Shown here: piece by piece, positions 1-64,000 of the stretch
Numbering within the stretch: position 1 is the stretch's first letter
How the letters are laid out: each line of letters starts with the position of its first letter
From: Paraspadella gotoi
Lineage: Eukaryota; Animalia; Chaetognatha
Length of the DNA stretch: 64,000 nt
Reading direction: 5' to 3'
Assembly (NCBI GenBank): GCA_051294375.1
Contig: CM119268.1
Span: 22,757,427-22,821,426, forward strand
Made by a program: the position numbers and the translations under genes
Notes under the pieces: model-generated
Databases searched by the model: none
What the model was told of the DNA's origin: nothing
The model's input: the letters and a program-made list of their open reading frames with translations, nothing else

Positions 1-350
1 GTAAGTCACTCATGGATTAAGTTTGGCGTCGGTCCAACGAATTGAGTGGCAAAGACGGAAGAGGAAATGATCTACTTGTTCTTCAGATCTGGAATTTGAC
101 TTTGACTTTGTAAAAATGAAATAAAAAGATATTAGATAACAATGTACACCCGTGAAGAGGAAGAGTAAACTAAATTGTATATATATACTTAATCGTTGCC
201 TTAATCCTTAAATTTTAGGAAACAATGAATGTATTGTACATATTATTTAATGATAAGAGATATTTTAGTCAGCAGTATCTCGCGTATCAATTGGTCTTGC
301 ATTTCTTCTTTGACACGTCACCGCTGATCTTCCCCCCCCCCATCCCTGCA

Positions 351-3300
351 GACATGAACGAATCTTCCGACTCCCGTCGCGCGACGCCCGTTCCAGTCCG
401 CGCCGTCTACATCTGGGGACATAAGTTCGAAATCAATTTGGACGCGAAAGAAAAAGAAGAAAAAAATCACCTCAAGTTTGGAGACGATGCGGTTTTCTTC
501 GGGAGATCAGAGTCCGAGGAGCACGCCATGGCCACTCTGTCTCTAAGTGCGTTCGAGTTGAATATTGTTGTAATAAAAATCCGAAAGTTTAATTGATAAG
601 TATTTGTAATGCGAAGAGAATGGAAATAAAATATTGGACGGTTATCTCAATACTGCAATATACAATAACAAGTTCGTCTTTTACTTCATAAGTAAGCATA
701 GGCTAATGGAACAGATGGTCCGATAATTGACTTATCCAAGTCCACAACTCGCTTTTTCTTTCCGCAGGATTCACTGACATGGCGGCCATTCAATTTTGTT
801 TCAATCAAGATAGCCACAAATTTATCAATCTCGACCTCGGCGAGTCTCCTATCAACACGTTCCATGATATTTTCCAAGGTGCTTTCCTTTATAAATGTCG
901 CTTAAACTTGATAAATTCATAAAATGGAAAATTGGTATACAACCAATATAAAAATTCTCCATTCATTTAATAAATAAGCTATTTTGCCTCTGACTTTGGA
1001 CCGGCTATATTAGAATAATGTTGGGTGGCTTTAATGTCCGTTGACGAGAATTACGCTCCAACAATAAATTCTCGAATTAGTATTTTTATTTAACGCAGGC
1101 GACAAAACGGCAGAAAAGGTGAAAAGCATCTTTGTACAAATCGGGAATGAGAAGATGGAAGATGGCGCAAAGGAGTCGTTGGCGGAAAGATTGAAGGGAG
1201 TTGGCGAAAGGTTTTCGATCCCAGTCGAGGAAATTAGAGAGGTTTCCAAAGCAGCCAGGTCAGCACAAAAATTAAAAGAGTTGGCTGTTTTATGGTGTAC
1301 GTAGAAGAGCGTTGTTATGACCTGTGTCTGTGCCACTTTCTTGCCCCAAATACGCCAATATTTTTAGTTGAAGTGTAGAGATGAGTCCACGACTTAAGGG
1401 GTTCGCGAGGTTTGCCCTCTAACACTTGATTCCGATCCAATGATGAATGGACGAGGTTTTCGGATTAAAGTAAGCGACTGCAACAATAAAAGGTTCTGCT
1501 CGGCTAAGGTCAACTGACCCGACTGCAAAATAAAAATTATTGACCCGACTCAATAGTTCGTGTTAGAAAAATTTCTCCTGTGGAAAACAAAAAAAAATAA
1601 AAAAAATGATTTGGGTCTTTTCAGGTTCTCATTAACTTTTTTTTGACCATTTGCGCAAACGCGAGAGAGAGAGAGAGAGATATGAGATATGAGATTGAGT
1701 TTAACATTCATCCGTCTTTAATGACTAACCTCATATTTTCGTTTTATTTCACCGTTCATCTGAGCATAATTCTCCAATTCTCTCCTACAGAACTTTTTTC
1801 AAATACCTCAAGTATTTTCTCCCTCTTCTCAACTCTGGCACGGAATCTTTTCCGTTCGACATCAAACGCGAAGTCACTGGTTGCGATCTCGACCGAGCCA
1901 TAGTCAAACGCGAGGTCGGCGCCTTCAACGTCAAACGCGAACCCGTCAACGCCAACGGCGCCGAAGAGAATCCGATGCCTTATTCCGACTCTTCCTCCGC
2001 CTTGCCCGATTTCGAACGGAACATGAGAAGTTCCATTCCTCTTTCCTCCGCCTTGCCCGATTCTGAACGGAACATGGGAAGTTCCATTCCTCTTTCCTCC
2101 GCCTTGCCCGATTTCGAACGGAACATGGGAAGTTCCATTCCTCTTTCCTCCGCCTTGCCCGATTCCGAACGGAACATGGGAAGCTCCATTCCTCTTTCCT
2201 CCGTCTTGCCCGATTTCGAACGGAACATGGGAAGTTCCATTCCTCTTTCCTCTTTGGCGCCACTTCCGCCTCCTCCTCTCCCCGTTTCTCACTTTTCTCC
2301 AGTTTCGCCTGCGGATTCGTCGGCTGCTCCTTCGTTGACGTTGAACTGGGCGCTACCTCCACAGGCTCCGCCTGCTCTCCATCCGTCGATGTCCCGAGAA
2401 CCGATGAGAGCGGCCGAGGCTCCGACGGGATCCTCCAATCAGGGTTACCCTGATCCGTCTCATTTGTCAACCGCGCCTTATTTCCCCGCCGCCTCGTCGG
2501 CCGCGGCCTCGGCGATCCCCGCAGTCTCTGAGGCCGCTGTCGCTCCGCCCGTCAATCCGCACGTAACCGCGGCAGCGTCCTCCCCTGCGGAAGCATCCGA
2601 CGCAGCGGCATCCGCCGCAGCAGCATCCGCTGCAGCAGCTAACGCCGCATCGAAATCTACATCGCCCTTTGCTAATATGATCTTTGAGTTCAATAAAGAA
2701 ATGACCGAATTCATCAACTCTGATTTGGAATTAGAAAATTATATCATTCTCCCGTCTCAAAGTGCTTCCAACCCGGAATATCTGAGTCGTATTAAGGGGA
2801 GTTGAGTGATTACTTAATGCGAGAGGGAGTCTGGATTGAAAAAAAAGCTTACAGGATCTTGTAATGTTATTATCTTGTAAGAGAGATGGAGGCCACCGCC
2901 ATAGTCTGTCAAAAGTAAAGGGCAAGATGGCTTGTTTATTTAATGAAGAAAAGACTGAATAATTTCAACTTCATAAATTAAGGCGGCGCGGCCCTCGGGT
3001 CCTTTTCTTGAGCTCTCTGCTACCAATAAAAAAAAATTATTAGTTTATTTAATAAACTCGCTATCTTTCCCTCGTCATAGGACGTCCCTCTTACAACACA
3101 ATAGCATTTTAAGACCTTGGAAGTTTTCAAGTTTATATATAAAACTTTAACCCCCCCTCCCAAAAAAAACCAACAAAAAACAGGAACTGCGAACGAAGCA
3201 TCAAAGCAAAAAGAGCCAATTGGAAATCAAAATGCGCGACTGCATCCACAACAGCGAAGAGCAGAAGCGGATCGATCTCAAGATCGCATATCGAGAGATG

Positions 3301-4420
3301 TGGGTCACCAACTTGACGTTTCAGACGAAGATGATCGAGGCTTCGCGCGAGAGTGGGAGATCGAGAGCGGGAGAAGAGGAGCTCAGAAACCAACAGTCCG
3401 CTCCCGTCCCCCCTGTCCCAGGGCGGGCGGATGAAATCTCTGTGGGCAACTTGCCGCCAACGCGACACTCGGTTGCCGCGGCATCTGCGGCGCCGCAGGT
3501 AAGATTCAATTTTCACATTTGTCTCTTTTAAAATTTGCTTTGTAAATGACATTACATGATTCGAGTGTTCTAATTAATAACGATCCTTTTAACAGACGAG
3601 CCTGATAAGACCTCAGCCAAATGTCCAGGATGAGCAAGAACTCAGAGCGATCCTTCAACATCAACAGAATCAACAACAAAAACGATCCAACGACCAACAA
3701 GAGCAACAGATAAAAAAAAAGAAGTCACAGAAACCTCCACAATCGCGCCAGCCGAGGCCTCGACAGCCACGACAGGCCGCTCCCCGGCTACCGTCACCTT
3801 CTCACCAGCCACTCCAGTATCAATCGCTACAGCAGTTTCCACATCCGCAGCTGCCACCCTCTCATCAGCCACTTCCGCCACCGCAACCACCTCCGCAGCA
3901 TCCACCGCAACAGCTCCATCCACTTTCGCACCTTCCACTTTCGCACCTTCCGCAACAAGAGCGAGCTCTACCTACCTCTCCGCTCAGGGTCGAGATTCCT
4001 AGCAATCATAAGGTAATTGCTCGGTTGGAGCGAGAGACCGGAGGAAACGGTGAGCCAATTTTAAACGTTGCGAGTCAACAGACGCAGCCCATTTCCCTCA
4101 CAACTAATACTATAAGTTCAACGAAGGAAGGAACTAGTCAAATAAACGATATTTCCATAGAACAACGACTAATGCTCTTACGACACTTCCAGAGCCACAT
4201 GCCCATTCCTCCTCCGCCTCCCCCATCGCTTCCCGGGGTGGCGAACCAAGCGATGCAGGCGCCTCCCGCCGCCAATGGTCATTTTGGTCATGCGGGCATG
4301 CCGGCTTTTCCAGGAATGCTACCGCCGAATCTCCTGTCGCATGGACTGCTGTCCCAGCATATGTCTCGACCGTTCAACGTCACGTTGCCAAATAATTTAT
4401 CCAATATTCCTCGACAATGA
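351..4420 (+). CDS. Uncharacterised multi-exon low-complexity protein (5' end probably upstream of the window)
   Basis: GT-AG exons at about 351-546, 768-878, 1099-1258 and 1791-2800 join in frame (RTFFKYLKYF...IKRE...VKRE...VKREP...MPYSD). Later exons are 3185-3498 and a Gln/Pro-rich last exon 3596-4420. The junctions at 2.8-3.2 kb are unresolved. No recognisable domain. Confidence 0.55.
910..1040 (-). mobile_element. Dispersed repeat family A, partial copy
   Basis: Reverse complement aligns with 56690-56790 (GTCCAAAGTCAG.GGCAA.ATAGCTTATTTATTAAATGAATGGA.AATTTTTATATTGGTTGTA). Confidence 0.8.
1990..2252 (+). repeat. Coding tandem repeat, 51-bp unit x about 5 (LSSALPDFERNMGSSIP)
   Basis: G(C/T)CTTGCCCGAT recurs at 1999, 2050, 2101, 2152 and 2203. 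Confidence 0.95.
2810..2950 (+). mobile_element. Dispersed repeat family A, partial copy
   Basis: AAAGCTTACAGGA...TTATCTTGTAAGAGAGATGGAGGCC...GGGCAAGATGGCTTGTTTATT matches 56640-56740. Confidence 0.8.
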
Positions 4421-5406
4421 TTGGCAACCAAAAAATCGTTACTACTCTTTCTTTGTTTTAATGTTTTTTTTTTTCACAAAATCCCTTTTTTAACAATGAT
4501 TGAAATTAATTTTTGATTTTGACTTTTTGCATTTTGTTTAGTGTCCTGCGTAATGTTACGAATTTATGCATGTTTTGAAACCACGAATATAAGAATTTTT
4601 TAAATTTGTTCATCAACGCTCAAAATTTATTAATAGTCGAAATAGACGCAATATTTTTTTTCAGCTCGCTTCATTTGTGATATTTGAATTTTGCCGCGTG
4701 TGTAGCTCGACTGAATTCGACACGTCGCAACCTCTTTTCCGCCATCTATCGGACGGTCTCGTCAAAGACGTCGATGGCCTCGTAATTCCGAGTTAGAATT
4801 CCCCAATAATATCTTTATATACTATCTTTATATACAATATCTTTTTATACTAAAACCTATTTTGCTGAGCGTCATTTTTGTGAGCCTTTTATCCTGCAGT
4901 TAACAATAAAACATCGATTAGAATGAACAGAAACGAAGAAAATAAAAAGTTGGAGAACCACGAAGTCGAAAATTAGAATCAAAGAAATCAAATTTTGGTC
5001 TTTATCGAGGGAAGACCCTTGGACGTCAGCTTAGAAGACGTCCTCTGACAATTTTGGTTCCACAGAAATCTTTTTGCGAAACTTCACAACGATGACTTTT
5101 ATGGGATTTATCCATTTTTACATAGAGAAAACCCTCCCTGAAAAACGGAGGGAACACCTAACCGCGACTTCTACTATGAGTCAATAGTGTTGGACGCAAA
5201 CTTTTGATAAACATTTGGATCTGTTTATTATTTATTTCCGCGTATTTCTTGATCAATAAAACTTTAATTTAACTGAGATTCACAAAAGCCAAATAAAAAA
5301 TCTGAAGTCATTTCCGTGAAAAATCCTCGATTTTTTAGAAAAAAAACTTTTTATCTAAGAAAGACTACATAAATTACATACATGAATACATACATACATT
5401 CGCAAT

Positions 5407-6408
5407 ATGCATCGATCCTTCCCGACTTTACCTTCTAATTGGGAATCGAGGCCGATCTACGTCGATCCTTCGACGCCTCAACCGACTCTCCATCATCTCG
5501 AGACCATAGATTATATACGGACCAACGTCCCTGGCCCCGGATGTGATTTGGAAGACTTCGAGCCTGACGTCGCCGGCTGCGATTGCGACCCCGACGACGA
5601 GGGGTTTGTCTGTAGGGATTCTTCTTGCTCCTGCGCTCGTCGGTTCGGCCACGCCTACTCGAATATTCCTCGACTCAAGACGACGATCGACGATGAGATC
5701 GAACCCTCGCTCTTCTCTCGCCCGATCCTCGAATGCGGCGTCAATTGTCTCTGCGCGTCTCGCGTCGCCTCCTGCGCCAATCGAGTCGTCGGCGCCGGAC
5801 CGGCTTTCGACGTCCTTCTCTTTTATGACGAGAAGAAAGGGTTCGGCCTCAAAGCCGCCGTCGACATCCCCGTCGGGGGCTTCGTCTGCGAATACGCGGG
5901 CGAAGTGATTGGGGAGGAGGAGGCGAGGAAGAGGATCGAGAGGAAAAGAGGAAGAAGAGGAAGGACGATGAACTACGTGATCGTGTTGAGCGAACGATCG
6001 AGCGGAAGTGTTGAAGACGACTCGACGCTGCGCACCATCGACGATAATGACCCGACGCTGCGAACGATCAATGGCGACAACTCGATGCTGCGCATGATCA
6101 GTAAAAAGTCGACGCTGCGCACGATCGTCGACGCCGAGTTTCGCTTCAACGTTGGTCACTTCATCAATCACTCGTGCGACCCAAATCTCGTCATGATTCC
6201 AGTGAGGGAGACGCGTCAAGTCCCTCGTCTCGCGCTCTTCGCCAGACGACACGTGGCGGCCTTGGAGGAGTTGACGTTTCACTACGGAGGCGTGACGAGG
6301 AGGCGTGAGGGGACGGATTCTGGCATCGGCGGCGGCGATCGCGTCGCTTGTTTGTGCGGCTCCGAAAACTGCGCCCAATTTTTGCCTTTCGATGTCGACG
6401 TTTTGTGA
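5407..6408 (+). CDS. SETMAR-type histone-lysine N-methyltransferase (pre-SET/SET/post-SET, no transposase), intronless
   Basis: Cys-rich pre-SET (GCDC, ECGVNCLC, CANRVV), KGFGL, FVCEYAGE, HFINHSCDPN, ELTFHYG and post-SET CLCGSENC. Confidence 0.9.
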   Translation: MHRSFPTLPSNWESRPIYVDPSTPQPTLHHLETIDYIRTNVPGPGCDLEDFEPDVAGCDCDPDDEGFVCRDSSCSCARRFGHAYSNIPRLKTTIDDEIEPSLFSRPILECGVNCLCASRVASCANRVVGAGPAFDVLLFYDEKKGFGLKAAVDIPVGGFVCEYAGEVIGEEEARKRIERKRGRRGRTMNYVIVLSERSSGSVEDDSTLRTIDDNDPTLRTINGDNSMLRMISKKSTLRTIVDAEFRFNVGHFINHSCDPNLVMIPVRETRQVPRLALFARRHVAALEELTFHYGGVTRRREGTDSGIGGGDRVACLCGSENCAQFLPFDVDVL

Positions 6409-6559
6409 CGCAGGAAGAAAATCTCACGGTGAACCAGGTGATGATGCGAATACTTGATCGACAAATTTCTCGCCGCAGATTCGAATTTTTCGACGGATAA
6501 TGTAGAAGATCATTTGTGAATTTTTACGCGTTTTAGAATTATTTATTAAAAATAAACAA

Positions 6560-9039
6560 ATGAAGATTGGGAGACTAACCTCGTCGCGTTTTCTTCTCAT
6601 TTGCGAAAGGATCTCGAGAGAGACGCGCAGAGGCGTCGTCGCTCGACCTTTGGCGAAGCAAGAGTATGAAAGGAAAAAGGTCAGTTTGAGTGACGAGCGA
6701 AGTTGGCCGGTGCAGGATGATTGAGGAGTTAAAAGTGTGTGAAGCGAATTCGATTTCAAAATCGGTTTGGATGGCTGAGTTGAAAGTTTTGTAAAATGTC
6801 GAAAGACTTGTTTAAAATATTTTTGCCGATCATCGTCATCAGAGAATTTATCATCGTTTCCACTAAATGACTAATCTCCGTTCTGTCTTTCGACAATCAA
6901 ATCACAATCATTCAAAATAGAACGAGTAAAAGTGTGTCCGCCTCAATTTCAATGGATTCCCTCTTGGTCTCCCAGCCTCACATAAACGTCGGGACCATCG
7001 GCCACGTTGATCACGGAAAGACGAGTCTCACTTCCGCCATAACCAAAGTCCTCGCTCTCGAAGGGAAGGCCGACTTCAGGGCCTACGATCAAATCGACAA
7101 CTTGAGCATCGAAAAACAAAAGGGCATCACTATCAGTGCCACGTGCGTCAACTTTTTGACGCCGTCATTCGTTGCGCCTCCTAGAGTTATCCTTTTATTT
7201 TTATTTTGACAGTCACGTTGAATACGAAACCGAGGCGCGTCATTACTCGCACATCGATTGCCCGGGCCATATCGATTATATTAAGAATATGATAACTGGT
7301 TAGTGTTAGTTTATTAGTGGTATCTATTTTAATTCTCGAGCGACGGTGAAAGGGAGTTAAAATGACACGGGAACAGAATTTGACAAGTCAATGTCAATAC
7401 GACAATATGCAAATGATTGATGAACTCGATCTCATTTTCGGTTGAATCAAAAGTTCATCTCTTATAACTGTGGGGTATGAAATACTACCACTACAACCCA
7501 TAAATTCGGATTCCAGGCGCCTTCCTGATGGACGGCGCCATCCTTGTCTTGGCGGCCAACTCGGGAGTGATGCCCCAGACCCGCGAGCACCTCATCCTCG
7601 CCCGGCAAATCGGGTTGGAGAGGCTCGTCGTATTCATCAACAAAGTGGACATCGTCGACGAAGCCACGGTCCAACTCTGCGACGCCGAAATCAGGGAGAT
7701 GATCGCCGATCACGGGTCAGTTGGACGAGGCCTTTGACGAGCGCAATCCAACCCTTGCGTGACTTTCCTCAACGCGTTCGCAGGTTCGACGGCGAGGGAA
7801 CGCCCGTTGTGTCCGGGTCGGCCCGTTGCGCTTTAGAGGAGACAAACCCGGATGTCGGTCATCGATCGATCATCTCGCTTCTCGAGGCGCTAGACAAGTA
7901 GGCCCCCTCATGCAAGAATTAATTTTGTCTTTTGCTTTATCTATGATTTAACTAAGTATAACTCTTTCCCAGTCACATCCCGATTCCCCAACGATCTATC
8001 GATTCTCCGGGTCTTCTCTCCATCAGCAGCTCATACAGCATTCCCGGTCGAGGAACAGTCGTCGCCGGAATCCTCGAACGGGGACTCTTCAAGAAGGGAG
8101 ATCAAGTTGAACTTTTAGGTTTGTTCGAGGGTTTTAATTTAGTATTCTAATTAGACATTGTGTTAAGATTTTTTTTCGTTGCGCTTTAATTAAAGAGAAA
8201 ACAAAGTTAATCTGTTTCCAAACAACGTGTTTTTTATTTAAAAAAACCGGAGATGTTTCGTCTAGATTTTTTGTTTTGTTATTTTTTTAAATAAAAAAAC
8301 TCGTTTGGAAAAATATAATTATTAACTTTTTCTCTTTAGTATTCTAATTGATGTACAAACATGTAAACATTTAATTGTCACTGATCAGGTTACGAGCGCG
8401 AATTCAAGAGCACCGTGCTCAGTTTGGAGACTTTTCACAAAACTGTGAAAGTGGCGGAACCGGGAGACAACATCGGGGTTTTGGTCAGAGGCGTCAGGAG
8501 GAAAGGACTTAGGAGAGGAATGATCTTGTGCAAGGCTGGAACGGCCAAAGTTTACAATCGGTAAGCTGGGTAAAAGATCAGTGTTTAAAAAGCCCCCCCC
8601 GCAACAAAAAACAACAGCTTGAACTGAATTCAGGGTCGTGGCCCGTCTCTTCCTATTGGGCTCAGCCGAGGGCGGGCTGGACTTCCCCGTTGCCAACGAC
8701 TCCATCTTTCAGATTTTCTCGCGAACTTTTCGATTGACGACCAACTTGACCATCCTGGATGAGAACCGGGAGATGGCGATGCCGGGCGAGGTCGTCGACG
8801 TGGAGCTCATGCTCACAAGGAAGATGCATCTGCCCGTCGGATCGAGGTTAAATTCTCGGTTCGTCGGTCCGTCCGTCCGTCTGTGAATTTGAATATTCCG
8901 TTACGTCTTCTCCAGATTCACGTTGCGCAAGGAATTCCTGACGGCCGGGTTCGGCGTCGTTACCGAGACGCTGTCCGACGCCGACGATGCGGCTCTGCTG
9001 CGCCGGTGGCCGAAAATGAAGATGCCCTCTCGTCGTTGA
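6560..9039 (+). CDS. TUFM: Mitochondrial elongation factor Tu (8 exons)
   Basis: Arg/Ser-rich presequence, then AKQEYERKK|[65 protein letters not shown]. Introns are GT-AG. Confidence 0.93.
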
Positions 9040-9364
9040 GGTCAAACTCTGGTTTTTCGAGTCATTGAATGTTATTGAAATAATTGCGTTCCAAGTTGAA
9101 TTTTTGTTGACTTATTTGTTTGTGTATTTTATCTGAATTTAATAGTTAAATGACTCTCATCGTTTTCTTTTAAGTTATTTAGGTTTTTGTTAGGTCTACG
9201 ATGACCAATAAACTGGAAAAAATTGTAGGCGTAGCTAGTTTTAAAACCTGCCAATCATCGACATGTACTACGAGGACTATTTTTGCGTTATTTTACTCAT
9301 AGCTCTTTAAATTCAGTTTTCGTTCTTAAAAAAATGAAGTAAAAAAAATATTTGAAAATTTGGA

Positions 9365-9495
9365 CATGCTTTGGTGCTTTAAGTTCTCCATCACTCTTAC
9401 AAGATAATGACATAGCAGGTCCATGCAAGCTTTCAATCAAGACTCTCACAGTCTTGTTTATTCACTCCCAGAGTACCTGGCTTCCCCATCAATAG
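9365..9495 (-). mobile_element. Dispersed repeat family A, partial copy
   Basis: Reverse complement matches 56578-56695 (GGTACTCTGGGAGTGAATAAAC...GAAAGCTTGCA...GACCTGCTATGTCATTATCTTGTAAGAGTGATGGAG). Confidence 0.88.
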
Positions 9496-10312
9496 CTTCA
9501 ATAATCGATCAACAATATCAGTAAGCCTACCTTTGTTAGGGGTGGCCCATCTCAGTAAGTTGGGTCAAAAATTTTAATTATAGAAGATCTCTACCTTTGT
9601 GTCGCAAAAAAAACCTTTTGTTTTTTCTCTTTATTCGTTTCTCTTTTCTTCCGCCATCGACTTTCGTCGTCGTCGTCGTGGAAACAAATGAACAGCTCGA
9701 GTCGACGAAGGTGTTGGGTGGCAGGGAGGCGCCTCGATGCGTCCGCCACCGAATGCACCGCGTCTGCCACGAATCCAGACAATTCTTTTCTTTTTATTAT
9801 AAACCCTATCGTAGTCTTTCGTCGCCCCCACCCAAGTTTTGTTTCCTCGTTTTTGTCGTCTTGTTTCGCTTTGTTTTTCCACGAGAGCATATTTTTTTTT
9901 GGTTCGTCTTTGTTTCCATATTTTTTATTAGGGGATTATTTTCGGTTGTTTTGCATCATCAACTTATGTCGTTTTCGGAACGGAACGGCCCTTTTTATAC
10001 TTAACCGTCGTCGGTGTTAGGCTACGATAATTAGTTTAATTATCTTCTTATCAATGCCATTTTAGTAATGAGTTTTCTCGTTTCCCGGCGTTTTTCTTTT
10101 TCGGGATCAAGGATCAGTTAGACGATCAGTTGAAAATTTTCATCGTTACGTTTTTAAGTCCAATGAACGAGGAAAACTCTGGTACTTATGCTTTCTTCAT
10201 ATGCGCTGAATGCTTCAATCCAATAATTTGGCTTTTTCTCAGATTTCTCAAAGCCTAAAAAAAGTAATAATAACTTTATATTTAACGGATCTTTTTCCGA
10301 GAAATGGGATTC

Positions 10313-11366
10313 ATGTCTGAACAAGAAACACCGGGCGCGACGCGTCTCGTTTTGGGCGACGCCCTCTCGCGTCACGTGGGCGAACGCGTCGCATTTATGG
10401 GTACCGTCCAGGGAACGGACGACGCGCAGGTCAGTGATTAAAACTCGTGAACCGATTAACTTAATTATCCGTCGTGATTCGTGATGATAACTCTCGCTGT
10501 TCACATTCCGATTTTCCGTGAAGAGATGAGCCCTTACCTACTCTGATGTGGCCTTTGGAACCGATCTAAGATCGTTTTAAAAAAACCTATTTTATAAACA
10601 TACCAATGTTTATTTATAACCCCCTTTTTCTCTTCGTTTTGTTTTTTGTCGCCTTGCTTCTCTCTTCCTTTCTCTTCACATTTGTTTTTTCTTTACCCTT
10701 CTTTTCTCTCTTCTCCCTTTTTTCTCCCCTTCTTTTTCTTCTCCCTTTCTTTTTTTCTTTTCTCTCTCCTTTTCTTTTGTCTCTCTTTTATTATATTCTC
10801 CCTTTTTTTTTCTTTTCTCCTCTCACGCTTTCTTTCTCCTTTCTTTTTTTTTTCTTCCTTTCTGCTACTTTCTCCTTTCCTTTTCCTCTCCTTTTCTGTC
10901 TCCTTTTCTTTCCTCATGCATCCAAGGTTCAGTTACGAGTTGTTCCAGCCGGAGGAGAGAAGACCGTCGTCGTCAACCTTCAAGAAGCCGAAGAGTTTCG
11001 CATCCAAGAAGGCGCTTCCGCTCTCATCGTCGGCACGGTCGGTTCACATCTCTTCTAAAGCATTTCATTGATTGATTGATTGATATTCATCGTTTGATTT
11101 GATTAATTAATTCATTTGAGTGTTCGATATTGATTGTTTGATATTGATTTGATTGTTTGATTGATCTATCGTCACCAATCCACTTCCGCTTTTCCTCTCC
11201 CCAGGTCGCGAACGATTCTCGAATCACGGAGGCGTATTGCTCGGCGCCGCACTCCGACGCCCCCGACGCCGCGGATTCTCCGTCCTTCAACGCGGAGCTC
11301 TACCAACGCGCCGTCGAGACCCTCGACCGATTTCCGCAAATGTACAAAACTTCGCCGCCGCCGTGA
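10313..11366 (+). CDS. RPA3: Replication protein A 14 kDa subunit (3 exons)
   Basis: Exons at about 10313-10429, 10927-11037 and 11205-11366 give a protein of about 130 aa: RLVLGDALSRHVGERVAFMGTV ... FNAELYQRAVETLDRFPQMY, matching the RPA14 N- and C-terminal patterns. Confidence 0.8.
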
Positions 11367-11860
11367 TCCAACGGGCGGTAGAGGGAAGAGGCGACGCCGA
11401 AGGATAAAGACGCCAGCGGATCCCGTTTTTCCGTTTCGCTGATAATTTTTTGTTTTGTGACATTTTGATGATATACGATGGTTTTTTTTGTTTGTTTTTT
11501 TACTCGATTCACTTTTCGCCGTTACCTTTTTTTTAAAAAAAAAGAAAAGTAAATCTTTCTCCGTTTCTTGCAACTTCGTTATCAGTTGTTTTATTACGTT
11601 TTTTTTTTTTAATCTTTTCCTTTTTTGCAAGGAAATGTTATACCAAAAAAACGAAACAAAGAAAAACCAAAAAAACTGACTCGTAATGTAATTCCTCCTC
11701 ATTTCTCCATCTTCGTTCGCGACGATGAACTCGGTCCGTTCAAAGGCCGCGACGTAACCCGCGTTGACGTCGCGGCTTTTCCTCCAAATCGCTTCCCATT
11801 TTCTCTCCTTTCGCCGCGCCCCCTTTCGAGGACCGCGGCAGCCGCCGATCGGGGCCGGCA

Positions 11861-12139
11861 ATGGCGCGGGGCCAACGGCCGCGCCCCCACAGCGGCTGCG
11901 TGACGACGGGGCAGAGGCGAAGGGACGAACTCGCCGAGGCCGCGGCGGCGCAGGTAAGAGGCTGCTGCTGCTGGAAGGGTTGACTAATGACTGTCTCTGG
12001 TCAGGCAATGATCGTGTTAAGTCTTCTTTCTCTCTAAAGATTAAGAGTGATGGAATTGTGTCGGGGAGTATTTCAATTGTTACTAGACAATTGACAAAAT
12101 AGACTTTGCAACCCTTCATCCGTGGCAAATAACAGCAAT

Positions 12140-12225
<86 letters not shown>

Positions 12226-15200
12226 CATAACGCCCTTCCTTTGTCCAGATCGCCAACGGAGACGCCCTCCGTCACCACCTGCCCCTCTCCCCTTCTAAAA
12301 TGGTGCAGGGCATCGCGGTGGACGAGTCCAAGGACGGGCAAAGGGTTCACGGCTACACTTTGCAGGTTCCAGTCCCTCATGGCCTTGTTATTTATAAATT
12401 GAATATTTTTTATTAATAATTCCTTTTTTTCCCCTCACCTTCAGAACTACACGACGATCCAAATAACTAATCGTCTTCGTCCTCCACCCGGTTATCCCGA
12501 CGACTACTCGCACGACCCCGCCTCGCCGCTCCCGCCGCCCGGCTATCCGTCTTCCTGCGCCTCTCGCACAGTGCAGGTCGTGCCCGACGGGCGGGGAAGC
12601 GTCACCGCCAGCGTGATCACCAATCAGCCATCGGGTGAGGAAACTTCATGCGAAAAGGATGTACATATTGTTTGTATCAGCTTATATGAAATCAAGAATG
12701 TAGCTACATGTACTACTTAACAAACTCAATTTTTCTTTTCGGTTTTAAGCGTTCACCTACTTATTTCAGTCGATACAACGAATACTCGTCTCGTGATTGA
12801 TCAGTCTTCGACCAATCAGAAGTCGGATACCGCTCCGACGCGAAACGGCGAAAGCGTTAAACCGTCGTCGTTGTCATCGTCCGGGCGAAGAGCCTTCGTT
12901 CCTCCGGGGATTTTGGGTGAGGCCTACTCCACCGATCCGCCCGTCAACGGCTTCAAAAGCGGCTGCACCACGCCGGGTGAGCGAGGAGAGGGACCTTTGG
13001 TTGTCATTAATGATTAATTAATAAATAAACTAATTTGAATTTGTTAGGGAGTTACTCTGACGAATGGAACTACGAGTTTGTCCACGAAAAGACTTACGCT
13101 TACATCGAAGCCGTGAAGAATCAGTTGGGATTCGACGGAGGGAAAGACAATTTCACTCTGTCTCACATCGATCTCAACAAAGCCAGGTCGGTCTTTCTCT
13201 CTCTCTCTCTCAATCAATCAATCAATCAATCAAACCGTGATCGCCTCCTTCAGTTCCGCCGACAACGTTGATCATCACTCCAACGAAATTCACGAATATC
13301 TCGACGACGAAGTTTTGGTCAACGCGCTCACGAGGGAAAGGCTCAGATACGGATCCGTCAAGGTACAAACGGATTGGGGCAGAGAGAGAGAGAGATATTT
13401 TTAAACATCGTCTTCCCTCGTTCGATAGCTCTTTTAATCGTCTACGTATTTTCCAAACTTTTCCGTCGCCTTAACTCGTAAAGAGACACATACAAGACCG
13501 ATTCAGAAGATAGGAAAAAATTTCTGAGGAGTTTGTTTTATCAGGAAATAATACCATTGTAGGTTCAACGTGTATAATTGTAAATTGTTAAGTTATATTA
13601 TCGATCATTGTTGCTAAAGGAAACGAAAAAGAAAAACCGAGGAGCGAAGAAATTATGGACGGAATCTCGACTCCTCAATTCCTCTTCGTCCGACGAGAAG
13701 GAAAAGAGTTTGACGCCGGTCGAGGCGGCGTCGCGAGCAGACGGCGTCGCTAACGACGCCGCCGTCTCCGCCACGAACAACCGCGAATTGGGGCAAGAGA
13801 AGAACGTGAGTTGCTTTGTGTGGGGGGGGGGAATCTTTGAATTGGAGCTAAGCTAAGCGGGAGGAATTTTAATAACATAAATTACAGGAGATATAATGAT
13901 AATCATGCTGATTAATACGAGTGTTTTAAGGTTCACAGGAAATTGATCATACAATTTCAGAACTTGGGAATTTGAAGTTACTTTCTTGAAGTTAAGCTTA
14001 GTGCTGCCCCGTTTTTTCTCCTCCCCTCTGATCGGTCATGAGAGGCAATCGGCTTGTTCAATCACTCCATCCCAATAGTGTAATATGCTGTAATACATCA
14101 TTTAATTAAATTTGACTTTAATCCAGGCTTCGCCGTCGTCTCATCATCGCGACGACGTTGAAGCGACGCGTCGAAATCTGGGGAAGAAGACGACCTCCGC
14201 CTCGAAGCTGACGGGAATCTTGAGTCGCCTCTCGCCCAAGTTGGTCCATCGAAGATGCTCCTCCTCGGGAAGGATCTTGATCGCCGCCAGCGATCCCGCC
14301 ATGATGAAGAGGTTTGGTTAGCGATGATATTAACTGATAAACCTCTTCTTCGTTTCTTATCGTTGGATTGGGAGGTGAATTTATGAAGAACCACCGGTGA
14401 GCGATGACGATGGGCGCGGCCTGACCCTTTTTTTTTCGGTCGATGTCAATACGTTTTCATCTTCGTGCGCGATGGTACATTGGTGATTGGTGATTGGTGA
14501 ATGCTTGCCAACTTGCTCCTTTTCACCCCTCGCAGTCACCGCGACTCTGAATCGACGGCGGCGGAGATTTCCACGAGCGGCGTCTCGTCCGACGTCTCCA
14601 CCGAACGAGATTCATCGAGACGCGGGGAGGAGAGTCCCGCTGATTCGAGAAGGCGAGTCGGGGGTTGGATAGGATTAGGACTTTGATAGGAATAGAATAG
14701 GATGAGGACTTAGATAGGAATAGGATTAGGACTTGGATAGGAATAGGATAAAAATATGATAAATAATATGAGCATAGAAATCCAACAGAAACTGTAATGA
14801 TAAAAACAAGGGGAATAATGAGACGGGAATAAGATTGAAATAGGATAGGAATAAGATTGAAATAGGATAGGAATAAGATTGAAATAGGATAGGAATTGCA
14901 TAAAAATAGCATAGAATTTCATTTTCTTTTTACAGAGGTCGTTCCCCTGTCCGCGATTTTTTCAAGCGAGGATTGTCTTCCGCTTACGCAAAATCCAAAT
15001 CTCCTTCCTCCGCCAATCGGTATGATTAATATAATTAAATAATTCTAATTTTATTAAACTAATTTTTAAATTTTCGCATCAAGGATACTCACCAGCTTTC
15101 GGTCGTCCGGCGCCCACAAGGACAAAGAATTCCCGACCGAATCGGCGCCATCGAATTCCGGTTCCAAAGCTACGACGCCGGAATCTGGCTCCAAAACAAC

Positions 15201-18200
15201 GCCAGAATCCGGCGCCAAAACATCGCGAAGAAATTCTGGCGCCGAAAACCGAAAGTCGACGTCGTCGCAATTTCCTCTTCCGCGGCGTCGACGAAAATCG
15301 AAAGACGAAACCAAGGAGTTGAACTCGATTTGCGGCGCCGATCCTGGGGATGGCAAAGACGGCCGGGCTAGCAAGAACGGTAGTCATGGCAAGGACGGAA
15401 GAGCCAGCGAGGCTAAGAGCGCCAAGGACGTCAACGGGTCCGCCGGCGTCACCGTCCGACAAAAGATCCGTCAAAACGAAGGCGCCATCTTGATTTCATC
15501 TGGCGGCGGACGAAAGTATCACGTCGTCGAGATTCCTCTCGACGACGACGAGACGACGACATCGGCTGCGGCGGCCGATGTTTCCGTCGAAGATGAAAAT
15601 CCCGAGGAGGAAGAAGCGCCGCCGCCGCCGCCGAGTCGACCGCGGAAGCCGAGAGTCCCGCCGCCGCTGCCGCCGCACGGTCTTGGCACCGGGGAGGCGA
15701 AACAGCCGGGTGAGTTGGGCCGAAATTAGAGAGAAAATGAGAGCCTTAAACATCAAAAAAAGCTTTATTGCTTCTATTTATTTGAAAACTAAATCATTAT
15801 TAAATTATTTTTAAAAGGGGCTGTAAAATAGTAAACTTCTAAGAAAACCAACTACCACAATATGTAAATGAGATCGAAGAACTCATCACTACTCTTTTAC
15901 CCATCGGCCTTACAGGATCCCTCGATCTCCATCGATCCTCGAACCAAAGATTCGTCGTCGCGGATTCGATAAAGAAAAGTCCCATGTCCACGAATCCTCA
16001 GGACGAGTCTATCGGCGACTGCTCCTTGGGTGAGTCTCGTTTTTTTCCTTTGGGGTGAGTCTGGTTGCTTCAAGGGTAATTTCTTAAGATTTCCCCTCAA
16101 TCCAGACATGAACACCAGCGCTGGCAGCACCACCGTCGCCGACGAGAGTCTCGACTTTGACGACGACGACGACCGACGCGTCGAGTTCTTCGGCAGCCAA
16201 GCCACGCTGGAGGCGCTTTCCGCCTCTCGCCAACTCGGGGACGCCGCCACGGGGTCGCCCGCTCATCCGGCCGGCAGAACGCCGCTCACGGGAGCGGCTT
16301 TGGCGGCGCTGGGGTCGGCGCCGCGAGGTCATTCGATGGTCAACAGCGCTGCTGCTGGTGCTGAAGCGGCGACCTCGACTCCTGCCTCGGACGCGCTTTC
16401 TCCTCTCTCTCCTTTATCTTCCTCTTTTTGCTCTTCGAGGTACGGTTGTGGATTGCTTGATCATATTTGCTAAAATAAATTTATTTTAGCTGCCATGAGA
16501 CACACTTTCATACTAAAAAAAATCTCGTATTTTTAAAGCTAAATATTTTCGATTAAACAGAATAATTATTATAAGTTATTTATAATGAAATAATATAATA
16601 GAAGATAGCAGATGTCTAGCGGTTATTTTAATATTAATTGCTCAACGGCAACAATAAGAATCGTTGGGGTAAAATATTGATTTGTAATAATAAGAAAACC
16701 GAATCGAAAGATATGAATAAAAATATAAACTGCCACAATATGCAAATGAGATTGAGCACCTAATTCTTAATTGAAATGAACCACAAGTTACTCTGTAACA
16801 TTTATAATATTTAGTGTCTCTTGCACGCTTCTCCCCCCCTCCCCAGCCTTTCCAGCCAACCCATTCCAGTGCCATCCTCGTCTCGTCAAGGTTCAGCCTT
16901 CGACGCCTACGACGAAAATTCCATTTCTTCTTCCGTCATCGCTTCTCCTCTTGGAGGAACGCTGCATCGATCCATCAATTCCAACAGGTTTTAGTTTCTT
17001 CTTTTTCACCGTATTACCCGTTTTAATCATTAAAATTTGTTAATGTTTAATATCTCTTGATCTCAGCATCGGATCCCCGCCTTCCGAAGCGACGATGGAT
17101 CGATCCTCGACGTCCGCGTCGACTTCTTCTTCCCGGAAGCCCTCGTACCTCAGCATTTCAATGTCCGTCTCCGGGTCAGTTTTTATTCTCAGTCTCAGTC
17201 TCCGTCTCAGTTAACGACGTTTTTGATAACTTTCTACGCACCGTGACAAATGATTTTGTTCCCAAACTTTCTAATCAATCGTTATCATCGATTGCTTAAC
17301 TAGAAGAGTGAGTTTATACTTTAAAACTATAAAACGAGACGGGTAACGAATTTATTTCAACGCGTCGTTAACACGACTATATTCAAAATGAGATTGTTTT
17401 ATTCATTTTTCTGTCATATTTAAAAGTTCATCTTATGGCAACGGGAGGATAGCCTGTGATACCCGGGGCGCGGGGTATCTCACCAACTGGCGTAGGGGCT
17501 GCGGACCCTCAGTGACCGCCTCCTGTCACTGGCATGTTTATACCGGCACCGTCACATTTAAGCCAGAACCGGGATACCCAGGGATTGAACCCGGGACGCA
17601 CGGATGGAATGAGATGATTTAGCCTGCTCAGCCATTGAGACGAGGCTGAGGACGGACAGCAGTGAGGCAGCTTTAAGTCTTGCTGCCACAATCTCTTATA
17701 TACTAAACATTCTCTTTCCAGATATTCCCACTATCGCCGGGGCGGCGCCTCTTCTCTCTCCCTCCATCCGGGTCGGACCACTTCCTCTTCCTCCCTCGCC
17801 TCCCGCGGATCCGGCAGCGTCGCCTCCGGTTCCTCCGCCTTCAGCCACTCCACCAACGAAGCTAGTCACGCCGGGAGTCACCACTCGCGGACGAGAGAAC
17901 TCTCTGGCGGCGGCGGTTGGCGGGCTGGTTCGGTGCCGCCGGCGTCGGCGGCTGCCCGCCCATCCGCCGCTACGGAGTCGGAGGCTGCGTCGACGGCGGC
18001 GGTGCCTTTCTCCTCTTGCTTGATGGACCGATTCTGTTTGGGCTGCGGCTCCGCGTCGCCTCCTGCGCCGGCGACGTCGACGACCCGCTCGAGACTCGAT
18101 CCGCATCACCAACAGCCTTTTCTTCAACGAGAGCCGACGGGGAGGACCGCTGCGACGACGACTGCGACCGTCGTCAAGCGCACCTTTAACCGCGAAGGGC

Positions 18201-20374
18201 CGAACAACAACAACAACGCGGCCGGACTCACGAGACACGACAACAACGCCTCGTCCTCTTCCTCTTCGTCTAACTCTTCTTCATCGCGCCGCGGCGGCGC
18301 CGGAGGCGGAGGCGGCGGCGATCTCTTCGCCACGCAGCAGCGCAACACCGTCATTCACGTGAGTCCCGACGCCTCGCGAGACGAGGAGGATTCGGGAGAG
18401 CGCCCCGTGGCGGGCGGCTCTGCCGGGCGCTCCGGCGGAGACGCGGACGTCTTGTCGGACGGGACGATCGTTTCGTCGGCGTCGCGGACGGAAGTGGACG
18501 AGGAGTTTGAGGGAAGCAGGACGGGGGAGGAGTTGACTTCGCCGGAGATGGAGGGTGGAGGAGGAACGAGGCAGAGCGTCGAGGTGGAGGCGAGGGAAAT
18601 CGTGGAGAGAATTAAGAGGAGCGAGAGGTTGAGGAAGGAGGGAGGAAAGGAGGAGAAGGAAGAGGGGATGAAGGAGAAGAGAAGAAGCAAAACTCTCGAG
18701 GAGAAGCAGACGCAAAGAAGGGAAAAGGTCGTTCGTGAGGAGAGAGTGGGGGAAAAGGAAAACGGAGAGAGTGAAGAGGATCGTCGAACAAATGAAGGGA
18801 CGAGCGAATCCAAGTCGAATGGATCGTCGACTCCGCCACCCTCGATGGAACCTTCGACGGACGACTCGACCTCGACTCGACCTCCGATCAACGGATTGGA
18901 CGGAAAAGGCGACGCGGATTCGATCCCAGTTTCCGTCGTTGCGGCGGAAGAGAAGACGGACGAATCGGCGACGAGAGACGGACTTTATTTCTTGGATGCG
19001 ATGCGACATGAAGAGGATCGCATTCAGGTGAAATGAGAAAGTCTCGATTAATTTGAGGGTGTTGTATTATTTTAATACTAATATAAGTAGTGTTTGTGTT
19101 AAGAGAAAAAAAAAAAGAAATAGGATAAAAAAAAACAATTAAAAAAAAACAACCAAAAACCTAACGAGGTCTAAAAATAGTTAACGGCTTTAGCATCTTC
19201 TTTTTGTTTCCTTATGTTTTCCCTATATTTTTTTTTTTTTTTTTTTTTTTTGGCCAACCAGCAAAAAAACCCTTTTATTATCTCCGACGAGTTTTCTACC
19301 TTGCTCTTTCTCTTTTCCTTTCACGCCCTCAGGATCTCTGCTCACAACTCGACTCTCTCCTCGTTTCCGACCTCAACTCCTCCTCCTCCTCCTCCTCCTC
19401 CTCCCCCCACACCAACTCCGCCTCCATCACCGCTGTGCCCGAAGAAGTCGCCGGCAAAATTCGCGCTTGCGTCGGGAAATCTAAACTCCTCACAACCAAG
19501 AAATTCCCGCAGTTCAAAGTAAAGAAGAAGAAAACGAGTCTTGCGTTTAAATTGGTTTTTCTCTTTGCTTAAAGGCAGAAAAGCCTTCCAAATATCATCA
19601 TTTTCTTAATTAATAGCATAAAAGTGAAGTCATTATGAAATATATTCATTATTTTCCTGGTGGCAAGCAATGACCAAAAACCAGTAAAACACTCGTAAAA
19701 CACTTTCTTATTAGCGCCAACTCTTTATCAATATTCTTCTTCTACACCCCCCCCCCCAAACTTTTCAGGGTTTATGCGAAGAAAATCTGCATCCGGCCGC
19801 CGACGCGCCTTTTCCCACGACCGCCGACGATCTTGCCGGATTTTGGGACATGGTCATGATTCAGGCGAGTTTCTCCCCTTTTTTGGGGGGAAAAATCCAT
19901 TTTGGTCCTTTTTAATAAATTTGAAACTTTTGACGCCAGGTGGACGAGATCGACGCCTCGTACAAAGAAATAATGACGCTCAAATCGAATTCTTGGAAAT
20001 CGGAAGGCGGGAAGAAGAAAGTGGTGAAGAGGGTCGTCAAATCGGGTAACTACTTTGTATATGTATCGTTGTTACAAATGAATAATAGTTAAATATTAAA
20101 AGGCGCGTAATTTTTTTATTTACGGCATGTCCTACATGTTTATGTCCTACATGTTTATCTTCAATTGGGCGTTAATAGATTCTTTACACTTCGATTCTCG
20201 AAAGGTTCGAAGAGCTCCGCCGCCGCAGCCTCTACCGAATCGCCCGCTGCCGCGGCGGCGGCGGCGGCTCGAGCCAAAGCCAGGGAGGAAGCGAGGAAAA
20301 AACTGGTCAGTTCAAAAAGGCTCCTGCAAAACAAAAGGTCGCAACTCCAAGAAATGGAGCAGAAGTCGAATTGA
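11861..20374 (+). CDS. Disks large-associated (GKAP/DLGAP family) protein; 5' exon structure uncertain
   Basis: C-terminal GKAP domain over exons at 18.9-20.0 kb: RDGLYFL...VPEEVAGKIRACVGKSKLLTTKKFPQFK|GLCEENL...DLAGFWDMVMIQ|VDEI...NSWK. Upstream there are many low-complexity GT-AG exons, which could include a second gene. Confidence 0.75.
14670..14905 (+). repeat. Intronic degenerate minisatellite (ATAGGAATAAGATTGAAATAGG-like)
   Basis: Directly visible tandem units. Confidence 0.8.
17437..17693 (-). mobile_element. Structured SINE/retrozyme-like insertion E1 (tRNA-like head plus twister)
   Basis: GC-rich island in an AT-rich intron. A-box-like TGGCTGAGCAGG (17634-17623) and B-box GGTTCAATCC (17591-17582) at tRNA spacing. 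Flanked by TCTTAT direct repeats (17431, 17694). Confidence 0.7.
17487..17566 (-). ncRNA. Twister ribozyme, type-P5 permutation
   Basis: Minus strand: CUGGC uuaa AUGU GA CGG ugccggua UAA ACAU GC CAGUGAC aggaggcg GUCACUG AGGG U CCG CA GC CCCU ac GCCAG. P5, P2, P3, P4, T1 (CCG/CGG) and T2 (GC/GC) all pair. Confidence 0.88.
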
Positions 20375-21696
20375 GTTAATTCCGGACTAGAAAATATATA
20401 TACCTTATATATATTATATATATATATTTAGGCTGACTGTATGAGTTTTAATTTGATGGACCGAAATCTAGTCTCGTCGCTGACATTTAACAACCAAGCT
20501 TTAACTTTTTTTTAAAAAAATTGTAACTAAGAATTATTAAACATGGAGACTCGAAAAAATATCTTGTCTACTTTTTTTTAATACAAATTATTTCATTTTC
20601 TATTTATAAATTTATCTTTAAAAAAATTGTTTTATACTATTTGATTCGTGTGTCATCGTTTCGCGCAATACTTTTTTTTGTTTCGACGCTGCTTGTTGAC
20701 GTTTTAACAATTTTAATTTAACTTTCGTTTTTAGTCTTGTCTTTAAACTACATCTTTGTATATAATATATATTGATTTTAATATTGTTTTAAATGCTTAT
20801 TTTCTTTGTTATTAAGCGTTTTAAAATATCACGCCGAGTCTCATTAGTCGACATTAGGGATCATTCTACTTATATTCAAAATTTACTTTGTTTCTGCGAA
20901 ACAGTGGGATTTGTTAATTTTTATATTTTAGCATAAAATTGTAACAAAATTGCGCTTTCAGGTTTTTCTCTGGGAAGGGTTTTTTATTCAATATTTTTGA
21001 ATATTTTGTGCAAACGTTTTTACCTGTGGGCCTGGTAGTTTTGATGATTGTAGTTTCACGTTGCAAACGAAATGTTTTATTGTAATGTTTGTGTTTGTCC
21101 TTTTTTTCAAAGCTTTAAGTAGACTTTTTTTTCTAATTCTTTGTTATTTATAATTCTGGCTTATTTAACAATAAGGGACATATGATTGTTGTTTTGCGGG
21201 AAGCATATGATGTTGCACTTTTTTAACCTATGTTGTGTTTATACTCACTGAAGTATTTAAATGTCACCTATTATGGTAGTGTTGCATATTAATATCTAAT
21301 AAAGATGACCTTCATATGACCCTTGGAGTTTGTCACTGTTTTCAAAGTAATGCTCATCATGAAACTCCAAATTACTTTTTTTAAAAAGGCGAATCTGTTG
21401 AGTTGCGCACAAATCGATCTTTTATTTGAACTTACTCCGTAAGTTTAAGTTTTTTTTGTTTTTTTGTTTTTCTAACAATTTACGATAATTGTACTTATCC
21501 CAGGTTATAACGTTGTTGTTTTTTTTTCGCTTTTTTTTTTTCTTAAAAGAAAGTCTTGACAGCTTTAATTTGCTCATTTACAAACCTTTTTCCGAATTCC
21601 AGATTGCCAATTTAAAATTTAACCTAAAAAAGTTGACAAAATTTTTTGGGGTTGTTTAAAAAGAGAGGAAAAGAAAGGAATAAAAAGAAACTCATC

Positions 21697-23739
21697 ATGG
21701 CCGCCGCTACAGACGAAGCTCCTTCCAAACCAGTTGGGACGATCAAGAGTGGAATCGTCAAGACTTGTCTCTCCGGTGGGTACTTGCCTTGCATTCTCTC
21801 TGGTTCTCTGCAACGGTTAAATGTGCTGGGCATCTCACTTACTGGTCATGGGTCCCCGGTACCGGGATACTCTGTGTTTGAACATTTGACGGTCCCAAGT
21901 GTTCGGTTCCTTTCCTTTACTGAACCCCCTTTCAATTGTTTATCCAAAGGCGATTGCATCGTGATCCGCGGACGCCCTCGCGGCGGCCCCCCGCCGGAAG
22001 TGACGCTGGCGTTCAGCAGCGTGACGGCGCCGCGGGTCGGACGTCGCGCCAATCCCGCGAACCCGAACGACCCCGGGACCGAAGAAGAGCCTTTTGGTTG
22101 GGAATCGCGCGAGTTTTTGAGGTGAGTCTTGGGAGGATATTAGCTGGGTTCTGCCTAAATCTCCAAATGAAAATATATATTATTCGCCTGCGCTTTTTAT
22201 CTTAATTTTTAGTAGAATGAAAAAATGTTTCCACCCCCACTAATAATTCATAGTAATTAAATTAAACTGAATTAAAAATTAATCGACTTTCCTCCCGACA
22301 GAAAAAAAGTCATCGGGAAAGAAGTTTTGTTCAGCGAAGAGACGACGACGACGACGCGAACTTACGGAACCGTCTTCCTTCCACCCGAACCCTCGGTCAA
22401 GGACATCGCTCTTTGCGAAAACCTCACCAAGGTGAGTTTCGTTGACGTCTCTCCAAAATATATGCGCTGGATTTTAACCCCCTTTCCCTCTTCTCTCACC
22501 CCCCCCTCCGGAAGACGATGATCTCCGCGGGTCTGGTCAGGGTGAGAGAGTCGAACCGACCCACCGACGACCAGCTCGAGTTTCGCCGCCTTTCCGAGGA
22601 AGCGCGGACGATGCAGAAGGGCGTCCACTCGGAGGGCGACAAGTCTTATCACGTGAGAAACGTCACGTGGAACGTGGAAAACCCGCGTCACTTCGTCGAC
22701 TCGCATCACCAAAAACCTATTAACGGTGAGATTGTCACGTTGTCGAGGTGCTCCTTTTCGGGTCGTGGTCATTCTCATAGTCATTCCCTTTCTCACTTCT
22801 AAATCTTTATTATCTTTCTCAATTCTCATTCCCTAATCTTGCTCATTCCCTAATCTTTCTCATTCCCTAATCTTGCTCATTCCCTAATCTTGCTCATTCT
22901 CTAATCTTGCTCATTCTCTAATCTTTCTCATTCTCTAATCTTTCTCATTCTCTAATCTTGCTCATTCTCTAATCTTTCTCAATCTCTAATCTTGCTCATT
23001 CTCTAATCTTGCTCATTCTCTAATCTTGCTCATTCTCTAATCTTGCTCATTCTCTAATCTTGCTCATTCCCTAATAGTGCTCATTCCCTAATCGTGCTCA
23101 TTTCCTAATCTTGCTCATTTCCTAATCTTTAAATTTCTTCTCCTTCAGCGGTGATCGAGCTGGTGGTGAACGGCAGCACCTTCCGCGTGTTCTTGATGCC
23201 CTCGGATCTCTCGCCGACCTTCCAATACGCGACGGTGCTGCTCTCGGGCGTACGCGCGCCTTCCGCCCGCCCCGGCGAGGACAAGGACTCTTTCGAGGAC
23301 GAGGCCAAGTTCTTCGTCGAGTCACGCCTCCTTCAGCGGGACGTGCAGATCGTGTTGGAGGGTAAGGTCAAAGGGGGCGTGTTTGAGGTTGGAGGATAAG
23401 GGCAAAGGGGATGTGGTTGAGGTTGGGAGGGTAAGGGCAAAGGGGGCGTGGTTGAGGTTGGGAGGGTAAGGGCAAAGGGGTTGAGGTTGGAGGGTAAGGG
23501 CACAGGGCGCAAAATTCGCAAATATCAATAATCGATATTTTGTGGAAAGTAAACGGCACTCAGATCAGATCGAGAATTTGTTCTACATCAACAAATAAAA
23601 AAATCAACAAGTGAAAATGCTAAGTCTAAAATGGAATATAATAACCTTACAAGGAGCCGACTGAGGACAGCCGCGAGGGAGTCACTGCTCACCCTTGGTG
23701 ACCGTGGTGACCGGTCGGCGATTGAGTGAGAAATGGAAA

Positions 23740-23786
<47 letters not shown>

Positions 23787-26700
23787 GACCAGAGTTCTTG
23801 ATCTGACGATTGCCACAATTTGCGATTTTCTAATTCTCTCCTATAATCCTATCTATCCTATCAGGCGTCTCCAACAACAATTTCGTCGGGACCATCCTCC
23901 ACCCGAACGGAAACATCGCCGAGTTGCTTCTCAAAGAGGGATTCGCTCGCTGCGTCGACTGGAGCATGACGATGTTGTCGCAGGGACCGGAGAAGTACCG
24001 AGCCGCCGAGAAGATCGCTAAGGACAAGCGGCTCAGGTCTGGCCCTTACTTTTTTTGACTTTTTGGCTTTTTACGAGCTGCCGTTTTTGCTTCGTTTACT
24101 CTATTGGTTTATCAATTATATCCCTCCTGGCTGCTACTGTTAGATTGTGGAAAGACTACACTCCCACTGGACCGCAAATCGAATCCAAAGATAAGAACTT
24201 GACGGGCAAAGTGGTGGAGGTGGTCAACTCCGACGCTCTCGTTCTCAAACTCTCCGACGGATCCTTCAAGAAAGTCTTCCTCGCTTCCGTGCGGCCTCCG
24301 AGGGCCGACGCCGTCAATTTGGGCGACGACCAGCGGTCGTTGAGACCCGCCGCCAGGTGTGTGTGGACCCCATTGTGACCTCGGGTGACTCGAGAATGAC
24401 CCTATTCGCGTGAGCTTATCTATTTCGATAACGCAGAGTCCGCCCTCTCTACGACGTTCCGTACATGTTCGAAGCCCGAGAATTTTTGAGAAAAAAACTC
24501 GTCGGGAAAAAAGTCAACGTCACCATCGACTACATTCAAGTGGGTCAAAAGATTGAGACACATATTAATTAATAATTATTAATTATTAATCATTGAAATT
24601 CATCTTATTTTCTTAAGCCGGCGGCCGACAACTTCCCAGAAAAGACTTGTTGCACGGTGATGCTCGGCGGACAAAATATCGCCGAGGCTCTCTTGCTCAA
24701 GGGTTTCTGCACGGCCGTCCGCTACCGGTTTTTGAGGATCTGGGGTTAATTTATATGATATATTTTGTTATTATATAATTTATATGTTTTTCTTCAAGGC
24801 AAGACGACGATCAACGAAGTTCGCACTACGACGAACTCTTGGCGGCAGAGAGCAAAGCGGAGAAGAAGGCGCTCGGTCTTCATTCGAAGAAACACTCTGC
24901 GCTTAAGGGTGAGAGAGAGAGAAAGAGAAAGATACAGAGATCGGATTCAACCAATAACGTTTCTCTCTCTCTCTTTAATCCCAGTGTCGGACATTTCTGG
25001 CGACTCTGGCAAAGCCAAGCAGTTCTTGCCCTTCCTCCAACGCGCTGGTCGCCTGGAGGCTTTGGTCGAGTTCGTGGCCAGCGGCGCCCGAGTCCGCGTC
25101 TACATTCCCAGGGAGACTTGCCTCATCACCTTTTTGCTCAGCGGGATCAGCTGCCCGCGCGCTGAGCGGATCCTTCCGCCGCCGCAGGACCGCGTGCCCG
25201 GCGATCCCTTCGGCGATCAGGCGCTGCAGTTCACCAAGGAACACGTGAGTAAATGAGGGATGAAGAGCGTTGGGTCCAAAGATAGATATATTTGTTAGTC
25301 CTCGGGTTTTTAATTCACTTTATCATTTTATGACTGTTTTTAATTTTTCCTTTTTTTTTCTTCTTCCTTCTCTTTTTTTTCTTCTCATTGTTCTCACCCT
25401 CTCCCTCTTCTTCCTCCTACTCTCTCCCGTTCCCTCTTTTTCTTCCTCATCTTCTTCCTTCTCTCATCCTTCCCTCTTCTCCCTCACCCTCCTCTTCCTC
25501 CCCCTTTCCCTTTTCTTCCTCTTCACCCTCCTTTTCCTGTTTGTCTTCCTCTTCCTTTTCCTCCCCCCACAGGTCCTCCAACGAGAAGTGGAGATCGAAG
25601 TGGAATCGATGGACAAAGGAGGAAACTTTATCGGTTACTTATTCATGAACGGAGGATCGGAAAACCTTTCCGAGATGCTAGTCAGGTGATTTGGCCGATG
25701 ATAGAACACGCTGCCTCGTCTCGTGATTGGTCGGTCGCATAAGAATCATTCCCCGCCAATCACAGAGAGGGCCTCGCGTCGGTCCACTTCACGGCGGAAA
25801 AGGGCAACTACCTCCGCCAGCTTCAGTCGGCGGAGGAGTCGGCGAAGAAGCGACGGGTCAACCTTTGGCAGAATTACAATGAGGAAGAGGAAGAGAAAGA
25901 GAAGGAGCCGGAAGAGGGTAGGAGAAAATGTTGGGGAGAGTGTGGTCACTGGTCAGTTATGTATTAAACTTACTTGTTAGTACTTGTAAAATGTTTATAA
26001 TCCCCTTGATTTATTAAATGACCATCTTATTCTCTAATTTCGCCGTCTGATTATATTATATTATAATACATTATATTAGATAACGTTATCTTACTACGTT
26101 TTTAGGCCCCGAGGTGGCGAGCGACGCTCCGATTCCCGAGAGAAAGGTCGATTATCAGGTTAGAATGGAAGATCACAATCTCTTTCTTTGTCACCGCAAT
26201 CTTGTCTACTCCCTTTTTTCCTCCCCTCCAAGCCGGTGGTGATCACGGAAGTGGCCCGCGACACCCTTAACTTCTACGCGCAATTCGTGGACGACGGTCC
26301 CAAGCTGGAGAAGCTGATGGAAGAGCTGAACCAAGAACTGAGCTCAAACCCTCCCTTGCCCGGCGCTTACACTCCCAAAAGGTCTGAACTCTGCGCCGCC
26401 AAGTTCGAGGACGGGATGTGGTACAGGTGAGTGGGTACGAATGTCACCCAGCGATCGATCGCCCCCTTGTAACGAGTCCACTCTTGACCCTCAGGGCCAA
26501 AGTGGAGCGGGGCGTCACCAACGCTAAAACAGTGACCGTCTTCTACGTCGATTATGGCAACAAAGCGCAAATCTCCGTTACGGAAAGCGTCGCCGCTTTG
26601 CCCGCCAGGTTTGTCTTACGTTTCCGAGGATAAGATTCGCTCTTTTGTTATATTTTTTGACTTTTCTAATCGTTTTTCCTCTTTTCTCCGCCAGGTTTTC

Positions 26701-27311
26701 TCTTGCCAACACGAAAGCCTTCGCCCACGAATTCGGTCTCGCTTGCGTCGCCGTTCCCGAAGACGAAGAAGCCAAAGGCGACGCGTGGCGCGCCCTGGCG
26801 GAAGACGTATCCTCCGCGTCGCAGGTTCTGCTCAACGTGGAGTACGACGTCTCGGGGACGAAGATGGCGACGATTCTCAACTCCTCCAACAAGGAAGACG
26901 TCGTCAAGGGTCTCGTGTCTGAAGGATTCCTTCTGGTGGACAAGACGAGGAAGGAGAGAAAACTGCAAACGCTGATGCAGGAATATAGGAAAGGTGATTT
27001 TCGTCGGGCCGAGTTATTCAATCTTATTTGCATATTGCAGCGTATGGGATAACTTAGAATATTTTCATTTCATGTACATGTCCAAGTGTCCCCCCCTGTT
27101 CATGTCCAGTCATGAAATATTTCTCACTCATGTCCAATATCCATTGTCCACTCATGTTTTCTAATTGTGTATTATTTGCGACTGTCATCCTGTTCTCCCA
27201 GGTCAAGACTCGGCCAAGAGTCAGCGACTCAACCTGTGGCGCTACGGCGATTTCACCGACGACGACGCCAAAGAGTTTGGGATGGGTCGACCCGTCGCCG
27301 GAAAGAGATAA
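21697..27311 (+). CDS. SND1: Staphylococcal nuclease domain-containing protein 1 (Tudor-SN/p100)
   Basis: [59 protein letters not shown], Tudor [15 protein letters not shown] and C-terminal [18 protein letters not shown]. About 20 exons. Confidence 0.97.
22824..23128 (+). repeat. 17-bp intronic minisatellite (CTCATTCTCTAATCTTG)n
   Basis: About 17-18 near-perfect tandem copies. Confidence 0.95.
23356..23502 (+). repeat. G-rich tandem repeat of about 35 bp duplicating the SND1 splice donor
   Basis: GGAGG|GTAAGG recurs with GT at 23362, 23431, 23466 and 23494. Confidence 0.85.
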
Positions 27312-28102
27312 AACGCGACTACACCGCGCCGCCTGGCGAGCGGGCAGGGAAAAGAGAGAGCGAGATCATCCAGCTTATTTTCCGCTAAACGCACACACAC
27401 ATACAAAACTGTTTTCTTCTCTCTCTTTTTCCTTCTTCCCATTTTCGTCAGTTTTTTTCCCCTCTGAAAAATTGAGAGAAAAAGCCGCTTCCAGTTATAT
27501 CACGAGAAAAAAAGTTAGAATGGAAAAAGTAACTTAGACATAGTCCTCTTTTTTTTTTAAATAGATAGATTAAACGAGTTTATTCCTCCCCTTTCCTTTC
27601 TTTTCCCCTCCACCCCTATATATAGTTTTTCTTTAAAGAAGTTAGTCTCGAGCCACGTCGTTATGTTTCATCAATTCGACGTCAGGTTTTTTTCTTTGTT
27701 CTGTGGTGGAGATACTTTCCTTGAACCGGGAATAAAATGAAGGAATCGAGTTCGTTATTCCAATTTTTATTTAGTTCCTAAACTTTTTAAATTAAAACAA
27801 AATCCCTATTTTTAATCTTGGTCGTAATTACGAAACGAATGAGATCAATAAATATATCGAAAACGAATTATTTTTAAACAAAAAATAGTCGAGATGAAAT
27901 ATTTTTGCTTATTGTTGGTAATTTCGTTTTGAAACTACTTAATAATGTATACTATATTATCGTAAATATCATGAACGTGAGAATACAAAGATCTACAATA
28001 AATTTCTGTGATTTTTTAAATAAAAACTACCTTATTCTTTATTTAGTTTTTTTTATTTCGTAACTTAGAAACGAAGAAACACTTTTATTTAAAAAAATAA
28101 AA

Positions 28103-28813
<711 letters not shown>

Positions 28814-29235
28814 GGAGAAAGGGAAAATTGGGGGGACGGGGGGGGGGGAAACCACGTCGGGAGAACAAAAACTCAAAATGAAACAAACTTTCTTTTTCCC
28901 AGTTTTAAATTTTAAAAAAAATTCCAGTTATTGTTAAGTCTTAAAATTTGTTGCTTCCACGAGAAAATAAAAGAAAATCCGTTTTTGTCCTTTAGTCTTT
29001 TGTTTTTCTTCTTTTTTAAAATCTCTTCGAAGTCGCGACGATTTATTGCGACGAAGACTCGACGATCGATGGACGAGAATATCTTCGGTCGAAAGATCAA
29101 AACTATACTGGAGGGAGAGAGAGAGAGAGCGAAACGGATCCGGAGTTCAGACTCTCGATGATCGCGGAAATGTCGTGGCAAAAAAAATAGTTTTAAACTT
29201 TTAAACTAGTCATCTTTTCTTCGAACCGAAAAACA

Positions 29236-32200
29236 ATGCCTCACCTTCCCTCCATCTCCTCCTCCTCCTCCTCCTCCTCCCTTCCTCTCTTCAAATTAGA
29301 AAAGTTGATTCAACTTCGACGCGATCCTTACGACGAATGTCTCGAGCAAAGATTTTCCTCTTCCTCTTCCTCCTCCCCCACCATCGCCGCCTCCGCCTTC
29401 GTTCAAATCGGCGACGCGACGCTTCTCGCTCTCGTCACCGAATCCAGCGCCGTGCTGCTGCGGCACGAGGACGCCCGCCGCGGCGGCGGAAGCGTCGCCG
29501 CCGCCGCGCCCGTCGTCAAGGAGCTCATGTGGTTCCGTTCGGGTCAGCTCCGCGTACGCTGCGTCTGCCTCGACCCTACCGCCGCCTGGTTGCTGGCGGT
29601 GACGGCAGACGCCAGGCTGTACGCCGTGGCGGCGCTGGCGGGGGCGGATGGGTCGTCGAGCGGCGAGGAGCGTCTCTCGTGGCCGACGGACGATTTGATC
29701 TGCGTCTCCGAAGATCTGGAGTTGGAAGGAAGAGCGACGAAGATCGTTTGGTGGGAGACGACGGAAGGGAAGAGGATCGCCATCGTTGGATCCGACGCGA
29801 GGGAATTGATCTTCGTCGATCTGGAGACGAGGCGAGTGTGTTCCTGAAAATTATAGATTAATTAATTATTATTTAAGAGAGAGCTTGAAAAAATTTTGGA
29901 ATTTGGTCAGAGGGGGGGAGGAAAGAGTGGGTTGAATGTTAACGCAAGTTATTAAATGATAACCAATTATAAGGTTTATGGAGACAATTCTCCGAAGAAG
30001 ATCATACAATCCTCCTCTAACAAGGGAAGCCTAAAATTTCCCGCCAAAACAGGAAATCCTGCCTCCGCCTCCACCTCGACTTTCCCGTCTCCGATTTGGA
30101 ATTGATTTCAAACGCGACCCGAACCCAAACCTCGCTGCTAATCTCCTTCGCCGTCGAAACCGGTGCCTCGCCACGTCCCTGTTTGCTCCTTCCTCCGCCC
30201 CAATCGCGCCTCGTCCTGGAGAAATGCCTGCAGAGCGCCCCGGTCGTCGTGGCGCACATTTTTCCCGGCGAAGGCGACGAGGAGATCGTCCGCGCATTCG
30301 AGGGTCTCTGCTCCGTCATTCATCCCCGCGATCCGAGACTCCCGCCGCCGCAGCCGCAGCCCGTCGACGAAGACGGCTGCGGCGGCGTCAAACGCTTCGC
30401 CGGCCAATCTGTCGCGGGCCGCCCGCTGCTGTCGGCGCTGCGTCGTTCCGACGGGACGCTGGAACTGTGGGAAGCAGAGTCGAACCGAGAGACGCCGTCG
30501 ACAATTCGAAAGGCGCCGGGTGGTCTCTTGGCCGAGAGCGTGATCGTCGGCGAAGGAGTCGCTTTTTACGTGGGGACGATGAGAGATGACGACGAGGAAT
30601 CGTGGATCGTGGCGGCGCCGTGCTGTTTGACGGACACGGAGGTCCCCTCGGGAAAGGAGCTTCAGCGATTTCGTCTTCCTCGCGACGAACGAATCGTCTC
30701 AGTCCACAAAACTCGTTATCCTTTTTATTATTTCGACCGAAACGAAGAAAAGGCGGAGGAAGAAGTTCAATCACCTCTTGTCACCGCTTCCGGCCGATCG
30801 CCTTCCGCTTCCGCTTCATTCGGTTGGAGCGTCCCCTTTCTCCGCTTCTCTCTTCCCTCGATTCTCGACGGTTGCGTCGTCGTCACAACGGATTCCGTCT
30901 TCCGCGTTTCTCCTCGATTCTCTCCAGAGAGACTAGTCTTCGAATTGGCGCAGCGCCAAAGAATGGACGTGGGAGAAGTGGCGCAGCGCCACGATTGGAC
31001 GGCCTCTCTCCTGGCCGGCGCTTTGGGCGTGGACCCGACGCCGGCATTGGAGGCCTCTAGGGAATTCGACATGTCTCGCGACGGCGTCGTCGCTGGATCC
31101 GTGTCTGACTCCAGCAGCGACTCTCGGCGTCTGGCGCGCGCATTTGTCAATCTGCTGGAGCGAGGGCGCCACGAGGAGGCGTTGGCACTGAACGCGGAAC
31201 CCCTTGTCGTCGACGCCACCTTCGGATTGAGAAAGACGCCGCCTTCGTGGTTGCGTCGTCTCCTCGAAGACGTCGACGCCACCGACGCCGGCGTCGAAAT
31301 CGCGCGCCTCTACTTCGAGACTCTCGTCGACGTCGTCCTTCGCCATAAACTCCTCGGCGATCGCGGGGATTCTCATTGGTCCGAGGCGATCGTCCTCGAC
31401 TTCGCCGACGCCGAAATTCTTTCGATGGAAGAATGCGTGGGCGTTCTCCTCGAACGCGGCTTCGAGGACGCCGCTCTCTCCGTCTCGCGATCGCGTCGCC
31501 GATTTTTCGAATTCCTTCGTCTCCTCGAGACGCGTGGCGGCGGCGACGGCGTACTTCCCTGGCGCCGCTTTCTTCGTTGCGCCGATTTGACCCGCTCCGA
31601 AATGTGGACGCTGGCGTCATTTCTCGCGGCGGATCGACGGCGTCTCGTCTCGGCGGCAGCGGAGGACGCGGCGGCGTTGTTCCGACTTGTGACGAGTTCG
31701 CCGGCGTCGTTGGCGGGGAATCTGGACGCGGCGATCTCGTTGGCGGAAAAGGCGGAGAGGAGGGATTTGAAGAAGGCGCTCGAGTGGATGGAGGGAGGGA
31801 GTTGGGAAGAGGAGGTGATGGTGGGGAAGGAGATGTGGAAGAAAGACGCCATGACGATGAAGATCATTTGTCAGATTTTGTTGGGAGGGAAAAAGGAGGA
31901 AGAAGAAGAGAAAAGAGAAGAAGAGATAAATGAGGAAGAAAAGGAGAGAGAGGAAAGATTACAAACCTGTCAAAATCTCCAACCCACTCGAGATGATCGA
32001 TTCAAGATGGCGGCAATCGTTAAATCCACCAAATTGAAGCCTCGACGAAACTCGTTAGCCATCGGCCTCTCTCGTTTCATCCTCGTCGCCGACGCCGGAA
32101 ATAAAACCGGCGTCCAATTCCATTCGGTCAAATATTCCGTCGCCCCGCAGCGCAACGAATATCGCTCCGCGTCGTCGCCTCCGGCCACGCCCACTCTCGA

Positions 32201-34175
32201 CGCCTTCGCCGCTCTCCGTCTCCGCGTCTCCTCGATCTCTTGCGGCGCCAACCACGCCGTCGCCATCGCCGGCGGCGTCCTTTTGTCTTGGGGCGACAAC
32301 CGGCGCGGCCAGATCGGCGTCGACGGATCCTTGGACGGATTCGTCTCGTCGCCGACGCCGATTCTCGTTGCAGCAGATGGTCGATCTCTCGACGACCCCT
32401 GGGCGTCCGTCGCTTGCGGTTCTCATCACAATCTCGCCCTCACTCTAAACGGCGCCGCCTATTCCTGGGGCTGGGGCGTTCACGGCCAGCTGGGTCACGG
32501 AGATTCCGCGGACGAGGCGCTGCCCAAGAGGATCGAGTTCGTCGACGAGAAGATCGAATCGGAGGCCATCGTTTCCGCAGGCCACGCCCACTCGACTATC
32601 TTACTCGACGGTCGACTCTTCACTTTTGGTTCCAACCATTTCGGTCAACTCGGCGTCGGCGTGGGAGAACGAAAAAGCGTGAGGCCTCTTCGCGTTGACA
32701 TCGAAGGGGAGAGGATCGTCGACGTGGCCTGCGGATCCTTCCACACGGTCGTCTTGTCCGCCTCCTCGAGGATCTTCTCTTGGGGTCGTCATCCTATGTC
32801 ATTGAAAGCAGCGAGTCGTGCGGTGGCGCTTTCTTCTACTTCCGCGCCCCGCGGCGGATTCGTTTCTCCCGATGACTTGAAGCGTCACACTCTTCCTTCC
32901 CTCGTTTCGACGCCGCCTCTCATGTCCCTCGCGCGACGCGTCTTCGCCGGCGCCCGTCACAGCGCCCTCCTCACCGAGGACGGAGAAGTCTACGCGTGGG
33001 GCGCCAATCACGACGATCAGTTGAGCGTCGGCGCCGCCGCCGCTGAAGTGACACGCCCTCGTATGGTCGTCGCCCTCAACGACAAGAAGATCGTCGAAAT
33101 CGTGGCCGGCGCCGGAGTCACTTTGGCCGTCGACGATGGCGGCTCCGTTTTCGTTTGGGGTAAAGAGGAATCGACGAGACACTTCGACGTCTTTGACAAA
33201 GAGAAGCCGGTCAAGATGTTGAAGGAGAAGACTTTTGCTAAAGAGAAGAAGCGAACGCGAGCGGAAAAACGACGGGCGCCGCACAAAGCGGCGTCGCGGG
33301 GAGATTACCCTCCGGCGCCGATCGATCCCCACGACGTATTACTCGTGGAGAGGCTTTGTTCGATTCACGCCGGAGATTTTGATCTTCGTCGAGTATTGAC
33401 GCTTTGTTTGAAGATGAAAAAAGACACCGTCGCGGCAGAGTTGTATTGGAAAACCGAGCGGCGCTCATTATGTCTGGCGTCTTTGTTACACGGCGCCGCC
33501 GACGAGTCAACGGCAGCGTCGATCGTCCGGCGTCACATCGACGCCATTCAATCCTCGGCGTCGTCCGAGGAATTGTCCGACGCCGTCGGAGTCGCAATCA
33601 TCGCTTGGAAAGAGCGCCACTTTTCCTTTCGCGCTTTGGAGGAGGCGTTCCGCGCGCCAGGCGCCACTCTCGCAACTATGTGCGCCGTCGTGGATCGTCT
33701 CCGTCGTCTTGGCGCCGTGGCCGATTTGAACGGCGTCTTCTCAGTCGAATTCCTAGCATCGATCTTCCTCTCCGTCGCCCGCAACAACGATGTGGCGCTG
33801 CGGTCGAAGGAAGCGGCGTTGGCGGCGACGACTCCCTCGATTGATTCTCTGTGGGCGGCGATTCGCGGGAACTTGGAACGGGCCGCCGGAGAGAAGAAGA
33901 GGATCGTGTTGTCGTCCATGGAGTTAGAGGCGTTGGATTCCGTGCGGAAAGGATCGTCCGCGATGGCTGCGTCGACGAGGAACTCTGGAGGCGTCTACCT
34001 CTTCACCTGCGGTCATCACTTCAAAACCGTCGAACTGCGTCAAACGACACTCGGTCTGGGTCAACCCGGGCTGGCGGCCTTGTACGACGGCATGGCTGAG
34101 AGGCGCACTGCGGGCTTCGCTTGCCCCGAGTGCGTCGCCAAATCTTTGCGTCGAGCGAGGGAGGGATCCTTTTGA
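29236..34175 (+). CDS. Large RCC1-repeat protein with N-terminal beta-rich region and C-terminal RING-like motif (claret/GLO-4-like Rab GEF candidate), 2 exons
   Basis: RCC1 repeats (CGANH, SWGDNRRGQIG, SWGWGVHGQLGHG, TFGSNHFGQLG) and C-terminal FTCGHHF...CPEC. Intron at about 29832-30052. The claret assignment is recalled from domain architecture only. Confidence 0.8.
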
Positions 34176-34413
34176 TTTTCGGAGGCTTCGTGATGTTCTG
34201 TCTTTTATGTGATCTTTCGTTTACGTTTTATTTAATGAGAGAATTATATTTGATTAATTGATTATTATTTTCATCATTGATTATTATAAACATTTTTTAC
34301 AATCGTTGGTTTTTTACTTCACCAGATGAAAGATTAAAACCGATAAAAATTCGAATGGGTCTTTGGTCTTTGACGCTTCGAGTCTTCGAGACTTAAAACT
34401 TTCCCCCTTGAAG

Positions 34414-37400
34414 ATGGCGGAATGGGTGGAGTTCTTCGCCAGCGCCGGCCTCCCCGCCGACGTCGCCGAGAACTACGCCGTCAAGTTTGTCGAGCATCGG
34501 ATCAAAACCGACATGCTCGTCGATCTGGACAAGGTTGTTTTTTTTCCTAGTTGAAACGTGTGAATTCTTTTATGATTTTATATAATTATATGCATATTTC
34601 ATACAGGATTATCTTCGCGAGATGGGCATTCACGCGATGGGCGACGTCATCGCCATCTTGAGACAAGCGAAGAGAGCACACAGCGCCGATTTGTGCGCCA
34701 AGTTGCCCGTCAAGTTGCCGTTAGGTTTGGTCAAATGCGAATTAGTGGACTTCTACGAATCTCTCGCAATCGATTTCATTTTAAATTTTTTTTTAGCGGA
34801 ACCGAGAAAAGAAGAGGAGGAAATGACGCTCACCGTGACTACGGACGCCTCCTCGGGTACAGATAATTAGATAGTAGATACCGTATTATATCGTAATATA
34901 TTCTATTATATTTGATTGTGGAACTTTTTAACGACAATAATCACTTATTCCTCGAATCTTCAGACAAGCGGCGTTCGACCCCAGCTAGTCGCATCGTGGA
35001 CCGAATCCTCGGCGGCGGCCCCGACGCCGTCCCCATGAACATTTCCACTCCCGTTCCTTTCAAGAACGTTTCTCGAGGTCAGTGTTGTTGTTGTTGTTAT
35101 TGGAATAAAGTTTCTCAAGTCAGAATGAAACTAATTGTTTTTTCTTTTTATTCAGTTCCTTCGAAGAACAACGTTTTCGATCGGCTCGGAAACGACGAAT
35201 ACGAATCCGGTGAGATTTATTGGAGATGAGATTTATTGGAGATGAGATTTATTGGAGATGAGATTTATTGGAGATGAGATTTATTGGAGATGAGATTTAT
35301 TGGAGATGAGATTTAATGGAGATGAGTTTTATTGGAGATGAGATTTATTTGTCACAATGGGAGATTTATACGAGTTATTTATATACTAGAAAACCATACA
35401 AGATGTTTTATGAATATTAATTTTTTATCTCTAAGGATCGAGCTCCGATTCTCGGTCTCAGTCGCCGATTATCAACTCCGATCCGATAGGTAATACCCAC
35501 ATTTGACCGCGAGCTGCGACCTGACCGAATCTCACCTTATCTCACGTGACCCTTACTTTGACAGCGCCGAAAATCACGATAACGAAATCGAACGGAAATC
35601 GATCGATCATCGCTGGAACCGGCGCCTCGACCGGAACTGGGATCGGCACCGGAACTGGGATCGGCACCGGAAATACGATCCGGGCCTCGGCGAACGTTTT
35701 CAAGCGACTAGGTCGGGTCGATCTCAAGTTTAAATGCATGATATAAAAAGTTTAACTTAATGTTTTATTTTGTTTTCGGCGACGAAAAGGTGGGGACGCG
35801 GAAGTGACTGTTTCGATCTCGCCGCCGACTCAACCCCGCGACGCCCTCCCTTACGCCGGAGTTCTCAAGGGCGACAACGCGAAGAGTCAGACGGTCAAGG
35901 TTCTCAAGAAGAAGGTTCGTCGAGGGAAAAAAGAAAAAGAATAGTGGAGATGCCATACGTATATATTTACGGATATATAGTATGTATATTTTTTAGATTT
36001 ACATTTATTGTTCCTTCAGTTTCAGTGATAGAGATCGCTCTGGCTTTATGATTTGAATATTGTTTTATTAGTTCGTTAACAACATCAACGACAGTAAAAC
36101 TTAACGAAGGATTTAATTTCATTTTTTAATTAATAATAAATTCATGGGCGAAGAAATCCTTTTTAATTATTCTTTCCTTTCAGGTTGGATCGACCAAAGT
36201 CTCCTTCTCCACCGAAACCGACGCCGTCTCCAGTTCGACGGCGCCGACGACGACGCCGAAAACGACGACGCTCATCAGCGACGTCGATCGCAAGATCTCG
36301 GCCAAGAATCGGCTCGGCGGCGCCGTCAGAGCGGAGCCTGGCACAGCGACTGCGGCCGCGTCTCCTCGAAGGGAAATCGCCGCCAGACTCGGACCGCCCG
36401 TCAAGAATGGCGGCGGAAAATTGGTCCTTTCTGTCGACGCAGGTATTCTAGCGTTGAAACGAAAATGTTTTGAATAAGGACAACTGTTAAAATTTACTGA
36501 TACGCTATGTTTATGACAAAAATATCTATCGAATTGACTAATATACTGTGTTTAAATTAAACTAAATTAAATTATATTAAACTAATTAAACATCTAATCA
36601 TATGAAATTCGCCGTCCTCAATCAGAACATGTTTCCGAAGATGAGTCGCGCGTTACGTCTTCGACGAGCGTCAAAACGAAGCGGAAGCCGATCGAAGCGC
36701 CGATTTCGGATTCATCGTCGGCGACGAAAATGGCGCCGATCCGCGTTACCGGCGCCACCAGCGACGTTTACTCTCGTCTCGGCGCTCAAGTCACGAAAGC
36801 CGAAGCGTCGTCTTCCTCTTCCGTCAAAGGTAAGGGTGACAATTGAACAAGTAAAAGTTTTGAGTTTTGATGCATTTGGGCATCACACATCAAAGAAAAG
36901 GTTTTAAGCATTAATGATTAAATACTTTTGAAACCCGGATACTAGATCAGCGAATTAATAACGCGTAATAACCCATAATGTCCAAATCGCAAATGGAAAT
37001 ACGTTCAAATGTTCAACAAAAGTTCCGACATATCTTCAGGTTCTTCGAGCGGCGTCATCATCTTAAAATCTCCTTCGGCGCCCAAAACCGGCGTTATTTC
37101 CCTTCGAAAGCCAAAGAGCGTCGACGCCGTTCCTCCGTCCACCGAGACGTCCGTCGCGCCGTCCGTTCGTCCGTCTCTCGTCCCCTCCACCTCCGCTCCC
37201 CGTCCGGTCGCTTCGAGCTCGTCGGGAATCTTGAAGAAACCCCAACTAGTCACGACATCTTCGACGGGCGCGGCGAGGGCGGCGGCGGCGGCGTCAGCCG
37301 CGGCGGCGCAGGACGACGGATCGAGTCCGTTGAAAAAACGGAAGCTGCAGCTGAGAAAGACTTTTACGGTGACGAGGGAGAAGGAGGACGTGACGGAATC

Positions 37401-37989
37401 GACGGACACGCGGAAGGCGATCAACGTCTTCGCCGCCGCCCTCGCCAAGCGGATTCAATTGGGCGACGCGGACGAAGCGTTGGAGATGAAGGAGCGACAA
37501 GGGAAGAAGCGGGCGAATGAGTCTTTGGCTCAGAAGACGACGACGACGATGCAGCAAACGAAGCGCGAAGATGCGAAGCCTCAGCAAATCAAAATCACGA
37601 TCGAGCAACCGCAACAAGCGCAACAAGGGAAGATGGTTAAAACCCGACAAAAGGTGCAACAAGTTCAGCAAATGAAGATGCAACAACCTCAAAAAGTTCA
37701 GCAACTTAAGATGCAAACCCAATTGATTCAGCAACAAAAGATAAATCGACAACCGACGAACGTTAATCCCAAACCGAACCCACGAAACCAGAGTCCAGTT
37801 ACGACGACGCAAACGCATTTACAGCAGCCGCTGCAGCGTCCGAAAGTCAAGGCGAAAGCGGCGCTGTCCACGACAGCGCCGCCGCCGACGAAGAGGGCGA
37901 CGTCGAAACAAAGTATGGAACCGAAGAAGAAGATTGTTCGACCGGCAGATGGCGCGAATGTGTGGAGTCGATTGGGCGATGCCGTCTGA
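34414..37989 (+). CDS. C19orf47-like protein (N-terminal SAM-like domain, repeated V(F/Y/W)xRLG motifs)
   Basis: MAEWVEFFASAGLP..AENYAVKFVEHRI..DML.DLDK|DYLREMGI.AMGDVIAILRQAK, followed by VFDRLG, VFKRLG, VYSRLG and VWSRLG. Confidence 0.85.
35210..35349 (+). repeat. 16-bp intronic minisatellite (TGAGATTTATTGGAGA)n starting at the splice donor
   Basis: About 8-9 tandem copies. Confidence 0.93.
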
Positions 37990-38342
37990 AGGAGACGCGA
38001 GTTTTTTTTTGTCGTTTCTTCTTTTTTTTTCGTTAATTTTTTTTCTCATTATTTTCGCGTAAAAAAACGATTACAAAACTGTTCCGACTGCAAGAAGAAT
38101 AACGATATTTGTGTTAGAAGCTAAATTAACCTGTTTTGAAGTTATATTGTTGATACAAAGAGGTCTTTAGTTTTTGTTTTGTTTTGTTTTTTTTTGTTTT
38201 TTTGCATTTGATCGCATGACTATTTCTCCCCGCCCTTCGATATTCCGTCAAGTAGCACGAATTTAGTTTGAATAGTTTTTTGCCCTTGACATTGGATCTC
38301 TTATTGTTTTGATTTTTGTCTCTTGAAGCAGCCCACGAAAAA

Positions 38343-39647
38343 ATGTGGACCTTCAAAGTCATTCGATCTCTCTCTCAAACGAACAGCGCGTTCGGCGTCG
38401 CCTGCAGATCCTCCAAAACTCGACGAGCGATTCGAAGCTCCGCCGCCTACGCGACGTCGCCGGTGATGTCGCCGCAAACCGGCCTCGACGACGCCGACGT
38501 CAAACCCTCTCATCTCTACAACTTCACCGAGGAAGAAATGATGATGCGAGACGCCGTGAAGAAAATGGCCGAAGAGAAGATCAAACCTCTCGTCCCAAAA
38601 ATGGATCGAGAAGGAAAGATGGATCCCGAGGTGTTAAAGGCCCTCTTCGAAAACGGGACGATGGGCATCGAGATATCGCCGGATTTCGGCGGCTGCGGCT
38701 CATCCTTCATGGCGTCCGTGTTGGTGATCGAGGAAATCGCTCGAGTCGATCCCGCCATCGCAGTTTTGGTCGACATTCAAAACACATTGATCAACACCCT
38801 CTTTCGTAAGATCGGTTCTCCCATGCTGCAGGAGAAGTACCTGCCGCGGCTGGCGACCGACTTGGCCGGCAGCTTCTGTTTGTCCGAGTCTTCGTCCGGC
38901 AGCGACGCCTTCGCGCTGAAGACGACGGCGCGAAAATCCGGCTCCGATTTCGTCCTCAACGGATCTAAACTGTGGATCTCCAACGCCGACGTCGCCGGCG
39001 TCTTTCTCGTCATGGCCAACGCGGCGCCGGAGTCGGGATATCGAGGCATCACTTGCTTCGTCGTCGATCGAGATTCCCCTGGACTCACCGTGGAAAAGAA
39101 AGAGGACAAACTTGGCATTCGAGCCTCGGGCACATGCCCGCTAACTTTCGAGAACGTCGTCGTGCCCGCGGATCACATCCTCGGTGAATTCGGGCAAGGA
39201 TACAAGTACGCGATCGGGATGCTCAACGAGGGACGCATCGGAATCGCCGCGCAGATGATCGGACTGTCGCAGGGATGCATGGATGCTACCTTGCCCTACT
39301 TGAAGGAAAGGTTTCAATTCGGACGACCCATTTGGGAATTTCAGGCCGTCAAACATCAAGTGGCACACATGGCGACGCAGCTCGAGGCCGCTCGCCTCAT
39401 GGTCTACAACTCGGCGCGACTTTGCGAGGCGGGTAGGGAAGTGGTGAAGGAAGGAGCGATGGCCAAGTACTTCACGTCGGAATTGGCGGGACAGATCACT
39501 TCCAAGTGCATCGATCTCATGGGCGGAGTCGGATTCACCAAAGACTATCCCATGGAAAAGTTTTATCGTGACTCGAAGATCGGTACGATTTACGAAGGGA
39601 CGTCGAACATTCAATTGAATACGATCGCCAAATGCATGGAGTTCTGA
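38343..39647 (+). CDS. ACADSB: Short/branched-chain acyl-CoA dehydrogenase, mitochondrial, intronless
   Basis: Presequence, then [52 protein letters not shown] and [26 protein letters not shown]. Confidence 0.95.
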
Positions 39648-40285
39648 GCTGTGATATATGTTGGTTTTACTTCAGGGCCGTGCATCGATTCATTTGTTGC
39701 TCTTTATTTATATACGCGCGCGTTTTTTGTCAATGTTGGAAAATATTAAACTTCACTTAGAATTACTTTTATTCCAGTCAATGTCCAGTTTTACATTTAA
39801 TTGATTGATGTCAACTCGTTTGCTTTTGACGAAAATATATCATTGTTTTTCAAATTTTTGTTTCAATAGCTAAAAACCAAGTCAGTTTGCAAACATTACT
39901 AGTTATCAAAGACGTTTATGGCAACAGATTTAAAGCCAAGCGAATCTCCTTGGGTTTAATTTTGTTTAATTTATAATTTAAATTTTTTTCTTAATTTTCT
40001 GTTATTCTCTTGACCCGAACGCAGAAGCGCGATTCCACGTCGCGACATTTCTTCTTACTTTTGACAATGAAAAAACTCACGAGACTTTAATGTGAACCCT
40101 CGCAAAGGTTCCGAGACTCTTAAGTCAAAAGGCTCGTGCCCTCCTCAGCCTCAACATGGCCGCCTCTCGCTGCGACGAGCTCATCCGTCCTCAGCTCGTT
40201 TCTCCCTCGTGACGAACGCCCCCCGTTACGGAGGGTGCAGCTGCTGCTGAGTCGACTGCTGCGGATTGCAGAGGCGACTGCGACG

Positions 40286-40398
40286 ATGGCGATCGTTTGC
40301 CGCAAGACCTTCATCGCGCCTTCCATTCTAGCCGCTCTTCTTTGCCTCTGGGCTCACGACTTCTGGTCCATGGATTTCTCGCCCGAGCTTGTTAGAGG

Positions 40399-40459
<61 letters not shown>

Positions 40460-43407
40460 GTTTTCCCTTCCCATGTTTCGAATCATGTGCATGTTAAGAA
40501 TGTCCTCCAACCCGTTTTATTTTCTCGACGTCACTAGGGAAACGAGTCATCGTGACGGGAGCCTCGAGGGGAATCGGCCGTCACGTCGCCCTTCATTACG
40601 CCAGGTCGAGAGAGAGAGAGAGACTAAAATGATTCATATTTGAATCACCCTATCCATGATTCTCCCCCCCCTCCCTTTTATAGCCTTGGCGCCAAACTTC
40701 TTCTCGTCTCTCGCGACGAGACGCACCTGGCGGCGGTGAAGCGAGAATGCGCGAAGACGGCGAAGAAGGGTAGACCGGCGGAGGTTTATTACCTGGTCGC
40801 CGATCAGGTGAGAGAGAGAGAGACAGAGCGAGAGAGTCTGGGAAATTTATAGAATAAAACTATGTATACTTCTATTTGACTTTTGAAATCAACAACGCCG
40901 CTCCAACTTTAAAATCCAATGAAATCGTCAAATAATCCTCGACTCTTTTACTTTTCCTTCTTTTACTTTTCCTTCTTTTACTTTTCCTTCTTCCCCCAAA
41001 AGTAAGAGAAGATAACGTTCTTGATTCCCATCAAAAAGTAAAACGCAAAAACGATGAGGAACAATTTCCAGGAAAATTTGGATTCCTTCTTCTTCGGCGC
41101 CAGTTTCTCCTTTTCTGTAGAGAATTGAGATGGTCAAACGAGCAATATCATTAATAATCTCTCAATAGATTAATTCTTATTTCATTAATAATCTCTCAAT
41201 ATTTAATTATTTATATTTCACCTCTCATTTCCTGGATGATCTTATCGAGGCTCGAGCCGGATCGCTTCCCTCCTTCCGGCTCCTCCCGCGGCATTTCTGG
41301 GATTTCCTTCTTCCCTTCCACTTTGTCCCAGTATTTGAAGAATTGCCGGCGTCGTTCGCACTCGGCCTGGCTTATTTTTCCTGTCGAGGGTCCGAAGAGG
41401 GTATGGAAGATTTTTTTTAAGGGGACAGTGAATTGATTTGTTCAAGGATCCTAGGAACGGAAGAGAGTTCCCTATTGTAGGCTGTAGATTGTAGAATTCT
41501 TGCTGAGAGAGCAGAAAGAATGGGATCTCATTTGCCGACGGTGAAATGGTTTGTGGAAAATACAGAAGAACCTTGCAAGAGCTGAAGACATTGCATCAAC
41601 TCGTTCTCTTCCATCCACGGTTCATCGTTGGGTCGCTGAAGCTTGGCCGATGGCTTCTTGCCCTTCGTCGCTAAAAACGGCCATAATTTAGTAATGACAT
41701 TTAGTAATAATAATTTAAAAGAAAAGGTAAACATTTTATTACTGTTATTATTACTCGGTCGGTCTTTTCCCCACAATCGGTCGGTGAAATCTTCGAAATT
41801 CTTCCTCGTTTCATTTTCTTTTTCTGTCGTATCTTGATTTTCCGCCGAAGAGGATTCGTCGGAGAACGGTTGAGAAAAAGACGTTTCCATGGTAATACGG
41901 ACGGAAAAGCGTAACGGGTCACCGAAGGATGCAATTTTATTGTTGAGTTTTTAACTCTTAATGACGATTTTACGTGGAATCTATACGTATTGGACGATTA
42001 CATGCCCTTTCCTTAACTTTTTTGTTCAAAGAAAAAATGTATAATATAAATAAAGCAAAGATTCGCTGAGAATCATCCCATTCTTTCCCTCTTTTCCTCC
42101 CTCGACAGGGTTCTCCCGAAGCCGCGGAACGGGTCGTCGCCGAAGCCGTCGCCATCTTCGGCGGAGTTGACACTCTTTTCCTCAATCACGCGGTCAGTAA
42201 CCACTTTCTCCGCCACGCCCATCCCCGTGGATGTTGTTTATCTCGCTCCTCTTTTTAAACCTTTCGGGTCCAGATTTCGACTCTGGGATTCTGGGAAGGA
42301 TCCTCGTCCAACGTGTCTTCAGCGACGGAGGCCGTCGACGTTAATTATCTCAGTTACATCCGCCTTTTCGCCGCCGCCCGCCCGCATCTTGAGAAAGTCA
42401 AAGGTTTTATTGCCCACTTTTTTTGTCAAACCTTACTTTCCCATAAAACCTCTTGACTTCCCCAAAAGGCAACGTGGTGGTGGTCTCCACTGCTGCTGCC
42501 CGGTGGCCTCTTCCGACCGTCGCACACTACGGAGCCTCCAAATTGGCCGTCGACGGATTTTTCCGCAGCCTCGACCTCGAATTCCGTCTCAGAGGAATTC
42601 ACGTCGGCGTCACCGTCTGCGTCCTCGGCGCGGTAAAGACGGAAAGGTAAGTTAGTGTTGATAAAGGTGAGGACTGAGGAGGTAGTACAAGATACAATTT
42701 GAACAGTCCTTGATAGGGAAGTCATATACTCTGCGAGTGAGTAAAATAGATTGTGTGAGAGTCTTGATTGAAAGCTTGCACGGTCTTGCTATAGAAGAGA
42801 CAGTATTTATTGTTGTGTTAGTGACAGAACCGTTCAATATAAGCAGTCCCTGAGCTTCGGATCAGGATGTAACACCGTGTTACAGGCGGGTTAAGCGCCC
42901 CGTCCCTCTTAACTGCTAGGCGACCACCGGGCTAGAGCCCCGGACCTTTGGGTTAGGATGCGAATGACTTGCCTCCGCTGATGAACGGTTGGTGGATTTT
43001 AGTCCACCATACTATGTTAGTATCTTGTAAGAATGATGGAAGCCTTAACCCACAATAGCCTGTCTAAAGTTAAGGGCAAGAAAGCTTAGTCATGGAATGG
43101 ATAATTTTAGTATTGCTTTTAACAATTTCACAATAAAATTAATTCAACAATAACCATACCTCCCAGATTCACCAAAAACCTGTTGGCTTTCAATCCTCGC
43201 GCGGCGGACAGCCTCGGATTCCGTCTGGCCGCGCACCCGAGCGAGACGGCCGACTTCATGATCAAAGCGGCGGCGCTGAGGAAACGCGAAGTCCGCTACC
43301 CATTTACTCAGATGATCTTGGGAGATCTCGTCGGCTGGATGCCGGAGCCAGTCAGGCTCGCCATACTCAAACGATCCGTGCCAGGGATCTACGGCATGGG
43401 CTTATGA
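40286..43407 (+). CDS. Short-chain dehydrogenase/reductase, 11-beta-hydroxysteroid dehydrogenase 1-like
   Basis: N-terminal hydrophobic anchor, KRVIVTGASRGIG, GGVDTLFLNHA, catalytic YGASK.AVDGFFRSL and VTVCVLGAVKTE. Confidence 0.88.
40978..41890 (-). CDS. Nested orphan gene, 176 aa, C-terminal transmembrane (tail-anchored) protein
   Basis: Four GT-AG exons (41890-41755, 41670-41572, 41380-41222, 41114-40978), all phase 1, join into one open frame ending ...SKFSWKLFLIVFAFYFLMGIKNVIFSYFWGKKEK*. Confidence 0.75.
42793..43011 (-). mobile_element. Structured SINE/retrozyme-like insertion E2 (tRNA-like head plus twister)
   Basis: Minus strand CAGCGGA...TAACCCAAAGGTCCGGGGCTCTAGCCCGG resembles the anticodon/T-arm region of an initiator tRNA. 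CTAT is duplicated at both ends. Enclosing stem AACCGTTCA/TGAACGGTT. Confidence 0.7.
42842..42917 (-). ncRNA. Twister ribozyme, type-P5 permutation (P2 one nucleotide short)
   Basis: Minus strand: AGCAGUU aa GAGG GA CGG ggcgcu UAA CCC GC c UGUAACA cgg UGUUACA u CCUGA U CCG AA GC UCAGG GACUGCU. Confidence 0.82.
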
Positions 43408-44277
43408 TAAAAAAAAGGGAGAAGGGGATAATTTGTAGCTTTGCTATCAAGCTTGAGAAAAAAGATATCATATTTTATATCATTTTAAAACAAATTTTTG
43501 TTTAGTTTAGAACATTTTCGGTCAACGCGCGATTAATGTTGTTTGTTTGTAACTTTGTCCCTGTGACTTGGTCCCACGATTGCTCAACGCTCAATTCCCA
43601 CCGTTACGATATTTAGTGCAAAATTTATTAATAATGATTGATTCCTACAATGATGTTGATTACTTCAAATTGATTAAATGTCAAGAACTCTGGTGTCTCT
43701 TTTGACGATTCGCGAAATGAGTAAACTCTGAATCCATCGTGTGGTGCAAAATACATTCATGAATGTCAATTAATTTAATTAAGCCAATTTACGTATATAA
43801 AAGTCCAAAAAATTCTGCCAAAAATTCTTTTTCTCCGGAATTAACACGATCTCTTTTTTTTGTTTGCTTCGAAAAATTGACGTTTAATTACAAAGTGGAT
43901 TATTATATTATACTTTTTTTTTTTCAGAAAAAAAATTGAAAACTTTTTAAGCTTCGATCTCCTGATGGAGAATGGACCCTAAACGTAACTCGTTTTCGCC
44001 GTAGTCATCAGAATATTTTTCCACCCGAGTGGATTTGCAAAATTACTTTACACTCGAGTCATCCAGAAAATCTCTGTTTTTCTCGCGTCACCGATCAGGA
44101 AAAGAAAATCTCTTTAAAATTTACTAATCGGGGAGAAATCGTCGCTCCCCGATGATAACAAAAAATAAAAAAAAAAGAACGCGACCGACCGACCGACTCG
44201 GCTCCCCGTTTTCTTCTTTTGCTTTCGTTTTCATTTTCCTCTGAATTGATAGAAAGACAAAAGGAAACAAAAACAAA

Positions 44278-46286
44278 ATGGCTTCGATCGTCTCAGTCAT
44301 CATCAGCAATCGAGGCAGCGGTCGAGTGTTGGACTTACCCGGATGCGACACGACGCCGCTCACTCAGATCTCTCTCTGGGAAAGGTAAGGAATGGGGTGA
44401 GGATCGAAACGTCGCTTATGAGTTTCATGCGACGAGATCGTCATTCTATTTTTAGACACGACGGGGAGAGTCAACACTGGATATTTCGTCAAGACGGAAC
44501 CATCGCCAGCGGACTCGAGTCTAACCTCGTCATCGACGTCTTGGACGCCAGAATGGTAACAATCAATTATCGCGCTTCGAGTTACCCTCGATCGCCATGA
44601 CCATTTGCGTTTCCTTTCCATCGCAGGAGGACAAAACCCCCATCGTCATCGCCCCTCACCACGGTGGGGATCAGCAGCGGTGGAACTTTCGTTACGGCTT
44701 CATGGAATGCATGAAGGTGAGTCCGGCGGATTCAGCGTCTCACAATTTCGATGACTTCTCTCTCTCTCACTCTTTCTCTCCCCCCCCCACTCCCCCCAGG
44801 ATCAAAATTTCGTCCTGAGCGAGAGCGACGGTAAACTCGTCCTCGAACGGAAATCGGTCAACTTCACTTACCAAAAGTGGGAATGTCTTCGATCTTCCAT
44901 CTCCATCGAGAAAGCCATCGCCAAGCCAGCCACCACTTGTCACCTTAGGTAAGGTTCTCTGAATTCTCTGAATTCCAAAAAGGCCCTAATGAGTCTTTTT
45001 CCAATTTGGGGTCTTTTGCCCAAATGTCCAAACTTTTATATAGTTAAGTTAAAGTAGGTAAATGTAATTAAGGGTATAGAAATGTTTTTTAAGTACATTT
45101 TTTTCATTACACTTCACCAGATACCCCCTTCCCGATCATATCGAGACATGTCGCGTCTGGGTCCTCAAAAACTCGATCAGAGTCAAGCGGACGACCAACT
45201 GCACTTACAACTGCGTCGTGGGTTGGGGACCCGGAGGAACGAGCGGCCTGCAGCAGGTAGAGAGAGAGAGAGAGATACAAAGAGAGAGTGTGTGTATTTT
45301 TCATCGCCGGACTTTTCTCGGTAACAGCTGGACAACTCAAAACGCGTTGCCGTCTTCTCAATGTGGAATCACGGGAACGTGAACGTGGAACTCGTTCACA
45401 CGGGACCCGGCGTGAGGGTGGAGAAGTTCCGGTCGGAAGGGACCGGGTTCAAGTCCATTAGAGACGTTCACTGGAGAGAGGAGGAGGTCATCACATTTTG
45501 GGTCAAAGGTCGGGAAACGGGAAGTTCTTCTTCTTTGGTTTATCATTCATTAGCAATAAAACAAAAATAATAGAAAAAAAAGAGCAATGATCGTGGATGT
45601 AAATTTGTCATTTCGCGATTGTAATCGATTGTAATCGATTGTAATCGATTGTAATCGATTTTAAATGATTGTAATCAATGGCGCAGGAGAACTGTTGGAC
45701 GACAACGAACATTGGCAAATTTACTGTACGGTTGAGACAGAGAGCGAGTGCTTCAATATGGCCACATTCCGACGAAAGGGTAAAAAATTCAGATAATATT
45801 ACTAATAATTAATTAATTATAATAATGAAAATGATAATAATAAAGTAATTCGTATTTATATTTTCATTCTTCGCTTGCTGTCGTTTAAGGCGCCCGGCCT
45901 CTGGAAAAAGACGGTTTCCATTCCTTCATCGAAGACTGGAACCGTTCCACCGGAGCAGCCGGCCACACCGTCTTCAGAGAGGCGGAGTTTTTCAACACCG
46001 ACGCCCAGATCGACATGGTGTCCACCGGTTAGTTCATTTTTTCCGGGGGGGAGGGGAATGCGCGCTTGATGTTTGGGGAAGTTCTTTACTATAGCCTTCC
46101 CCTTTTCTAGGTCTGATCAAAGAGGCTCGGTTCACCAAAGTCCGAACGGGCAAAGACACATTCGCGCAGGACAAAGCCGTTGCGGGGACGCGTCCGTCCA
46201 ATTACGGCGATGTCTTCTTTCTCCAAACTGGCGGGACCGACCCTCTTCCGGACAAAGTCGAAAACGGGTCCGTTTTCAGAATTTGA
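44278..46286 (+). CDS. Ricin-B lectin domain fused to a DUF3472-like domain (about 9 exons)
   Basis: QxW repeats (RVLDL...SQHW, VIDV...QQRW, YQKW), followed by GGTSGLQQ..KRVAVFSMW, FRSEGTG, FHSFIEDW and FREAEFFN, which resemble DUF3472 as I recall it. Confidence 0.75.
45617..45678 (+). repeat. 10-bp tandem repeat (GATTGTAATC)n
   Basis: About 6 copies, directly visible. Confidence 0.9.
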
Positions 46287-47746
46287 ACGCGCTCAAACGG
46301 AAACGAAATAATAATTTCATGTTTTCGAGACATGATTAAACAGAACAAACGTATACATTGATCCCGTTTTTTGGAATGCGACATCTTCAGAAACAAAGCA
46401 ACAATTTTCCAACGACGGGATCGCGAATTTGTCTTGACCGCCAAACTTTGGCGAAGCAAATTTTTGAGTCTCTCTCTCTAGGATTCGTCAGGTTTATTCT
46501 CAAGCATTATAGAACTCTGCCGTTCTAGGCTCACCCTCCCCCCCTTTCGATTTCCCACATCCCGAATCCCGCCCTCCACCCCCTTCCCTTCCCCCTTCCC
46601 CACACCTTCTCCCTTCCCCACACCTTCCCCTTTTCCCACACCTCCCCTTTCGTCCCATCGTGAATTTTCCATCTTGAGGACAACTTTTGTCCAGTTGAAG
46701 CACAATCCATAACGTTTTACTTTTTATTCTATTTTCGTCGCCGCAACAGTGTAAACAGTTTTTATTCAAACTTAAAAAAAAGTCGTTTGCGTCATTCGGT
46801 GTCTACGTATACAAGAATTTATTTAATACAAAAACAAATTCATTTGTCCGATCGTCTCTTCCCCAGTCAAGTACCCAATGAAATTACTCGCGAAAGATTT
46901 TGACATAAATTTTGAGATTTTTGTTTTGTTTTGTTTTTTGTTGCGATTATTACGAAGTCTTACATTCGACTGTCTTTTAATATTTGAACTCGGCTTTTGG
47001 TTAGAGACTCTCATCTCAAATTTAACAAGTAATATTTTATTCAACGTAATTTAAGGTCGAGTAGTATCTATTTTCATTTCATTACATTTTCTTTTCCGCG
47101 TCTTATCCACGAGAGTCCAAATTTAAAAATCGATTATGCAGTTGAAAACTTTACATGTTATATGCATAAATGAGTCTTATATTAATTACCAAAGGGATTA
47201 TCGACGAAGCTCCCGAAGCTTTCTTCAAAACTCTTGTCGACAATTGTTGTGGTCGCAATCGAACTCTCAGCACAGATTTCAATTTTAATCGTTTGGGATT
47301 CAAAAACCAAATCTATTCTCCAACATTTTTTGTGCGTTTTTAATTAAAGGCTGTCCCCCTCTTAAAACAAACAAACAAACATCATAATACCCGTTTCCTA
47401 ACCATCGCGCTTAGATATGTGTGTCTTTTTTTTAACGAATGTATCTTTTTTTTATTTTCTAGTTTCTAGTTTACAATTACGATGCGCTTTTTACGAAAGT
47501 ATTCCATTTATTTCGAATTTTAGTTCAGGGTTTTTTTTTATGCTTCAGAATTTTTTAAAAAATTTTTGCATGGCCCTCTTTTTTTCGTAGGTTTTTAGCC
47601 CGGCGTTTTTTTTAAAAGAAGCTCCCGGGATCGACCCCCCCCCCAATTTCTTTCTCGTTTAGTATAATTTAATCGTTTGTTTTTCTTTCAGAACAAAAAA
47701 CAAACAACCGACCAAAAAAAATACAAAAATATAAGAAGAAGAAAAA

Positions 47747-48510
47747 ATGGTGGACGCCAACACGAAGAAGACTCTATCTAGTTTACCTCTGCTCAAAACG
47801 CGCGCGGGTCCCAGGTTCTTCAATTGGCTTCGTTTATTTATCATCAAATTTATTTTAAAATAAAAACTGTTTTTTTTGTTTTAAATTAAGGGACGGAGCG
47901 GCTTGGGTTGAGCGACTGAAGGAAGAGTTTCAAGCTCTGATTAAATACGTGACGGTGAACAAAGAAGCCGACAACGACTGGTTTCGTCTCGAATCCAATA
48001 AGGAAGGGACGAGGTGGTTCGGAAAATGTTGGCACGTCGAGAACCTTTTAAAGTACGAGTTCGAGATCGAGTTCGACATTCCAGGTGAGGGACGGAAATG
48101 TTTTATCAAATTGAATGAAAATTAAATGCTGTTACAATAATGTAAAAAAAAAAAACCAACTATTCTTTGGACAGTAACGTACCCTGCGACCGCGCCTGAA
48201 ATTGCTCTCCCTAGTTTGGACGGGAAAACGGCGAAGATGTACCGAGGCGGGAAGATTTGCTTGACGGATCACTTTAAGGTGAGCGCGACTCTCTCTCTTT
48301 CTGTCAATCAATCTCTCTCGCTCTCTCTTTCGCATAACCAAACCTCTCTCCCCCCCCCCGTTACCAGCCCCTCTGGTCCCGCAACTGCCCCAAGTTCGGG
48401 ATCGCCCACGCGATGGCGCTCGGATTGGCGCCCTGGTTGGCGGTGGAGATCCCCGACATGATCCAACGCGGCGTCGTGGTTCATCAAGACGATCGCCAGA
48501 AGGAGACTGA
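47747..48510 (+). CDS. UFC1: Ubiquitin-fold modifier-conjugating enzyme 1 (4 exons)
   Basis: [11 protein letters not shown]|[52 protein letters not shown]|PLW and [17 protein letters not shown]. Confidence 0.97.
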
Positions 48511-48954
48511 GAACTGAAGATGGCGCCGCGTTTAGACTTAATTTAATTTGTCAACTCTTAGCCTAGTCATCATTTTCCAGAAACTCCTTCGACCCTCATT
48601 CGACTTCAAGAAGAACCCAAAAAACAATTACTATTCGTTAAAACATTTTAATGTTTTTGTAAAAAAATATTTTTTTTACAGAATTCTCGAATTCGCTTCG
48701 AGCTTTTTTTTCGTTTTTTTTTACACTTTTTTCTTAACCAAAAAAAAACAAAAAAACTTTCTTTTACGCACTAAACGCTAAAAAGGATGGAACCGCCGGT
48801 CGCTGCTCGCCCTTACCTCACTCAGCTTTTATGATTCACTTACGTCTTTTTCTACTTTTCTACGATCGAAAATCACGCGCTGGGGAAATATTCTCACCGG
48901 GGGAATTGAAAAGAAAAAGAGCTTCACTTAAAAATATCAAATTTTGGATCGGCG

Positions 48955-58021
<9,067 letters not shown>

Positions 58022-59068
58022 AGACGCGCTTGGGGGGCGGTCCAGATCGTCTTTTCGCGACTATGGGAAGAATTACCAATTTAAAAAAACTAGTCAATCG
58101 CCGTGTTATATTGGAAAACAGAAAAATTATTGAAAGATGTTTTTTGTTTTGTATAATTCAGTTGCGAAGTTTCTTTACATATTGACGTCAGTTTTTCATT
58201 CCATCAGTTTTTTGTTTTGTTTTTTGTTTTCAAAAAGTCGCTTTTCCCGAGGAGCGGAATAGAAGTGAACTTTTTTCTAATTTCAAGTTTAACCACAGTC
58301 ATAAATTGGGGAAAAATAAGATAAAATGGAAGAAGATCATTTTTGGGGGGTTTTTACAAAAATATTCTGTAGGAAAAGCGACTAATCATTTTAATTTTCT
58401 TTTACTACGTTCAAATTTATAAATCAAAGTTCTAATTGTTGGGTCTGGTTTTAGATATATAATTTACGAACTGGCGGATTTTTGCACTTCACCCAGATGA
58501 TTGCGAATCTTCGCTAATTATCTCAGATTTTTGCATTTTTCTCGGAAAAGAAAATACAAAGGAATTAATGAATAAATCGTGCCTCTTTTCATTTTAGGTC
58601 TTCTTTTTTACAGTAAAACACTTTTTTTCTTAAAAACATTATTAAATTTTCGTCCATTTTCTTTGAGCCAATGAATACCACAACTTTAGTTTAAGGTATC
58701 GATGTTGTATCAGTGATCAGAATTAGAAAGACTCGCAGCTTGAAGACTGACTACGCCACCATTCTCAAGATCATTGATTCAAGACGACCGCACCGTCTCG
58801 TCCTCGGCTATGGACTTTCTTATTTTTTTATATTTTCTATTATCGGATGGACGAAACATCTTTTTGCGAGTATTTGGACAAAGCTTGTTTTTGTAGTTTT
58901 TAAGCCAATCAATCATTAGTTTTTCTAATAATAAGAATAATTGTAATGTTGCGGGTTTTTCCGGAAAAAGAAATTGTTTTCAGTCGAGCTCAAGTTAAGG
59001 AAACAGTTAACCACCGATCAAAACCAGAACTCGTGACGAAAATGTCCTGACTTAAAAATCACGTGAAG

Positions 59069-62000
59069 ATGCCTCACATCGAAGAAATCGGTGAGAAAAT
59101 GCATCACATTGGCGAAGTCGAGGACAAGATCAGCTTCAGAAGCGTCGTCTTGTCAGATTTACACAATTTGGGAATCAAAGTTCACAAGCCCCGACGCAAA
59201 AGCGGCTCCCACGCGGCTAAGGCGAGATGCAACCTATTTATTATATTATTTATATATTATTTCGATTATTTAAACGATGATTTAAATTCAGGAGAAGCAA
59301 GGGTCTTCCTCCCAGTCCTCAGCGGCTCCTACGTCCCCTTCCATCTTCCAACGCCCCCTGGACGAGGTTCCGTCGAGCATCGCGGACGACGAGCTGTTGG
59401 GCCACATGTTCGTTCCTTCTTTCCTCGTCGAGGCCTTCGAGTATCTCGGGCATCACTACAATTTGGAAGGGATTTTCAGGAAGAGCGGATCTGTGCAGCG
59501 GCAGAAGGAGTTGAAGGTGATTAACTGATTATGAATGAAGGTGATAATTTGAAATTGGGTTTCGATGGAGTCATTTGGACCGAAAACAATTTGTTGAAGC
59601 TGTGATCTGAAATCATGATATATCTCTTCCGCTTCTTTTCTTCGAATAATGGCACTCTTCGTTTAAAAATCTACGTTCTTCTTTATTAATTAATATTAAT
59701 AAATAAATAAATATTAATTTCAGAGTCGCATCGAGTCGGGGCGATTCGATTTCTCCGACGCCCAGCCCAACGACGTCACTTCAGTCGTTAAAGAGTTTTT
59801 CCGAAATCTTCCCGAGCCGCTTCTTCCCTTCCACTTTCACCACGCGTTTTTCAAGGTCGATCAAGTTAATTCCCAATCCCCACTTAATCCCCAATCCCCA
59901 CGTAATCCCCAATCCCCACTTAATCATGTTAACCAGAAATGTTAATTATGTGAAAAAGGGGTTAAGTGGGCTGAAGACTACTATCCGTATCTTCTGTGCC
60001 CCATGAGCAGCAATGAAACGGGTCCTGGGCTTGGAACCAGACGTGAGGGTTTTCCAGGCCCCTCAAGGCGGTTTACGGCCGTCCTCACGGTTATGGTCAT
60101 AAGTTGATGGTATTGCTCAAAGAGCCACCGGGTCACGTCTGAAGGTTTCATGCGGGGTGAACTTATGCCCGACTACAATTATAAATATGAAATTGGTACA
60201 ACCAATATAAAAATTATAAAAATTATTATTATTATTATGTAATAATGATCGCAGTTGTTCTCCGCTCTACAGGTGATGTCTTTTCCCGACGATCTCATCG
60301 ACGAATCGACTTCATTGACGAAGGAGGACGCGATGTCCCTCTTGTGCTGCCTTCTCCCGATGTCTCACCTCACCACTCTCCGATTCGTTCTCAACGAGCT
60401 CAAGAAAATCTCACGATGCGTCGACGTGAGTTACGAGATGTTCGTGTGAATGTTCAATGGTATTCTGTTGTTGATAATTTGGTGGTTTCAGAGATATAAG
60501 ACTGACTATGACTAGTTAATAATAAGAACTGAGACTTCAAAATGTGAATATTTGTGAGATAAGAAAAGTTCAGCCACTTGAGAGAGAAACCCTCAATTGT
60601 AGGAAGCAGAATCTCGCTAAATTAAATTCGGAATTATTCTAGTAAAACATTACATAAACTTTTATGAATCATTTACACTACTAAACAATATTAAGACGTA
60701 GATGTCGAAAAAAAAACACAAAAATTAAATAAAATATTGAAACAGAACCCCTGTCGCTTTAAAATTTGTTTTACTATATGCAAATGAGATTGATGAACTA
60801 AATCTAATACTAAAAATTAATAAACTATCATCCTCATCAAAAATTCAGGAGAACAAGATGGACGTGACGAACTTGTCGGTGATCATGACCCCCAACTTTA
60901 TGCCGGCGCCGAAGGACGATTCCAAATCCGGCGGATCTCAGGGCGACGAATCCAAGACGCTCAATCGACGGACGGGAGTCGTCACGATGTTGCTCGGGAT
61001 GGCGGAGAAGTTCGTTTTCATGGGATGGGATGGGATGAGGTCACTTATTGTCTTTTGGGATCATTTTTCATCCTTTTCTTTTTTCTTAGAATCGGTTCCG
61101 TCCCCGTCTCGATCTTCGAACGCGCCCGCATGATGTCGTCCCTGTTTCCGTCGGCGGCGGCGGCGGCGTCGAACGGCGACGTCGGCGACGAAGATTCGAT
61201 GCGCGACGACGATAAACCTAAACTCAAGCGGAAGAAGAGAAGCGCTTCTTTTTCAGGTGAGGAAAAAAATGAGGAAATCATTTGATTCTTTTGTTTTTAC
61301 TCGGATCTGATTATCGCAGATTCCGGCTCTATAGAGTCTATACTTGTAAATATAATTCACTTAGTCGGTCCTTCGGCCCAACCCAAAAGCTTTTTTAGTA
61401 AGTCATTTGAATTATGTCGAATCTGTCATCGAATTACAATAAATTATGTAAAAAAATCAATGCCCGTCTGTCCGTCAGTCCAGAAATCAAGTTTCGAAGG
61501 AATCATACTTGTGTAAAAGTTTAAAAGAAGAAAACAAAAATCACGTTATTTGAATTGTTTTTTTTTTTTTTAGACGGATGTAATTAAGGTTGAACAAATT
61601 ATTTATTGTAAATATTGATAGTAAATTATATGAAATAAAATTATTAATCATAACTTATCATCAGATTAGATGCTTACTGCTTAATGATCGTGGGCAGTTC
61701 CAGCATTGTTTGCTCAAACTTGTTTCATTGATTTAAAAAAAATAATTTTTGATGTCATTTGTATTTCTTTATTTGATAAATTATCCAAATAAAAAAAAGA
61801 AATGCGGAAGAGATTGAGCAACGGTTTATCTCATATGGCCGAAGACGTTGCTGACGGTATGTGTGAAATCGCTTGGCAAGGGTCACCCACGAGCCGTGCA
61901 ATCTGTCCCACTGCTCTCAGTTATTGACTAACTTATGCTCATTCCGGTTTTTTTTTTCTTTCACCGTCGCTAAAAGATTTTTTATAGAAGCTGAAAATAT

Positions 62001-63743
62001 TTACTGTCGAAATAAATTAAACTGTATGCAAAATTTCGTTAATGATTAAAACCGGAATTGGTTCAACTATGTGGCAATCTCTTACTTCTTATTTTCTTTT
62101 CCCGTCTTCTCTTTCAGCTTTTTCTTTTTTCTTTTTTCAATCTTTAGTTAGGAAATTATAGGGAGCGCGTAAATTCACTAACTTTGATGTGAGGTTAAAA
62201 TGTTATGCAATAACTAAAATATCTATTTTATTGTATTTCAATTTAACCTTAATTAGTAAAGTTGTGAAGTTAATTTCTCAATGAGAGGAATGATTCCCCC
62301 CCCCCGCAGTAAATTTCTCTCACAATTCCCACATTGTATCCATCACTTTCATCGGTGAGCTTTTCGAATGAACTACAAGGCTTCGCAGCTTATCACTTTT
62401 TCTTAGTCAAATTTGTATTTAAGAAATTTCATTTTAGCTTTAGTCGCATCGCCAGTAAATTTGATTTCTCCTAATTACTTAATTTTAAAACGTCCTTGAT
62501 TTCTCCCCAGGACTCGTGAGCGGCCTGAGCGAGGGTTTCGCTTGGCTCAAAGGATCGCGCAACAACCTCAACTCCAATTACAACGTGACGTGCGAACCCA
62601 TCCACCGTCCCGCTCATCTCCAGCACTACGACCCAGCCGGGCTGCCCCCAGCCACGCCGCGTAACCTTTACACGCCGCAGCCGCCGAGATTGGAGCCGTA
62701 TACGCCCAAGATCATGGTCTCTAATCAGGGAAACGCTCACGACGGCGGCTCGCTGAAAAGGTTTTCATTGAAAGATTAGTGAATTAAATAATTAAATTGA
62801 TTATATCTCATTAAATTCTAATGAATGTTATTAAATGGTATTCCAGACGCGCTGCTTTAATTGGAAACTTGACGAATTCTCCTCTTCTGCCCGTGACTCC
62901 GTCCGTTAAAGGCCGGCCTCATACCGCCAATGCCTCTCCTCTCTTGCCTTCCAGACAATCCAGGTGAGCAGCGAGTTTGAAATGTAATTTTTTTTTTAAT
63001 AAATTGTAATTTTAAATTGACTTTTAATATTTTTGTTAATCTCTTTTTTCTCCTTTTAAAATCCCCTCCATAGTCTCTAGCTTGTGGTAAAATCAGAGGG
63101 AAATTAGTATGTATTTTTAGAAGGATAATCCCATGCAAAGGACTTTTATTTAATATAATTTACGTATTGAGGTAGAACATGCTTCTGCATTATTTAGTTT
63201 TATAGAGGCCAAGTGCGCCAGGAGTTTTTTTTATGTGAAAACCAAATCTTTATTTACAATAATCCGTCACGAATAGACGGCGTCATCGGGGCCACCACCA
63301 AGACGCTCCCATCTTGTCCGTCAGCGACGCCATAAAACACAAGCGCAACTCTTCCGGCGGACGGATCGAGGGATCCAAGTCGAAGCCTCGAAGTCCCGAC
63401 GCCGACGCCGAAACGTCAGCCGAAGAGATCAAAGTGGGAAAGCAAAGACGCGCTCGTTCCCTGATCAAAATTTTGGGCAACAGCTTCAGATCAGAGGTGA
63501 GATCCCGACCCTGACGTCCCAATCGTTCCGTCGCTCCGTAACGCGAGCTTTTTTGCTTCGCCGCTTCGCTAGGAGAACCTGACGACCTCGAAGAGCGACG
63601 TCTCCGTCAATAACACTTCGGTGGATTCCGCGTCGAGCCTCGGTTCGAAACTGAGAAAGAGTGGATTCTTCAATCGAAGTCGGAGACACAATAAGCATCC
63701 GTCGTCGCCGGCGGGAACCACTTTCAAGAAGAGAAACAAAGAG
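59069..63743 (+). CDS. Rho GTPase-activating protein, ARHGAP11-like (3' end beyond the window)
   Basis: DLHNLGIKV N-terminus, IFQRPL, VPSFLVEAFEYL, EGIFRKSGSVQRQKELK, VKEFFRNLPEPLLP and ENKMDVTNLSVIMTPNFM. Confidence 0.88.
59950..60176 (-). mobile_element. Structured insertion E3 carrying a twister-like motif
   Basis: GC-rich island with several long stems (CAGACGTGA/TCACGTCTG, ATGAAAC/GTTTCAT, CATAAGTT/AACTTATG). AATTAT direct repeats at 59944 and 60177. It abuts a family A fragment (60176-60217). Confidence 0.62.
60024..60093 (-). ncRNA. Degenerate twister ribozyme (permuted; weak P2, no clear P5)
   Basis: Minus strand: uaa CCGU GA GGA cggccg UAA ACC GC cu UGAGGG gccuggaaaa CCCUCA cg UCUGG U UCC AA GC CCAGG. 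T1 is UCC/GGA. Confidence 0.68.
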
Positions 63744-64000
63744 GGTGAGTTCGAACCTGGGAGAATTACCGTCTTGAATTTAATTTTACTCATTGAGATT
63801 GATTATACTTTTTTTTAATTGCAAAAAATAAATTTCATATTAAAATGAAAGAAGTGTGACGAAAATAAAAGTTTTGTTCATGATTATTAAATAGAATGGA
63901 GTTCATATGGTGGCAGCAGTAGCATATGCAATCTCCACTTCGTTTCTCATGTGCTTAATCGAGATTAAAATATGTTAGTTCATAGTTATGATAATCATTT

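Follow-up and report, generated by a model that had tools for sequence, protein, structure and literature searches.

To our knowledge, few functions have been assigned to eukaryotic twister ribozymes. Two groups of small non-coding LTR elements, described separately, are the closest counterparts of the locus reported here. Helenus elements (TRIMp3; Kojima 2024, PMC10886601) are shorter than 1 kb and have RNA polymerase III A and B boxes in the LTR, a primer site after the LTR, solo LTRs and, in animals, a 4-bp target-site duplication, and they are likely mobilised by gypsy helpers; in the main text of that paper the word twister has no occurrence and hammerheads appear only in the title of a reference. 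Plant LTR retrozymes (Cervera 2016, PMC4918200) carry a type III hammerhead in each LTR of 300–400 bp, together with a non-coding interior, a tRNA-Met primer site, a 4-bp duplication and solo LTRs, and they form unit-length circles. Metazoan retrozymes, according to a 2020 review, are devoid of LTRs, primer sites and polypurine tracts. Twisters themselves have been reported at the 5' ends of Perere-3/RTE retroelements, where type-P1 variants with a weak P1 process the RNA of autonomous non-LTR elements (Liu 2021, PMC8501958), and in viroid-like circles (bioRxiv 10.1101/2022.07.19.500677). The minimal hammerheads of Penelope-like elements have a nearly loopless palindromic stem, occur in paired terminal repeats and are thought to pair between ribozymes (PMC6765202, PMC7761336). 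In a search of literature titles and the first parts of abstracts, with subscription journals, Repbase and Dfam outside its scope, we found neither a twister in an LTR element or TRIM nor a dimeric twister, and the design of a ribozyme in each LTR that yields unit-length RNA was found in print only for the plant elements, with another ribozyme.

In the 64-kb window (the whole stretch of DNA analysed, 64,000 nucleotides), the minus strand from 17566 to 17487 can be arranged as a type-P5 twister fold in which, by complementarity, all helices and both pseudoknots pair. The strands follow one another in the order P5, P2', G-A, T1', P1, U-A-A, P2, T2, P3, P4, L4, P4' and P5', with five Watson–Crick pairs in P5 (17566–17562 with 17491–17487), four in P2 (17557–17554 with 17537–17534), seven in P3, four in P4, three complementary pairs in the T1 pseudoknot (17551–17549 with 17504–17502) and two in T2 (17533–17532 with 17499–17498). 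The U-A-A occupies 17540–17538, and by homology to other twisters (PMC8501958) cleavage is predicted between 17540 and 17539. Both the complete pairing in type-P5 order and this cut position had been proposed in the first-pass annotation and were borne out. The G-A, by homology the catalytic G and its neighbour, is followed by the T1 partner strand (17553–17549), and the L4 loop with the T1 and T2 strands spans 17505–17498. The catalytic A after the cut, the catalytic G and the following A, U24 and A29 and the G–C pair closing L4 are all present (roles of the catalytic residues in PMC5408937 and PMC9901934).

A permissive descriptor that required neither P3 nor P5 matched once in the real window and three times in 1500 block-wise dinucleotide shuffles of it. 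As a null set only, we collected 41 public loci (7 viral and 34 from metagenomes) with a degenerate type-P5 primary-sequence pattern; none of the 41 paired in P2, T1 and P4, an Rfam scan of 20 of them gave no twister, and an exact 22-nt piece of the motif had no match in the metagenome contigs searched. Rfam likewise gave no twister match at 17487–17566, neither at the gathering level nor at E≤10. The motif agrees with RF02684 in strand order, P2, P4, P5, T1, T2, the U-A-A, the G-A, U24, A29 and the G–C closing L4, and differs from it in that position 28 is C, a P3 arm is present, P1 is nearly loopless and the score lies below any reportable Rfam level. The RF02684 model is 58 positions long and the single alignment examined has no P3, which may be why the motif escapes it, and Rfam scans overlook ribozymes of this kind. 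Judged on sequence, this is a natural variant of the twister class, with the type-P5 features present and A28 and an RF02684 score absent, and it is likely to be active as a ribozyme.

The deviation in L4 noted in the first-pass annotation is real: the A at position 28, which forms an A–A pair extending T1 in most twisters, is replaced by C at 17501. The suggestion that this C is a lesion to be reverted did not hold up. In none of seven public contig runs was any letter other than C listed at 17501 (variant thresholds of 3 % in X2, X3, X9 and X10, and 1 % in X5, X9, X11 and X12), indicating that the family itself carries C at this position and that A28C exists as a natural, amplified variant. 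In the mutational matrix of the rice twister Osa-1-4 (PMC5113685), a different sequence background in which activity is a 2-hour end point that, according to its authors, masks losses of rate, A28C has a relative activity of 1.00, A28U of 0.96 and A28G of 0.48 (the tabulated fraction for A28G, 0.39 against 0.821 for the wild-type, is consistent with this), while the double change C27G+G47C, which creates the same T1 pair as here, retains 0.86.

P1 had been described as an 8-nt mini-hairpin, and the segment at 17548–17541, which adjoins the U-A-A, can indeed form two pairs (U–A and G–U) around a 4-nt loop, in line with the two or more pairs typical of P1 in twisters (PMC8501958); cleavage by twisters does not need P1 (PMC5408937). 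The hairpin label is nevertheless the poorer reading, as the whole octamer is self-complementary and would form a duplex of −10.9 kcal/mol with a second copy. A loose scan of the window made without any condition on P1 returned four twister-like motifs (at 17553, 42904, 60086 and 56680), and P1 was self-complementary in all four, each time with a different sequence and in three of them without any loop. The same scan of 1000 shuffles gave 248 matches, only 4 of them self-complementary, and one shuffled window with four matches. Since a loopless stem cannot close on itself, P1 is either a stem of 1–2 bp with a self-complementary tetraloop or a pairing between two copies, and the palindromes suggest pairing between two ribozymes. 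In a minor subfamily seen in X5 the outer P1 pair is broken (variants at 17548 in 34 contigs and at 17541 in 22), so the 8-bp dimer helix is not needed throughout the family; a further variant in X5, at 17547 (19 contigs), converts the G–U pair of P1 to A–U.

The motif lies antisense, as had been proposed, in an intron on the plus strand (17175–17721, delimited by GT/AG and frame continuity) of a gene that we take to be DLGAP/GKAP-like from a GKAP match and from its motifs; the match, Pfam GKAP in a later exon, has an E value of 0.0015 and is below the curated cut-off. It is not a stand-alone intronic motif but part of a many-copy repeat of 257 bp that has polymerase III boxes and is flanked by a 4-bp duplication. 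This element (17690–17434, minus strand), delimited by a step in contig depth, by loose contig ends and by its termini, ends 31 nt before the acceptor, starts with TG, ends with TA, has an imperfect terminal inverted repeat and contains no run of four Ts. It is flanked by a 4-bp target-site duplication, AGAT, with the upstream copy at 17694–17691 and the downstream copy at 17433–17430, the boundary having been fixed independently by the loose ends; the duplication was seen at the one locus that could be checked. A SINE-type near-duplication of 7–9 bp, ATAAGA(GA)T, around the element was also considered and was rejected, because the read-defined ends yield the exact 4-bp duplication.

Upstream of the twister, on its strand and inside the element, are an A-box-like motif (17634–17623), placed by match to the consensus, and a B-box-like motif in a T-arm-like hairpin (17591–17582), which starts 43 nt after the A box. 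By the Helenus box test, TRGCY and GGTTC match at a spacing of 43 nt and the A box ends in AGG, not YGG. ARAGORN called no tRNA gene, and the predicted folding of the head of the element had no tRNA-like cloverleaf. The first T4 run downstream lies in the host intron (17425–17422) and is a possible polymerase III stop for the solo copy.

Public assembled contigs from 7 of 14 runs (X2, X3, X5, X9, X10, X11 and X12) were compared with the locus. X2 and X3 are possibly from the window's own source, X5 and X9 are not so marked, and X9 and X10, which we guess to be RNA, consist of contigs and are uninformative on expression or RNA ends. Summed contig depth rose from 77–460 in the flanks to 500,000–870,000 over 17439–17690 in X2 and X3, and from 16–49 to 36,000–275,000 inside the element in X5, values that are inflated by overlapping short contigs and do not represent copy number. 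Loose contig ends give a safer floor for the number of copies: at the two ends of the element there were at least 70 and 58 in X3, at least 72 and 58 in X2, and at least 49 and 42 in X5, counted over the six best-supported entries, with 440 and 218 further entries uncounted. The family ends are sharp, with loose ends at 17432–17434 and 17690–17692. About half of the compared records were at least 99 % identical (874 of 1739, 1194 of 2235 and 312 of 660), which indicates that the family is young, and at all listed sites the copy in the window agrees with the majority letter of X2, X3, X5 and X9. No empty-site joint was present among the joints listed. In organisms B, C and D a few contigs mix exact young copies with an older copy; we do not claim horizontal transfer to these organisms, and the mixture fits trace DNA of organism A.

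The contigs also point to what lies beyond the 257 bp in other copies. On the minus strand, the loose ends at 17432 read the end of the element, 2 nt and then a sequence beginning with TGG, with 14 or more shared letters in X2, X3 and X9 (10, 12 and 2 contigs, respectively; the X5 entry was mixed). A TGG-initial sequence 2 nt past an LTR end has the layout of a primer-binding site, and we call it primer-binding-site-like; a primer tRNA for it was absent from the tRNAs in Figure S2 of Kojima (PMC10886601). One 265-nt contig (X10, record 1) runs from 17666–17690 through 222 other letters into 17432–17449, so that two LTR ends would enclose about 224 nt and the complete element would measure about 738 bp. 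The depth of this single contig is low, its run carries the label organism B, and an identical contig could equally arise from a circle or a tandem array. The loose-end consensus at 17690, a mixture with an agreement of 0.42–0.43, had no clear polypurine tract.

With a young many-copy family, sharp ends, a primer-binding-site-like sequence and a two-ended contig, the 257-bp element probably represents the solo LTR of a Helenus-like miniature retrotransposon of recent origin. These data bear at the same time on another reading, in which the repeat would be a SINE-like retrozyme or a non-LTR retrozyme arranged in tandem units of 481 bp, and its LTR features accidental. The promoter-then-ribozyme order is that of the Schistosoma hammerhead repeats (PMC6765202), the single X10 contig fits a tandem unit as well as it fits two LTRs, and a polypurine tract was not seen in the loose-end consensus. 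Nevertheless, both ends are fixed over dozens of junctions, with neither a 5' truncation series nor a tail among the entries listed, the 4-bp duplication is exact, the element has a TG start and inverted termini, and the TGG-initial sequence follows 2 nt past its end. Fixed ends, a 4-bp duplication and a primer-like sequence are not traits of SINEs or non-LTR retrozymes, metazoan non-LTR retrozymes being described as having no LTR, primer-binding site or polypurine tract, with 15-bp duplications in one family. We therefore regard the SINE-like reading as highly improbable.

Read as a solo LTR, the element resembles Helenus in the polymerase III boxes of its LTR, the 4-bp target-site duplication and the solo form, and on its sequence it is Helenus-like; a size below 1 kb, taken from the one contig, and a primer site after the LTR would be further common traits. 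The TA end, in place of CA, also occurs in some Helenus consensus LTRs (PMC10886601). It differs from the Helenus elements described in having a twister fold after the B box, an LTR free of T4 runs and a primer sequence outside those listed for Helenus; a polypurine tract was not seen here. It resembles the plant LTR retrozymes in having a putative ribozyme in the LTR, a 4-bp duplication, a solo LTR and, as predictions, a second ribozyme-bearing LTR, a non-coding interior, a primer site and a unit circle. In contrast to them (PMC4918200), it has a type-P5 twister in place of a type III hammerhead, an animal-like host, polymerase III boxes, an LTR of 257 bp and a shorter interior, its primer is not assigned to tRNA-Met, and its circles are predicted only. 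By analogy, the element likely works like a retrozyme, although we do not file it as one, since the plant LTR retrozymes carry a hammerhead in the LTR. It would thus join polymerase III-driven TRIMs, for which no ribozyme has been described, to plant LTR retrozymes. The likeness to the Perere-3/RTE twisters lies in the self-processing of retroelement RNA (predicted here) and the weak P1; those twisters are type-P1 and their P1 is partly target DNA (PMC8501958), whereas here the P5 order is found in an LTR. Likewise, the nearly loopless palindromic stem and the paired terminal repeats recall the Penelope-like hammerheads, which belong to another ribozyme class and another element class, and dimeric cleavage by the twister would be a prediction only.

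Our best explanation of the whole, which we hold with moderate confidence, is that we see here a solo LTR from a non-coding LTR element of recent origin, the two-LTR form of which would give a polymerase III transcript that is cut once per LTR to a unit of about 481 nt. The RNA steps that we infer are predictions built on the observed DNA anatomy (fold, boxes, duplication, sharp ends and absence of T4 runs) and, for the primer-binding-site-like sequence and the interior of about 224 nt, on contigs. Polymerase III would start near 17642 in the first LTR and read through, the LTR having no T4 run, although the interior may contain a terminator. The twister in each LTR would then cut at U|A, releasing a unit of about 481 nt, made up of 106 nt from the first LTR, about 224 nt from the interior and 151 nt from the second LTR, with a 5'-hydroxyl, a 2',3'-cyclic phosphate and zero terminal redundancy. 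As such ends are ligatable and the RNA has no terminal redundancy, it would be ligated to a circle, on which a tRNA would prime reverse transcription by enzymes from an autonomous gypsy-type element; circularisation would let reverse transcription pass through the junction, as proposed for the plant retrozymes. The same helper enzymes would integrate the element with a 4-bp duplication, and the palindromic P1 would allow two ribozymes of one transcript to pair with each other. The solo copy at 17690–17434 cannot itself move, since it has no primer site. Its transcription, if any, would yield no more than a pair of short RNAs, of about 100 and 115 nt, that stop at the T4 run at 17425; these would lie antisense to the host intron and leave the host pre-mRNA uncut. 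The function of the ribozyme most likely lies in the mobile element. The twister is in this way tied to a young, amplified element of its host with exact predictions (the cut site, the start near 17642 and the product of about 481 nt), and its role is therefore directly testable.

A linear route would give the same DNA a different RNA. Here cleavage by the twister of the second LTR would substitute for a terminator in defining the 3' end, and the twister of the first LTR would stay misfolded. Ordinary strand transfer would then use, as its repeated region, the approximately 100 nt that separate the polymerase III start from the cut. The absence of T4 runs from the LTR fits this route, as does the Cassandra element, which yields a linear, terminally redundant polymerase III RNA (PMC10886601), and when the RNA was folded from the presumed transcription start the probability of P5 was 0, in a model that omits T1 and T2. 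However, the two LTRs are identical and the full LTR likewise misfolds in the same pseudoknot-free model, so that no asymmetry between them emerges, and circles are reported to accumulate for plant elements whose LTRs each carry a ribozyme. We consider the linear route unlikely and retain the unit circle as the preferred product.

The folding predictions, which omit T1 and T2 and were run without a known twister as control, also bear on whether the ribozyme works at all. The 80-mer from 17566 to 17487 folds no better than its shuffles (z −0.37), and the twister arrangement, at −19.5 kcal/mol, is 6.5 kcal/mol above the best fold of −26.0 kcal/mol in this model without T1 and T2. The pair probabilities without pseudoknots are 0.01 for P2, 0.03 for P4 and 0.66–0.92 for a 5-bp hairpin that covers the cut site. 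The twister might accordingly be inactive or slow, held in the cut-site hairpin and carried as a passenger by a genuine TRIM-like repeat that moves regardless of it. Such a state would agree with the competing hairpin and the low P2 and P4 probabilities, with the lack of an Rfam score at 17487–17566, with a P2 that is short or mismatched in three of the four motifs of the window, and with Helenus LTRs, most of which, inspected by eye in the supplement of PMC10886601, have no obvious ribozyme. On the other hand, the youngest and most amplified form keeps every pair, the fold is kept in unrelated inserts with different stems, and the hammerheads of plant retrozymes are predicted to be blocked as well and yet cleave (PMC4918200). 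The pattern of frequent variants argues, weakly, in the same direction, and overall a passenger seems to us distinctly unlikely.

Nine sites vary in most contigs (17492, 17541, 17547, 17548, 17580, 17604, 17607, 17610 and 17642), and none of the nine coincides with any of the 58 positions that are paired or belong to the core, with a chance probability of about 0.1, which is weak. These sites were picked by contig count, with a listing threshold that is uneven along the element, and rarer variants were excluded, some of them in the core (17499, 17506, 17536, 17549 and 17550); the change at 17499 occurs in 14 contigs of X3. The avoidance of the twister core by frequent variants is thus weak support for selection on the fold. 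Stronger support comes from unrelated inserts that keep P4, T1 and T2 with different sequences, although the P2 strands of these inserts are short or mismatched.

Two of the other motifs in the window, at 42904 and 60086, sit within such inserts. The first insert spans 219 bp (43011–42793, minus strand) and has a 4-bp duplication. It contains a B-box-like motif in decayed form and, in P5 order, a twister-like motif whose P1 is self-complementary over 6 nt; Rfam gave no twister at 42780–43020. The second is a 229-bp TG...CA insert (60177–59949, minus strand), likewise with a duplication of 4 bp; the P1 of its twister-like motif is a 6-nt palindrome, and no polymerase III boxes were found within the insert. 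The remaining motif (56665–56729, plus strand) belongs to an older repeat family, again has a 6-nt palindromic P1, and scored 25.8 bits against RF02684, under the cut-off of 37.6. The elements around the motifs share only words of 8–9 nt and one weak match of 22 nt, and Rfam matched no hammerhead family within the 64-kb window.

That a single 64-kb window contains four self-complementary P1 segments, all of them different, raises the possibility that twisters act as dimers. A broader form of the proposal, that several unrelated miniature LTR families carry type-P5 twisters whose P1 pairs between LTR copies, with only the two-LTR RNA cut efficiently and circularised and with polymerase III acting in the 257-bp family, is doubtful; if it holds, neither a dimeric twister nor an LTR retroelement driven by a twister would have been described before. 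Two gall-wasp Helenus LTRs in the supplement of PMC10886601 have, by eye, a hammerhead core after the B box, so that polymerase III LTRs with a ribozyme may form a wider group that has gone unrecognised, and elements with a ribozyme in the LTR may be a broader class overlooked in animals.

Contigs assembled from the public sequencing runs were aligned to the locus of the 257-bp repeat (17690-17434, - strand), and in runs X3, X5 and X9 one contig each carried a joint from 17456 to 17626 via 28 other letters, together with a joint from 17625 back to 17432. These joints represent a rearranged copy of the element that lacks the twister segment. A minor, older subfamily of the element was also observed, in which three positions of P1 (within 17541-17548) were changed, along with another three in the stretch separating the A box from the B box (within 17604-17610). 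In X3, the loose ends, where contig sequence departs from that of the window, extended one base further more often than not; among the best-supported ends they reached 17433 in 49 of 70 cases, a left-end count partly made up of element interior sequence, and to 17691 in 33 of 58, suggesting that the element prefers 4-mers starting with A and ending with T as targets. X10, X11 and X12, runs labelled as three other organisms, contained LTR fragments at low depth that matched exactly or almost exactly, and their contigs lacked the element flanks; the simplest reading of these fragments is trace DNA.

Twister-like motifs were found in three further repeats of the window. An older repeat family, present at 56575-56790, carries a twister-P5-like motif scoring 25.8 bits with Rfam, with T2 as AC/GU. 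Further pieces of this family are located at 929-1006, 2823-2947, 9359-9493 and 60177-60217, and another copy is split (42707-42792 plus 43012-43130) by a 219-bp insert with a 4-bp duplication (42793-43011, - strand). The termini of this insert are TA...CT rather than TG...CA, and a decayed B-box-like motif is followed by a twister-like motif in P5 order, with a canonical L4 and a P2 strand of 3 nt. A 229-bp TG...CA insert (59949-60177, - strand), its ends set by its TAAT duplication itself, contains a twister-like motif with a palindromic P1, one mismatch in P2 and a weak P5; a search of this insert for polymerase III boxes found none.

Among the Helenus LTRs, two gall-wasp consensus sequences in the supplement of Kojima (2024; PMC10886601), Helenus-2_SyJa-LTR and Helenus-2_SyUm-LTR, present a candidate type III hammerhead core 3' of the B box, as identified by eye; the text of the paper does not mention it.

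A separate short interspersed repeat family was represented at 16691-16796, 50219-50325, 51170-51265 and 57122-57233 (71-84% identity). The window also holds a long acyl-CoA dehydrogenase reading frame, short/branched-chain-like (38313-39644, + strand), which is uninterrupted, whereas the other genes of the genome have many small introns.
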